Shown one piece after another: positions 1-64,000 of a stretch of 64,000 nucleotides of DNA. This stretch comes from an uncultured Nitrospiraceae bacterium (lineage in GTDB: Bacteria > Nitrospirota > Nitrospiria > Nitrospirales > Nitrospiraceae), in contig CAVPLT010000007.1 in assembly GCA_963706325.1 (NCBI GenBank), positions 320,001 through 384,000 of the forward strand. Direction: 5' to 3'. Numbering within the stretch: position 1 is the first letter of the stretch; every line of letters begins with the position of its first letter. The notes below the pieces were generated by a model. It did not search any database and was not told where the DNA came from. It was given only the letters and a program-made list of their open reading frames with translations. The translations under genes were made by a program, and so were the position numbers.

Positions 1-334
1 GCTTCATCGATCCACTCCTTTCGTCGAGGACCGCCGCAGCCGCCATGTTACTCTCGTTTTGATCTGCCGTCGCTTTCCGGGGAGACGTCAGCCTTGTCAA
101 CAGCCCCTCAAGAGAGACATCACGCTGCAGCGGAACATCCAGGGCGACCGGATCACTAGGATGGGGATACAGCTCGCACAGGTATTGGGCTTCCTGACCA
201 TTCACTGCAGTGAGCACCTCATGGCCTGCTTGAATGAGTGTGAGAACGAAGTCCGCCGGAAAATCTCGGTAAGCATCGATATTGAGAATAACGGGCGGGG
301 TGGACGTGTGATTTCTTGGCGGGCGGAGTGTCAT
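1..334 (-). CDS. Partial ORF with a degenerate response-regulator receiver-like N-terminus, running off the window start
   Basis: My own translation from ATG 334 gives MTLRPP...PVILNIDAYRDF...LIQAGHEVLTAVNGQEAQYLCELYPHPSDPVALDV, which resembles receiver beta1-alpha2-beta3. The frame is open to position 1 and is not in the ORF track. Confidence 0.45.
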   Translation of the reverse strand, partial: MTLRPPRNHTSTPPVILNIDAYRDFPADFVLTLIQAGHEVLTAVNGQEAQYLCELYPHPSDPVALDVPLQRDVSLEGLLTRLTSPRKATADQNESNMAAAAVLDERSGSMK

Positions 335-672
335 ATGGTCATTACGGCCTGGGATCCTCCTTTATTGGCAGATCCGAATTGAAGCTGTACGCGCGTTTTT
401 ATTCTCCTAAAAATGCAGCTCAAACGTGCGGCGGCCCATGTATGGTGTGCACCAGCACGCGCAAGGCCCCCCGGGGCAGTGTTAGGACGGCGTCAGGAGT
501 CTACCGGTGCGCCCAAAGTGCGACCCCTACATGGGGAATCCGTAAACGCACAACGGAAGTTGTCGGCATCAATCGGGTCGTGGGGTTTTCGCTCGGAAAC
601 GCCCAGGGAGAGCGTAGAGAGCGGCTAGAATCACATCCTTCCGGACTAATGTAAGGATATAATCCTATCCCT

Positions 673-1179
673 TCATTTGGCCTGGGGATAGTCTTGGAAT
701 GCCTCGGCGGCTCCCTTGTTGATCATTTCAAAGTTCTTCTCCAAGTTGTCTCCCACCGTCTCGGTGATCACGGCCTGCCACACCCGCTTCTTTTCCGACG
801 ATTCAACAAGATTCACCACCAAGGTGGCTTCCTGATACTTATCGGCCTCATTCATGCCGAGTAACAAGTGTACCAGCAGGTCTGGGCGGTCTTCCAAGCC
901 GACTTGCCGAAGTTCCTTGGCGACGAGTTGCTTGTTGACGATTTCTTTGATCCTCAGCCTCAAGGGGGAATTGTTGTCAGTGGCCTCGATCTTTCGCCCT
1001 CTGTCCGTCATCCCCGAATGGGCAAATGTATGAAACGAAGAGAAGTCGGCGGACTGCTCGAAATTCGTGCGCACCTTGACCTCGTACCTCTTATCCTCGT
1101 ACATCTCCTTCAGCTTCGCGCAGCCTCCGGCAGCGAGCAGTCCTAGCGCCAGGCACAGGATCAGGAATCTGATGTTCAT
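673..1179 (-). CDS. DUF4136-like lipoprotein
   Basis: Lipobox (LAAGGC). Motifs ADFSSFHTFA, PDLLV and YQEATLVVNLVESSEKKRVWQA are typical of DUF4136. GGAGGAG RBS before ATG 1179. Confidence 0.75.
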   Translation of the reverse strand: MNIRFLILCLALGLLAAGGCAKLKEMYEDKRYEVKVRTNFEQSADFSSFHTFAHSGMTDRGRKIEATDNNSPLRLRIKEIVNKQLVAKELRQVGLEDRPDLLVHLLLGMNEADKYQEATLVVNLVESSEKKRVWQAVITETVGDNLEKNFEMINKGAAEAFQDYPQAK

Positions 1180-1762
1180 CGTAAGTCTCCTCCCCACTAT
1201 GAAGTCTTGTTCAGAAACCACCGGCCCTGAACATATATCAAGTCAGTTGTGGAAACCAATGATCGTGTGAGCTGAACATAGATGTGATCGCCTGAACATG
1301 TGCGTGTCCCAGCATCATCTTGCTGACAGAGGCGAGGTCACGCTGCCTTGCGACTGGTCAAGGAGAAAGGCGCTGTTATAGAGGTAGCTGCGGTCATCCG
1401 GCTGGGCAGGGGATCCGTACGGGTAGCGGCATCAAAAAGATAAGGCCTATGGGGTACTGTCTAGGGCCGTTGAACGAGAAACACGGCGGCGTTGTGTGTG
1501 TTGCCCTAGAAGGCGAGCCCCAGTGAGGCCGGACCGGCCTGACGCCAAAGCCGCCCGGGGGTCTCGCTATGGTGGGACTGCAGAATTTTATTCCGGTTCC
1601 TGTCACGGTTGCCCGCGTGTCCTGGTGTGTCGCCTTGTCCTCTGCCGATGCTGTAGCCCCTCGCTGCTCTTGTCTCGCGGTTGCTGCTGTGTCTCCCGAT
1701 AGGTTCTCCTTACGAGGTCGCACCGTTTTCCTAAACCGCAGTCATTCAGATTATGCCGAGGG

Positions 1763-2047
1763 ACGTGGCAAAGTGAGGGCAGCGAAAGATGGGCGTATGT
1801 TCGGGGATTTGAACCCTGGTGATTTCGTAGGATCTGCTCTCATCCTTAGTGGCATCCCGTCCAACGTAGCTGCGGTGATTGTTGAGCCCCTGCGCGCAAT
1901 GCGGTGGCAGATTGGGATTCTGGAGAAGTATCTCAGCGCCAATTCAGAAACTCTAAACCTGATGCAGCGCATCTCGCCCATAACCTCGCTGGAAAAATCG
2001 GACGTCTGGTTACGGAGTCATCCCAACTTTCTGACGAGAATCCATAA
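1763..2047 (+). pseudogene. Fragment of a cyclic-nucleotide-binding (Popeye-like) domain protein
   Basis: GKVRAAKDGRMFGDLNPGDFVGSALILSG...AAVIVEPLRAMRW resembles a cNMP beta-roll. No 5' part is present, and the C-terminal helix continues in another frame (HLAHNLAGKIGRL...TAA 2047). Confidence 0.55.
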
Positions 2048-2248
2048 AATTGCATCGCGAGCGTTGAGCCTAGATCAACATACTTATAGCGAATAGTGGC
2101 TTGAAACAGCTCTGGCTATTCGTTGTACTCATTGTGTCGGGTTATGCAAGCGCTGACTAGGACGTCCCATAAGCGACTCGATGTGACCTGGATTCAAACC
2201 GGGAAGACAACGCGTGCGGAGATCGTCCAGCGATGTAGATGCAGGTCT

Positions 2249-2686
2249 CTATTCAATCCTCATAAATTCGCCATGGTACCGATCTTGTGTTTGATTCTTG
2301 GTCCCGTCGACGACAAGGACAACCTTCCCTTTATGGTCATATAACGTAAAACTGACAGCGCGACGATCGGTATCCTCGATCAATCGACCATCGACCATTG
2401 CCACGATTCCCGTCCCAATTGCCATGTCGTCAGCAGTTTGAGCCGCGAACAGATAGGTGTGGTTGGCGCGGATCATGAGACGAGCCGGCCCCTCCGACAA
2501 TAGTGCGCCGTTTTTCTTCAGAGTTCCTTCCCAGTCCGCTACCACCATTCGGACATCGGTTATGGGCACCATTTTCCATGTCGCATCCAGGTGCGCCGGG
2601 CTTCCCGTACAGGCGGCCAATAGTCCAATTACTAAGGCGCCCGCGTACCCTCGAAACGAACTTGCTACTACACCATGCCAAGTCAT
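2249..2686 (-). CDS. Hypothetical lipoprotein
   Basis: Lipobox LLAAC after a hydrophobic stretch and a beta-rich body. Start at ATG 2686 is uncertain. Confidence 0.6.
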   Translation of the reverse strand: MTWHGVVASSFRGYAGALVIGLLAACTGSPAHLDATWKMVPITDVRMVVADWEGTLKKNGALLSEGPARLMIRANHTYLFAAQTADDMAIGTGIVAMVDGRLIEDTDRRAVSFTLYDHKGKVVLVVDGTKNQTQDRYHGEFMRIE

Positions 2687-3550
2687 ATACGTCTGTAGAG
2701 AAAACATATTTCGTCTTTCTGAGTTTCCAATCAAGATGTCTTCCTGGCGTCCAGGGGCAATGGAAGCTTGGACGTCGGTTGGCAGCTCAACTATGAGCAC
2801 GCGTGTCGCCGCCAAGATGCCGCGGATGCACGACCGTGGAAGTCCATTGGCGGTCGGGGCCCATAGGGGCAGTTTAGCCGGGCTAGGAACCTGTCGTGGA
2901 TATACGCCTCTCACAAAAGACATTGGTCATTCTCAGTTGCCAAAGACATGTCAGTAGACCAGCAGGATCTGCCTTGCGATTTCGGCGTTCAAGACGGCTC
3001 CGATCCTATATCCAATTGGATGAAACGAGAATTTGGCTCCTATAATAAATCTGCTCCCGATCGGCATCAACTCCGACAGGAGGCATTTTGAGCTTGCTTG
3101 TCAATTCCGGGTAGTGTCCGTACTATTCATCACCGCAAGACATTTGCCCATCACGCTAGTCTTGAGAAGAACCGCCAGATAAGGTACTTGGCCGTCACTG
3201 ATTCAGGCAGGCCCACGGATGCATTTGAGCTGCCCCAGGAGTTTGTCGCGCGTTCACTGTCGTTCAGTCATACTGGCACTATTAGGGGAAGCCTGACATT
3301 CACAGCCGTCCCATCCGACGCAGGCGTCTCTCCCTCCCCGCGACGTCGTAAAAAAAAGTGTCGCTGTAATAGAAACGGCCTGTCACATGTGCCAGTTGCG
3401 TGTTTCGCCGTCGTCCAGCATACTCTTAGCACATGGAGCATGTCTGGGCTGCTTGAAGTGCCGGAAGGTGGGCAATGACCAATTGACGTTGTACTCGAAG
3501 ACACCCATGCATTGCCGCACTGTTGCTCTCTTGGAAGAGGAGGCTTCACG

Positions 3551-4498
3551 ATGATCTACGGATTGGGAGCAGGAAAAATAGCTCTTCATGCAATTATGCT
3601 GATGTTGTCAGGGAGCCTGATGTCGATGGGATTGCTGGTCGCACATGGGCAACCGGTGCAGCCTCCGCCAGCCCCCATAGAGCCGGTCCCCGTACAGCCG
3701 GTGCCTCCCCAGTCAGTCCCTCTGCAGCCGTCGCCGGCCATGACGCCGACAGAAGCCGAACGGGCCAGGGAAGCCGAGCAGTTGAAACAGGCGGAAAGAG
3801 CGCGCGCGGCTGAACCGGAGGTGAAAACTGAACGGATACAGGTGCGTCCGAGCGAGACGTACGTAGCAGGGTTCGGTGGCTATACATTTGGCGGTAAGAT
3901 TAACAACATGGAAGGCACCGGGTTCCTGTCCGGACTCAATCGCAACGATCGTGATCTTGCGGATTCGGGAGTCTATGGCGGTAAGGTCGGCCATTTCTTT
4001 GGCAATCGAATGGATTGGCTGGGGGTGGAAATGGAAGCGTTCAATTCGACGCCCCATGTGGAGCAGCAAGGACTGGTGCCCGGCAGCCATTTTCGGGTCA
4101 CGACCTTGGCGTTCAATCTTATCGGTCGGCTGAAATTAGGTTGTGAGATGAAAACAGTGCGAACGGAACCACGATCGAGGCGAGAGGGGATACGCTATGA
4201 AACCCAATATGAGCGGGAGTTCTGCCGGCTGCAACCCTATGCTGGGGTTGGGCTTGGCGTCTTCTTTGCCAATCTCTCGACCAATGGCAACAGCGTAACT
4301 GACAATGCCGTGCCGGGCCTTAATGCCTTGGCTGGCCTACGTTTTTACTTCAACGAGCGTATCGCCCTGTTTGGTGAATACAAATATAACTACGCCGTGT
4401 TCGATGCCTCGACGAGTGGCCCCCTGGGAGGAGCAGTGGGATTCAAAGGCGATTATCAGGCTAATCATGTGGTTGGAGGACTTTCGTTCCACTTCTAG
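3551..4498 (+). CDS. Outer-membrane beta-barrel protein (OmpA-like transmembrane/OMP_b-brl) with a Pro/Gln-rich N-terminal linker
   Basis: Signal peptide, YVAGFGGYTF, QPYAGVGLG, LFGEYKYN and C-terminal LSFHF beta-signal. AGAGGAGG RBS before ATG 3551. Confidence 0.85.
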   Translation: MIYGLGAGKIALHAIMLMLSGSLMSMGLLVAHGQPVQPPPAPIEPVPVQPVPPQSVPLQPSPAMTPTEAERAREAEQLKQAERARAAEPEVKTERIQVRPSETYVAGFGGYTFGGKINNMEGTGFLSGLNRNDRDLADSGVYGGKVGHFFGNRMDWLGVEMEAFNSTPHVEQQGLVPGSHFRVTTLAFNLIGRLKLGCEMKTVRTEPRSRREGIRYETQYEREFCRLQPYAGVGLGVFFANLSTNGNSVTDNAVPGLNALAGLRFYFNERIALFGEYKYNYAVFDASTSGPLGGAVGFKGDYQANHVVGGLSFHF

Positions 4499-4844
4499 TT
4501 CATCATGCTCGCGCCGTCGCCGCCTCGGTTCCTTAATCAAGCGGGCCGAACGTTCGACCCTTTCGAACCAACGACTACTAAAGGCGTACCTGTCATCTCT
4601 TCCAAACTCCGCATTGCCTTTCTCACGTGCCAAGAAAGATGTCGGTAGGGCAGGGTCAATACGGATCCTTGTGTCTTAAGATTTCGATCACGGAATTTCA
4701 GGTTGGAAAGTCTCGTTGCCGTTCGTGTACCGTACAGATCGACTGATTTGAAGACCTTGCCCTCTTAACTCTTCCGTTCCCCATACCCTTGTCCGCTGCC
4801 TTCTGCCTTCAGCTGCATGGCGAGAGTCTAATTGCATCTGGTAT

Positions 4845-5429
4845 CTAAAACCCCGTTCCGATGCCGATTCCCCCGCGCGTGCCGCCTCCGCCTCCTCCGA
4901 TTCCGACGCCGATACCAACAGACGGCCGGCCGCTTCGCCTATAAGGATCGGGCGGCTCGTTCCACACGTGGAGGTGCTTGATTGCCATCGTGGGGAATCG
5001 ATATTCCGCTTCATCCACCCGGTCCGTGGTCGCGCCCGTGACTTCAGCGACCATCGTGACCGGTGTCCCGTCAGGCAGCGTGGCTGGGTCTATAGACTGC
5101 GGGTCTAGGGCCAGGAGGCGTCCTTGCGACTCTGAGCGTTGGCTCACGGGCCGTTGATCGCCGTCCAGCGGTAGCTGAAGGACCTCGATCTGCGTCCCTT
5201 CCTTCAGCCGTCTCGCCTTCAGCACTTCACCGCCCACGACGAACATGCGCCCGCGATAGGAATCCGGACTGGCGATGATCTGGTCGAACGTCAGACTTTT
5301 GTCGATCTGCGGCTCCAATGAGTCCGGTACGATGCCGGACGAGGCGCAGCCTAACCACAGAAGAATGTACATGGATAGGGAGCTCAGGAATGCAACGCGT
5401 CGCATAGAGATCTGCACTTGTGCCGTCAT
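4845..5429 (-). CDS. Slp family outer-membrane lipoprotein
   Basis: Lipobox LWLGC. Motifs GGEVLKA, TQIEVLQLPLD...P, SQGRLLA and IKHLHVW, plus a Gly-rich tail. Confidence 0.85.
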   Translation of the reverse strand: MTAQVQISMRRVAFLSSLSMYILLWLGCASSGIVPDSLEPQIDKSLTFDQIIASPDSYRGRMFVVGGEVLKARRLKEGTQIEVLQLPLDGDQRPVSQRSESQGRLLALDPQSIDPATLPDGTPVTMVAEVTGATTDRVDEAEYRFPTMAIKHLHVWNEPPDPYRRSGRPSVGIGVGIGGGGGGTRGGIGIGTGF

Positions 5430-5966
5430 TTCTTTTTCCCCCTGTCGCTTAAAATTATTCAAACGATACTTTCACTCCTGCGGCTTCGCGGCACTTCGGT
5501 GAATAGCGGCTCGAAGGCGACTTCTCAGTTCATTCTGAGACGGACCATGCCCTGTAGCACTCAACCCCAAAATTGCGTATTGTCATACGTGACAGTGGGA
5601 GTTGAGACAAAACTATGTCAAATGGTGCACCCAGGGGAACCGAACACAATGATCAGGACTGCGGCAACACGATACCAGGGAATGATAGCCCACGGATGGT
5701 GGTCTGAACGTAGGTGACAATCCAATGTCCGGCAAATACGATCCCAGTACGATCAAGGGCAACTATCAGGCTTCCTAGGCTGGGTGATTTCTCAGGGAGC
5801 CTATGTCAGTTTTTCCCCTGTGATCCTAAGGAAAGAGCATGGAATACGCAATCACTCACACGAATGTCTAGCAGGGGAAAGGGTGTCTGGAACCATTTAG
5901 CGGCGTGTGGGGACCTGGCTTGGGGCGGCGTGCTTCTCTTTTGCCAATCGCCTGAAAAAATGGGAT

Positions 5967-7721
5967 TCACGCATTTATTCGGGAATGGAACGCGTCGCTT
6001 GCGCTGTTGAGGGTTGCAAACATGAATTCTGGTCCGATGTGGCTGAGCGTGCCGGCACGCTCCAGTGTGGTGCGCACTTCACGGCGTGCGTTCGCCAGAC
6101 CGAAACGGATACTCCTTGCGGCTAACTCTTTCGTCAGTGATTCGAGCATTTCTGCACTAGTGACATCCACCAAATTGATCGTACTTCCATCCACAATGAG
6201 CCACCGGACGTCTGGACGAGCGCCGACAAGTTCCATGACACGGGTCTTGAAGTACCCGGCGTTGAAAAATACGATTGCCGCACCAAACCGATATACCAGC
6301 AGGCCTGGATGAGTAGCGGCGTCTTCGTGGTCTGCCTGAGCATGCCACCCTTTCATCCCAGGCACACGCCCTAGTATCGCATCTCGTGGTCGCGAGGCAC
6401 GCTTGATTAATAAGCTTAACGCCGCGACGACGGCCATGAGAATGCCCTGCAGAAGATCCAGCCAGATTACCCCGAAAGTCGTCACCACGGATAAGGCGCA
6501 TTCGGCCCGGTTGACCCGCCACATATTCTGCAGGGCGCCGACATCAAACAAACCGATCGCAGCCACAATCAATACGGCTCCTAAGGCCGCCACCGGTAGG
6601 TAGCGCAGCAGTTCCGTGAAAAAGAGCACGGCGACCATCGTCACAGCGGCGATGACGCCGGCCATCTGCGTCTTGCCTCCCATGGCATCGTTGACCGCCG
6701 TTCGCGAGTCAGCCCCGGCAACGGCGAAGCCCTGCGATAAACCAGAGGCGATGTGGCAGGCACCCAACGCAATGAACTCCTGATCCACGTCGACCTCGTA
6801 GTGATTCCGTGAGGCAAAACTCCTTGCCGTGACCATGCCACTGCTGAAGCTCACGAGCGCGACGCCCAAGGCGCCGCCAAGGAGTGGTTTGAGCAACTCG
6901 GGATCGAATTCGGGAAACGTCAGCCCCGGCAGTCCACTCGGCAAGAGGCCCACCACGCTCACTCCGTTGGCTTCCAGGTCAAGCCCGTAGACCAACGCCC
7001 CGGCCACCAGCATGGCCAGCAGCGCCGCCGGCGCACGCGGCCACCAGTGCTTGCCGACCAGAATCACCGCAAGAGTTGTCAGTCCGACGGTTAAGGTCGG
7101 CAGATGGGTGTGTGGTAACTTCCCGGCCAGCTCGACGAGCCGGAGGACCATGCCTCGCGAATGCATCGAGAAGCCGAACACTTTCCCCATCTGACCTAGA
7201 AAGATGCTGATAGCAACGCCGTTCAGATATCCAACCAGGATCGGTTTCCCAAGAAAGTCGGCCACGAAGCCGAGCTTAAAGAGACCCGCCGCGATACACA
7301 CGATGCCCGTCAACACCGCCAACGTAATGGACAGGGAACGCAACGCCTGGTGATCGCCAGCTGCAAGCGGCAAGACCGAGGCGGCAAAAACGGCACAGGT
7401 CGCCGCGTCCGGGTTGACGATCAGTTGACGCGAAGTCCCGAACATTGCATACGCCACTAAAGGAAGAATGGCCGCATAGAGGCCGACAATGGGGTCAAAC
7501 CCGATGAGTTGGGCGTAGGCAATCGCCGTCGGTACCGCCACTGCGGCCACTGAAATTCCGGCAACCAGATCGTCACGGAGCCATTCACGACGATAATGGA
7601 GGAGCTGCGAGAGGCCAGGAGCAAAGCGGCCGATCAGAGCCTTGCGGTCAGTCCAAGGAATTGTGGCAGTTTTAAGCATGTCTCCGTTCGACAGCGAGGA
7701 GGATACGCCAGCGGGCTTCAT
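5967..7721 (-). CDS. SulP/SLC26 family anion transporter with C-terminal STAS domain
   Basis: DLVAGISVAAVAVPTAIAYA, GLYAA, DQEFIALG, SRTAVN. STAS motifs FFNAGYFK and DVTSAEML. Confidence 0.93.
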   Translation of the reverse strand: MKPAGVSSSLSNGDMLKTATIPWTDRKALIGRFAPGLSQLLHYRREWLRDDLVAGISVAAVAVPTAIAYAQLIGFDPIVGLYAAILPLVAYAMFGTSRQLIVNPDAATCAVFAASVLPLAAGDHQALRSLSITLAVLTGIVCIAAGLFKLGFVADFLGKPILVGYLNGVAISIFLGQMGKVFGFSMHSRGMVLRLVELAGKLPHTHLPTLTVGLTTLAVILVGKHWWPRAPAALLAMLVAGALVYGLDLEANGVSVVGLLPSGLPGLTFPEFDPELLKPLLGGALGVALVSFSSGMVTARSFASRNHYEVDVDQEFIALGACHIASGLSQGFAVAGADSRTAVNDAMGGKTQMAGVIAAVTMVAVLFFTELLRYLPVAALGAVLIVAAIGLFDVGALQNMWRVNRAECALSVVTTFGVIWLDLLQGILMAVVAALSLLIKRASRPRDAILGRVPGMKGWHAQADHEDAATHPGLLVYRFGAAIVFFNAGYFKTRVMELVGARPDVRWLIVDGSTINLVDVTSAEMLESLTKELAARSIRFGLANARREVRTTLERAGTLSHIGPEFMFATLNSASDAFHSRINA

Positions 7722-8158
7722 AAAGCGAGGGTTGGGTCGGCTACTTGGGATGCCACTGGATGGTTGCCGAGGGCAACGTACGGGCCGACGATGATAGACG
7801 CATTCGGTCTAGTCCTGAGAGTTTAAGAAGAGGGCGAAATTAGAAATTCTTGCCATGGAATCCATATTTGTACTTTTAACTGAAGTGCGATGTCGGAATG
7901 GATAACATGTACCGCGGTCTTTATAGAACCAAGTCTCCAAATTGGTGCAGCAACGAACGTGCTACCTTCCACACGGGGCGGATCACTCGAAGAGCGCATT
8001 TGGAGTTGCCGGAGATGCGACCCCAAACCGTGGAACTGGTGAAGCAGGCAAGTAGTGCCAGTCGTGCCAAAGGCTTCATCACTTGCTTCTCGTACCACTT
8101 GGCATTGAATGTAACCAACTCTTAGGGCCGCCCGGTAAATACCTGTTGCCCTAGTCGC

Positions 8159-8455
8159 CTAACGGCGCGAGTACCGGGACGGACTGAGCACCTCTTGGCC
8201 GGTCTTCGTCACTTCTACGTAGGCGGCACCGTGCTCGCGCATCTTACGGCATGCTTGCAACCGATCAAGCCGTTCGTTGACTCGTGCGTGGGTGCTTGCC
8301 ACCAACCATGCCTCAGACATACGCAGCGAGTAGGTCCGACCGTCCGCTGTCACGGAAAAGACAATGCTGTTCTCCTCTTCCTCCTCGCTGTGTACGTCCG
8401 CGAAGTCATGGAGGCGCAGGTACGACTCAATGAAGTACCGTCTGGCACGGACCAA
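8159..8455 (-). CDS. Hypothetical protein
   Basis: 98-aa ORF with protein-like composition. No family recognised. Confidence 0.4.
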   Translation of the reverse strand: MVRARRYFIESYLRLHDFADVHSEEEEENSIVFSVTADGRTYSLRMSEAWLVASTHARVNERLDRLQACRKMREHGAAYVEVTKTGQEVLSPSRYSRR

Positions 8456-9246
8456 GCGGGAAGACTGCGCAGTCCACTGAGAATGTCTGAGCCGGCACGT
8501 TCTCAGTTATCGTCGCCGCACCGTCACGGAATAGTAGATTCTGAGAACCCATGTAATGAACAGCCGCATGGTGAGTCTCGCCTTTGGTCATGTGGCGTGC
8601 CACACAAGGTAGACTCCCAAGATTAATCTGCGGTTAGGTGGAGCTTAAAAGCTGCTCATTGGACGGGTGGCGGACGCCATCATGCTGCGCCACCGCCGTT
8701 CGTCGGCAGAAGACGCCGCTACCATGACTATGGCGCGCAGGACCGCCTGTTCCCCGCTGTCCGTCCCCTTGATCGCCTGGGTCTTGGTCGCTCGGAAACA
8801 TCCAAGCAGGCGGCGGTTGAACCGACCATCACGCAGCGCCAAAGCCAGATCCGGCGAGGCGGCGGTCCGTTTCCTCCCCGAGGTGAAAGGGTCGGCATGG
8901 CAGGTAGCAGCGTCTCGAGATGAGCGATCAACGGACGTAGCGAATCGCGATGTGGCGTTGAAATGCCAATCGCGTGATAGCATTCGCAGAGAACCAGCGT
9001 CTCATGAGACGAGGGCCCATCGCACTTGTTCAGAATCAGCCACGCGAGGAATCTTGCCCAATCCCGCTATCTGTATCGGCTGTCTCGGTCTCACTGCGGC
9101 TGATGCGTGGGCGATCCACCGCTTGGAACGCCTTACTAAGCAGGAAAGGAGCCGCCATTGTGGTACCTGTACCGATCAGGACAAGGATTGAGAAGAGCGT
9201 ATAGCTGATTCAAATCGCCGAGATGCTTGGCAACCCAGGAAGTGTG

Positions 9247-9643
9247 CTAAGAGGCACGATAGGCCGCGAGCAGATCACTAAGCGCCAGGGTCTTGTTCCG
9301 GAAAATGACCCGATGCGACCCCAACACGTCCAGCGCGGCTCCTTTATCCGTACCACCCATACGCGACTTCGCGCCTAGGGTAAACACCCGCTCGCACTCC
9401 TTGTCGACTTTGGCCAGGACGGCCGGAGTCACCTTGTGAAGGTCCAGGATTTTGGCTCGAGTAGACGCTAAAATTCGCATCGAGTTCCATCTGAGGATAG
9501 CCCATACGCGCGGTGTCGCCTTCGCAGCTATCGATGTATTGAGTCAGAAAGATATACAACCGCATCAAGGTTTCCGCGATCTCAATGTGTTGCGATGCCG
9601 ACTGTGTATCAACGCCAGCCCGCCGCCATTCCGTTGCCGTCAT
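9247..9643 (-). pseudogene. Frameshifted helical hypothetical protein
   Basis: Two overlapping minus-strand ORFs (9344..9643 and 9247..9480) read as one helical protein: ...HIEIAETLMRLYIFLTQYID...ELDA / STRAKILDLHKV...LSDLLAAYRAS. RBS AGAGGGAG upstream. Confidence 0.55.
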
Positions 9644-10143
9644 TTCTATGATCGCTCCCTCTCTGTAAATTCGAGTTGCGATTGCGGCAGTACTGCCACA
9701 ATTGCTGACCGGGTTTATCTGAAATCAACAGGAGGGCGGTACCCCGCGGAGTCTCCGCGCATCCGCGTCATATCTTCACACCCTAGGGAGAGCAAAATGC
9801 GCACCCGCGCCCAGCATGGTGTGCCCTTACATCGAGGCCCGCAGAAAAGGGCATTGTGGTAGGACGCCAGGGTAGTCGATAGTCTTTGCAACGGGTACGC
9901 AAAATTTCACCGAAGCAAGTCACATGGCCGCGGACGGGGCGTCTCACCAAGGACAAAATTTCCTGTCCCGCAGCGGTGGGTGGCTCTTGCAGAGCTGATC
10001 GGGGATGTCCCTCATGAGGACGAACCCCTACCGCGGCGAACAGAACGCGGACTAGGTGTTTACATAACACTCCGATCCACGATCCTTGCAAGAGAGAATG
10101 CACGGAATCTTGTTTGTGCCTGCCAGGTATCAAGGAGGACACA

Positions 10144-10545
10144 ATGAGGAAAATGATGCTGAGCGGCTCTGTTTGCGCCCTAGTCGCCGCCCTTCTGATA
10201 CCTCCATTTGCCTCAGACGCCTTTCCGTCTGTTCCGGACGAACCCGGCGAGGAGTGTCTCGTCGAGCAATCGTTTGATACCATGGTCGGGCTACTTTTCC
10301 GCAGTTACTCGCTGCGGGAGGACGGCTATGTGGATTACCGCACGGCCCGCCACATTTTGGGAATCTCCTATGACGATCCCGCGCATGAAGAGCTAGATGT
10401 TGCCGCTGATCCCATGTTCTATTGGTACGACGCTCACCGTGACGGACAGTGGGAATTGTGGGTCGACCGAGATGAAGAAGGAGCTTCACATGCGGTCAGG
10501 TATGACTGGAAACAAGGCGCCGATCTGATCGCGAATAGAATGTAG
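10144..10545 (+). CDS. Hypothetical secreted protein
   Basis: AAGGAGG RBS, signal peptide (MRKMMLSGSVCALVAALL...), acidic/aromatic body. Confidence 0.7.
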   Translation: MRKMMLSGSVCALVAALLIPPFASDAFPSVPDEPGEECLVEQSFDTMVGLLFRSYSLREDGYVDYRTARHILGISYDDPAHEELDVAADPMFYWYDAHRDGQWELWVDRDEEGASHAVRYDWKQGADLIANRM

Positions 10546-10649
10546 ACCCTGGTCCGCAAGGTTCCACTCACTTCAGAAGGCATGCCTGAGCCAGTGAGCT
10601 CACACCAAGTATCTTTCCATGTCTCTTGCCGTGGCTCAGTTCCTTAACA

Positions 10650-10886
10650 ATGACCGACGAACTGCACATCCGTCCTAAAACGTTCACTATCCAGTTGAGC
10701 TCCTATCGAAGCGATGGCCTGTGGGTGCCAACTGCCACCGTCTGCAGCGCTTCCAAGGACGAGAAGGGTAAGCGTGTAATACAAGATCTCGCGGATCCGT
10801 TACCCACTCGAGAAGGAGCCAATGCCACTGCTAAGAAGCTCGCTACGGAGTGGATTGAATCACAGTTTCCCTCGGCCTCCGATTGA
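10650..10886 (+). CDS. Small hypothetical protein
   Basis: 78 aa, with the pattern GLWVPTATV...TREGANATAKKLATEWIE (beta-beta-helix small domain). Confidence 0.5.
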   Translation: MTDELHIRPKTFTIQLSSYRSDGLWVPTATVCSASKDEKGKRVIQDLADPLPTREGANATAKKLATEWIESQFPSASD

Positions 10887-11029
10887 GTGTGATTATTAAT
10901 CGATCAGAAGGCGATGCGCCCTTGATGGGCAAGCAATCGTGGATCAGTTGAGTTCGACCCCATAACCCTCGGCCAGATTTTTGAGAAACACTGCCTGGCA
11001 CGACACCAGCCTTTATTTCCTCCAGAGTC

Positions 11030-11057
11030 TCCAGTCTTTCTCCTTAGGCACCGATAA
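11030..11057 (+). promoter_or_regulatory. Putative sigma28 (FliA) promoter of fliC
   Basis: TCCAG-N15-ACCGATAA versus consensus TAAA/TCAAG-N15-GCCGATAA, about 130 bp upstream of the flagellin start. Confidence 0.65.
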
Positions 11058-11130
11058 CAACCTAGCAATACGGTAAGAGGATGGGCGGGGATGTGCGCAC
11101 ATCTTCATCAGGCCTCGTTACCACCTCGTT

Positions 11131-11182
11131 GGCACGGATGCCGGCGAATGTTCGAGAGTAGTGCAGAGCCTTCAGGAGGAAG
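11131..11182 (+). promoter_or_regulatory. Two putative CsrA-binding hairpins in the fliC leader
   Basis: GGCA-CGGA-TGCC (11131-11142) and CTTC-AGGAG-GAAG (11170-11182, covering the Shine-Dalgarno) both present GGA in short loops. Confidence 0.6.
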
Positions 11183-11188
11183 TACGTC

Positions 11189-12016
11189 ATGGCATTAGTT
11201 GTCAATACCAACATCTCGTCCCTGGCCGCGCAGCGGAACCTGTCGGTCAACCAAGCCTCATTGGCGAAATCGGTTGAGCATTTGTCGTCTGGCTTGCGCA
11301 TTACCCGCGCATCCGACGATGCGGCAGGATTGGGCGTGTCCGAAACCTTGCGAGCGCAGATCCGCAGCATCAACCAAGCCACCCGTAACGCGGGCGACGG
11401 CATCAGCTTGACGCAAACAGCGGATGGCGCGGCCGCGTCGATCGGTAGCCTGTTGGGCCGTATGCGCGAATTGGCCACGCAGGCGGCCAGTGGAACGGTG
11501 GGCACGACCGAGCGGTCGTACCTGGACCAGGAATTTGTGGCGTTGCGTTCTGAAATCGATCGTATCTCGACGACGACAGAATTCAACGGCCAAGCGTTGC
11601 TGAGCGGAAGCAGCAATACCTTCTCGGTGTTCGTCGGGTTCAAGAGCGGATCAGGCAATTCCTTGTCCGTGGCGCTCTCCGACCTCGATGTCGCCACGGT
11701 GGGCTTGACTGGGGCGAGCGTCTCGACGGCGGCGGCCGCACAGGCCGTGCTCTCCAACATCGACGGGGCCATCAGCTCGGTGGCGACCGCCCGTGCGAAT
11801 TACGGGTCGATTCAAAGCCGTTTCGATGCCGCGATTCAAAACCTTACGGTCACGGCAGAGAATTTCACGGCAGCCGATTCGCGGATCCGCGATGCGGACA
11901 TCGCGCAAGAAACTTCCCTGTTCACGAGGAACCAGATCCTCACACAGTCCGGCATTGCGATCTTGGCCCAAGCCAATGCACTGCCACAGCAAGCCTTAGC
12001 GTTGCTGCGAGGATAA
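11189..12016 (+). CDS. fliC: Flagellin (short, D0-D1 type)
   Basis: MALVVNTNISSL, LSSGLRITRASDDAAGL, SRIRDADIAQE and ILAQANALPQQALALLRG. 275 aa. Confidence 0.98.
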   Translation: MALVVNTNISSLAAQRNLSVNQASLAKSVEHLSSGLRITRASDDAAGLGVSETLRAQIRSINQATRNAGDGISLTQTADGAAASIGSLLGRMRELATQAASGTVGTTERSYLDQEFVALRSEIDRISTTTEFNGQALLSGSSNTFSVFVGFKSGSGNSLSVALSDLDVATVGLTGASVSTAAAAQAVLSNIDGAISSVATARANYGSIQSRFDAAIQNLTVTAENFTAADSRIRDADIAQETSLFTRNQILTQSGIAILAQANALPQQALALLRG

Positions 12017-12029
12017 GCCATCATCCGTC

Positions 12030-12059
12030 GGAGAGCTTTCTCGCAAGAGAGAGCTCTCC
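12030..12059 (+). terminator. Stem-loop after fliC
   Basis: GGAGAGCTTTCTC-GCAA-GAGAGAGCTCTCC, 13 bp after the stop. No clear U-tract. Confidence 0.6.
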
Positions 12060-12300
12060 ACGGACTGATCGACAGTGAATTAAGGCATATTCTCTCCTTA
12101 CTTGCTTAACCGATCCATCCTAGTCTCCTCAGGGTGCCGCTGCCCTCGATCGTTCGGCGTCGCTGCCGTCTGAGAGCGATCAGCTGGAGACTCCTCATAG
12201 ACTAGGACCCTGGCCACGGCGAGTGCCCCGATAAGGCGTGCAGCATAGAAGGACTGTATTGAGGAGGCGTTCTCGTTCCCTCACATCCACCTGTGACATC

Positions 12301-12657
12301 TCAATAGCCCACGCAGAGCGGGGCTTCTGTCCAGCTGCTGCTAGACGGCCGTCGTTTGTCGATATGACCCACATAAAACCGGAGCCGCAGTTGGTCGTCT
12401 CCGGCCATCCGGATGAACTCAATGCCCGCCTTGCCATCCTGGGTCCATCGCACAATTCCAAGGTCGATGCGCATGGGCCGGTGCTTGTCCAGGTATACGC
12501 GGAGTTGGACTGGCTGCCCACGTTCTAAGACAACCGCCGTCTCGATGAGACAGCCGGGTACCGTCAAATCTAAAATCTGCCCTTCTCCAACGCGTGCGCC
12601 GCAGGACAGGGTCACTTTACACGTCGTTGCTTTCCGCGCACTGTAGCGTGTCTTCAC
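12301..12657 (-). CDS. PilZ-domain protein
   Basis: From GTG 12657 (AAGGAGG RBS): RYSAR (RxxxR), DLTVPGCLIE and VRW...AGIEF. The upstream part of the 255-aa track ORF is overlap with the next gene. Confidence 0.85.
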   Translation of the reverse strand: MKTRYSARKATTCKVTLSCGARVGEGQILDLTVPGCLIETAVVLERGQPVQLRVYLDKHRPMRIDLGIVRWTQDGKAGIEFIRMAGDDQLRLRFYVGHIDKRRPSSSSWTEAPLCVGY

Positions 12658-13061
12658 ACGGGCCTCCTTGTTGTCATCGGGCAGGTGAATGGGGGCGAAT
12701 CCACTGTCGCATCCACGACGAAGTCCTCCTCTGCCAAATAGTCCCCAAGCCGCAATTGTTCGGCGACGGCAATAGTGACAAATTCCACACGGATTGCATT
12801 CGAACACGCCCAGGTGACCTTGGCCTGGTTGATCTGCAGGACCGAAGTGAGGCCTGGCAGATAAATCGACAGTTCCAGCGCGTCCCATGCTGTGAGATGC
12901 TGGCCAGTTCGAATGGTGCACCCGCTGGCTGAGAGGGATTCGAGGCGGCCGGTGTACGCACTGACAGCACCGGCGATCACGGCTCTGAAATCGACACGAC
13001 AGGACACCGCCCTCGTCGGCGACAGGGTCACTGCTCTTGCTCCGGTCGTCGTGTGGCTCAT
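12654..13061 (-). CDS. PilZ-like domain protein (degenerate)
   Basis: GRLESLSASGCTI, LELSIYLPG, QAKVTW...VEF. GTGA overlap with the downstream PilZ gene. Confidence 0.75.
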   Translation of the reverse strand: MSHTTTGARAVTLSPTRAVSCRVDFRAVIAGAVSAYTGRLESLSASGCTIRTGQHLTAWDALELSIYLPGLTSVLQINQAKVTWACSNAIRVEFVTIAVAEQLRLGDYLAEEDFVVDATVDSPPFTCPMTTRRPV

Positions 13062-13352
13062 GTTTCAAGCGTAGCCGGGGAGTGGTGGTCTGCCTATGCC
13101 ACGGAGGACGGAGGGCGAGGGACTACGGAGGGTGGGGGAAGGCGGAGAGTACACGCACTCTATGAATGGGTCAGCGAATGGCTGGATCCCCTGTCCGATC
13201 GACTTGTTCAAGCTCTCGATCGACGGCGCTCCACCGTGTGCTCAGTTGATGCGGTGGTGCGAAGCCAGTAGGCCAAGACGAACACCATGGCTAGCAACAC
13301 ACCCAACAAGAGCGCGCTTCCAAGGTGTTTCATCCGGGCATCCTTCCCTGCT

Positions 13353-13604
13353 TCATGCTGTAGAGCCGTGGAGGAACTGAACACCAAACTCCGAGGCGCG
13401 AGCCCAGGTCACCAGTCCATTCTCAAGCTTGACACGCGCTGCATCCGGAAGATGAAGGGGCAGCGACACCATCATGCCGGGACTGACCGGCAACCAGCTC
13501 TCGACGTGGCAGCGCTGAGGATAAAACGCCCAGACGCGCCCAGTTCCGATCGCACCCGAGATGGGAATATCTTCTATATCCGCAGGTGACGCAGGTGTGT
13601 GCAT
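13353..13604 (-). CDS. Short degenerate PilZ-like protein
   Basis: GTGRVW...CHVES...PGMMVSLPLHLPD...GLVTWARASEFGVQF. c-di-GMP motifs are absent. Confidence 0.6.
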   Translation of the reverse strand: MHTPASPADIEDIPISGAIGTGRVWAFYPQRCHVESWLPVSPGMMVSLPLHLPDAARVKLENGLVTWARASEFGVQFLHGSTA

Positions 13605-13814
13605 GGCTGCGACTCTAGTCGCGTGCTGCGGGAAGGAGTATTCCGCGTCGGAAGGGAGCTGCTGTACGAGTGAGAGCGCGAAGGGGAAAATTCAAGCGAG
13701 AGTGCCCACTAACGGGGCGGCGCAGTCAGGTGTATGGACTCAATGCGTGTCACGCCGGAGGCTCCGGAAAGGGTTATTCCTCTTGAGGAGGCCTTAGTGT
13801 GCCGGATCGGCGGC

Positions 13815-14093
13815 TCATGGCAGGAGGTCGTGTGAGACTGAAGTGTCGATACTTTCGTGCCACGGCCAAGGCTGAGGCTTGCGGCGCTGCCGATGCAAGT
13901 CGGAGCTCCCGGCGATCAACTCGCATCCCTCAACAAGCAGTTTCACCCTGTCCAAAACTTGTCGAGCCTGGTGAGATGTAACGCTTTCGAAAATGAAAGC
14001 GTCCAGGGTCTGTTGGATCAACCGGTCGGCGACTTCAGGCGATAGGTCTCCTTCGCGGCGTGCATCAATTCGGTCGAATGAATCCAGCATCAA
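13815..14093 (-). CDS. Hypothetical protein
   Basis: 92-aa helical ORF. No family recognised. Confidence 0.35.
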   Translation of the reverse strand: MMLDSFDRIDARREGDLSPEVADRLIQQTLDAFIFESVTSHQARQVLDRVKLLVEGCELIAGSSDLHRQRRKPQPWPWHESIDTSVSHDLLP

Positions 14094-14496
14094 ACCGTTC
14101 CCTGGTGAGATGGTACTGTGACCCTTGCCCTGTGCATCGGGTACCTTCCGTGGTCAAGGCGGTGCGTGTAGTACAACATTTGCTATGTTCATTTTGCTTA
14201 CTTCACTGCACGGTGCTACTGGGCAAACCCCTGAATCGCGGTGAGTTGGACCCCTGCCGCGTGAACAGCTTAGGTTTAAGCCCCATCGGTTCCTGTACTG
14301 TATGCCGTGGTGAATGCATGGAAGTCTCTCCTCGTCCTTGCTAGCGAGGAGAGCATCGCAGCGGTCCATCAAGGACCATGCGTAGTATCTCATGACGGAC
14401 CATTCCACGATGTCGGTGGTGTGTCGTTCAACGCAGAATACAGCAGGCTTACCTCAGACGCGCTAAGTCTTTGACTTCTCGACGGACGTTTTTAAC

Positions 14497-14592
14497 TTAC
14501 CACGACAGACAAGTGATCCCTACAATCCAAATCAACGATACCACCACCTCCACTACCACCGCGCCAACCACCCAATAATCAGGGCCATCCAT
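14497..14592 (-). CDS. Putative 31-aa small membrane protein
   Basis: MDGPDYWVVGAVVVEVVVSLIWIVGITCLSW*, with AAAGGA upstream. Below the ORF-track cutoff. Confidence 0.35.
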   Translation of the reverse strand: MDGPDYWVVGAVVVEVVVSLIWIVGITCLSW

Positions 14593-15370
14593 TCAGTCCG
14601 TGTCCTTTATCTAAGGATGAGGTCAAACAACGTAGTGGAACACGGCAGGGTTGGAAGTGTCGATGTGTCTAATTAGGCATTGCAAAATGTACGTAGATGA
14701 AGGAACAAAGGCGAGAATCACGGCACAGAGGTCTATTGGAGGGATTCAGTAGGTCGTCCCACGTCTTACTTCCGAAGAGTAAAGAAGTGGAAAAAGCTGA
14801 GGGCGAAAAGCGGACTTAAAAGGTCAAGACTGCCTCCCCCGTTGGGTATGAGACTCATTAGGGAAATGCGCGGTTAAAACAAGCGCCTGTCCCTAACAGA
14901 GAGGTGGCGGAGTACCGACGTAGACTCTAGGAAGGTTCGCGGTAGCTTCGGCTAGGCCACTTAGATTCAGCTTTGCGGTACGGGTGTGACTGAGGTTTAC
15001 GTATCAGTAGGCGCTTGAATAGACCGGCCAGGCTTGCGAAGGACAGCACGGTGAGAACAAGGGCTAACATTTCTCACAATATCGCCCTGCGACAAAAGTG
15101 TCAAATGCTGGTGGGTCATGCGGTGTAGGCAAGTTTTCGATTGGTGAGGGGAAGAGGTACGGATGACAGGAAGGTAATAGCATGGCCAATGAGCCGCGTA
15201 AGGGGCAGGCTGGGCCGGGGAGTCCGCCAAGCGGGGCGCGCTGCTGCTTTGATGCCTCCTCCCAAATTTAAACGACTAGACACCACCGAGGGGTTGATGA
15301 TCGCGCGATGGCACCGGCAAGGGTTGCTCCCAGTGTCGCGAGATCCTCACACCTTGCCATTATGGGGACC

Positions 15371-15855
15371 ATGCCTCGCAAACTCGAATCGGCCCACATC
15401 TCCTTCGGATTGGTGACACTCTCTGTCGGGGTCTATTCCGCCATCGACGAGCAAGACATTCACTTCAATCAACTCCATGCCCCCTGTGGCAGCCGGATCA
15501 AGCGGCAACGGGTGTGCCCGGTATGCATGCGCGAGGTCAACTACGACGAGTTGGTCAAAGGTTATGAAGTGGCGAAAGATGAATATGTCCGCATCTCGCA
15601 GGAGGAGCTCGACAATTTGCGAGCCACCGAATGTATCGGGAACGTGTCTTGGAATTGATCGAGGAAAAGGCGAACGGCAAAGCGGTCAAGCTCCATCCCA
15701 AAGCTCCCGCTCCGGTGACCGAGGTCGTGGATCTCATGCAGCGACTCAAAGACAGTCTCGCTCAAACGGCCGATAAGCGGCCGGTCCGTTCAAGGGCCAT
15801 GTCGGTACCCCGGACGACACAGACGGCCACGAAAGGGACCCAAGCTGGGAGATGA
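15371..15855 (+). pseudogene. ku: Ku (NHEJ) pseudogene with a large internal deletion and frameshift
   Basis: The N-terminal part (ISFGLV...DIHFNQLH...GSRIKRQRVCPVC...LVKGYEVAKDEYV) is joined at about 15630 to the C-terminal part in another frame (YRERVLELIEEK...VVDLMQRLKDSL). The central core is missing. Confidence 0.9.
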
Positions 15856-16679
15856 TGACGGGCGCCTACTCTTCCTCCGGCCTACACCGCATCTTACATG
15901 TCACAGATGCTGAATTACGGACCTGTCTGCGGGCCGCCTCGCTTCCTATCTCGACAGCGAAAAAACAGCTACTCTCCTACTCCTTTCAGCAGCTGTTGGT
16001 GTTGCGAACTACGAAGGGTTTCAGCGATGCCGGCGTCTCAGTCCGGCGGATCCGCAAGGTCCTCGCATCACTTCAGCGCCAATTAGGCGATGCCCGTTCC
16101 ATGGCCAGCGTCAAGGTGTATGCCTCGGACGTGGCGTGATCTCTGGGATGGGACGAATCGATGGCAACCCGACTCCGGCCAATATGTGCTGAATTTTGAG
16201 GCACGCCCCCCAGCCAGCGCGACGCCTCTGACCCCTCGCAGCCGCACCGCATTTCTCGTACGGAGTCGGCCCTGCTGTGGTGTAGTCGGGGAGAGGAACC
16301 CGAAGACCATGCGCCGGACGCAGCGTGCAAGGCGTATGAAGAAGCCGTACGGTTAGATCCGTCTTTGGGGGAGGCCCATGTGAATGTCGGACGGCCGTAC
16401 CATGAGGCCGGCAGACTAGCAGATGCGGAGTCAAGCTATCGCTCTGCGATCACTCACAGTCCAGATTTAGCCGTGGCCTACTTCAATTTTGGCGTGGTCC
16501 TGGAAGATCAAGGTCAGGACACGCGAGCGATTACGGCCTACCAGCAGGCCCTTCAGCTCGATGCCGTCTTTCACATGGCGCACTGCCACCTGGCGGAGCT
16601 GTATGAGCGACTCGGGCGTGCCAAGATGCGCTTCGCCACTATGCGGCCGCCAGACGTTGCCGTGGTAAGCCGGGCATAG
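15852..16679 (+). pseudogene. MerR-like HTH + TPR protein, frameshifted
   Basis: Segments YSFQQLLVLRTTKG...GVSVRRIRKVLASL, WQPDSGQYVLNFE and the TPRs (AHVNVG...AYFNFGVVLED...AYQQAL) are spread over several frames. Confidence 0.75.
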
Positions 16680-16758
16680 AATAGTCTCGAAGTGGCGGAC
16701 GAGATGGGACGTTACGTTTCAGAGTGCCGTGCTCGATCGCCCAGCCCTGTTTCATCGC

Positions 16759-17295
16759 TCATACTGAGTTTTCCAAGAGCGCCTGGATCGTCAGCGGCGC
16801 ATTGCCTTCCGTCCGATTGTTCACGAGCACATACGCCCGATGCTTCCTCGCAAGGGCCTGCTTCACCAAGCTCACGGTCTCCTGTCTCATGTCGGGTAGT
16901 GGTCTTACAATCTTGTCGTAGGGTCGATAGGCTTTGACTGCATCATGATATTTCGTGTTGCGTGGGGTGAGGAGCCGCAGGACTGTAAAGGGCGCGGTAA
17001 AGGTTTCATTCATGGCAGCATGTTGTTCTAACAGCGACGGCAGGGCGGTGTAGTGATTATAGATGTGGGCGGCGCCATGAGTCTTGAGGATCGCCCGATA
17101 GCGAGGGCCGATGATGGCTGGGTTGCGCACTTCGATGGCATATTCGTACCGCTTGGGCACATTCTCTAAGAACAGATCCAGCTTAGGCAGAAACGTCTGC
17201 GGGTCAAGGCCACTCCGTTGAAACTCTAGGATGAAGGGGCCGGTATGCTCGCAAAAGGCGTGGTCAAAGGGTGCGAGCACCATCTCGATAAAGGA
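16759..17295 (-). pseudogene. DUF72 family protein, 5'-truncated
   Basis: GPFILEFQ, YAIEVRN, AYVLVNNRTEGNAP. Only the C-terminal about 175 aa is present, and it abuts the divergent ROK gene. Confidence 0.8.
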
Positions 17296-17331
17296 CTAAC
17301 TACGGCTCTCTCCAGCTGTGGCACACTTGAG

Positions 17332-18045
17332 GTGGTGATAAAAAAACCTGAGAAGATTGATATTGGCGGCACCGGGATAAAGACGTTGGTCGTCAACGAA
17401 ATGGGCGAGCCGGTAGGAGAACGACTACGCGTACCGACGCCCCAACGCAGCACGCAACAAGCGGTAATCAAAACCATACAAGTCCTGGCTAAGAAAGCCG
17501 GTAGTTTCCACCGCGTGAGTGTCGGCTTTCCAGGAATCGTACGCAGTGGCATAGTGTCGGAGGCCGTAAACTTAGACCCCGCTTGGGAACAGTTTCATCT
17601 CACGAAGGCCCTCCAGCAGTTGTTTCGGAAGAAGCCGGTCCGTGCGGCCAATGATGCAGACATACAAGGCCTCGGTGCCGTCTCCGGAAAAGGCGTTGAA
17701 CTGGTGCTGACCCTGGGAACCGGCGTCGGTTTCTCGCTCTTCGTCAATGATGCGCTCGTGCCGAATGTGGAGGGGGGGAAGAACTGGCTCCGCCAATCGG
17801 AGCTCGAACGGATGGGAAATAAAGTGTGGAACAACCGCCTCATAAAGGTCCTCACCACGCTTGAGAAGATGTTCCATTATGATCGGCTCTACATTGGCGG
17901 TGGGAATGCTGTCAATGTGGAAATCGGCAAGTTGCCCCGAAATGTCAGCGTCGTTTCAAACCTGAATGGACTATTGGGAGGTATTGCATTATGGCGTGAT
18001 GGCTCCAATTCCAGCGCGTCGCTACCCAATGCTCCGCCCTCCTAA
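17332..18045 (+). CDS. ROK-family kinase, polyphosphate glucokinase-like (copy 1; N-terminus possibly truncated)
   Basis: [38 protein letters not shown]. The start is uncertain (GTG near 17332). Confidence 0.8.
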   Translation: MVIKKPEKIDIGGTGIKTLVVNEMGEPVGERLRVPTPQRSTQQAVIKTIQVLAKKAGSFHRVSVGFPGIVRSGIVSEAVNLDPAWEQFHLTKALQQLFRKKPVRAANDADIQGLGAVSGKGVELVLTLGTGVGFSLFVNDALVPNVEGGKNWLRQSELERMGNKVWNNRLIKVLTTLEKMFHYDRLYIGGGNAVNVEIGKLPRNVSVVSNLNGLLGGIALWRDGSNSSASLPNAPPS

Positions 18046-18714
18046 GCGTTCGCAAAATGTCGTTGAGACGGGTCACCTTAGATTATCACCCACCTAGGCC
18101 TGCTTTCTGCGGCCAGCGCGACAATTGAGGCTGAGGGAGTGGTTTAGTACCCTTCGCGATAAGGTCCTCGTCCTCTCACCAATCATACATGAGTGCATGG
18201 GCCGATCCGGATGATTTTCAGGAACGGCAGAAGGACTTGAACCAAAAGCCTAGCTCTCGTAGCAAACGACCCAGCAGCGCCGGCAACTAGAAGGGCAGGA
18301 AGTGTACATGCGATCTATATAGATGGCGGACTAGGGCTTTCGCGGCCTTGGCCGAGGCTCTGAGGCTGCCCTACGCCGTGCGACTTGAGAACGAGAGGCA
18401 CCAGCCATGCCTAGCGCTAATACTGAGTCCATGGTGGAAGGCTAGGTTAGGTTCCGCCTAGAGAGCATTCGATCGAGTCATCGCGGACTTCCTCTCACTG
18501 GCCGTGACCATCCAGCAACTGACGCTGATCGACGACGTGAGAGAGGAAGAACGAGGAGCATTTCTTAGGCCGCCAAAACTGTAAGATTGATTTCAAGGCC
18601 CTAGCTTCTTGCTTCCCCTTGGTAGATCCAGTTGCAAATTCCTGCACGACCGCACAATTTTAATTGAACCTTTGCGCTACCGTCGTAGTCTTCTAGTTCG
18701 TGTATGAGGCAGTC

Positions 18715-19146
18715 TTACACATACATCCGCCGGCTACCGCCAAGGGCCACCCAACCGCGCACGACCCGATACACGAACCAAAGCCCGACTAGAACCATAG
18801 GCAGCCACGCGACGAGAATGCCGATCCCAAAAGTCGCGATGATGAAGGCGACGCACAGCGAAACCCACAGCAGTCCGAACCAGAACGTTCGGATTTGCCA
18901 TCGAAAGTGCGATTCGAGCCAGGTTCCTCGCGCCTCGCCGCGCTTGAGGTAGTTCAGAATGACTGCGATAATCGACGGCCAACCAGTGAGGAATGCGCCG
19001 ACCACGGTCGCAGTGCCGATGATGCCGGTCAACAGGCTGAAGGCATGCAGCGCGTACACGACTTGTGTCCACGTGATGAGGGAATCCCGGACCTGTCCCA
19101 TCCCCGCCTCAGCTGTGCCATTGCTTTTTACCGGTCCGATGAACAT
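18715..19146 (-). CDS. DUF4870-like membrane protein
   Basis: VYALHA, IIAVILNYLKR, SHFRWQIRTFW, WFVYRVVRGW. Three transmembrane segments. Confidence 0.85.
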   Translation of the reverse strand: MFIGPVKSNGTAEAGMGQVRDSLITWTQVVYALHAFSLLTGIIGTATVVGAFLTGWPSIIAVILNYLKRGEARGTWLESHFRWQIRTFWFGLLWVSLCVAFIIATFGIGILVAWLPMVLVGLWFVYRVVRGWVALGGSRRMYV

Positions 19147-19241
19147 TCGCGCTCTAAAGCCTCGTCACGCAGTGCCCGTCAATCCATCGTTCGCTTTTTC
19201 TTCGCTTTGATTCGGCAGGAGATGGTGACATCGGGGGGTGT

Positions 19242-19383
19242 CTAGAATCCTGTTCCGATGCCGATTCCGCCGCGCGTGCCGCCTCCGCCGATACCGACGC
19301 CGATGCCAACAGACGGCCGGCCCCTTCGCCTAAAGGATCGGGTGGCTCATTCCACACGTGGAGGTGCTTGATTACCATCGTGG
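19242..19383 (-). repeat. Degenerate duplicate of the 3' end of the Slp gene (4845-4993)
   Basis: Near-identical DNA (e.g. gttccgatgccgattcc, ccaacagacggccggcc, ttccacacgtggaggtgcttgatt) with small indels. Confidence 0.85.
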
Positions 19384-19649
19384 TCAAAATACGGCGGTGG
19401 TAGCGGCTGAGATGACCGAATTCGATCCCGATCCCAGTTGGAGACGCGCTCGATAATCGGTCCAACCTGAACTCCATGTTGGTTTCTAAATTAGTGACTT
19501 TTGAGAAAGATAAAGATTTGTCGCTGATATATTCACTCGCGAGCAGAGAACCACCTTTCGGTAGGCGGGACTTTTCGCGTCACCACCAGAGGCGGCCATG
19601 CACCCTGGTTTAAAATGCGCTCCCGAACTGACCTTGTTTCATTCACCCA

Positions 19650-22106
19650 TCACGGGCGGGTCACGTGCACTGCATGCGCCACCGACGGGACCCCCCTGTT
19701 GTCAGTTAAGAAGAGCATGTACCAGCCTGGTGGAGCGATGTTCGGCTCAGCCGTGAGCGTCACCCGTAGCACGCTACCTACGAGAGCAGAGATGGGTAAG
19801 TCCACTAGACGCTGGCCATTGTTGAACGAGTGCGTGGTCACGCCGTTTCGAATGAGGCTGGCCCAGCGGATGCTGCCCGCCTGCGGGGAAGAGATTTCGA
19901 TGGTCTGGCCGTAATGCCATTCCTCCGGGACAGTCGTGATCACGGGCCGAGGACCTTTGAACAGGTACGGTGGGCTGTAGACGTCAAGCCGCATCTCCTC
20001 ATTGAGCGGGTCCTTGCCCCATTCCACATGGTTGCCCTCCGCGGGGTTTCCGCCAGCGACCACAACGCGACCGTCAGGCAATAGTAAAGCCACCGAATGG
20101 TATAAGCGGGGAACCTTGGAAGACGCGACGAGAGTCCAGGTGTCGGTGGCCGGGTCGTAGATCTCGGATTGAAGGGTGGGAGTCAGCCGGCTTTCCCTGG
20201 CAAGGCCCCCGCCGGTGACGAGCACTGTGCGGTCGGGAAGGAGCACCGCGTTAACGTGGGTGCGGGGCAGATTCATGGGCGCTGCTGAGCGGAATTGCGG
20301 TTGAGGATCCTTGAGATCAATAATATCAGCCGCAGCGGTTGCGTCTAGGATGCCCTCATCGCCGACGCCCCCCCCGATAATCATCGCTTTCTGGTCTTGA
20401 GCGGGAGGCAGCAGCACGCTGGCGGACTGTTTTCGGGATCCGGCTTCGCTCAAGCCCTTCAACAAGGTTACCCCCACTGGGTTGTGGGCGATGTCCAGAA
20501 GACACGGCCCAATAGGAACATCCGGGCCCTCGACCAGCCCACCGGTAAACAAAAGCCTGCCATCGGCCATGAGGAACAAGTGAGCGTACAGAGGTAGGCC
20601 TGGAAACTGCGCTGGAAGGTGAAGCATTTGCCAAGTGTCCGTCTGCGGTGAATAGACCTCAATCGTGTCATTGAGGTTGCCGTTCTCGTTCAGACCACTG
20701 ACGGCTATGACTCGACCATCTCCGAGTGTGATCAGCGTGGGGTACCATCGGCCATGAGCCATGTGGTTAGCTCGAGCCCATTTCTGAGTGATTGCGTCAT
20801 ACAGTACGGCGTCCGCGCGGCCGGATACGTGGCCGGGATATGCCAAGGTGCCGCCGGCGGATAACAGCCGCCCGTCGGCAAGGAAGCTGTCACCACCGCA
20901 AAAAAGGTCGAATACTTTTCCGTTGTCGCCTTTAATCGCGACCGGGTGAAAGAAGTTCTCGTCGCCGTTTGTGGGCGTGATCGTTGGGTTCCACACCACA
21001 CTCGTGTAGATCTTCTTGTCGAGACTGCCAAAGTCCGGACTCTCCTGCCGCTTTTTCACGTTGCCCGAGCCGGCGAAGAACATCACGTTCCCAGTGTGCA
21101 GCAGGGCCGCATGCACTGCCAGTACCTCCGAGTCGAACGGAAGATCCGTCCAAGAACCGGTAACAGGCGGATCGGTGCCGAGATCGAGTATCCGATACAG
21201 GCCCGCGTTCTGCCCAATCGGATCGTCGACGAACATGGCGATCAGTCTGTGCCTCCCGGCGGCCTGCATGACCGCAATGCCACCGCCTGCGTTTTCCCAA
21301 GAGAACCATCCAGGCAGCACCGTCCAAAAACCCCAGCCATCTTTCACGTGACCATTCACGTCGAGCTTCTTACCAGTCTTGTAGAATCCCTGATTGAGAC
21401 CGACTGGGTTATCGACCTGGTAGACGACGATGTCCGTAGTCCCCGTTCCAAGGTCAGCGACTGCAATGCTTCCCGCCTGGTTCTCGAAAGAAAACCAGTC
21501 CGGCACCGGCTGCCATTCGCTCCAGCCACCCGTGACGCCTCCAACCGTATCCAACTTGCGGCCAACGCGGAAGTAGCCTTGGTTCTTCCCAGGCGGGTTG
21601 TCGACCATAAAAACGATCAACTCAGGCCGGCCATCACCGTCGAGGTCGGCCACCGCCACGCCTCCGTGCTGGTTCTCGAAAGAAAACCAGTCGGGGATCG
21701 GGGTCCAGGCGCTCCAGCCACCCGTGACAACCCCTGCTCCATCGAGCTTGCGGCCGACGCGGTAGTACCCCTGGTTCTGCCCCGCAGGGCTATCGATCAT
21801 GAAGATGATTAACTCAGGCCGTCCGTCTCCGTCGAGGTCGGCGACCGCCACGCCGGCGCCCTGGTTCTCGAAAGAGAACCAGTCCGGGATCTCCATCCAT
21901 GCGGACCAGCCATCCAGGGCCGTACCATCCGTCGCGATGCCCTTGCCAACTCGGTAGAATCCCCGGTTTTGTCCGGGAGGGTTATCGACCATCAGAGCCA
22001 CGAGATCGCGGGAGCCACCGCCACTGATGTCCGCCAGTGCGACCCCAGCGCCTTGGTTCTCGAAGGAGAACCAGTCGGGAATCATGTTGAATCCATTTGG
22101 CATCAT
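19650..22106 (-). CDS. Copper radical oxidase (AA5, galactose/glyoxal oxidase-like; kelch + DUF1929) with five N-terminal 64-aa repeats
   Basis: All cofactor residues are present: FCGG (Cys), RWYP (Tyr), RLYHS (Tyr, His), TTHS (His), plus C-terminal APPGWYMLF. GAGGAG RBS. No signal peptide. Confidence 0.92.
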   Translation of the reverse strand: MMPNGFNMIPDWFSFENQGAGVALADISGGGSRDLVALMVDNPPGQNRGFYRVGKGIATDGTALDGWSAWMEIPDWFSFENQGAGVAVADLDGDGRPELIIFMIDSPAGQNQGYYRVGRKLDGAGVVTGGWSAWTPIPDWFSFENQHGGVAVADLDGDGRPELIVFMVDNPPGKNQGYFRVGRKLDTVGGVTGGWSEWQPVPDWFSFENQAGSIAVADLGTGTTDIVVYQVDNPVGLNQGFYKTGKKLDVNGHVKDGWGFWTVLPGWFSWENAGGGIAVMQAAGRHRLIAMFVDDPIGQNAGLYRILDLGTDPPVTGSWTDLPFDSEVLAVHAALLHTGNVMFFAGSGNVKKRQESPDFGSLDKKIYTSVVWNPTITPTNGDENFFHPVAIKGDNGKVFDLFCGGDSFLADGRLLSAGGTLAYPGHVSGRADAVLYDAITQKWARANHMAHGRWYPTLITLGDGRVIAVSGLNENGNLNDTIEVYSPQTDTWQMLHLPAQFPGLPLYAHLFLMADGRLLFTGGLVEGPDVPIGPCLLDIAHNPVGVTLLKGLSEAGSRKQSASVLLPPAQDQKAMIIGGGVGDEGILDATAAADIIDLKDPQPQFRSAAPMNLPRTHVNAVLLPDRTVLVTGGGLARESRLTPTLQSEIYDPATDTWTLVASSKVPRLYHSVALLLPDGRVVVAGGNPAEGNHVEWGKDPLNEEMRLDVYSPPYLFKGPRPVITTVPEEWHYGQTIEISSPQAGSIRWASLIRNGVTTHSFNNGQRLVDLPISALVGSVLRVTLTAEPNIAPPGWYMLFLTDNRGVPSVAHAVHVTRP
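21173..22082 (-). repeat. Five tandem intragenic repeats of about 64 aa (FG-GAP/Ca-blade-like)
   Basis: Consensus (I/V)PDWFSFENQxxGVAVADLDGDGRPELIxFMxDNPxGxNQGYYRVGRKLD...GGWSxW, 192-bp period. Confidence 0.9.
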
Positions 22107-22508
22107 CAATCTCCTCTATGGAGTGGTGAATCCTATTCGGATAGGCTTCAAGGATTCCTCAAAGCTACGCTATGAGGTTCATAGAAATAGTCGTGACGTC
22201 TCCTCGACACACCACTGATATGTGGGCATGAGCGCTGGCCCTACCGCGCGTCAGGTTTCTAGAAGAGTCGTACGTTGGGACCGACGGCCTGCGATTCCAG
22301 TCCTGCTCGTTACTGAATATCGACAGGCCTCCGATCCTTACGTCATTGACGTAACAGAGCGCGACTTAAGTACTGCTGGAAATGGTTCGTAACCAAGTGT
22401 CGGCCTAGTAAGTACTTTCTGCCGTCTTAGGAAGACTGGGAGCATGACATTCTCCGCAGACGCGGTACTTGGGAGTTACTACATTTTTATCGACAAGCGG
22501 TTGGTCTC

Positions 22509-24104
22509 TCACCTGCCAAGCGCAAAGTTCACAAATTCTTTCAGGCCAAATAGTTCGCCATCACCGATCGTGGGCTTCCAATTCGGGTCTTGATTAAAGA
22601 ACGATTGACTATCATAGGTCAGAAGTCCGGCAAAGGTCTCGGCGACAATGCGACCGCCAACTGGACCCAAGAGTTTCGATTTCACACCCGCTAGCCCTGT
22701 GACGGTTTGGTTTTCGGTTTCGGCCAGACAATAGGCCCATAATGGACAGTTGCCCTTGAACGCAGGGCTTATGTTCTCGATGGGCTGGACTTCAGGATCG
22801 TCCTGAAATTTGCCAACGTGTATTGGTTCTATGACAGGCTGGCCCATTGCTTTGGCGACAGATTGTCCCGAAGGAAGTCTGAGTCTCCATCCGCGGACCA
22901 GGTTTCTTTCAGCCAAAGAAGGGATGATTAGATCGGCCACATCGGGCGGGAGAGCACCCAGCGGGAACACGATTGAAGTATCGATGCGATAGGCCATTTG
23001 CAGCCGCCGCTTGTTTTCTTCTAGCTGTTGAGCAGAAGGATCCTTGCCGTTGGGCAACTTGGCACTGCCGTCCAGCGTGACTCCATTAGGCCGCGGTTCG
23101 ATATCGATGAAGCGAGCCCAATCCAATGCCCAATCGCTGGCCGGAGCCATGAAACCTCGCAGACTCTTGGGCCGATCGGGCGGACCTTCTTGCCCGAAAA
23201 TGGGCAAGAGCGTATTTCCGTCATTGAGACGATAGCCTGGCCGTACCATGGAGTGGCCGAAGCGATAAGCGGCCACGGAGAACTCGAATGGCATAAAGGC
23301 TTCGTCTCGAGCGTGATAAAACCTCAGTGCAGGCGGGTTTACCGCGATCGATGAATTGGCCCCCAGGTGAGGGAACACCTCGTGCAGAGTCTTCTTATTG
23401 ATAAGTTTCACCAGGAAATCGTTGATGAGCATCCACTGGTAGTGATAGCGGAGCGTGCGTTGCGCATCGGTAAAGTTAAGTTTCTTGTCGTCGACGAGGC
23501 GGTTATGAAACTGCAGAAACAAACCTTGCAGCTGACTGACGAGCACGTTTTCGTCGTTTCGTGGGTCGCCGATGATTGCGCGCGCCGACTGCTTAGGTGC
23601 TGCATTGCGGGCCAAGTCTTTGGCTTTGGGATTCAGGGGACCACCACCGGTGAGAGGATTGCCGAGAAGGAACTTAGCCTTTCCCGAGCCACTAGAGAAG
23701 TCATAAAGATATGGTTGGTCGTCGGGGCCGCGACCGTAAACATTGTCGAGATCGAATTTCGGCGTTCGGTAATCGACTAAACCGTCCGGGTCATTTTGTT
23801 GCTGGAGACTACTCGAAGGGTCGAAGGTGATGTCGTGATCGACAAACTGGCCCAGATATGTGTAGAGAGCAGGAATACCGCTTTCCTCTGCATCAGGGCC
23901 ATCCTTCGGCTTGTCGTCTGTGGCGACCATAGCTTTGCCGAGCAGTTTGAGATTTGCCTGGGTCTCTGAGTCGGTACCGCCAAATTCCGCGGGGGGCAAT
24001 GCTCGGAACAATCGTCCAAAGGCACCACCGAAGAGCAGGGAACTGCGTGATAGGTTTAAGCCACGTACGCCTCGACCGTGAGGGGTAGAATTTCTTAAGT
24101 TCAT
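22509..24104 (-). CDS. Heme peroxidase (peroxidase-cyclooxygenase / animal-type, bacterial subfamily)
   Basis: Distal GQFVDHD, GDPRNDEN, proximal YRFGHSMVR, LGPVGGRIVAE. AAGGAGG RBS before ATG 24104. No signal peptide. Confidence 0.92.
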   Translation of the reverse strand: MNLRNSTPHGRGVRGLNLSRSSLLFGGAFGRLFRALPPAEFGGTDSETQANLKLLGKAMVATDDKPKDGPDAEESGIPALYTYLGQFVDHDITFDPSSSLQQQNDPDGLVDYRTPKFDLDNVYGRGPDDQPYLYDFSSGSGKAKFLLGNPLTGGGPLNPKAKDLARNAAPKQSARAIIGDPRNDENVLVSQLQGLFLQFHNRLVDDKKLNFTDAQRTLRYHYQWMLINDFLVKLINKKTLHEVFPHLGANSSIAVNPPALRFYHARDEAFMPFEFSVAAYRFGHSMVRPGYRLNDGNTLLPIFGQEGPPDRPKSLRGFMAPASDWALDWARFIDIEPRPNGVTLDGSAKLPNGKDPSAQQLEENKRRLQMAYRIDTSIVFPLGALPPDVADLIIPSLAERNLVRGWRLRLPSGQSVAKAMGQPVIEPIHVGKFQDDPEVQPIENISPAFKGNCPLWAYCLAETENQTVTGLAGVKSKLLGPVGGRIVAETFAGLLTYDSQSFFNQDPNWKPTIGDGELFGLKEFVNFALGR

Positions 24105-25225
24105 GAGTGCCTCCTTATGCATGAGTGCCCCGTGAAATTATTATTCAGTCCCGAAATCGTGATACAACGAGCCCTCCAGAAGCTAGAGTGTTGTACTCGT
24201 AGTTGAAGACGAGAAACCGAAAGACATGAGTATGTTCCTCTGTCGTTTCCAAGACACTTTTCCGAAATAAGACCTGCATAACGGAGGACCAGCATAGAGA
24301 GAATGGTTGAAAATGGATACTTGAATTCAGCAGGTAGAGAGATCTCGCTAGAAACTAGAGCAAAGGGCATGCGCAACATTTATTCGCTTAAACGGTGAAA
24401 CAGAGAGGGTGGAAATGAAAACAGTATCCGATCTGATACTGCCGTTATCGTTCTTGATACAGTGATCACCTGTTGAAAATTGTGAGACATCGACCCACCT
24501 CTCGGCCATCCATTTCTCTGCAACCTTGTGTCTTCTGTGTTCTTGATGAGAACACACGTTCCTCCATCCGTTTATGTCCGCATCTGACACACGTGACTTT
24601 TGGGGTTGAAGATGAGGCTTGAGAAGCGCTAGATGAAAGAGCGATCTCTCAGGGTGCGACCTGCCGGCTAAACCGTACTGCCGATTTTGCGCAACATCCT
24701 CAATGTAGGAATTCCCCTTTGGGAGTCACACTGCATAGCCGGTGGTGGCCACGCACACGAAAGGAGTCATTGCGCGATGACAAATGTGCCTTTGACGGAT
24801 GGTGGACGAGAAGTGTAATAGCGGCGGTGTTGTGGGCGTCGATCTTCACGGCTGGATGTGTGCGTTAGCCGAGCGGAATCGCGCCGTCCACGAAACCGCG
24901 CGCATCCGGTGGATATACTGAACTGGGCCAGGTGCGCGGGCAAGATTGCGTCTATCATGTCCTCGGCCTCATCCCGATTACCGGCGGAAATGAGACTCGA
25001 ACGCAATCGCCGATGCGTTGCATACGAGGATTCTCGCGGATGCACCTGTGGAAGTCACAGTGATGGATAATAACAATATTTTGTTTTCTCTTGCGGGCCT
25101 GCACGCAGGTGTACAGTATAGCCGTAAAAAGCAAGTAAACCGGTAGAGTGGACAGGCTTATCCGAAGCTACGCGATCAGCTGGAGAGCACAACAGCGGCT
25201 GGAAATAGATGCTTACAATAACTTT

Positions 25226-25252
25226 CGGGGGCGGGAATATGCCCCGCCCCCG
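25226..25252. terminator. GC-rich hairpin downstream of the 25279-25599 gene
   Basis: CGGGGGCGGG-N7-CCCGCCCCCG. Confidence 0.45.
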
Positions 25253-25278
25253 CAATGCGCTAGTTCCTCGTCGCCCGA

Positions 25279-25599
25279 TTATTTTTCTTTGCGCTGCAAT
25301 GTGGTCACATGACCTTGCTCGGTGACGTAGGCCTTGACCAAATCACCCTCTACAACTTTGTCGAGCTTCGTGCTCTTGTCGACGTGCACCCTATGCTGCA
25401 CTCCATCGTCGTCTTTTATCGTATAGTATTCGCCGTCTTGTTTTACCAGGGTCCCGGTGACCGCGTCTTTCGTCAGGCGTTCTTTGATCGAAGGACTCGC
25501 TTCTTTATCCTTCATCGGATCAGCGGCAAGCACCGGGCTGATGCTCAACCCCGATGCAATCAGTACCGCAAACAAACCCGTAATCATCTTCGTCTTCAT
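25279..25599 (-). CDS. Small secreted beta-barrel/OB-fold-like protein
   Basis: Signal peptide, AVTGTLVKQDGEYYTIKDDDG...VHVDKSTKLDKVVEGDLVKAYV. GGGAGG RBS. Confidence 0.75.
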   Translation of the reverse strand: MKTKMITGLFAVLIASGLSISPVLAADPMKDKEASPSIKERLTKDAVTGTLVKQDGEYYTIKDDDGVQHRVHVDKSTKLDKVVEGDLVKAYVTEQGHVTTLQRKEK

Positions 25600-25907
25600 A
25601 AAGTCCTCCCTGTGATGTAGTCATGATCCGTTGTATATCGGCATCCAAGCCGAGCATACGTGACCCAGTCGCTCGTCGATACTGGGGATAGCCCTCACTT
25701 GCAACGAGAAGAAGGACGAGGCGCAGGAACCTTGTAGGGTCTTGCTACAGCAATCCTAGGGAAACTCCCAGGTGGTCTCTGCGCGTATCTATGAGAAATG
25801 TCTATGGTGCGATCTAAGTGCACGATGTAATGCCTGGAATCCAGCGCTCCCATTTCACTCCATCAGCGCCCGCTAGAGAGTTTCTAAAAAGAACGGAGAA
25901 GTATTCA

Positions 25908-26654
25908 ATGACGAAGGCTCGGCTGACGAAAGAACAATCCGCGATACCACGGTCCAGGACGGCTCTTCTGCAGAAGGCGGTTAAAACATTGGCCATCGAC
26001 ATCGGAGCAACCCGTATCAAGGCATCGACGCTGAATGAGCTGGGAGAAATCGTCACCAAGCGCGTGTTTACAGACACCCCACGCTCCGGTATGCCGGGCG
26101 CCGTGATGGATATCATTGCCAAACTAGCAGAGGAACAGCCCGAGTACGATCGTATCTCGGTGGGTTTTCCCGGCATTGTTCAAAACGGTGTGGTGCAAGC
26201 GGCGCCGAATTTGGCACCGGAGTGGAAGCACTTCAACATCGGCAAAATTCTGGCAGCGAGATTAAGGAAACCTGTTCGGGCTGCCAACGATGCGGACGTC
26301 CAAGGTTTTGGCGCCATTTCAGGGGTTGGTGTGGAACTGGTTCTCACACTCGGCACCGGAGTGGGGTCGGCGCTCTTTCTCAATGGCCACTTGATTCCGA
26401 ATGTGGAAGTGGGCAAGGACAAATTGAGTAATGCGGAATTGAAGAGAGTCGGCAAGAAGAAATGGAATAGGCGCCTGGTAAAACTCATCCAAAAGCTGGA
26501 AGCGATGTTTTATTACGACCGCCTCTATATTGGAGGTGGTAATTCAAAGTCTGTCTCTATCCCCGACATTCCGGCGAACGTCACGATCGTCTCCAATCTC
26601 AATGGGATGGTGGGAGGAGTTGCTCTCTGGCGCGAATTACCGCGTCCTGAATGA
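25908..26654 (+). CDS. ROK-family kinase, polyphosphate glucokinase-like (copy 2)
   Basis: [50 protein letters not shown]. Confidence 0.88.
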
Positions 26655-26685
26655 CGAACGTACAGCTGTTAGAACGGAGGTGTCT

Positions 26686-26865
26686 ATGTTCCTTAAATGG
26701 GCCGCCATATTCTTTGTGATCGCTATGGTCGCGGCGGCATTTGGATTTACGGGGATCGCCGAGGGAGCCACGGAAGTTGCCAAGATTCTTTTCTATATCT
26801 TCCTCGCCATCTGTTTCACGTTCCTAGTGGCAGGTCTCGTCGTGGCGCGGAAGCTGACTTCCTGA
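26686..26865 (+). CDS. DUF1328 (YtjA/UPF0391) small membrane protein
   Basis: [48 protein letters not shown]. Confidence 0.92.
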
Positions 26866-27624
26866 GTACGGACAGAAAGTCGCACGATGAATGTTGTCGG
26901 CGAGAGGCACATATCCTGAAAAGCGGTGGGCCTGTGCTCATAGTCGAATGATGGAGGGAATATAGAGCTGCCCTGCCGGAATTTTTTGTGCGCCCTTTAT
27001 GCGCCCAATGGGGGTGAGATATTTCGGTCCAATACTCCTCGGGGCCAATTTGATAGACAATCAGATCCACCGGTTTCTGGATGTGCGAGCCCGCCCCATC
27101 AGCATAGACGCGAAGCATATCCTCCTCACGCTCGCAAGGCGTCGACTTCCCCCTCTGGCGGGTCGCCGTCGCGACGGAACTTCAGCGCATTGATACGTAA
27201 ATTGTAGATGCAGTGGGTAGCCTAGGTTCGGTTGACTCGCAACCGGGGAAGGCCTTGGAACAGGGGTAGATCGCGCTCGTTTCTCGAACCGTGTCCTTCA
27301 GTCTCTGCAGGGCATCACGCACGATGCTTTGAGCGTCCACATGCTCGGCAGGAAGTTCGATGTGCTGCACAGGTGACCGCGCATGGATTGCCGCCATTCG
27401 TTGCTGCATCCGTGAGGTGCATGGGTCGTCCGCCTCGATGGTTCATATGCACCGCTGGTGGTGCGCTTCCACCAAGGGGAATCCCTCACCCGTACACGCG
27501 TATCTTCCATCAAAGTCCAACCTACTGATTTACTATTGCTTCTGCCATCAGGCCGAGCGGCGTCGTCTTTGCACTATGGAGAGCTCGGCGCATGCACACA
27601 GACGTCGGCACGGAGGAGGGGCCC

Positions 27625-28065
27625 ATGGGAATGATCTGGCCGTTTGGATTGAGTACAGGGGACAAGGTCTGTCTGGGGCGCGTGCTAGTGGTGGACGATG
27701 AGGAACCGATTCGAGGGTTGCTGCGTACCATGCTGACGCAGGCAGGCTACGATGTGGAGGAAGCCGAGGATGGGGGGAAGGCAGTCGACATCTTAAACAG
27801 CGGCGACAATCCACTGATGGTGGATGCCATTATTTGCGATATTCGAATGCCTCGCATCAATGGTCTGGAAGCGATTACGTACTTTCGTGACCAGTACCCG
27901 TCTTTGCCGGTGATCGTCTTGACCGGGTATCACGATGAGCAGTTGGCCTTGTCGCTGCTTAAACAGGGCGTCGTGGAACATATTGAGAAGCCGGCCGAGC
28001 GGGAACGCATTCTCGCGTCCGTCGCGCGAGCCATCGCCCAACGCCGGTTCAGCTTCTATCCATGA
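27625..28065 (+). CDS. Single-domain response regulator (receiver)
   Basis: VLVVDDE, ICDIRMPRING, VIVLTG, IEKP. GGAGGAGG RBS before ATG 27625. Confidence 0.92.
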   Translation: MGMIWPFGLSTGDKVCLGRVLVVDDEEPIRGLLRTMLTQAGYDVEEAEDGGKAVDILNSGDNPLMVDAIICDIRMPRINGLEAITYFRDQYPSLPVIVLTGYHDEQLALSLLKQGVVEHIEKPAERERILASVARAIAQRRFSFYP

Positions 28066-28235
28066 TGCGTCCATGTGAGAGCTTCGTTATCGGCGGATAT
28101 GCCAGACTGAGACTGTGACCCGCCGTCAGCGTTCATGCCGCAACGTGTTCTTCAAGGGCTCGCGTTTGATTTTCCATCAACAGCTTCATAGAATCCTCCG
28201 GTTAGCAGCGCATCACTTGAGGAGGAGCCATAGTT

Positions 28236-28904
28236 ATGTGTGACACCCTTGCCCGTTTGATTCACGTCGCGTCGTTTCGCGCGATCGTTGCCCTCAGCTT
28301 GGCCCTGCTGCTGACCAGTATGCTCCCAGCTTCGCTTCAGGCGGCACGAGGCGGAGGGGGCAAGACCGAGGTGCTGCCGGTGCAAAAAGCCGCTCCCGCT
28401 GCGGTGTTTATCGAGACCCCTGGCACCGAGGCGGATTTGCGACGTCAACTGCGGGCTAAAAATGCAGTGGCCGAACTCGGCACAGCAACCCCCAAAGTCT
28501 TGTTCTCTCAAGCCCCAACCGGTGCGTATGGATTCATCCCGCCTAAGTTACTCGGTTTGGCCTTGGTGACACAGAGTCCAGACCTTGGAATAGAACGCAT
28601 CGCCTCTGCCGCGAACGCCTATGAGATTCATAAGCTTGCCGATGGGAGCGGAATGCTGGTGGGATTTGTAGCACTCGATCTCATGCCTAAAGTGACGCCC
28701 AGCCAACGTCCCAAGAACATCCGTCTGGCGCTTCATTCGAACCCGTCAGACAAGGCCACCCATATTGTTGCGGTGCCGCTGGTCAAATTGGTGGCTGACC
28801 GGATGCCGATTCGGCTCGATCCGAATAATCCTGAGGGCCCCGTCATATTAGACATGGATCTCCAAGGGAGCACGACTCGCGCATCGACGCAGGGGGGCCA
28901 ATAA
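28236..28904 (+). CDS. Hypothetical secreted protein
   Basis: GAGGAG RBS, signal-like hydrophobic segment, 222 aa. Confidence 0.7.
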   Translation: MCDTLARLIHVASFRAIVALSLALLLTSMLPASLQAARGGGGKTEVLPVQKAAPAAVFIETPGTEADLRRQLRAKNAVAELGTATPKVLFSQAPTGAYGFIPPKLLGLALVTQSPDLGIERIASAANAYEIHKLADGSGMLVGFVALDLMPKVTPSQRPKNIRLALHSNPSDKATHIVAVPLVKLVADRMPIRLDPNNPEGPVILDMDLQGSTTRASTQGGQ

Positions 28905-28944
28905 TCGCCTTGGCAATGGTCGAGTCCAACCCGGTGCGAAGCGA

Positions 28945-29283
28945 CTACTCTACGACCTTGATCGTCACGCTATCGGTGGCCGTGCCTGCGTCTTTGTGGT
29001 CAGGATCGGCAATCTTGACCGTGATGGTGTGCTCGCCCTTTGGAACGTGGGCAAATTTCCCCTGAAACCCCTTTTGGTAGACGCCATCCAAATATACGTG
29101 CGCTTGATTGCCCTTGGGGCCATTCAAGATTTCGTATGAGATATCGAACGTGTCTCCCACGGTGTCGCCGTTGTGAGGAGAGAGAATGCTGATGCTGGTC
29201 ATCCCATCCATGGCACGTCCTACACCCCCTCCCATGCTTGCATCCATGATCAGGATACAGGCACTTAGGAACACACGAGTCAT
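28945..29283 (-). CDS. Small secreted Ig-like protein
   Basis: ISILSPHNGDTV...AHVYLDG...GEHTITVK...DSVTIKV pattern. Starts 9 bp after the MOSC stop. Confidence 0.7.
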   Translation of the reverse strand: MTRVFLSACILIMDASMGGGVGRAMDGMTSISILSPHNGDTVGDTFDISYEILNGPKGNQAHVYLDGVYQKGFQGKFAHVPKGEHTITVKIADPDHKDAGTATDSVTIKVVE

Positions 29284-29292
29284 GGAAGCCTC

Positions 29293-30021
29293 CTATGACG
29301 AATGATGAGTGGAAGGGATATCCTGAAACAGCCGTCGTTGTGGATTCGGTTCCGTCTTCATCAGTACCCGTTGTCGCAAGGTCTGTTGCCAACTTGCGGA
29401 AAGGAGTCCGCACTGGCTCAAACATTCAGCAGCGGCTCGGTCGTTCCGATCATGGTGCATGATTCTATTGGCGGCTGCGACCGTCCATTCCGGGCAAGGT
29501 CGATCGAGGAGTTGTAGCGATTGATACGCCTCGACCCGTCCCTCCTGCAGCACCCGGAAGTACCAGCCCGTGAAGCCGGTCCGCTCCGCCTGAACCGCCA
29601 AATCCTTGATATGCCAACGGCGTGCCAGCTTCCAACAGGGCTGCCGCGGCTGTGATACTTGTACGAGTGCCGTGCCGATTTCGAAGACATCGCCGATGCA
29701 GACATCCGCCTCAGTCAGCTGCTCCACCGTAAAATTTTCGCCGAATGCGCCACCCCGAAGCTGGTTCGGTGGCAAGATCGCTTGCCAATAAGGCCAATGG
29801 TCAGCCGAATAGACGCAGACTGCTTTGTCGATCCCTCCATGGTGGACAAGGTCTGCCTGACCGTCTCCTTGCAGGTTCGTCCGCCCGAGCCACAGGGGCC
29901 CGCTCACCGGCAATTTGAAGATTCCAGTCCTCCATGGGGGAGTTGTCGGATCGGCGGCATCGTCACCGTTCCCTGACTGAGGAAAGCCGACTTGAATGGA
30001 CTGTATACGACCGGTCGTCAT
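29293..30021 (-). CDS. MOSC-domain protein (YiiM-like) with 3-alpha tail
   Basis: TGIFKLP, GDGQAD...HGGIDKAVCVY, FGENF, QPRQPCWKL, TGWYFRVLQEG. Confidence 0.93.
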   Translation of the reverse strand: MTTGRIQSIQVGFPQSGNGDDAADPTTPPWRTGIFKLPVSGPLWLGRTNLQGDGQADLVHHGGIDKAVCVYSADHWPYWQAILPPNQLRGGAFGENFTVEQLTEADVCIGDVFEIGTALVQVSQPRQPCWKLARRWHIKDLAVQAERTGFTGWYFRVLQEGRVEAYQSLQLLDRPCPEWTVAAANRIMHHDRNDRAAAECLSQCGLLSASWQQTLRQRVLMKTEPNPQRRLFQDIPSTHHSS

Positions 30022-30159
30022 ACGCGATCCCTCGTCTCGACTCTTTTGTCGCCGCTCCTGTCCGCGTTGCTCACGAATCAACCTAGTGCCTGCCGGAGGG
30101 CGCGTCCAAGCGTTTGTTCTGATTAGATTGATCATTTCTGTTTATGATATGAAGAGGCC

Positions 30160-31053
30160 ATGGAATTCCGCCATCTTCGATATTTTCTCGCGGTCGCCGA
30201 CGCGCTGCATTTTACGAAAGCAGCCGAGGGGTTGCCGGTGTCCCAACCGGCGCTGTCCGCGCAGGTGAAACAGTTGGAGCATGAAGTGGGAGTGCCGTTG
30301 TTTGACCGTGTGGGCCGCTCGGTTCAACTGACGCGGGCGGGATCGATCTTTCGCGAACACGCCCGACGGGCGCTGCGTGAGATGGAATTGGCGCAGATGG
30401 CCATCGCCGAAGTTGAAGGTCTCCATCGCGGGGCTCTCTCGGTCGGCGTCGTTCAAACCGTGAACGCCTACCTGATCCCAGAGATCGTGACCCGGTTCTC
30501 AAACCTTCACCCCCAGGTCGGGCTGAAACTTGACGAACTGTCCGGTCCCGACATTGAGGCCGGCGTGAGAGACGGGATACTAGACGTGGGCATTGGATTC
30601 CTGCCGGTGACCTCTGATCGTCTCGAAAGCCAGCCGCTGTTCGAAGAAGACTTTGTCCTCATTGCCTCAGCGCGTCATCGCTTCGCCAAGCGCAGGCGCC
30701 TGTCTCTCTCGTCATTATCGGACGAGTCCTTGATTCTCTTGCCCGGTATCTTCTGCACACGCCGGTTGTTGAATGCGAGTTTCGAGCAGGCCGGCATCCA
30801 GCCCAAGATTATTGTGGAGATGAACTCCATTGAAGGTATTCTGGCCACGGTTCGGACCAGCACATTGCCCACTATCCTCCCGCGTTTGTCCTTGGGGTTC
30901 GGTCGCCACCCTGTGCTCCGAGCCATTACCCTGAAAAATCCGACTCCGCGACGGGGTATCGGACTGTTGTGGAAAAAGGGCGGGCATCGAAGCGGTGCGG
31001 TGCGCGCGCTGGCCGATCAGGTAAAATCCGTCGTGAAGGAGCACTTTCGGTAA
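30160..31053 (+). CDS. LysR-family regulator (CynR-like)
   Basis: MEFRHLRYFLAVA...HFTKAAE...VSQPALSAQVKQLE. Divergent from the MOSC gene. Confidence 0.93.
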   Translation: MEFRHLRYFLAVADALHFTKAAEGLPVSQPALSAQVKQLEHEVGVPLFDRVGRSVQLTRAGSIFREHARRALREMELAQMAIAEVEGLHRGALSVGVVQTVNAYLIPEIVTRFSNLHPQVGLKLDELSGPDIEAGVRDGILDVGIGFLPVTSDRLESQPLFEEDFVLIASARHRFAKRRRLSLSSLSDESLILLPGIFCTRRLLNASFEQAGIQPKIIVEMNSIEGILATVRTSTLPTILPRLSLGFGRHPVLRAITLKNPTPRRGIGLLWKKGGHRSGAVRALADQVKSVVKEHFR

Positions 31054-31369
31054 ACGCGGTTCCCTTCACCTGTCGCAGCTACCAGGTTCGTGGCAACAAC
31101 CTCGACGGCGTTGCGCTTCTTCGACGCATTCGCCTGCCTAGACTGCCTGGCTATGACTGACCTTCCTCAGCAGCACCCTAATGCCAGGCACGGTGTAATA
31201 GGCCTCTCGCTGGTCCGTTTTTTCAGGACTGTAACCTTTGGCCTCGCTGCGGCGACTTGAAGGGTGAGAGGAACCTCAATTCCTGTGGTGGCGAAGATAG
31301 ATAGGATATGATGCGGAGAGGCACAATGGGCCGGCAACGGGCATCAGCATCACAGGAGCGCAGGGACTC

Positions 31370-31951
31370 GTGTCCGATGATACGGAGATTATCGAACAGG
31401 TCTTGCGTGGCGAAATCGATCGCTTTGCGGATTTGATTGCTCGGCATCGGCAGCATGTGCTGAAAATTGTCAGCGGCCACGTCCCCGCGGACCGTGCCGC
31501 TGAGGTGGCGCATGACGTGTTCGTCCAAGCCTATCGTAGTTTGCCGAGGTTCTCGCGGCAGGCGCCTTTTGAGCACTGGTTGTCCCGGGTCGCGGTCCGA
31601 ACCTGTTACGATTTTTGGAGAGCGCGTCGTCGTGCGGAGATTCCTATGAGTACGTTGACGGCGGATCAGGCAGGCTGGCTCGATCGGGCGCTCGCCGCCG
31701 AATCGGATGCGCGGTTTCACGATCAAGCGGACCGGCGAGAATCGTTGGAGGTTCTGGATTGGGCGCTTGCGCAGCTGTCGCCAGAAAACCGCCTGGTCTT
31801 GACGCTGGTGCATCTTGAAGGTCGTTCGGCTCGCGAGGCGGCCGATTTGTTGGGCTGGAGCCTGGTCAATGTGAAGGTGCGGTGTCATCGGGCCAGACAG
31901 AAGCTTCGAACGTTGTTTCTTCAAGAATGGGAGCGACAGCACAATGACTGA
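31370..31951 (+). CDS. ECF RNA polymerase sigma factor
   Basis: Region 2 (DVFVQAY...FEHWLSRVAVRTCYD) and region 4 (EAADLLGWSLVNVKVRCHRAR). Confidence 0.92.
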   Translation: MSDDTEIIEQVLRGEIDRFADLIARHRQHVLKIVSGHVPADRAAEVAHDVFVQAYRSLPRFSRQAPFEHWLSRVAVRTCYDFWRARRRAEIPMSTLTADQAGWLDRALAAESDARFHDQADRRESLEVLDWALAQLSPENRLVLTLVHLEGRSAREAADLLGWSLVNVKVRCHRARQKLRTLFLQEWERQHND

Positions 31952-32264
31952 ACGTCGTGAGCCGCCCAGGGAACAAGTGGAGCGCCTCCTCCAGCAGGCG
32001 CACGGTATGCGCCAAGAGGTTGCCGTCTCAGAGGAGTGGGTTCGTGGAGTGATGCGGGTGGTTCGGCAGGACGCCACCGCGCATCCCTATGACTCCATGC
32101 TTGCCTGGGCCGAGCCGTTGGTGTGGCGGGTCGCCGCGGCTGCGGCTTTGGGGGCAGTGATCTTTGCAGGGTCGGTGGTGGTTTATACCGCTCGACAACC
32201 GCAGCCGGTCACTCCCGTCTGGCTGGAAGAATTCGATGCAGGGCAGCCGCTTCTCGCAGACTAG
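31944..32264 (+). CDS. Putative single-TM anti-sigma factor
   Basis: Overlaps the sigma stop. Short cytoplasmic N-terminus followed by one TM helix. Confidence 0.65.
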   Translation: MTERREPPREQVERLLQQAHGMRQEVAVSEEWVRGVMRVVRQDATAHPYDSMLAWAEPLVWRVAAAAALGAVIFAGSVVVYTARQPQPVTPVWLEEFDAGQPLLAD

Positions 32265-32292
32265 TTCGATCGCAGAGTAGGAGTCTCTAGAT

Positions 32293-32715
32293 ATGTCACG
32301 CACCACCCTCTGGTTTGGGCTCATGGTACTGTTTCTGGCCGGAGCGCTGACGGGCGTCGTCGGGACGTCGCTCTATTACCAATATGAGGATGAGCATCGG
32401 TGGGATAACGGACCGGCGGGACGGCAGGAGCGAATCATGAAACGGCTGACGCAGGAACTGTCGTTGGCTTCGTCTCAACAGGCGGAGATCGAGCCGATCG
32501 TCAAGCGGGCGCATCTCGAGATTTTGCGTGTGCGAGTCGATCATCAACCCGACGTCGATCGGATTCTCGGGCTGGGCATGGACAAAATCAAAACGAAGTT
32601 GTCGCCCGAGCAGCAGGCGAGGCTGGGCCAGTTGTATGCCCGGCTTCAACGGCGCTGGGAATTGACCCGCGAGTATCTGCAGGAGACGCAGGGGTCCATG
32701 GGACGGAAGGAATAG
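32293..32715 (+). CDS. Membrane-anchored periplasmic Spy/CpxP-like helical protein
   Basis: N-terminal [17 protein letters not shown] and LSPEQQ (LTxxQ-like) motifs. Confidence 0.7.
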
Positions 32716-32717
32716 TC

Positions 32718-33959
32718 ATGATGGGTCAGTCCGAACGATTTCCCACTGTTTTGAAGCGCTGGCTCATCGGATTGTCGGCAGCCAGTCTGCTGGCGGTGGG
32801 GGTCTATGCGTTGATGACCATATCCGGCGAAGCGCAACAGCGCGGCGCGGAGAAACGTCCGGCGATGGCGGCGCGAAGCACCCCCATCGTGGCGACTGCC
32901 GCCAAAACCGGAGAGATCAACATGTACCTGAACGGACTGGGATCGGTCACTCCTCTGAATACCGTCACGGTCAGGAGCCGTGTGGATGGGCAATTGATGC
33001 GGGTGTTGTTCAAGGAAGGACAATTCGTGCGCAGCGGCGATCTGCTGGCCGAGATCGATCCGCGTCCGTTCGAGGTGCAGTTGGTTCAAGCTCAAGGGCA
33101 GATGGCCCGCGATCAGGCGCAGCTGAAGAATGCTCAGTTAGATCTGCAACGCTATCAAGACCTGTACAAACAAAATTACATTCCGAAGCAGCAGGTCGAT
33201 ACGCAGGAAGCCTTGGTGCGTCAATACGTAGGGATCGTCCAGGCCAACCAGGGACAGATCGACAACGCCAAGCTGCAGCTGGCCTATTCCAGCATCACGG
33301 CGCCCATCAGCGGGCGGGTGGGGCTCCGCCTTGTGGATGCCGGAAATATCGTGCGCGCGAACGATCCCACCGGATTGCTGGTGATCACTCAATTGCAGCC
33401 CATCACCGTCATATTTACCCTGGCGGAAGACAATCTGCCTGCCGTGCTCGAACGCCTCAAGGCCGGAAAACAATTAGTCGTGGAGGCATTCGACCGTGAG
33501 CAGAAACGCAAACTGGCCACGGGAACACTCCTTACGGTGGATAATCAGATCGACCCGAATACCGGAACCGTCAGGTTGAAGGCGGTGTTCCCCAATGATG
33601 CCAGTGAGCTGTTTCCAAACCAGTTCGTGAATGCCCGGCTTCTCCTGGATATCAAGCGAGGCGCGACCGTCGTGCCCTCCGCAGCGATCCAGCGTGGCCC
33701 AAAAGGAACCTTTGTGTACGTGGTGAAAAGCGAAGAGCCAACGGTCACCGTGCGGGAGGTGACCGTTGGAGTGTCGCAGGGAGAAGAGACCTCGATCGAG
33801 ACGGGGCTGTCGCCGGGTGAGTTGGTCGTCGTGGATGGGACCGAAAAATTGCGCGAAGGCAGCAAGGTCGAGCTGCGGCCTGCGAGCGGGCCGGTCCCGG
33901 CGAGCCAGGAGACCCAGCCGACGGGAGCCGAGCCGATGAAGCAAGGAAACCGGACGTGA
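32718..33959 (+). CDS. mdtA: RND efflux periplasmic adaptor, MdtA/MuxA family
   Basis: [41 protein letters not shown]. Confidence 0.92.
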
Positions 33960-36900
33960 ACCCTTCGCGACTCTTCATCCTGCGGCCGGTGGCCACTGTG
34001 TTGACGATGGTCGCGATCCTTCTGGCGGGCGCCATCGCCTATCGCCAGTTGCCTGTTTCCGCCCTTCCCCAAGTCGATTATCCGACCATCCAAGTGTTGA
34101 CGTTCTATCCCGGTGCCGGGCCGGACGTCATGGCTTCTTCCATTACGGCGCCGCTGGAACGGCAGTTCGGGCAAATGCCCGGGCTGAACCAAATGACCTC
34201 CACCAGTTCAGGAGGGAGCTCCGTCATCACATTGCAGTTCAGCCTTGAAGTCAATCTGGACGTGGCGGAGCAGGAGGTCCAGGCGGCAATGAATGCCGCC
34301 GCCACGTTCCTGCCGCGCGATCTGCCCGCGCCGCCGGTCTATAACAAGGTCAATCCGGCCGACGCGCCGATTCTCACGTTGGCATTGACCTCTGCCACGC
34401 TCCCTCTGCCGCAGGTTCGTGATTTCGCGGAAACCCGGTTCGCCCAGAAAATTTCGCAGCTCTCCGGCGTCGGCCTGGTCAGCATCAGTGGTGGGCAGCG
34501 TCCCGCGGTGCGGATCCAAGCGAATCCACGGGCACTGGCATCCTATGGATTGACGCTGGAGGATCTTCGGTTCGTGGTAGCTGCCGCCAACGTCAATCAG
34601 GCAAAAGGCGGGTTCGACGGACCGCGGCGCGCGTCGATCATCAACGCCACGGACCAGTTATTTGCCGGCAAGGAATATGAACCGCTCATCGTCGCCTATC
34701 GCAACGGCGGGCCGGTCCATCTGTCGGACGTGGCCGAAGTGATCGACGATGTGGAAAATACCAAGCAGGCAGCCTGGATGAATGAGACGCCGGCGGTGAT
34801 CGTCAATATACAGCGCCAGCCCGGGACCAACGTCATTGAAATCGTCGATCGGGTCAAAGGATTGCTGCCGCAGTTGCAAAATACGTTGCCCTCGTCGGTC
34901 CAGGTGACGGTGCTCACCGACCGCACGACCTCTATCCGCGCGACGGTCCGCGATGTGCAGTTCGAGTTGGTCTTGGCGGTGGCGCTCGTCATTCTCGTGA
35001 TCTTTCTCTTTCTTCGGACCTTGTCCGCCACGGTAATCCCGGCCGCAGCCGTGCCGATGTCGCTGATCGGCACGTTCGGAGTCATGTACCTGATGGGGTT
35101 CAGCCTGAACAATCTCACGTTGATGGCGCTGACGATCTCCACCGGATTTGTCGTGGACGATGCGATCGTCATGATCGAAAATATCGCGCGCTATATCGAG
35201 CGGGGGGATTCACCGCTTCAGGCCGCTCTGAAGGGATCGAAGCAAATTGCCTTTACCATTCTGTCGTTGACCGTCTCCTTAATCGCCGTGCTGATTCCCC
35301 TGCTGTTCATGGGTGATGTGGTCGGGCGCTTGTTCCGTGAGTTCGCCCTGACGCTCAGTATCACCATTTTGATTTCGGCAGTTGTGTCACTGACACTCAC
35401 GCCGATGATGTCCGCCAGGCTGCTGCGCGAGAGAGGGACGAAGCAGCCCGGCCGCTTCAATCGTTACTCGCAAGAGGTTCTAGATCGTATCTTGGCCGGG
35501 TATGGCACAAGCTTACTCTGGGTCCTCCGTCATCAAAAGGCCACGCTGGTCGTGACGATGGGAACGGTGATCCTGACCGTTGCGCTGTACATCCTGATCC
35601 CCAAGGGTTTCTTTCCGATTCAAGATACAGGTGTCATTCTCGGGATGACGGAAGCGCCGCAATCCGTGTCGTTCAGAGCGATGGAAGATCGGCAGCAGGC
35701 CCTCGCTCGCGCAATCCTGGAAGAACCTTCCGTGGAAAGCTTGTCGTCGTTCATCGGCGTCGACGGAACCAATACGACTCTCAACAGCGGGCGCATGTAC
35801 ATCAACTTGAAGCCGCTGGAGGAGCGGCGCTCCGCCGACGACATCATCCGGCGCTTGGAGGCGCGGGCCGCGGAGGTGGACGGAATCACGCTGCACATGC
35901 AACCGGTGCAGGATCTCACGGTCGAAGACCGCGTCAGCCGCACTCAGTTTCAGTACACGTTGGAAGATGCCGATCCCGAGGAATTGAATCGCTGGGCCCC
36001 CAAACTCCTGGCGGCTCTCCAGTTACGTCCGGAACTTCGGGATGTCAGCAGCGATCAGCAGAATCAAGGACTGGCCTCCATGCTGGTGATCGACCGCAAT
36101 ACGGCGTCTCGGCTCGGCATCACGCCGCAGATCATTACAGACACGCTGTACGATGCGTTTGGCCAGCGCCAGGTCTCTACCATATTTACCCAATTGAACC
36201 AGTACCGCGTCATTCTGGAAGTGATGCCGGAGTTTCAAAAGGGTCCGGAAGCCTTGCACTTGCTGGAGGTGCGGGGCAGCGGTGGCCCGGTGCCGCTGAA
36301 CGTGTTCAGCAGGGTCAAGGAAACGACCGCGCCGCTCGTGATCAGCCGGCAGGGTCAATTCCCCGCGGTGACGATCTCATTCAATCTTGCGCCGGCAGGT
36401 TCGCTGGGCGATGCGGTGGAGGCGATCGGCCAGGTGACGAAGGAGCTGGGGCTACCGCCGAGCATTCGCGGGAGTTTTCAAGGCGCAGCGCAGGCATTTC
36501 AAACTGCCTTGGGGAATCAGCCACTGCTGATCCTGGCGGCCTTGGTGACGGTCTATATCGTGCTCGGTATTTTATATGAGAGCTATATCCATCCCCTGAC
36601 GATCCTTTCGACCTTGCCTTCGGCGGGTGTCGGCGCGCTCCTGGCTTTAATGCTGTTCCGCATGGAGTTCAGCGTGATTGCCCTCATCGGCATCATACTG
36701 CTGATCGGGATCGTCAAGAAGAACGCAATCATGATGATCGATTTCGCCCTGGAGGCGGAACGTCAGGACGGCAAGCGGCCGGAAGAGGCGATTTATGAAG
36801 CCGCTCTGCTGCGATTCCGACCCATCATGATGACGACGATGGCGGCTCTGCTGGGAGCGCTGCCGCTTGCGATGGGATCGGGGGTGGGTTCGGAGCTGCG

Positions 36901-37066
36901 GCGCCCGCTTGGGATTGCCATCGTCGGAGGGCTGGTCTTGAGCCAATTGCTGACTCTCTATACGACACCGGTGGTCTACCTGGCACTTGATCGACTGGCG
37001 GCGCGTTTCCGGTCGGACCAGCGCCAGGTTCCGCTCTCCGAGGCGCTGCCCATAGGCCCGCGATGA
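33956..37066 (+). CDS. mdtB: RND efflux transporter, MdtB/MuxB
   Basis: [52 protein letters not shown]. Confidence 0.95.
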
Positions 37067-40000
37067 ATATTTCGGCTCCCTTCGTCCGGCGTCCGGTCGG
37101 GACGATGTTAATGACCATCGGCATCACGCTGGTCGGCATCATTGCCTTTCAATTCTTGCCCGTCGCGGCCTTGCCTCAGGTGGAGTTTCCGACCATCAAC
37201 GTGTCTGCGTCGCTACCAGGCGCAAGCCCCGAGACTATGGCTTCTTCCGTGGCGGCTCCGCTCGAGCGCCAATTCACCCGTATCGCCGGCGTCACGGAGA
37301 TGACCTCCACTAGTACGATCGGCGGGACCACCGTCACGCTGCAGTTCGAGTTAAATCGTGACATCGACGGCGCCGCGAGAGACGTTCAGGCGGCGATCAA
37401 CGCGGCCCGTGCCGATCTTCCTCCGAATCTGCCTTCCACCCCTCGATACCGCAAAGTGAATCCTTCGGACGGGCCAATCCTTATTGTCGCCTTGACGTCC
37501 GAACTCGTGACCCGGGGTCAGATGTACGATGCGGCGTCGAGCATCCTGCAGCAAAAGCTCTCGCAGGTTGAAGGGGTGGGCCAGGTGTTCGTGGGAGGAG
37601 GATCGCTGCCGGCCATCCGGGTCGATCTCAATCCCACCGCATTGAACAAGTACGGCATCGGGTTGGGGGAGGTGCGCCAGGTCTTAGCCGCCACGAACGT
37701 GAATCGGCCGAAAGGACAGCTGACATCGGACGACCGTACGCGCGAAATCAGGACCAACGACCAGCTCCACAAGGTCGAAGAATACTTGCCCCTGATCGTG
37801 ACCTATCGAAACGGACGGGCCGTTCAGCTCTCCGATGTGGCGACGGTCGAGCATTCGGTCGAAGACCTCAGGACGATGGGTGTGGCGAATGGGACGCCCG
37901 CGGTGTTGGTGATCATCTACCGGCAGGCCGGAGCCAACATTATCGAGACGGTGGACCGGCTTCGCGAGCGATTGCCTCAACTGGAAGCGTCGCTTCCTGG
38001 CAGCATGGCGCTCTCGATCGTAGTGGACCGCACACCGGTGATCCGCGCGTCGCTGCATGACGTGGAAAGGACCCTGGCCATCTCCGTAGGGCTGGTGATA
38101 CTAGTGGTATTCGTCTTCCTTCGGGACCTCCGTGCGACCCTTATCCCTTGCGTCGCCGTTCCGGTCTCGCTGGTCTCAACCTTCGGGGTGATGTATCTGC
38201 TCGGATATAGTCTCGACAATCTTTCCCTCATGGCCATGACGATTGCGACGGGCTTCGTGGTCGACGATGCCATCGTGGTGCTCGAAAACATTACTCGTTA
38301 CCGTGAGCAGGGCGTGCCTCCGATGGACGCTGCCCTGCGCGGAGCCAAGGACATCGCCTTCACGGTCGTGTCAATGACCCTGTCGCTGGTCGCGGTCTTT
38401 ATTCCCATCTTCCTCATGGGTGGAATGCTCGGGCGCCTGTTTCAAGAATTCGCGGTGACGCTCTCGGTCGCGATACTCGTCTCCCTGGTGGTCTCTCTGA
38501 CGACGGTTCCGATGCTCTGCGCGCGTGTGCTCACGTCAGAGCGAACTGCTTCGCATGGCTGGTGGTATCGACATAGCGAGAGGGCGTTCGGATCGTTGCA
38601 TCATGGATATGCGAGGAGTCTGGCGTGGGTGCTTCGTCACCCTCGCACCATGTTGCTGGTGACGTTCGGCACCATGGCGTTAACCGTCTATCTGTACATC
38701 ATCGTGCCGAAGGGATTCTTTCCCCAGCAGGATACGGGTCGCCTGTTCGGCAATATTCAGGCGGCCCAGGACATTTCTTTTCAAGCGATGCGCCAGAAAC
38801 TGTCTGAAGTGGTGGAGATCATCAAGAACGATCCCGCCGTCGATAACGTCACGGGTTTTACCGGCGGCGGCGGCAATGCCGGCACGACCAATACCGGCAG
38901 GATGTTCATTGCGTTGAAGCCGCTCAGGGAGCGAAGCATCAGTTCCGATCAGGTGATTGCTCGTCTGCGCCCTCAACTGGCCAAGGTACCCGGAGCTCCG
39001 ACGTATCTGCAATCGATCCAGGATCTTCGTATCGGCGGCAGATCAAGCAGCGCGCAATATCAATATACGCTGCAGAGCGTAGACCTGCCCGAACTCAACA
39101 CATGGGCTCCAATCGTGGAGCAAACATTGCGCAGCCTGCCGGAAATCGTGGACGTGAATAGCGACCAGCAGGACAGGGGACAACAATCGCTGGTGGTATT
39201 CGATCGGGCCACGGCTTCACGGCTCGGGCTGAGCCCTCAACTCATCGACGATACGCTCTATGACGCGTTCGGCCAGCGTCAGGTGTCGATCATGTACACA
39301 CCCCTCAATCAATACCGTGTGGTCATGGGGGTCGCCCCGCAATATTGGCAGAGCCCGGACGCGTTGCATGACATCTACATCCGCTCGCCCTCCGGGGCGC
39401 AAGTGCCCTTGAGCGCCGTCACCCGATACGAACGCACGAACACGATCCTCTCCGTCAATCATCAAGGCCAGTTTCCAGGCATCACTCTGTCCTTCAACAT
39501 GTCCGCAGGAGTATCGCTGGGAGAAGCGGTGCGGGCAATCGAGCAGTCCATGCATGACATCGGTCTGCCCGCGACGGTGCGAGGCACCTTCCAGGGCACC
39601 GCGAAGGCGTTCCGATCCTCGGTGGAAAATCAGCCATGGCTGATCCTGGCGGCTTTGATGACCGTCTATATCGTGCTCGGCATTTTATATGAGAGCTACA
39701 TCCATCCCCTGACGATCCTTTCGACCTTGCCTTCGGCGGGCGTGGGCGCGTTGCTGGCGTTGCTGCTCTTCAAGATCGAACTGACGATGATCGCGTTGAT
39801 CGGCATCATGCTGTTGATCGGGATCGTCAAGAAAAACGCCATCATGATGATAGACTTCGCGCTTCAAAGTGAGCGGGAAGGAGAAGGCAAGTCGCCGGCG
39901 GACGCGATTTATGAAGCCTGCCTCTTGCGATTTCGGCCGATCATGATGACAACCCTGGCGGCCTTGCTGGGCGCGCTTCCGCTGGCCGTCGGCATGGGGG

Positions 40001-40164
40001 TGGGGTCGGAGCTGCGCCGCCCGCTCGGTATTGCGATTGTGGGCGGCCTCCTCGTGAGCCAGGTGCTGACCCTCTACACTACTCCGGTGGTCTATTTGTA
40101 TTTGGACCGTCTGAGGCTCCGATTCGTCAGGAAAAGAGTTCCCTCTCTGCATTCTGCCGCATAG
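37063..40164 (+). CDS. mdtC: RND efflux transporter, MdtC/MuxC
   Basis: [42 protein letters not shown] overlap with mdtB. Confidence 0.93.
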
Positions 40165-40423
40165 TATGTTGCTGCTCCGCGAGTGTCACATTCGCCTGAC
40201 TTTACCTCACGTTCCGCTCCTGGAATGCCGCTCTGGCCAGTAGACGAAGGGGCGCGCTCCCTCAACGACATTAATTTTTGCTCTTCTATCAATACCTGGA
40301 ATCCGAACATTCTCTTTTCGTTTGGGACCGGCTAGGGTACCGACATGAACGGGCACGGACCCTCACGCGCCCTCTGTCGGATATTGGGGTCCTTTCGGGC
40401 CACGTCTTACGGTCAGTGACTAT

Positions 40424-41098
40424 ATGAACACATCGCCTGCGTTTGATCTCGAACATTTGTTTCAGGAACATCAGCGTGATCTCTTGGCAATGCTTCGCCG
40501 CATGGTGGGGTGCCGGGAGACCGCGGCCGATCTGGCACAGGAAGCGTACATTCGTCTTGCCGACGTCCCGACCTCGCATATTATTACATCTCCTCGCGCG
40601 TTTTTATTTCGCACCGCCACCAATCTCGCGCTGGATCATTTCAGAAAGCAAAAATTTCGGGGCCAACGGCAAGCGTCGCTCGAGGAAGCCGAGAACGTAC
40701 CGACCGATGCGCGAGCCATAGACGCTCAGGTTCATGATAAGCAATTGGTCGCGACGCTCGAGCGGGCGCTGGCCACCTTGTCAGACCGCACTCGTGCGAT
40801 CTTTGCCATGCGGCGAGTATACGGCTATTCCTATCAGGAGATCGCCGCGCATTGGCAGATGTCGGAACGGGCGGTCGAAAAACATCTCGTGAAAGCCATG
40901 ACTCGCTGCCAAGAGGCGTTGATGGATAAGGATGTGCCCGCTACAGATAGGAGGGGAAAAGAGGAAGCTGACACGTCAATCGGAAGAGGATATAGTGCCT
41001 CGATTGCTTCTCTTGTTCATCTTTCCGAGTCACGATGCGACCTGAAGACAATCGTTCGCAGCTGCCATCCGCAAACTACAATCCGGAGCGACACCTAA
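40424..41098 (+). CDS. FecI-like ECF sigma factor
   Basis: AADLAQEAYIRL, PRAFLFRTATNLALDHFR, SYQEIA...VEKHL. Lies upstream of FecR. Confidence 0.9.
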   Translation: MNTSPAFDLEHLFQEHQRDLLAMLRRMVGCRETAADLAQEAYIRLADVPTSHIITSPRAFLFRTATNLALDHFRKQKFRGQRQASLEEAENVPTDARAIDAQVHDKQLVATLERALATLSDRTRAIFAMRRVYGYSYQEIAAHWQMSERAVEKHLVKAMTRCQEALMDKDVPATDRRGKEEADTSIGRGYSASIASLVHLSESRCDLKTIVRSCHPQTTIRSDT

Positions 41099-42033
41099 TT
41101 AAGGAAGCGACGGCGTGGTTTGTACGCCAGGCGGCCGGCGACTTTACCCCTGTCGAACGGCGCCAGTTAGAGTCCTGGTGCGCACAAAGCCCGGCGCATG
41201 CGCGCGCCTATCACAACGTGTCTGAGTTGTGGAACGCGCCTGAAATGCACAGGGCGGCGGCGCAGAGCTCAGCCGGCTGTCCTGTCCCTCAGGTGCGTGA
41301 GCAGACGCGTCATGCCTGGCGCTTCGCGGGAACTGCAGCCGCGGCGGTACTCTTGATGGTCAGCCTGGCGCTGTGGAGCGAAGGCCTACTCATCTGGCTG
41401 AAGGCAGACTATTCCACGGGAGTCGGGGAGCAGCGCGTCGTGACGCTGCAGGATCAGTCGGTCGTGACCTTAAACACGGGCACGTCCATTGCCGTGCGAT
41501 ATGCCTCCGATCGGCGATACATAGAATTGCTGCGAGGAGAGGCCTCCTTCGCTGTGCAGCCCAATCCTGCACGGCCGTTCACCGTTGAAAGCCACGGCGT
41601 CTCTACGACGGCCATCGGCACTCGATTTGTAGTCAAACATCGCAGCGCAGATATCCAAGTCACGGTGCTGAGCGGGACGGTCCTTGTTGACCATGGCAGG
41701 AAGGCACCAGATGACGCCATACGTTTGGCCGCCGGCGATCAAGTCTCCGTCGGGCAGCATGGGGCAGGATCAATTGATCGAGTTGATACAACGGCCATCG
41801 CCGCATGGATGCAGGGTCGTTTGGTTTTCGTCCGAACTCCACTCGCCGACGTCGTTCAGGATCTTGCCCGGTACCATCGAGGCTATATTATTATCTGGAA
41901 TCCAGCGCTCCAGTCCCTTCCGGTGACGGGTATCTATAACCTATCGGATCCCTCCCATATCCTCACGGCTCTGGCCGATACCTTGCCGATCCATATGGTT
42001 CGTCTCACAGACCACCTCGTCGTCATTCGCTAA
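41035..42033 (+). CDS. FecR-family anti-sigma/signal transducer
   Basis: EATAWFVR...W...PAHARAY, a TM segment, TGVGEQR.VTLQD.S.VTLNT, GEASF, GRLVF. Confidence 0.93.
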   Translation: MRPEDNRSQLPSANYNPERHLIKEATAWFVRQAAGDFTPVERRQLESWCAQSPAHARAYHNVSELWNAPEMHRAAAQSSAGCPVPQVREQTRHAWRFAGTAAAAVLLMVSLALWSEGLLIWLKADYSTGVGEQRVVTLQDQSVVTLNTGTSIAVRYASDRRYIELLRGEASFAVQPNPARPFTVESHGVSTTAIGTRFVVKHRSADIQVTVLSGTVLVDHGRKAPDDAIRLAAGDQVSVGQHGAGSIDRVDTTAIAAWMQGRLVFVRTPLADVVQDLARYHRGYIIIWNPALQSLPVTGIYNLSDPSHILTALADTLPIHMVRLTDHLVVIR

Positions 42034-42185
42034 GACCTCCTTCTTCGCAACCGTATTCCGTCAATGTGCTCGCCTTTGTTCCCTGGAGGGGGGGATTTTT
42101 CTTTCCCATACGTCCAGGCACAGGAAGGACACAACGATCGAGGGGCCGTGATATCGATCCTCGAAGTTTACTGACGGAGGTTTGA

Positions 42186-44684
42186 ATGAACAACAGTGCC
42201 TGTTACCGAAAAGAACTCGTGACCTCACCGAACCAAGCGCGCCGAATCTCCTCCACAATCGGCCTGCGGAAGCCGTGTCTTCTTGTGACGCTGGTCGTGA
42301 CCCTTGCGGGCCTCAATCACGCGTTTGCGCAAAGCGACGCCATCACCGCCGAAGCGGACAGCCGGCCTAAGAATCAATATCAGATTTCCCAGCAACCGTT
42401 AAACACGGCCTTGCGAGACTTTGCATTGGCCTCTGGGTTACAGGTCAGTTTTCCCGACGACATCGCCCGAGGACGGACGTCGCGTGAAGTCGCCGGATCC
42501 TATACGCCCGAAGAAGCCCTGTCGGAGTTACTTGCCGGAACAGGACTCTCGTTTCGCTTTACCAGCGCCGACACGGTGACCTTGGAGCGGGCAGGTCCAT
42601 CCATCGTCCCTCTCGCGCCGGCCGCAACAAACCAACGCTCTGCCGGTTCGGCCGATAATGGACAGGGCGGAACGCCGACCAGCGTCAAGCCGATCGTGGT
42701 GCCTGAAATCGTGGTGAAGGACGTGCATGAACGGAACGAGCCGGACCAGGAGGCGGTGAAGGAAATAGCTGGAGCGGTCAATGTCGTCACCCGCGAGGAA
42801 ATCCAGCGAGCCAGGCCAAAAAACGCAGACGAAATGTTGCGACGCGTTCCCGGTGTCAATGTGCTGGATGAATATGGCCAAGGATTAAGACCGAACATTG
42901 GAATACGGGGCATGGATCCAAGGCGGAGCAGAAATATTCTCCTGCTGGTAGATGACATTCCCATTCAACCGGCCCTCTTTGGAGATGCCTCGACCTACTA
43001 CATGGTGCCGATCGAACGCATCGATCATATTGAGGTGATCAAGGGGGGAGCTACTGTCCAATATTCGCCCAATACTCAAGGCGGCATGATCAATTTCATT
43101 CAGAAAAGGATTCCCACGACACCGACCTTCTCCACGACGAACACGTTCGGCAGTTTCAATCTCTTTCAATCCGACACACAGTACGGCGGCTACTTCGGAA
43201 ATTTCGGAGCGCAATTGGGATATATCCGGCGCCAGTCGGACGGGTTCAGAGACCGGAGTAAATCGCAGTTGGACGATTTCACCATGCGGTTCGAAGCGAA
43301 TCCCGATGATAGAACCCGCCTTACGACCAATATCTCTTGGTACGACGAAACGACGCAGACGCCGGGAAGTCTCACGCCTACTCAATATCGAAACGATCGC
43401 ACCCTCGCGGGAAAGCCACTGGATGAGTTTAAGGGGCAACGAGGGGCGATCGATGTGACGGCGAGCCGGGAGATCGACGCGCGCAATACGGCCAAAGTGA
43501 TCGTGTACGGCAATGTGTTTGAACGGAACTGGTATATCCAGGATCAAGCCGCTAATGGCACGTTGCTTTCAACCAGCACGAACTTCTTGCGCAAGTTCAA
43601 TGTATTCGGCGTTATGCCGCAACATCAGTTCAATTTTTCCCTCTTTGGCTTGGATCAAAAAGTCACGTCCGGCGTTCGATATCACGCGGAACGACTCACC
43701 GATATCACAGGGATCGGCACGGCCGGCTCGAAAATCAGCCGTACCACCAACAATGCCGATCTGGAATCGGTGGCCTATGCCGCCTATACGGAAACAGCCA
43801 TCCGATTGACCCAGGCCCTCACCATTTCACCTGGCATACGGTGGGAGCAGGTCAACCAAAGCCGTGAAGCGATGAATGCCATCCCGCCGGCGACGCTGCC
43901 CAATTTCAAAAGCAATAACACCACTCAAGGCCTGATCTATGGGACGGGAGTGAAGTATCAACTCACCCCGGACAGCATGTTGTTCGGCCACGTTCATACG
44001 ACATTTCGGCCACCCACCTTTGCCAATGCGGTCGATCCGACCAGCGGAACCACACAAGACCTTGAGGCCGAGCGCGGGTTGAGTTCGGATATCGGGGCCC
44101 GGTCCACCATCGTGCCCGGTGTGAGCGCGGAAATTGCCGTGTTTCGAACCGACTTCAGCAATCAGATCGTTCAGCAAGGAAGCCAGTTCGTGAATGCGGG
44201 GAAGACGCTGCAGCAAGGAATCGAAAGCAGCGTCAGTCTCGATTGGGGCGAACTCGTACGTCCGCTGCAAGGCTTCGTCACCAGGGCGAATGTCACCCTC
44301 TTGCGGCCCAAGTCGCTCTTTGGCGCCACGAACGGGAAGGATCTTCCCTATGCCCCGCGCATGACGTTCTATGGATTAGTGGGCTATTACCACCCCACCG
44401 GTGCCTCGATTGAGGCGGATGCCACGTACGTCGCCCAGCAATTTACTGATGGCGCGAATACCCAGACGGAGAATGCTCTCGGGACGACGGGAGCCATTCC
44501 CTCCTATACCATTTGGAATTTACGGCTCAACTATGCGCCGCCCAAGGCTCGCTGGGCGGTTTTCGCAGGCGTGCGCAACCTCACCGATGAATCATTCATT
44601 GCGCAACGCACAACCGGAAGTTTCATCGGTATTCAGCCCGGCGAAATCAGGAATTTTTACGGTGGCTTCTCATGGAAGTTTTAG
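42186..44684 (+). CDS. TonB-dependent receptor with N-terminal STN signalling domain (FecA-like)
   Basis: QQPLNTALRDFA...ALSELLAGTGL (STN), plug motifs (LRRVPGV, IGIRG, IEVIKG), C-terminal SWKF. Confidence 0.95.
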   Translation: MNNSACYRKELVTSPNQARRISSTIGLRKPCLLVTLVVTLAGLNHAFAQSDAITAEADSRPKNQYQISQQPLNTALRDFALASGLQVSFPDDIARGRTSREVAGSYTPEEALSELLAGTGLSFRFTSADTVTLERAGPSIVPLAPAATNQRSAGSADNGQGGTPTSVKPIVVPEIVVKDVHERNEPDQEAVKEIAGAVNVVTREEIQRARPKNADEMLRRVPGVNVLDEYGQGLRPNIGIRGMDPRRSRNILLLVDDIPIQPALFGDASTYYMVPIERIDHIEVIKGGATVQYSPNTQGGMINFIQKRIPTTPTFSTTNTFGSFNLFQSDTQYGGYFGNFGAQLGYIRRQSDGFRDRSKSQLDDFTMRFEANPDDRTRLTTNISWYDETTQTPGSLTPTQYRNDRTLAGKPLDEFKGQRGAIDVTASREIDARNTAKVIVYGNVFERNWYIQDQAANGTLLSTSTNFLRKFNVFGVMPQHQFNFSLFGLDQKVTSGVRYHAERLTDITGIGTAGSKISRTTNNADLESVAYAAYTETAIRLTQALTISPGIRWEQVNQSREAMNAIPPATLPNFKSNNTTQGLIYGTGVKYQLTPDSMLFGHVHTTFRPPTFANAVDPTSGTTQDLEAERGLSSDIGARSTIVPGVSAEIAVFRTDFSNQIVQQGSQFVNAGKTLQQGIESSVSLDWGELVRPLQGFVTRANVTLLRPKSLFGATNGKDLPYAPRMTFYGLVGYYHPTGASIEADATYVAQQFTDGANTQTENALGTTGAIPSYTIWNLRLNYAPPKARWAVFAGVRNLTDESFIAQRTTGSFIGIQPGEIRNFYGGFSWKF

Positions 44685-44760
44685 CCATGAGCCAGTCGCC
44701 GACTTTCGATGACCTTTATGGGTGCGACTGATTTCTGACACCCACTAGTAAAGGATACCC

Positions 44761-45462
44761 ATGTTGGAAGCCATCAACCTCACCAAACGATTCGGCGCCA
44801 CCGTGGCGCTCGACAGCTTGAATCTGGCGGTACAGCCGGGAGATATTTATTGCCTCCTCGGCGCCAACGGCGCGGGCAAGACCACGACCATCAATTTGTT
44901 TCTCGGTTTTATCGAGCCGAGCAGCGGTGAAGCGCGGGTCAACGGCGTGGATGTCCAACGCGGACCCGACGCCACCAAGGGCGCCATCGCCTATATACCG
45001 GAGACGGTCGCGCTGTATCCGCATCTGACCGGAATGGAAAATCTCGAGTATTTCGCCGGCCTGGCGGGCCACGAGGCTTCGCGCGAGCAGTTCGGGAGCG
45101 CACTGAGCGAGGCCGGTCTTAAAACCGAGGCACACTCGCGCAAGGTCGCCGGCTACTCGAAGGGGATGAGACAAAAGGTCGTCATCGCGCTCGCCATCGT
45201 CCGGGGCGCCAGGGCGATGCTACTCGATGAGCCGACCTCGGGCCTCGATCCGCACGCGGCTAACGATTTCGGCGAGCTGTTGCGGCGCATGACTGCGTCA
45301 GGGGTCGCGATACTGATGGCCACGCACGATTTATTTCGCGCCAAGGACATCGCGACCACCATCGGCATCATGAAGCATGGCGTCCTCGGCGTGAATTTGT
45401 CCGCGTCCGAAGTCAGCCACACCGACTTAGAGCACATCTATCTGAAGTACATGAGGGACTGA
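44761..45462 (+). CDS. ABC transporter ATP-binding protein
   Basis: Walker A GANGAGKTT, signature YSKGMRQK, Walker B LLDEP, ATHD. Confidence 0.95.
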   Translation: MLEAINLTKRFGATVALDSLNLAVQPGDIYCLLGANGAGKTTTINLFLGFIEPSSGEARVNGVDVQRGPDATKGAIAYIPETVALYPHLTGMENLEYFAGLAGHEASREQFGSALSEAGLKTEAHSRKVAGYSKGMRQKVVIALAIVRGARAMLLDEPTSGLDPHAANDFGELLRRMTASGVAILMATHDLFRAKDIATTIGIMKHGVLGVNLSASEVSHTDLEHIYLKYMRD

Positions 45463-45464
45463 CC

Positions 45465-46964
45465 ATGCAGGCACACACCGACGCCCAAGCCGTTCACGCG
45501 TCCGCCGGCCCAAATCGGAATGAGCGCAGCTTGTTCGGTCCGGCCTGGCGCGTGGCACACAAGGAGGTGGCCGATCTCTACAGCGACGGCCGCGTCTTAT
45601 GGGCCATGGCAGCCGTGGCTCTGCTGATCATGATCTCGGTCGCGTTGTCCTGGCAGGACTTCCGTGCGCGCGAGGCGGCGCGCACGCAGGCAGATACGGC
45701 AGTGCGTCATCAGTGGGAGAATCAAGGCTCCAAAAATCCTCACAGCGCGGCGCATTTCGGCCAGTACGCCTTCACGCTCGAATCGGTCCCGGCGGCGATC
45801 GATCCGGGCACGCTTGCCCATACCGGAAGCGCGGTCTGGCTTGAGCCGCACCGCAGGAACCTGTTCGGTTTTCATCCTGCCGAGGACCAAACCGCGGCGG
45901 TTCGCTATGGGCCGCTGACGCCGGCATTGCTGCTGCAAGTCGTCGTGCCATTGCTGATCGTGTCCTTCTGCTTTGCGTCGGTCGCCGGTGAACGCGAGGC
46001 GGGGACGCTGCGGCTCGTCTTGAGTCTGGGACTCACACGCGGTCAACTGTTTCTGGGTAAAGCCCTCGGCGTCGCTCTCGCAGGCGCGCCGCTTGCCGCG
46101 CTGCTCTTTGCGCCGGTGGCAGTGCTGGGGCTGATCCAGATGGGGCAGGGCGCCGCCGGTACCGACCAGGTCGCGCGGCTGCTGCTGATGGCGGTCGTCT
46201 ATTGCGCCTACTGGAGCGTGTGGGTGCTCATCGGTCTGGGGGTATCAAGCCGTGCAGCCACGGCACAGCGCGCGCTCATTGTCCTGTTGGCGCTGTGGGC
46301 GCTCGCCACGCTGCTGGCTCCCCGGGTCGGCTCCTTCCTGTCTGAACAGATCGCCAAGCCACCCTCCACGGAGGCATTTTTCGATGGCATACAGAGCGAT
46401 CTGGCTCACGGCCTTGACGGCAAGTCTCCCGCCGAAATGCGTTACCAGGAACTCGTCGAACAGACGTTGAAGGAGTACAACGTGAAGAGTCTGCAGGAGT
46501 TGCCGGTTGGCTTCGGCGGCCTGCGGCGGCGCTCACAAGACGCCTATTCCGAACGCGTGCATGATAAACACTTCGACGCGGTCCACGACACCTGGCGACG
46601 CCAGGCGAGGCTGCACATTCTTGTCTCGGCCGTAAGTCCCCTCATTCCGGCGCAGGCCTTGTCCCAGGGCCTCGCAGGCACAGATGTCGAGCATCACATA
46701 CATTTTTCTCAGGCCGCCGAGCGCTATCGCCGCTACTTCGTCGACTTCACGACCGACGCCCTGACCGCAGGCGAACAGGGAACGGAAAAACGAATGACTG
46801 CCGGTAACGAGATGTGGCAATCGATCAAGGCATTCGAATACCGGCAGCCGACGGCGGATGAGGCATTGCGCGGGCAGTGGCCGGGCCTGCTGGTTCTTGC
46901 GGCATGGCTGATGGCAAGCGCCTGGTACGCTTACCGATCATTCCGGCGACTGAATTTTGAGTGA
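45465..46964 (+). CDS. ABC-2 type permease, DUF3526 family
   Basis: QWENQGSKNPHSAAHFG, VWLEPH, GEREAGTLR, multiple TM segments. Confidence 0.85.
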   Translation: MQAHTDAQAVHASAGPNRNERSLFGPAWRVAHKEVADLYSDGRVLWAMAAVALLIMISVALSWQDFRAREAARTQADTAVRHQWENQGSKNPHSAAHFGQYAFTLESVPAAIDPGTLAHTGSAVWLEPHRRNLFGFHPAEDQTAAVRYGPLTPALLLQVVVPLLIVSFCFASVAGEREAGTLRLVLSLGLTRGQLFLGKALGVALAGAPLAALLFAPVAVLGLIQMGQGAAGTDQVARLLLMAVVYCAYWSVWVLIGLGVSSRAATAQRALIVLLALWALATLLAPRVGSFLSEQIAKPPSTEAFFDGIQSDLAHGLDGKSPAEMRYQELVEQTLKEYNVKSLQELPVGFGGLRRRSQDAYSERVHDKHFDAVHDTWRRQARLHILVSAVSPLIPAQALSQGLAGTDVEHHIHFSQAAERYRRYFVDFTTDALTAGEQGTEKRMTAGNEMWQSIKAFEYRQPTADEALRGQWPGLLVLAAWLMASAWYAYRSFRRLNFE

Positions 46965-46971
46965 GGACGAC

Positions 46972-49224
46972 ATGATCCGATTACTGCATCTCGAATGGCA
47001 GAAGGATACACGCGACCGGTCCTTATGGATCCCGATCGCCTTCCTGTGCCTGTTGCTGGTCGCGGCGGCGATCAACGGCGCCGGTGACGTGACCGGAGCC
47101 AGGGACTCCATAGCGGCTTCGAATGATTACGAGTCGGCGCGCATGGCTGAACTCCAGCACAGCGCCGGGGAAGTCGCGCGGGGGCATCAACCCGTTCAGT
47201 TCGCGCTGGACGGCTCGAATCCTGCCCGCGTGGGTGGAGGAGACGGTGCGCGTCGAGCCTGGTTGCCTCCGGCGGATTTCGCCTCGTTCGCGGCCGGTTA
47301 TCTGGGCGCGCTGCCGCAATCGCACACGATCACGACTTGGTCGCGCTACGCGCGCACCGACGGCTATGACCTCAGGAGCCCTGCCAACCACGCGAGCGGG
47401 CGCTTCGATGTCGGCTTCGTCTGCGTGCTGCTCCTGCCGCTCTTCGCGATCGCACTGGGTTACAACGTCTTGTCGGCGGACCGCGAGTCGGGCACGTTGC
47501 GCTTGGTGAGCGCGCAGTCGGTGTCGCTGCCTCGCCTGATCGCCGTGCGCCTCGGATTGCGTCTCGCACTGCTCATGGCCCCCATCGCCATCGTCAGCGC
47601 CGGTCTTTACCTATGGACGGCGTCGGAGATCACGGTAGAAGGAGTATCGAAATGGCTGTTCCTGCTCGGCGCGGTGAGCTGTTATGTCGCGTTCTGGCTG
47701 GCGTTGTGCGGGGTCCTCAACGTGTCAGGGCGCAGTTCATCATTTAATGCGATGACCGGAGTATCTCTCTACCTTGCGTTCACCATCCTGCTGCCCACCG
47801 CCATCCAGGTTGCCGCGACGAAAGCGTTCCCGCCGCCTGCTCGCCTGTCGCTCATTCCCACTATGCGGACGATCACCAGCGAGATCGAAAGCAGCGAGAA
47901 ATCCAAAGCCCTGGTCGAACGCTATTACCGCGACCATCCCGAGGTCGTACCGGCGGCGGACTCGCCGAATAAGATGGAGCCGCGGACCAAGCTGTTTCCC
48001 AAAGCGCTGGAGTTCGACCGCCGCCTGGTCCCGATCATCAAGGAGCAAGAGGCGGCGTCCCAGGCCCAGTCCGATTTTGCACGCCGGCTCTCCATCCTGT
48101 CGCCGTCGTTCGCGTTGCAACTGATTCTCGAACAGTGGGCGGGCAACGACTTGGAGCGCAACAGGGCGTTTGTCCGGCAGGTCGATGCGTATGAACAGGC
48201 GTGGCGCGAGTTCTTCGGACCCAAGATCATGGGGCTCTCCAGGCTTGCCCCGGACGATTATCAGCGCCTCCCGACCTTTCAGTTTCGCGAGGAGCCCGCG
48301 TCGAGCTTCTGGGGGCACGCATTCCTGCCGCTGGGTTCTCTGTTCGCGGCCGGCAGTGTCGCGGTGGGCATGCTGGGATTAGCCCTTCCCAAGTCGTCGT
48401 TACGCCGGCGCAAGAAGCAGGTCACCCGGGGCATAGATGAGCGCTGGGCCCGCAAGGCGCACCGCCGGATAGGCATTTTTGCCCTCGGGTTTTTGTTGCT
48501 CTCCTTAAGCACGGGACTGTTGTGGGCCAATGCAAAATTCCTGTATTGGGACGAACGTTATAAGGAGCGGGTGCGACCGGTTGCCGGTCCGCCGCTGGAG
48601 GCGGCAGGAGTTTCGCTTCAGGAGGTGATGGACCGGAGCAAAGCCGCGGTTGAAGGTCCGGCAACCGTGACGCAGGCCACCCTTCGTTCTGATTTTGGCC
48701 GGCTTCTCTATGACGTCAAACTGCGCGCCGGAGGAAAAGCCAGCACATTTCTCTATGATGCGGCAACCGGAGAGCTTCTTTCCCCGATTTCCCCGGAGCT
48801 GGCCCAAGACATCGCCAGGCAATACGTAAGCGAGAACGCCGAGATCACCGCCGTGGCCACGGAACAGTACACCCCTCGAAAAAAACACAAGGCACAAGCT
48901 GCCGTTCGAGTGGCCTTCAATGATACGAATCGAACCGAAATCGTGCTTGATCACCAGACCGGCGAGATTCTCGAAGACGAAGGCCGTTGGCGCAAGGTGC
49001 ACTTCGCAGTCATGCAATTGCATCAGCTGAACTTCTTTGGATTTGAAAAAACGCTGCTCAATATTCCAGGCGTCCCGCTGCTCCTGATGGGCTTCTCAGG
49101 ATTGGCGTTGTGGGGGCTTCAGCGCGCTCGGGCGAGACGCGCCAAAACCGCCGCATTCACAGCGCACGATGTGCTGTCTCCTCCCGATTCGAGAGGGGAA
49201 CCGGAGCATACCAACCGTGGGTGA
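46972..49224 (+). CDS. DUF3526-type ABC permease fused to a PepSY-associated TM/PepSY module
   Basis: Permease part (FDVGFV...DRESGTLR, LPTFQFRE) to about 48400, then WARKAHRRIG...TGL, PepSY-like YDAATGELL and LDHQTGEIL, and MQLHQL in a single frame. GAGGA RBS before ATG 46972. Confidence 0.82.
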   Translation: MIRLLHLEWQKDTRDRSLWIPIAFLCLLLVAAAINGAGDVTGARDSIAASNDYESARMAELQHSAGEVARGHQPVQFALDGSNPARVGGGDGARRAWLPPADFASFAAGYLGALPQSHTITTWSRYARTDGYDLRSPANHASGRFDVGFVCVLLLPLFAIALGYNVLSADRESGTLRLVSAQSVSLPRLIAVRLGLRLALLMAPIAIVSAGLYLWTASEITVEGVSKWLFLLGAVSCYVAFWLALCGVLNVSGRSSSFNAMTGVSLYLAFTILLPTAIQVAATKAFPPPARLSLIPTMRTITSEIESSEKSKALVERYYRDHPEVVPAADSPNKMEPRTKLFPKALEFDRRLVPIIKEQEAASQAQSDFARRLSILSPSFALQLILEQWAGNDLERNRAFVRQVDAYEQAWREFFGPKIMGLSRLAPDDYQRLPTFQFREEPASSFWGHAFLPLGSLFAAGSVAVGMLGLALPKSSLRRRKKQVTRGIDERWARKAHRRIGIFALGFLLLSLSTGLLWANAKFLYWDERYKERVRPVAGPPLEAAGVSLQEVMDRSKAAVEGPATVTQATLRSDFGRLLYDVKLRAGGKASTFLYDAATGELLSPISPELAQDIARQYVSENAEITAVATEQYTPRKKHKAQAAVRVAFNDTNRTEIVLDHQTGEILEDEGRWRKVHFAVMQLHQLNFFGFEKTLLNIPGVPLLLMGFSGLALWGLQRARARRAKTAAFTAHDVLSPPDSRGEPEHTNRG

Positions 49225-49295
49225 TTCGCACATTGTCGGAGGTGTTGAGGTGGTGGCCTTTTCTTTCGTCGGTTGGTTAGAATATCCGGAACGGT

Positions 49296-51335
49296 ATGGC
49301 ACTGACGATTCGTACCATCAAAGGCCGCATTGTGCTCGCGATCGTGCTGGTGGGCTGTGTCCCGCTGCTGATGGGCCTCGTCCTCGCCTACATGTCGGGA
49401 ATGCAATCTTTGCGGGACCTCATCGGCGGCAACCTGCAGGCGGTTGCGGTTCAGGCTGCCGACCGGGTGACCATGCTGGTCCAGAGCGAAATTCAAGCGG
49501 CCCGTTTATTGGGATCGGCGCCTCTTCGCGTGCGTCAGCCGGTCGAGGCGGCCAATCGTGCCTATCCTCCGGATCCTGCGCAGGCGGACCTCATCATTCA
49601 GGAACGCACTCAAATCTGGGAGAAGGGGAAGGAGGCGGCGGCCCGATTGCTGGATGGAGGCCTCTCGCGCTTTCTCCTCGACACGAAGGTTCGAAGCGGG
49701 GACAAGGTCGTGGGCCTCTTGATCGTCGATCAACATGGATCGTTGGTCGCTGCCAGTTCGGAACCTGATCATTACTCCTTCGGCGGTGAATCGTGGTGGA
49801 AGGCGATCCGTTCCGGCGGCACCGACCACGTATATGTCAGTGAGTTGATTCCGACCAAGGAAGGCTCCTTCCGGACGCCGGAGGAGACGATCGACATCGC
49901 CGTGCCGATTCTGGACGACCGTCACCACACTGTTATCGGAGCCGTCAAGGCTTCCTACCGGTTCGACACTCTCCTCGGTATGATCAACCAAATACGGATC
50001 GGGCAAACCGGCCATGCCATGCTCTTCAATGCCGCCGGGGAGCCTTTAGTCTGTCCGATCCTTCCTCGGCAAGCGCATCGTATACCCAGCCAACTAATGG
50101 CCATGATTGTCTCCTCCGAGCCAGGCTGGGGTATCGCTGATGACGATGGACATGGCGGCGCCGACACAGTAGTTGCGTATGCGCCTGTGACCGGTCTCAC
50201 CTTGCCGGACAACACCTGGCATATTTTCGTCAGACAACAGCCGGTGGAAAGTTATGCTCCGATTCGAGACCAGCTCAGGAATCTGGCGGTGATCGGTCTT
50301 GTCATGGTGGGTCTGTTGTGGGCAATCGGGCGCTACGTCGCGACGCGAATCGCCCGTCCGATTCAAGTTTTGAAGACCGGGGTCGAGGCGATCAGCCGAG
50401 GCACCTACGATGGTCCGCTTGATCTCAAAACCGGAGATGAGTTTGAGGAGCTGGCAGTGGCCGTGCATCGCATGGCCGATAAGTTGCAGGCGTCGCGAGC
50501 GGAGTTGGAGTCTCTCAATGCGGAGCTGACGCATCGGGTGGAAGAGAAGACCGCAGAGATCACTCGGCAGATGCGGAAGCTGGAATTATCTGAACGGTTG
50601 GCGACGCTGGGGAAGGTGGCCAGTGGGATCGCCCACGAAATAAACAATCCCCTCGGCATTATTCTCAACCGAATCGAATGTATGGAGGCCGATGCGGCAC
50701 AGGCCGAGCTGACGGATGAAGTCGGGCGGGATTTAGTCACCATCCGCAGGCAGGCGGAACGGATTTCCCGCGTCACGCGCAGCATCCTCACCTTTTCTCG
50801 CGGCACGGTCTCCACATTGAAGCCGCTCGACCTTAATTGTGTTGCCCGCACCTGCGTGGCGATGGCTGGTGAACGGGTCGCAGGGCGTTCCGTGCGGATC
50901 GATGCGCAACTAGCATCACAATTATCCCCGGTCATGGGAGATCGAGACCGACTCGAAACGGTGCTGCTGAATCTCATCAACAATGCCATCGATGCGGTGA
51001 CGGGACATGTCGAGCAGGGGCTCGTTACGCTGCGCACGACACGGACGATCCTTAACGGCGATGAGTGGGTGCAGATCAGCCTCTCGGATAATGGACCCGG
51101 CATTCCGTCCGCTATCCTCGACCGCATTTTCGATCCATTTTTTACTACGAAGCCGACAGGTCAAGGGACCGGGCTGGGATTGTTCCTCAGTTATGGAATC
51201 GTCTCGGACCATCGCGGTCGCATCGAAGCGCGAAGCAGCGTCGCCGGGGCGACCTTCGAGATCTATCTGCCTACGGTGGGTCTCGGGACATCGCTTCAGG
51301 AAGGAACACCATGGGGATTGCAGGAAAAATCCTGA
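49296..51335 (+). CDS. Sensor histidine kinase (Cache-like periplasmic domain, HAMP, HisKA, HATPase)
   Basis: Two TM segments, HAMP (GDEFEEL), AHEINNPL, NLINNAIDA, DNGPG, FDPFFTTK...GTGLGL. Confidence 0.95.
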   Translation: MALTIRTIKGRIVLAIVLVGCVPLLMGLVLAYMSGMQSLRDLIGGNLQAVAVQAADRVTMLVQSEIQAARLLGSAPLRVRQPVEAANRAYPPDPAQADLIIQERTQIWEKGKEAAARLLDGGLSRFLLDTKVRSGDKVVGLLIVDQHGSLVAASSEPDHYSFGGESWWKAIRSGGTDHVYVSELIPTKEGSFRTPEETIDIAVPILDDRHHTVIGAVKASYRFDTLLGMINQIRIGQTGHAMLFNAAGEPLVCPILPRQAHRIPSQLMAMIVSSEPGWGIADDDGHGGADTVVAYAPVTGLTLPDNTWHIFVRQQPVESYAPIRDQLRNLAVIGLVMVGLLWAIGRYVATRIARPIQVLKTGVEAISRGTYDGPLDLKTGDEFEELAVAVHRMADKLQASRAELESLNAELTHRVEEKTAEITRQMRKLELSERLATLGKVASGIAHEINNPLGIILNRIECMEADAAQAELTDEVGRDLVTIRRQAERISRVTRSILTFSRGTVSTLKPLDLNCVARTCVAMAGERVAGRSVRIDAQLASQLSPVMGDRDRLETVLLNLINNAIDAVTGHVEQGLVTLRTTRTILNGDEWVQISLSDNGPGIPSAILDRIFDPFFTTKPTGQGTGLGLFLSYGIVSDHRGRIEARSSVAGATFEIYLPTVGLGTSLQEGTPWGLQEKS

Positions 51336-52729
51336 TCGTCGACGACGAGCAGGACGCATTGGACAATTGCCGCCGCATCTTGAGCCGGGTGCCGTATCAG
51401 TGTGTCACGGAGTCCAATTCCGCCCGCGCGCTCGACATCATCCAGCGGGAGCGGCCGGGCCTGATCTTGACCGATCTGCGTATGCCGACCCTGGACGGGA
51501 TCGAGGTGTTGACTGCCGCCAAGCGGCTCGACCCCTCCGTGAAGGTCGTGTTGCTGACCGCCCATGCCAGCGTGCAGACTGCCGTGACGTCCATGCGCTA
51601 CGGCGCGTTCGATTATATTACGAAGCCGTTCGCCAGCGCCGAACTTGTGCAGGTTGCCCGCCGCGCATTCGGTGAGGATGGCGCATTACCGTCGGCCGGA
51701 CCCGGAAAGACCGACGATGGCGCGCGTCTCGACCGGGCGCAGCCGGGAAGGCGTGCCAGCTTTGCGCGTGTGATCGGTGAAAGTCCTGCGATGCAAGCGG
51801 TATTCAACCTGATTGAAAAGGTCGCTCCTACCCATTCCAACGTGTTGGTCTATGGAGAGAGCGGCACGGGAAAAGAGTTGGTTGCCCATGCCATTCATGA
51901 TGCGAGTCTCCGGGCAGACCGTCCGTTCGTTCCCGTGGATTGTGTTTCCCTTCCCGACACGTTGCTTGAATCCGAGTTATTCGGCCATGAGAAAGGCGCG
52001 TTTACGGGCGCGCATATTTCCAAACCGGGACTTTTCGAGATCGCTTCAGGGGGCACGATATTTCTCGATGAAGTCAGCGGGATGAGCCAAACGTTGCAGT
52101 CGCGATTGTTACGGGTCTTACAGGAACGGCAGATGCGCCGAGTCGGCGGCATCCGGTTCATGAGCGTGGATGTGCGCGTGATCGCGGCCTCTAACCAGGA
52201 GCTCGAGGCGGCCTGTCGCCGCGGAGAGTTTCGCGAGGATCTGTATTACCGCTTGAATGTCATCCCTATCGCGTTACCGCCTTTGCGAAGCAGAGAAGGA
52301 GATATTCCACTGTTAGCCCGAGAATTCATTCAGCGGTTTATGAGGCAGCAAGGGCCCGGCGCGGCTTTCGTGCCGGACCTGAGCGCTTCCGCGGCGGAGC
52401 TGTTGTGCGGATACTCGTGGCCGGGTAATGTGCGTGAATTACAGAACGTGATTGAGCGGGCAGCGGTGTTAGCCGATGGGCCTATCATTATGAGCGCGCA
52501 CCTACCGGAACGTCTGCGGGGGCCTGAGAGTGACGACTCCGGGTCCCATGAGACGGCCTCATTCAAGCACGCCAAACAGGCGGCCGTCAGCACGTGGGAA
52601 CGAAGTTTCCTCATAGAACTGTTGAAGCGACATGATGGCCATATGGGGCGCGCTGCACGCGAGTCCGGTGTCGACCGTAAGACGATCGAACGAATGGTAA
52701 AGAAGCATGGCCTGCGGGCCTTGTTCTGA
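51311..52729 (+). CDS. Sigma54-dependent response regulator (NtrC/AtoC/ZraR family)
   Basis: Receiver (ILIVDDE, TDLRMP), GESGTGKE, intact GAFTGA, WPGNVRELQN, Fis-type HTH. Confidence 0.96.
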   Translation: MGIAGKILIVDDEQDALDNCRRILSRVPYQCVTESNSARALDIIQRERPGLILTDLRMPTLDGIEVLTAAKRLDPSVKVVLLTAHASVQTAVTSMRYGAFDYITKPFASAELVQVARRAFGEDGALPSAGPGKTDDGARLDRAQPGRRASFARVIGESPAMQAVFNLIEKVAPTHSNVLVYGESGTGKELVAHAIHDASLRADRPFVPVDCVSLPDTLLESELFGHEKGAFTGAHISKPGLFEIASGGTIFLDEVSGMSQTLQSRLLRVLQERQMRRVGGIRFMSVDVRVIAASNQELEAACRRGEFREDLYYRLNVIPIALPPLRSREGDIPLLAREFIQRFMRQQGPGAAFVPDLSASAAELLCGYSWPGNVRELQNVIERAAVLADGPIIMSAHLPERLRGPESDDSGSHETASFKHAKQAAVSTWERSFLIELLKRHDGHMGRAARESGVDRKTIERMVKKHGLRALF

Positions 52730-52804
52730 TCTATCGGCCGTCCGCTTCCAATTATTCACTCCCCATCACCTTCTACTCCACCACATTGGCTCGACGTCTT
52801 TGTG

Positions 52805-52824
52805 ATGGGACAGCCATGTCCCAT
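52805..52824. promoter_or_regulatory. Palindromic putative enhancer site 1
   Basis: ATGGGACA-GCCA-TGTCCCAT. Confidence 0.6.
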
Positions 52825-52888
52825 GCAGGCTAGTTCTTCGGACATTGACTATTCCTCAATAAAGGAGAGCCGTTTCGTCTGTTCGTCC

Positions 52889-52924
52889 CGATACAAATGG
52901 GGCGTGTGCGCCCCATTTGTATCG
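52889..52924. promoter_or_regulatory. Palindromic putative enhancer site 2 (or hairpin)
   Basis: CGATACAAATGGGGCG-TGTG-CGCCCCATTTGTATCG. The core ATGGGGCG-N4-CGCCCCAT matches site 1. Confidence 0.6.
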
Positions 52925-53008
52925 ACTGGGAGTGTATTGTCAAAAATAATGGCTGCATTTGCCGACTTTCTCCTGAGGCGAAATGAGGAACAAGAGTTGC
53001 TCTAGTCT

Positions 53009-53023
53009 TGGCTGTCTTTATGC
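53009..53023 (+). promoter_or_regulatory. Putative sigma54 -24/-12 promoter
   Basis: TGGCTGTCTTTATGC has GG(53010-11)-N10-GC(53022-23). It lies downstream of a GAFTGA activator gene and the two palindromes. Confidence 0.6.
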
Positions 53024-53063
53024 GTCCAGTGATGACGCGGCTGTATGTCATCCATCGAGTTCA

Positions 53064-53256
53064 AGGACGTGGAGAAGGAAGGACCGGCCTCCTGACTTGT
53101 CCACTCCATGAGGGTGCAGGTCTTCGGACCTGCACCGTAAAAACAGTGCAGTTGTTGTGTGTGAGGACGTGGAGAAGGAAGGACCGGCCTCCTGACTTTT
53201 CCAGTCCACGATGGTGCAGGCTCCTTGCGGGGCCTGCACCGAACATCTGAGTGCAG
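53064..53256 (+). ncRNA. Candidate tandem structured cis-regulatory RNA (two units of about 90 nt, 100-bp period) in the oxidase leader
   Basis: Identical 35-mer at 53064-53098 and 53164-53198. Each is followed by a GGTGCAGG...CCTGCACC hairpin with a different loop, and then by AGTGCAG. Confidence 0.5.
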
Positions 53257-53295
53257 CCATAGGGCTGATCATGGATTCAAGAGGAGGTAGGTGTA

Positions 53296-56200
53296 ATGAG
53301 ATCGGCACCAAGGAGATTTAGGGTTCACAGTCGGCGGAAGTCGCCGGTTGCCTGGAAGTTGCTTATGGGAGCACTGCTTCCAACCCTGTGTATCGGGATG
53401 GGTTCCGTTGTATTTGCTGGCGAGACCGACGGGCATGCTATGGCGCACAGTCAGCCGGCGTGGGCTGAGCAACTCAAAGGGCAGACCATCGTCGAGGATG
53501 CACAGGAAGGGCATGTCGAGCGGACGGCCATGATGGAGCGGCAACATCAGCGCATCATGGAGAAGATCAACGACCAGCTCACGCATGATTCCAACAATCA
53601 GCGCACGGGCGGCATGTACAACAACGTGAACATGTTGCACCAGTACGGAGCCGGGGCCCAAGACATGTTGTTGATGTCGAATAGCGGCGCAGAGCCGGTG
53701 TCGTCGTTGGGTGGGCGCTGTCCAGCCAGTGCGCCGGTGCGAAGCTACGACGTCTCGGCCATCAATGTTGAGATTACTTTGAATATGTGGCTGGATTACT
53801 ATCCGGGCTATATGTACGCCTTGACCGAATCCCTTGAGAAGGTCCGCGCTGAAGAGACCAAGAACCGTGAAGCGCGAGACAAAGAAGGCTACGATCCAGG
53901 CGCCGTGACGAACGGCGTGCAGAATCAGTGGATTCAACCATTGGTGCTGCGCGGTAACCAGGGCGATTGCGTGAAGCTCACGCTCCGCAACCAGCTGGAG
54001 GGTGACGAAGAAGTCAGTTTGAACATCCACGGATCCAGCATGATCATCTCGTCCACGGGTCAGCCTGCGACGACCACGAATCCCGACAGCATCGCGCCGA
54101 AGGGAAAGGCCGTGGAGATGGAATGGTATATTCCGCCCACGCAGCAGGAAGGCAGCCGCCAATTCCATTCCTACAGCAACGATCGTGAGTTGACCGTGAT
54201 GGGATTGTTCGGTTCGTTCGTGATCGAGCCGAGGGGGTCGGAATATCTGGAGCCGTTGGGAACCGGCGATCCGATGCCGGCCAAGAGTGGATGGCAGGCC
54301 ATCATCAAGAACGGCGCCGGTCCGGACTTTCGTGAATTCGTCCTCTTTTATCATGAGGTCGGAGATGAAGCGTTTCGTCCCTTGAACAAAAAGGGCGACT
54401 TCATTCCGCAACGGGATCCGCTGACCGACGTCTATCGGCCGGTGGCGCGCGCGCTGAATTATCGCAGCGAGCCGTTCGGCGTGGACAACATGCAGACCCA
54501 GCATGAATATTTCGGGTTCGAGGATGAATCGATGGCCTACAGCGCCTATACGTTCGGCGATCCCGCCACGACGATTCCTCGCAGCTATCTGGGTGACCCG
54601 GCAAAGTTCCGCTTGGTGCACGGTGGTTCCGAAGTGTTCCACTCTCACCATCCGCACGGTGGATCCATCCGTTGGCCGCGGAGCCCGCGGGCGATCGATG
54701 AAATGCCGCTCTGGCATGCGGCGAAGAACGGCCCCGTGAAGTACCCGGTCATCCGGATGAAGTCCGATCGTGTCGACGTGGAAGTGATCGGCCCATCAGA
54801 GACCATGGACTTGGAGACGGAGTGCGGCTCCGGACTCTGTCAGCAATTGGCCGGAGATTTTCTGTTCCATTGCCACGTCGCCCATCACTACATCGCGGGA
54901 ATGTGGGGCTATTGGCGTGTCTACAACACCATTCAGCAAGGGGCGAATCACAATGACGTGATGCCGGACTTGTTGGAGTTGCCGGACCGCAAGGGCCGCA
55001 TCAAGACAGGGGTGACGTCCGATGAGCTGATCGGCAAGACCGTCGATTGGTTCGGGAAGCAGTTCAAGATCATTGAGAAAGGCAAGACCGATTGGAAGGC
55101 GGACCCCGCTATCGTGACGCTGAAAGATTGGGTCGACATGCAGTTCCCACCCCAAGGGCTGCCTGGCCATAAGAAAGATGAGCGGGACCAGACGCGTTCC
55201 TATGATGCCAGCGTGTTGAACTGGGGCTGGCAGGGTACACGCGCGGTGACCGAGCCTGAGAACACCGTGCCGAATCCACGATATCAGTCGGCCCATCCCG
55301 GCGAGCGTCTGCCGATCGTGTTCGAGCCGTTGACCGGCAAGGTGTCGTGGCCTCATCTGAAGCCACATTTCGGGCGCCGCGTGCCCTTTTCAAAGAACCA
55401 CAATCCATCTCCCTGGCTGGAGATGATCCACTTGGAGGAAGATGGATTGCCGAGTTCTTACCCGGCTAAGCCGGGTGAGAACGGGCGTTGGAGCCTGTGT
55501 CCTGAAAATGCCGGATCCAAGAAATACAACGTGCACTTCATCCATACGCCGATGAAGTTGGCCGATAAGCAGGGCGACACGCCTGCGATCGAAGATCCGG
55601 GTGGACTGATCTATGTCTTGCACGAAGAGGAAGCCGCCATCAGGAAGAACAACGACCTGAAGTATCCGTTGGTCGTGCGGTCCAACATCTATGACTGCGT
55701 CGACTGGATGTTGACCAGTGAATGGGAAGACGACGATCACTCGAACTTCCACTCGTCGAAGGTCAACACCCATTGGCACTTCCTGCAGTTCGACAATCAA
55801 TCGTCGGACGGGGTGATCACCGGGTTCTCGAACGAACAATCGGTGCGTCCGTTCACGATGCTCGAGAAGAAAACGGACAAGGGATTGCCGTTGCCCTTGA
55901 ACACCACCTTCACGAAGGCGGGAAAAAAGGGCGATCGAGTCATCACCGTCAAGAATGCCGCGCAGTACCATCCTGAGGTGGAAATCCTGATCGGCGCGGA
56001 TAATGTCGGCGGCAATGAGATCGGACGGGTCAAGTCGATCAAGGGAAATGAAATCACCCTTCTTCGTCCCTTGAAGCACGATCATCCCGTGAAGGATATC
56101 GTGACGGTCGAGTTCGTCAGACAGCGATTCTGGGTCGATGCCGATGTGGGGACGGTGTTCTGGCACGACCATGCGCTGGGTCGGATCACGTGGGGTCACG

Positions 56201-58179
56201 GCGGCTTCGGCACGATGATCGTCGAGCCGGTCGGGTCCACGTACCACAATCCGAAGACCGGGCAACCGATCCGAAGTGGTCCGCTGGCGGACATTCGGAC
56301 CGTCGAACCGGTGGGCTATGGGGTGAACGGCAGTTTCCGTGAGCTCATGGTCCAGTTGAATGACAGCGTGCCGCATACGGTTAATATCGTGACGGCAGGC
56401 AATCCGCCTGGCCAGCCGATTGAAATCGGGCTTGAGGCGGGCAAGACCGTCTCTTTCCCTATGCCTGAGCACATTCCGATGACTCCGATGGCATTTCTGA
56501 ACGGCGGCACGCATACGACCGGAGGCAGCCTGAATTTCCGAGCCGAGCCGATTATCGGCCGTCTCAAGGCGAACCCGGACTCGTCGTTGATCTTCAGTAG
56601 CGCCGCGCATGGCGATCCTTACACGCCGCTGTTGCGCGCATACCTTGGCGATACGATCGTCTTCAGGTTGCTCCAAACTATGACCAACGAGACAATGGTT
56701 TGGACGCTGTCCGGTCATACCTTTTTGACCGAGCGCTACGCAGGTGACGCCAACCGGAAGAACTCCATCCATATCGGAATCGCCGAGCGCTACGATTTGG
56801 TGGTGCCGCAAGCCGGCGGGCCGAGGCTGCAAGCGGGCGACTACATTCATTTTAACGGTCGCGCGTCGAAGTTCTCTGAAGGGGCCTGGGGCATTGTGCG
56901 GGTTCTGGATAAAGATGTGCCGGATCTACAGAAATTACCATCCGGCTACAGCGGCCGAAATGTCATTCCGAAGTCACCGGAAGTGTGTCCATCTGATGCG
57001 CCGGTGAAGACATTCAACGTCGTGTCGATCGACTTCCCGTCGATGAAGTTGAACCCGAGGGCGCCGGACGCCATCGAGGTCGATTTCGAGCGGACGATTC
57101 AAATGGTCAATCCAGACGCCAAGATTTATACCTTGGAGGAGGACGCGGCCTCAGTGGCATCCGGTGTACAGCCGATGCCGCTGACGATTCGGGCCAATGT
57201 GGGAGACTGCCTTAAGATCAGGTTGACCAATAAGATGAAGGAGGGCCGCGCCTCTTTCTCAGCCATCGGGCTGGCGTTCGATCCGAAGGATTCTCTCGGA
57301 GCGAACGTCGGCAATAATCCCGGCGATCAAACGATCGCGCCGGGCGAAAGCCGCGTCTATACGTACTATGCCGATCCATTCCTGGGAGAGACGGCTTCTC
57401 TGGTGTGGGATTGGGGTAACGTCATGACCAATCCGCGCAACGGACTGTTCGGCGGGATCGTGATCGGTCCGAAGGGAGCGACCTATCGCGACCCGAAGAC
57501 CGGTGCGGATATTTCCAACAAGAACAGCTGGATCGCTGACGTCATCGTCAACCGAACGATTCAGGGCTACGAAAATCGTAAGAATTACCGCGATGTGGCA
57601 TTGTTCTTCCAGGATGAAGACAACATCATCGGGACGAGCTTCATGCCCTATGTGCAGAACACGGCAGGATTGACGGCCGTCAATTATCGGTCGGAACCCT
57701 ATAAGTTCCGTGAAGAATCCGGTTGCACCCTCGGCAGGGTATTCCAGCCCTGTTCGGTCGATAAGCCGGAAAGCATCGCTACGCCACTCATCGAGGCGCA
57801 TGCGGGAGATCCCGTACGCATCCATGTCTTCGGCGCGAGCAATGAACAGAACGGCATGTTCAGCGTGGAGAAACATGAATGGCCGATCGAGCCCTTCATG
57901 CCCGGCGCCGACCAGATCAGTGTCGTGGAATTCTCGGGATCCGAGACGTTGGACGCCTTCATCCCAGCGGCCGGCGGAAGCTTCCGCTTGCCGGGTGATT
58001 ACGTCTGGAGCAACCAGCGATTGCCGTATGCGCAATCCGGCCAGTGGGGCCTGCTCAAGGTCCTTCCGTCTGAGGATCAACGGATCCTTCCGTTGACCCA
58101 GCATGGGTCATCGGCAAAGCGAGCGGAGTCAGAGCAGGGAGAGGGCAGGGTGTCTCGCACCTCCACCTCCATGCAGTAG
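53296..58179 (+). CDS. Large secreted multicopper oxidase, MnxG-like
   Basis: Signal region. Cu motifs HSHHPHG, FHCHVAHHYIAGM (T1), THWHF and FWHDH, plus degenerate cupredoxin repeats (PLVLRGNQGDCV, PLTIRANVGDC). GAGGAGG RBS. Confidence 0.88.
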   Translation: MRSAPRRFRVHSRRKSPVAWKLLMGALLPTLCIGMGSVVFAGETDGHAMAHSQPAWAEQLKGQTIVEDAQEGHVERTAMMERQHQRIMEKINDQLTHDSNNQRTGGMYNNVNMLHQYGAGAQDMLLMSNSGAEPVSSLGGRCPASAPVRSYDVSAINVEITLNMWLDYYPGYMYALTESLEKVRAEETKNREARDKEGYDPGAVTNGVQNQWIQPLVLRGNQGDCVKLTLRNQLEGDEEVSLNIHGSSMIISSTGQPATTTNPDSIAPKGKAVEMEWYIPPTQQEGSRQFHSYSNDRELTVMGLFGSFVIEPRGSEYLEPLGTGDPMPAKSGWQAIIKNGAGPDFREFVLFYHEVGDEAFRPLNKKGDFIPQRDPLTDVYRPVARALNYRSEPFGVDNMQTQHEYFGFEDESMAYSAYTFGDPATTIPRSYLGDPAKFRLVHGGSEVFHSHHPHGGSIRWPRSPRAIDEMPLWHAAKNGPVKYPVIRMKSDRVDVEVIGPSETMDLETECGSGLCQQLAGDFLFHCHVAHHYIAGMWGYWRVYNTIQQGANHNDVMPDLLELPDRKGRIKTGVTSDELIGKTVDWFGKQFKIIEKGKTDWKADPAIVTLKDWVDMQFPPQGLPGHKKDERDQTRSYDASVLNWGWQGTRAVTEPENTVPNPRYQSAHPGERLPIVFEPLTGKVSWPHLKPHFGRRVPFSKNHNPSPWLEMIHLEEDGLPSSYPAKPGENGRWSLCPENAGSKKYNVHFIHTPMKLADKQGDTPAIEDPGGLIYVLHEEEAAIRKNNDLKYPLVVRSNIYDCVDWMLTSEWEDDDHSNFHSSKVNTHWHFLQFDNQSSDGVITGFSNEQSVRPFTMLEKKTDKGLPLPLNTTFTKAGKKGDRVITVKNAAQYHPEVEILIGADNVGGNEIGRVKSIKGNEITLLRPLKHDHPVKDIVTVEFVRQRFWVDADVGTVFWHDHALGRITWGHGGFGTMIVEPVGSTYHNPKTGQPIRSGPLADIRTVEPVGYGVNGSFRELMVQLNDSVPHTVNIVTAGNPPGQPIEIGLEAGKTVSFPMPEHIPMTPMAFLNGGTHTTGGSLNFRAEPIIGRLKANPDSSLIFSSAAHGDPYTPLLRAYLGDTIVFRLLQTMTNETMVWTLSGHTFLTERYAGDANRKNSIHIGIAERYDLVVPQAGGPRLQAGDYIHFNGRASKFSEGAWGIVRVLDKDVPDLQKLPSGYSGRNVIPKSPEVCPSDAPVKTFNVVSIDFPSMKLNPRAPDAIEVDFERTIQMVNPDAKIYTLEEDAASVASGVQPMPLTIRANVGDCLKIRLTNKMKEGRASFSAIGLAFDPKDSLGANVGNNPGDQTIAPGESRVYTYYADPFLGETASLVWDWGNVMTNPRNGLFGGIVIGPKGATYRDPKTGADISNKNSWIADVIVNRTIQGYENRKNYRDVALFFQDEDNIIGTSFMPYVQNTAGLTAVNYRSEPYKFREESGCTLGRVFQPCSVDKPESIATPLIEAHAGDPVRIHVFGASNEQNGMFSVEKHEWPIEPFMPGADQISVVEFSGSETLDAFIPAAGGSFRLPGDYVWSNQRLPYAQSGQWGLLKVLPSEDQRILPLTQHGSSAKRAESEQGEGRVSRTSTSMQ

Positions 58180-58186
58180 TAGATCG

Positions 58187-58276
58187 GGGCGGCGCCGGTT
58201 TGCCGGCGCCGCCCTGGGAATGCAGTGCCGGTCCTCATCATCAACAGGGGGAGAGCTACGAAGCTCTCCCCCCTGT
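58187..58276 (+). terminator. Two consecutive hairpins after the oxidase gene
   Basis: GGGCGGCGCCGG-TTTG-CCGGCGCCGCCC (58187-58214) and ACAGGGGGAGAGCT-ACGA-AGCTCTCCCCCCTGT (58244-58276), followed by CATTTT. Confidence 0.7.
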
Positions 58277-58536
58277 CATTTTCAGGGGCATGGTCACTCC
58301 GTTGTCGTACAACATCCTCCCAGACGACCTTAGATGAGTCCGTTGGGCAAGTCCGACCTCACGGTTTCGCAGCTGGCTTCAGCGTTCGTCCCTTGCCGGA
58401 TCGGCGGGGCCTGCGCCAGCGTCGATATGCCGAAACTTAGGCTCATGATCGTGATGATCATAAGGCCGGATTCAAATTGCCCTGCAGTAGTGTGCGCCAT
58501 GTGGGGCTCTCACTTTTTTTACCGCATATCTGCGTC

Positions 58537-58965
58537 TTATCGCGTTTGAGACGGACCGGTCATGCCGCCGGGCGGAACCATACCGGGCTTCCCGCCTAGC
58601 TGACTCGGTGTGTGATGCAGTGCGCCTGGCAGCTGGTCCGGCCGGAGGCCTGGTAATCTTCCTTTCAGCGCGGAGCCTAGTGAAACGCAAGTGGAGTCGT
58701 TGCAGCAGGAGATCTGACCCGTCGCGGCGTCGCACATGAACGAGAAGGAACCTCCATGTGCCTGCGCGTTGTCCGCCATGTTCTTACAGGCTTGTGCACC
58801 GGAGGGGTGCTTGGCTGCGAGTTGGTTGAACTTGTCAGAAGAGATGGAACAGGCGGAGGCGCTGTGGGACGGTCTCCGAGGCGCGCTGTGACCGATGTCC
58901 CCCAAGGTAACCGCCAAGGTCACGACCAATGCCGCGAGACAGGTGGGAGTGGGTCGATATCTCAT
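58537..58965 (-). CDS. Small secreted Cys-rich protein with Pro/Gly-rich tail
   Basis: GAGGAG RBS, signal peptide, six Cys in the mature part (ACS, ACK, MCD, SCCN, TCV). Confidence 0.65.
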   Translation of the reverse strand: MRYRPTPTCLAALVVTLAVTLGDIGHSAPRRPSHSASACSISSDKFNQLAAKHPSGAQACKNMADNAQAHGGSFSFMCDAATGQISCCNDSTCVSLGSALKGRLPGLRPDQLPGALHHTPSQLGGKPGMVPPGGMTGPSQTR

Positions 58966-59275
58966 GGACGATCTCCTCTCGGTCATTCTGTTTATCGCGC
59001 TCTATCGCCGCTGTAATGGCCAGCAAGTGCAGCTCTGACTGGCGGCCGGGCAAGAGCTTGGACAGAATGGTGAAAGCAACTGACACTCAGCTACATTGTG
59101 ACAGGAGCATTCCGTCAGCGTGAGCGGCACCTGGTAGCCGCACAGGTTCGGCGGTAGGGGAAGCATGGCGCCCCGGCTCATCGGCACAATTTCACAATGT
59201 TGGCTACCGAGGGGACAAGATCCGGGAAAGAGCGCCGCGAGCGGCTGGCATTCGTGGATGCTGCCCTCGCCATGG

Positions 59276-60034
59276 TTATTTCCCTGCCCTGGCTATGAGT
59301 TCCTTAAGCCCGTTGACGTCCAGTGCACCAGGCACGAGCTCGGTGCCCACGATGAATCCGGGTGTGCCATTGATGCCGAGATTTTTGGCTAACGCGCGGT
59401 TGCGATCGATGACCGCCTGCCATTCTGGACTCGCCATGTCGGCTTCCAAGCGCTTCCGATCCAATCCGACCTCGACCGCTGTGGAGAGAATCGATTCTTT
59501 CGACATTTCGCCTTTGGAGGCCAGCAGCGCTTCGTGAAAAGCCTGGTGCTTGCCTTGGGCATTTGAGGCCAGCGCGGCCTTGGCGGCCAGTTCCGACGCT
59601 TCTCCCAGGATCGGCAAGTCTTTGTAGATAACACGAACCCGCCGGTCCTCTTTCTGCAATTGAGTCACCGCGCCCGCTGCCTTCTTGCAGTAGCCGCAAC
59701 GATAATCAAAAAACTCCACTACTGTAATGTCGCCGGATAAATTCCCGCTCACGGGAGAGGTCGGATCATTGAGCAACTCTTGTTGGTGTTTGGAGAGCGC
59801 CACTTTCTGTCGCTCGCGTTCCTCAGCTTCGCGTTTGGCGTCAAGGGCTTGAAGTGATTGTTCAATCACCTCGGGGTGGGTCTTGATGTACTGCTCGATG
59901 AGTTGTTCCATCGACTGACGCATGGACGGTTCCAGGGTTGTATCTCCCGCATTCACATCGATGGGCAGGCACATTGCCAGCGAGGCAAGCGTGATGGCAG
60001 CAAAGGGTACAGCATTTCGTCCGCAGGATTTCAT
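59276..60034 (-). CDS. DsbA-family thiol-disulfide oxidoreductase, ScsC-like
   Basis: N-terminal YIKTHPEVIEQSL helix, EFFDYRCGYCK, cis-Pro loop GTPGF. GGAGG RBS before ATG 60034. Confidence 0.92.
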   Translation of the reverse strand: MKSCGRNAVPFAAITLASLAMCLPIDVNAGDTTLEPSMRQSMEQLIEQYIKTHPEVIEQSLQALDAKREAEERERQKVALSKHQQELLNDPTSPVSGNLSGDITVVEFFDYRCGYCKKAAGAVTQLQKEDRRVRVIYKDLPILGEASELAAKAALASNAQGKHQAFHEALLASKGEMSKESILSTAVEVGLDRKRLEADMASPEWQAVIDRNRALAKNLGINGTPGFIVGTELVPGALDVNGLKELIARAGK

Positions 60035-60486
60035 CCGGCCTCCAGTATGGTTGAAGGTATGCTTATTTATAGTTCGGTAATTGTATTTCCTCTGTCGTTG
60101 CGTCCCGTTGAAAGGTTCAGGTGAATGGACATGCATGTCTACTTCTTCAGGCATGGTAGACGGTTCCAACACACGTCCGGTATTTGCGCGAACGTCTGGC
60201 CTCATGCAGCGCATCATTCCGGGCCTAGAGCTGACGATTGCGACAGTGCCTGTTATCGAATAGGGATGCATGACACGTACGTCGTGGAATGTAGGCCGAC
60301 GGTTCAAGTTTAATTGGGTATGAATCGAGAGGAGAGGAACTGTGCTGACTCGTTGAAGCATCACGTAGGATCTCCCCGTGCCGCACGGGACGGGCCTTTA
60401 CGCCCCGTCCTTCGAGACGGCTGGAGCATACGCAACGGCACGCCTCTGGGTCAACCACGTAATCAAAGAATACGGCTATTGTTGCA

Positions 60487-60954
60487 TCAGAACCGACGAA
60501 CCGCCTTCTGCGCCAAGGCCTTCAACTTCTCCTCGTCGCCGGCGGTTTCACGGATTGAGAGTTTCACGGTGGTGTTACCCTTCTTGATGAAGAGATTCAC
60601 GTAATTAATCCCATGCATGCCTCGATCCATAAATGCATCGTCGCCGAGACCCTTCATGGGGACAGGATGTTTGGAAACCTTTCGCCCTCGATTGATGGCG
60701 TCGGCTGGAAACACCCAGACCTCTATGAGATCCTTGCCGTTGGCGGACTCGTAGTTACACCAGGCGGCATCGCCTTCCTTGTCGCCCGTTGGCTTGCCCT
60801 TCAATGGGCCGACGGCCTGCTCCACCTCTGCCGTTGTCAGGATGCTGCAAGGTTCGACTTTCGGTGGATCGGCGAAGGTCGGCGTCACCGCGAGTGAAAA
60901 AGCGATCCAAAGGCACGCGCGCAGACCTGTCCAGCGGGGAGAAATATGAGACAT
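60487..60954 (-). CDS. Hypothetical secreted protein (DUF3558-like pattern)
   Basis: Signal peptide, PCSILTTAEVEQAVG...CNY...GLGDDAF...LKALAQKAV. GAAAGGA RBS. Confidence 0.7.
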   Translation of the reverse strand: MSHISPRWTGLRACLWIAFSLAVTPTFADPPKVEPCSILTTAEVEQAVGPLKGKPTGDKEGDAAWCNYESANGKDLIEVWVFPADAINRGRKVSKHPVPMKGLGDDAFMDRGMHGINYVNLFIKKGNTTVKLSIRETAGDEEKLKALAQKAVRRF

Positions 60955-61082
60955 AATGTTCCTTTCTTATTTAAGACGATTGCTGCCTTTGAACGGCTAT
61001 CCTCAAGCCTCTTAAGAAATGTGTCAAGGCCATGGATCATCGGCGCAAGGTAGGCGACTCATAGTGAAGATCTGCCCGCAGG

Positions 61083-61616
61083 TTGACTGCCATCTTGCAC
61101 AAGCCGGTCCTCAGTGAATTGCTGGTTTTCGTACACGCCTCGTGCGGTCCAGTTGGACGACTGGTTTCGATGTGGCACCTGACCTTGTTGTCTGTGGCCT
61201 GGATGGGAGAGGAGCCGCCTTATGTCGTCCAGCTGTCCTCGGCGGATACCTCGCATCGTGTGCTGATCGAAAAGGAAGGCGTCCAAGCGCAGCGCATTCG
61301 CTTGCCTATTCCTGACCGGGAGCTGCGAGACGGGTTTTTGCGCCTCACCGTTCGCGACAGCATCGGCCAGGAGGTTGAAGCCGTTTTCGAGCTCATCCCG
61401 CGGGGCCTTGTGCCTTCCCCAGACCGGACGTGGAAGCAATCGGAAGTGCCGGATAACATTCATGTGCTCTTGCAGGCAGATTTATTGGTGAAACGGGATC
61501 CCGGCCGGTGGAGTTATCAAGCCTATCAATCGGTGGAGCCTCTTGCGGACTCATTCGAACCCGCGCACTGGTTGCGGGATTGTTTGGAGGACGGCTCCTG
61601 GTGCTATCGGCAGTAG
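61083..61616 (+). CDS. Hypothetical protein
   Basis: 177-aa ORF with protein-like composition. Start uncertain. Confidence 0.5.
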   Translation: MTAILHKPVLSELLVFVHASCGPVGRLVSMWHLTLLSVAWMGEEPPYVVQLSSADTSHRVLIEKEGVQAQRIRLPIPDRELRDGFLRLTVRDSIGQEVEAVFELIPRGLVPSPDRTWKQSEVPDNIHVLLQADLLVKRDPGRWSYQAYQSVEPLADSFEPAHWLRDCLEDGSWCYRQ

Positions 61617-61753
61617 GCAGAGGGTGCAGGGATTTCGGCCTTGTTCAGGCCGTCGCGCCTTGGAGAAACAATTGAGAGGGAGGCAATATCGCCACCCTTG
61701 TGGTTGGAGTCTTTTTTCACTGCTACTGGACAAGCGTTCCGTGAAGGCACATC

Positions 61754-62044
61754 TCAGTTTGCCGGGTCAGTGGGAAGTTTGACCATCCTGATAATTTTTC
61801 CTGCTTCGTTGAGCTCGTAGGTCACATGGTCGCCGATGGCAATATTCTGCAGCCATCGCCGGTCGACCGCCGCAAAGAGGCGTGATTCTCCGCTTGGCAG
61901 GCGCAACGTTACGGACGATGAATCCTGATCAATGGATACCACCGTGCCGCCGAGGAGGAGAATTTCTGCGGAACTTTCGGTCGCAGCGATTCCTGTTACA
62001 GGCCAGAAGGTGAACAGCATGACGATCAAAAGCGGTGTGTTCAT
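61754..62044 (-). CDS. Small secreted OB-fold-like protein
   Basis: Signal peptide, GTVVSIDQ...VTLR...NIAIGDHVTYEL. AAGGA RBS. Confidence 0.65.
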   Translation of the reverse strand: MNTPLLIVMLFTFWPVTGIAATESSAEILLLGGTVVSIDQDSSSVTLRLPSGESRLFAAVDRRWLQNIAIGDHVTYELNEAGKIIRMVKLPTDPAN

Positions 62045-62203
62045 ATCCTTTACTATACCGAGGGGCCGTCACCTGTCAAAGCCAGGATTTTTTCCTTGAG
62101 AGAATAAACCGACCGCGTCTTTCGAAACCCACCTCAGCCTTGGATTTTACGGTTGCGCTACCCCTGCCATCACTTTATGTTGAAAGGCCTAAGCAGGACA
62201 CAA

Positions 62204-62933
62204 ATGAACGGTACGAGCCATGATGTAGCCGCCGTCCTTACTTTGAACGCCGGATCATCCAGTGTGAGATGGGCATTGTTCCGTGCTGGCGCTCAGCCCG
62301 CACGACTGGGCGCGGGAAAACTTGAGCGGATCGGTCTTCCTGATGGAATTCTCACCGCCACCGATGCGACTAGCGGGCAACGCGATCGACGAACCATTCA
62401 GGTGGCCGACCACGCCGCGGCTGTACAGGTGCTCATCGAGCAGCTCGCGCAGAGCGGCAAGGGATTGTCGATTCATGCGATCGGCCATCGGGTCGTGCAC
62501 GGTGGCAGCCGTTATGCAGACCCTGTGGTGATGTCGCCGGAGGTGGTGGAGGAACTGCACCGGCTCAGCCCGTACGAGCCGGAACATCTGCCGGCCGAAA
62601 TCACCCTGATCGAAGCATTCGGTAAACAGTACCCCCGGGTGCCACAAGTGGCCTGTTTCGATACGGGATTTCATCAACACTTGCCGCGGGTGGCGCGAGT
62701 CCTGGCCATTCCGCGCCGATACGAAAAGCTGGGCGTGAAACGTTACGGATTTCATGGTTTGTCCTATGCCTGAATTTCTTGGTACTTGGCTGGATCTGGA
62801 CCGCAATGAAGCCAACGCTGCCGTCATTTCCATTCCGGAGATCAGAGTGACGGTGCGCGTCATGCACACCGAGGAAGAAATCCAGATTGCGCAATCGGTC
62901 TGCCGGTGGCTGGCAGTCGTTGCATACCAGTAA
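62204..62933 (+). pseudogene. ackA: Acetate kinase pseudogene with internal deletion and frameshift
   Basis: LNAGSSS, GHRVVHGG, PEHLP, FDTGFH and YGFHGLSYA* (62773) are followed directly, in another frame, by the C-terminus EFLG...[13 protein letters not shown]...TAA 62933. Confidence 0.9.
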
Positions 62934-63003
62934 AGAACGGACGGTCGATTCGGCCTGGGCCGGAGGACGATGCGTGACGAAACACTTGAACGAGAGGGAC
63001 CTC

Positions 63004-64000
63004 ATGAACGAGAAGAACGAGCAGGCGACTCAACCGCTCAGTCCCGAGATGGGTCAGCGCATCCATGCCTACTGGCGGGCGGCAAATTACTTGTCCGTGG
63101 GACAGATTTATCTGTTTGATAACCCGCTGCTAAAGCACCCGCTGAAGCGAGAGCATATCAAACCGCGCCTTCTGGGCCACTGGGGAACCACGCCGGGATT
63201 GAATTTTATCTATGTCCACCTCAACCGTGTCATCAAAGAGCAGGATTTGCAGGTGCTCTATATCACAGGCCCCGGTCATGGCGGTCCGGGCATCGTGGCT
63301 AATGTCTATATGGAGGGGACCTATAGCGAGGTCTATCCGAACATTACGCAAGACGAAGAGGGGCTCCGGCGGCTGTTTAAACAGTTTTCCTTTCCCGGTG
63401 GCATTCCTAGCCACGTCGCGCCGGAAACGCCCGGATCCATTAACGAGGGCGGAGAATTGGGCTATTCACTCGCCCACGCCTATGGAGCCGCCTTCGACCA
63501 TCCCGAGCTCCTTGTGGCCTGCGTGATCGGAGACGGCGAAGCTGAAACGGGACCGCTTGCCGGGAGCTGGCACGGGAACAAATTTTTGAATCCTGTGCGG
63601 GACGGAGCCGTGCTGCCGATTCTGCATTTGAACGGATATAAAATCGCCGGGCCGACCCTGTTGGCGCGCATGCCGCCGGATGAACTCGAGGCTCTGTTGA
63701 TCGGATACGGCCATCAGCCCTATTTCGTCGAAGGCGACGATCCCGAAGAGATGCATCAGCTGATGGCGTCCACGCTGGACGAGATCACCGCCACGATTCG
63801 GAAGATTCAGCAGGAGGCCAGATCGAAGGGATTCACCGGCCGGCCGCGCTGGCCCATGATCGTGCTGCGCACGCCGAAAGGCTGGACCGGGCCGAAGGAA
63901 GTAGACGGCAAGAAGGTTGAGGGCAGCTTTCGTTCCCATCAAGTGCCGATGGGAGACATGGACCGGCCCGAGCATGTGCAGTTATTGGAAGAATGGTTGA
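63004..64000 (+). CDS. xfp: Phosphoketolase (5' part, runs off the window)
   Basis: My own translation: [37 protein letters not shown] motif [11 protein letters not shown]...NKFLNP, HLNGYKI, RSHQVP. Confidence 0.96.

Follow-up and report, generated by a model that had tools for sequence, protein, structure and literature searches.

Relation to known regulatory RNAs

The s-SodF RNA of Streptomyces coelicolor is derived from an mRNA and carries a perfect, conserved complement of the 5' end and ribosome-binding site of sodN, which encodes an equivalent enzyme; it enforces inverse expression and was discovered by the same kind of complementarity search as the element described here (PMC3919588). 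With a length of about 90 nt, s-SodF arises by processing of a 3' UTR and matches the mRNA of a non-homologous isoenzyme over 19 nt (PMC3919588), whereas the Nitrospirales element lies at the 5' end, has a true paralog as its predicted target, precedes up to three oxidase paralogs per genome, and is known here from sequence. Two further systems are described in a second source. In Listeria, SreA and SreB are structured 5' leaders that act in trans on the 5' region of another mRNA, prfA; SreA is a SAM riboswitch freed by termination, whereas the Nitrospirales element has no known aptamer or terminator and would target its own gene family (PMC8383071). In Staphylococcus aureus, a C-rich hairpin loop of RNAIII contacts the G-rich ribosome-binding-site loop of rot, and two contacts improve repression – an advantage that tandem copies of an element may also offer. 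RNAIII stands alone and has many targets (PMC8383071), whereas the hairpin of the Nitrospirales is part of a leader and has a single conserved target.

By analogy, the Nitrospirales element would work like s-SodF on sodN, SreA on prfA, and RNAIII on rot, but it belongs to none of these families. It is a new RNA family and probably a further form of mRNA-borne antisense control, aimed from a 5' leader at a paralog. The two copies in the stretch of DNA analyzed here (the window, 64,000 nucleotides from an uncultured Nitrospiraceae bacterium) also resemble the P2 kink-turn hairpin of the SAM-I riboswitch through their GA-RGG-ACYGG-CCY-NNN-GA pattern. However, the Nitrospirales element lacks the other SAM-I helices and junctions, has no Rfam match, and does not conserve its kink-turn bases.

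The Nitrospirales are the main nitrite oxidisers and comammox bacteria. Our literature search, which covered sources other than subscription papers, found no description of the element and none of a base-pairing regulatory RNA in this order; Nitrospira is absent from the main texts of the structured-RNA surveys that were searched, and the available text of an N. marina preprint and of a 2025 Nitrospirales comparison does not mention multicopper oxidases. If true, the reading proposed below would provide the Nitrospirales with a base-pairing regulatory RNA that has a predicted target and natural compensatory mutants. Duplicated genes would be made mutually exclusive – the inducible paralog's leader carrying the housekeeping paralog's off-switch – and MnxG-like oxidases would be flagged as a swapped, condition-specific module, which offers a handle on their function.

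The giant MnxG-like oxidases in question are encoded in 145 of the 151 genomes of the order and are among the top 60 transcripts in N. moscoviensis. Their closest solved relative is the Bacillus MnxG manganese oxidase (PDB 9bxa; E 2.4e-80). One study describes the oxidase as conserved, with a speculative function; its Nitrospina and Nitrospira homologs are proposed there to protect against oxidative stress (PMC3578206).

Organization of the oxidase locus

The genome of the window (G000) encodes three oxidase paralogs. Paralog B, in the window, is preceded by two elements; C follows a sigma54 box and one element; and A follows a sigma70-type promoter and has no element. The two elements of B form tandem units that sit between a gene for an NtrC-like sigma54 activator and the gene for a 1627-aa multicopper oxidase. 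In window positions, the locus is organized as follows:

49296..51335, + strand: dCache-HAMP histidine kinase, probable partner of the NtrC-like regulator
51311..52729, + strand: NtrC-like sigma54 activator with receiver, AAA+, and Fis HTH domains; judging from its position, it probably activates the oxidase promoter
52806..52823, no strand: predicted activator binding site 1, palindrome TGGGRCR-N4-YGYCCCA; similar palindromes lie upstream of orthologs
52898..52915, no strand: predicted activator binding site 2, within a 16-nt inverted repeat (52889-52924)
52987..53000, + strand: sigma54 -24/-12 box GGAAC-N5-TTGC, also present in orthologs; predicted transcription start at ~53012
53037..53046, + strand: 5' strand of closing stem P1, able to pair with AGUGCAG of either unit
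53064..53151, + strand: unit 1, with arm P2 (53064-53108), hairpin P3 (53113-53136), and a duplicated P1 3' strand (53145-53151)
53081..53093, + strand: antisense core 1, GGA/UCC stem and loop CCGGCC; 13/13 complementary to G000:C7:617821-617833, the paralog A ribosome-binding site, which lies outside the window
53164..53258, + strand: unit 2, with arm P2, hairpin P3 (53213-53240), and the P1 3' strand (53250-53258)
53181..53193, + strand: antisense core 2, same sequence as core 1
53281..53292, + strand: Shine-Dalgarno region of paralog B itself, an imperfect cis match to the core
53296..58179, + strand: paralog B, a giant multicopper oxidase of the MnxG-like kind (1627 aa); identity is 75% with A and 63% with C

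An earlier note on this DNA had placed the leader under sigma54 control, and a conserved box does precede the units, though at the corrected position listed above. Of 102 element-bearing leaders, 88 have a sigma54-type box (GG-N10-GC) at most 150 nt before the core. In 47 of these 88 it lies 35-38 nt from the core, which puts P1 at the predicted 5' end.

The multicopper-oxidase ligand set of the window gene (53296-58179) and its paralogs is only partly intact, and the first ligand motif (HIHG, NIHG, and FIQA in A, B, and C, respectively) is the only clear ligand difference. A metal swap did not emerge as the reason for a switch between A, B, and C, the copper-ligand motifs being nearly the same in all three.

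Directly upstream of the two-component pair (40424-49224), the window encodes an ECF sigma factor, a FecR, an STN-type TonB receptor, an ABC ATPase, and two DUF3526 permeases, one of them fused to PepSY. This gene set is a probable metal-chelate uptake unit.

A conserved branched RNA in oxidase leaders

The exact 35-mer that the earlier note had reported in two units 100 bp apart is present at 53064 and 53164, within a longer tandem repeat of 57 nt at 93% identity. Each unit also folds largely as described there, into an arm tipped by a GGA/UCC stem with loop CCGGCC, followed by a GGUGCAGG...CCUGCACC hairpin. Compared with shuffled sequences, the fold energies of the units have z-scores of -4.9 and -4.0 and that of the whole leader has one of -5.7. 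The global minimum-energy fold of the leader pairs unit 1 with unit 2; we did not adopt this fold as the functional one, since the local fold is just 4 kcal/mol weaker and agrees with single-unit homologs.

Across related loci, the element is a branched RNA that consists of closing stem P1, arm P2, and hairpin P3. In 34 copies from outside lineage I, P1 is 99% paired and has double changes at 7 of 11 pairs; none of 500 shuffles matched this, and slid controls dropped to 34-55% pairing. Double changes occur at 6 of 20 pairs in 22 lineage-I copies. Covariation in P2 is less clean, and the alignment was fitted to the model. As the earlier note had anticipated, no Rfam family reached its gathering score in the window, where only chance matches were found at E<=10; a search of Rfam 15 with four homologous loci gave only chance matches at E<=5.

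We searched genomes with a covariance model of 46 copies, chosen by the core motif described below. It matched in 42 of 44 and in 42 of 80 chosen Nitrospirales genomes and in none of 71 genomes from other families of the class, outside the order. In the set of 44, 67 of the 72 element matches precede an oxidase match by no more than 700 nt; of the remaining five, three fall at contig ends and two are weak matches. In G000, the whole leader has no second copy by BLAST, and the model found one further element, before paralog C. The element is thus conserved upstream of oxidase paralogs across the Nitrospirales, and its stems covary.

The duplication of the unit is lineage-specific and dispensable. 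Lineage-I orthologs mostly have one unit and three have none; two units occur in G000, G005, G115, L039, and L041, and the first unit of L037 is decayed. This speaks against the idea, raised in the earlier note, that tandemness itself is a functional feature. Other proposals made there fared similarly. Kink-turn geometry fits the two copies in the window, but tandem G.A pairs are present in just 35 of 97 family copies. AGUGCAG, proposed to compete for the hairpin arm in a fold switch, follows P3 in 6 of 30 lineage-I hairpins (two unrelated matches dropped), all from the tandem clade, where the motif (at 53145 and 53250) is the duplicated 3' strand of P1. The suggested short upstream reading frame (ATG 53045 to TGA 53095) exists, but only 27 of 97 copies have an in-frame stop after the core, and the commonest variants are not synonymous. 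The suggested CsrA sites are not borne out: GGA is paired in 97-98 of 98 copies, and csrA, found in 8 of 12 genomes and present in G000, was not found in the complete genome G087, which has three element copies. Because G.A pairs, AGTGCAG, and stops are patchy and orthologs are mostly single-unit, the kink-turn, fold switch, reading frame, and tandemness are, judged across the family, not what selection keeps. The proposal of an undescribed cis-regulatory RNA holds insofar as this is a conserved, covarying structured RNA in a sigma54-driven leader; its invariant part points instead to pairing between RNAs, chiefly in trans, and not to the sensing of a ligand in cis.

Some occurrences of the core lie outside this family. 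The 12-mer occurs a fourth time in G000, at C7:453266. We set this occurrence aside, as the model does not match it and a hand estimate from base composition predicts one or two copies by chance. A pattern scan of metagenomes returned at least 118 matches, mostly chance; of the 80 loci fetched, two were strong, both before the oxidase. An unrelated repeat family of metagenome contigs (L426, L456, L459, L460, L470, L472, L475, L485, L486, L491, L492, and L498) shares the 12-mer and a constant 3' flank and is not next to an oxidase.

The invariant core matches the translation start of a paralog

Within the upstream regions of 80 related loci, the only constant part is the 12-nt core GGACCGGCCTCC, around which the stems vary. 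In the window, this core (GGACCGGCCUCC) is the hairpin tip of each unit – the 3-bp GGA/UCC stem and CCGGCC loop that end arm P2. It is the exact complement of the Shine-Dalgarno sequence and spacer of paralog A, whose start is preceded by an exact 13-nt complement of the core plus one base. Among 9,982 candidate Shine-Dalgarno-led starts in G000, paralog A ranks first for pairing with the core. When the fetched loci are grouped by protein trees, those of A type and the others with a sigma70-type promoter have no element and keep the target site. The complementarity of this mRNA segment to the translation start of another mRNA is thus conserved.

The target spacer is itself almost unchanged. 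The last 7 nt before the A start are identical in 25 of 30 genomes, with a pairwise identity of 0.95, compared with 0.38 and 0.36 for the groES and groEL spacers and 0.38 and 0.44 for the flanks of A itself. The site can also fold, into a GGA/UCC hairpin with loop GGCCGG that mirrors the core. Its lower stem covaries with codon 2 in many loci, not all (129 of 272 cells versus 97 +/- 8 in shuffles, kinship being ignored). Four oxidase genes from two outgroup genomes have neither target site nor element.

The core could also find partners closer by. Of 100 element-bearing loci, 53 keep GGAGGYYR, an 8-bp match to the core, at the start of the gene itself, and in several lineage-II B genes a near-perfect target site lies within the first codons. 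For some members of the family, pairing in cis or across paralogs is therefore likely; where the paralog's own start keeps GGAGGCCG, the core probably pairs in cis as well.

Several loci depart from the common arrangement. Perfect or wobble copies of the target lie in the first codons of lineage-II B genes at L540/L056 (NITMOv2_4529), L060, L074, L079, L092, L147, and L148. NITMOv2_4529, from N. moscoviensis, is not itself preceded by an element, and levels of its operon are low in a culture where the element-bearing paralog is high; first-codon sites of this type may serve as a second target in trans. A search ahead of B loci that lack an element (nirK operons) found none. At L571 (G045:C4:160700-161700), the paralog-A leader has a second, upstream copy of the target without a start codon. 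A B-type coding sequence lies behind a sigma70-type promoter at L070, L073, L075-L078, L080, L085-L091, L196, L197, and L321; the start sites of these genes still pair at 11-12 of 12 positions, through G.U pairs, an apparent case of a coding region replaced and a regulatory site kept. The element-less oxidase is a distant D-type paralog at L189, L206, L207, L572, L573, L577, L579, and L581. D-type paralogs have no target beyond the Shine-Dalgarno sequence, yet the element persists in their genomes.

Matched changes in core and target

In two clades, a change in the core is matched by one in the target. In one (family f3; G026, G044, and G007), the core reads GGACUGGCC and the target GGCCAGUCC (also written GGACTGGCC and GGCCAGTCC). 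In the other (G121, G057, and G039), the sequence of one core is GGACCGACC and that of the target is GGUCGGUCC (also written GGTCGGTCC). These compensatory changes are two events, each reachable via a G.U intermediate, the genomes that share a change being kin and not independent. C-to-T is the commonest mutation. The changes tolerated are strand-specific, C-to-U on each RNA, as G.U pairing predicts.

Most cores (94 of 111) are canonical, and 16 of the 17 variants keep pairing by G.U or compensation; the single non-pairing variant is in G037, from a genus where the element is mostly lost. Of 100 genomes with a fetched sigma70-type locus and a resolved start, 64 have the element, and 57 of these show pairing at 12 of 12 positions; among the 36 that lack it, 10 do. 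This count follows the manual removal of five two-mismatch matches that lay outside an arm and the manual addition of two copies, and we set aside a Fisher test (p 6e-10) because the genomes are related.

Predicted energies favor the paralog as partner. All 67 leader copies examined pair better in trans (mean -28.2) than with their own start region (-17.0). In the window, the core duplex is worth -30.9 kcal/mol with paralog A versus -16.7 kcal/mol with its own site, and in co-folding either unit opens onto A (ddG about -8) and not onto the own site of B or C (about 0).

There are exceptions to the concordance of core and target. In the complete genome G123, a target change is uncompensated in its only element, and G097 has an uncompensated mismatch in the Shine-Dalgarno sequence. 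At least eight genomes (G009, G017, and G042, the last complete, and G030, G063, G066, G073, and G113), which lie outside the 64-genome count, keep a canonical core, and no oxidase start with a full target was found in them; their element-less paralog matches at only 8-9 of 12 positions. Conversely, five near-complete g12 genomes have a perfect target, and no element was found with a model that was trained on the canonical core and could miss a much-changed copy. A search for hidden elements in g12, g21, and f3 genomes with a perfect target likewise found none.

The elements of G044 and G007 lie behind a sigma54 box and ahead of a gene that does not encode an oxidase and has no matching site itself. 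These genes (L301:1185-1868 and L302:1319-2047, minus strand) encode secreted proteins of about 220-240 aa, judged by eye to be probable outer-membrane beta-barrels. The outer-membrane-like protein has no homolog in G000.

Probable antisense repression and alternative readings

The reading that we favor, and consider fairly probable, is that a leader-borne antisense RNA represses translation of housekeeping paralog A in trans. The two-component system would fire the sigma54 promoter, and the leader of the element-bearing oxidase would be made. Its CCGGCC loop would kiss the GGCCGG loop at the paralog A start, and the contact would extend into a 12-13-bp duplex over the Shine-Dalgarno sequence and spacer; the extended duplex is favored because kissing alone would let the invariant core stem covary. 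Housekeeping oxidase A would then be turned down while the inducible oxidase is made. Pairing would need no Hfq, which was found in none of five genomes. Either the full mRNA or a leader released from it could be the acting RNA. In the window's leader, the units are not followed by a terminator-like site, so a released small RNA is not indicated there; short U-rich tails follow P1 in other paralogs. The second unit in the window would only add a second binding arm.

A broader version, which we regard as possible but doubtful, would be an mRNA-to-mRNA switchboard in which intact leaders and start hairpins kiss, so that a single duplex shuts off the housekeeping copy while freeing the inducible copy's own start. 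Such a system would involve no released small RNA and no Hfq, be order-wide, and be portable to other genes, such as that behind the f3 outer-membrane leader.

Alternatively, the element could act mainly in cis, with the core pairing to its own oxidase start (GGAGGCCG or the first codons) and holding translation off until displaced, and the perfect A site could be an ancestral start hairpin kept for its own local fold. The own-start matches in 53 of 100 element-bearing loci fit this reading, as do the genomes that retain the element where an A-type target was not found and the ability of the A site to form its own hairpin, the GGA...TCC ends of which persist in most element-less g12 genomes. 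However, a hairpin kept for its local fold leaves the invariance of the loop unexplained, and likewise the loop changes that are matched in a gene elsewhere; in f3 and at several loci of B and D type, the match at the own site hardly extends past the Shine-Dalgarno sequence; and the cis match in the window is weak, its arm staying closed in co-folding. We consider it unlikely that cis control is the main role.

Antisense repression of A could also run in reverse or both ways, such that free paralog-A mRNA binds the core, frees the start of the sigma54 paralog, and is silenced in the same act. The same complementarity underlies this reading, which further draws on the average advantage of about 11 kcal/mol of the trans over the cis duplex and on both partners being hairpins with complementary loops. 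It is inapplicable, though, where the element-bearing gene's own site has no match (f3 and lineage-II B), and direction is not given by sequence; we judge it quite improbable.

The branched architecture, the covarying stems, and the position at the 5' end of genes of one family would suit a metal or metabolite riboswitch, with the invariant tip in a binding pocket and the anti-Shine-Dalgarno segment as expression platform, and the element before the outer-membrane protein gene of f3 would suit it too. But the invariant columns are the core and a few stem positions, with no conserved ligand-pocket bases outside the platform; the bases of the 12-nt core are all explained by antisense pairing, junction and internal-loop bases vary, and Rfam match, conserved alternative fold, and terminator are all lacking, which makes a riboswitch very unlikely.

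That the 12-mer is a transcription-factor DNA site, a CsrA or kink-turn protein site, or part of an upstream reading frame is hardly credible and largely refuted: double-stranded DNA does carry the same sequence in opposite orientation, csrA is present in G000, and the window copies have tandem GA and an in-frame stop, but the tolerated changes are strand-specific, the flanking stems covary as RNA, and across the family GGA is nearly always paired, tandem GA and stops are patchy, and csrA was not found in G087.

Partial core matches occur at three other starts in G000, all on the minus strand: C4:331897, for a 181-aa secreted protein; C1:63203, for the gene right after paralog C; and C1:283221, for a small cupredoxin-looking protein, the site of which resembles that of paralog B. 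These are possible further targets.

Expression of the paralogs

In N. moscoviensis, the sole element precedes NITMOv2_3987, of C type; NITMOv2_3660 is A, and NITMOv2_4529 is of B type, with a target-like site in its first codons. In a chemostat transcriptome, RPKM values are 4464 for C, 1922 for A, and 185 for B, so that C and A mRNAs are abundant together (PMC6606698), which counts against repression of A but agrees with the reverse or mutual switch. In a batch-culture proteome, A is 13.4-fold and B 3.8-fold lower under nitrite starvation, and C is 1.9-fold higher; the change in C is below the authors' 2-fold cut and rests on 1 versus 3-8 spectra. Products of the genes after A fall 1.3- and 8-fold (PMC9381531). 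The direction of these changes fits repression of A and is suggestive, although the cultures differ. The 13-fold loss of A within 48 h of starvation probably needs proteolysis. The same proteome has about 1 spectrum for the element-bearing oxidase versus 11-16 for the product of the next gene (PMC9381531), which favors pairing in cis.

RNA libraries, available as contigs with no DNA control, include one contig that spans the element and runs into the coding region of a homologous locus. Promoter bins are covered in none of four RNA runs, where missing cover is no evidence because only contigs are available. At L119:3286-3468, RNA-contig depth is far above its surroundings in all four runs, with many variants; this is possibly a tRNA or other stable RNA.
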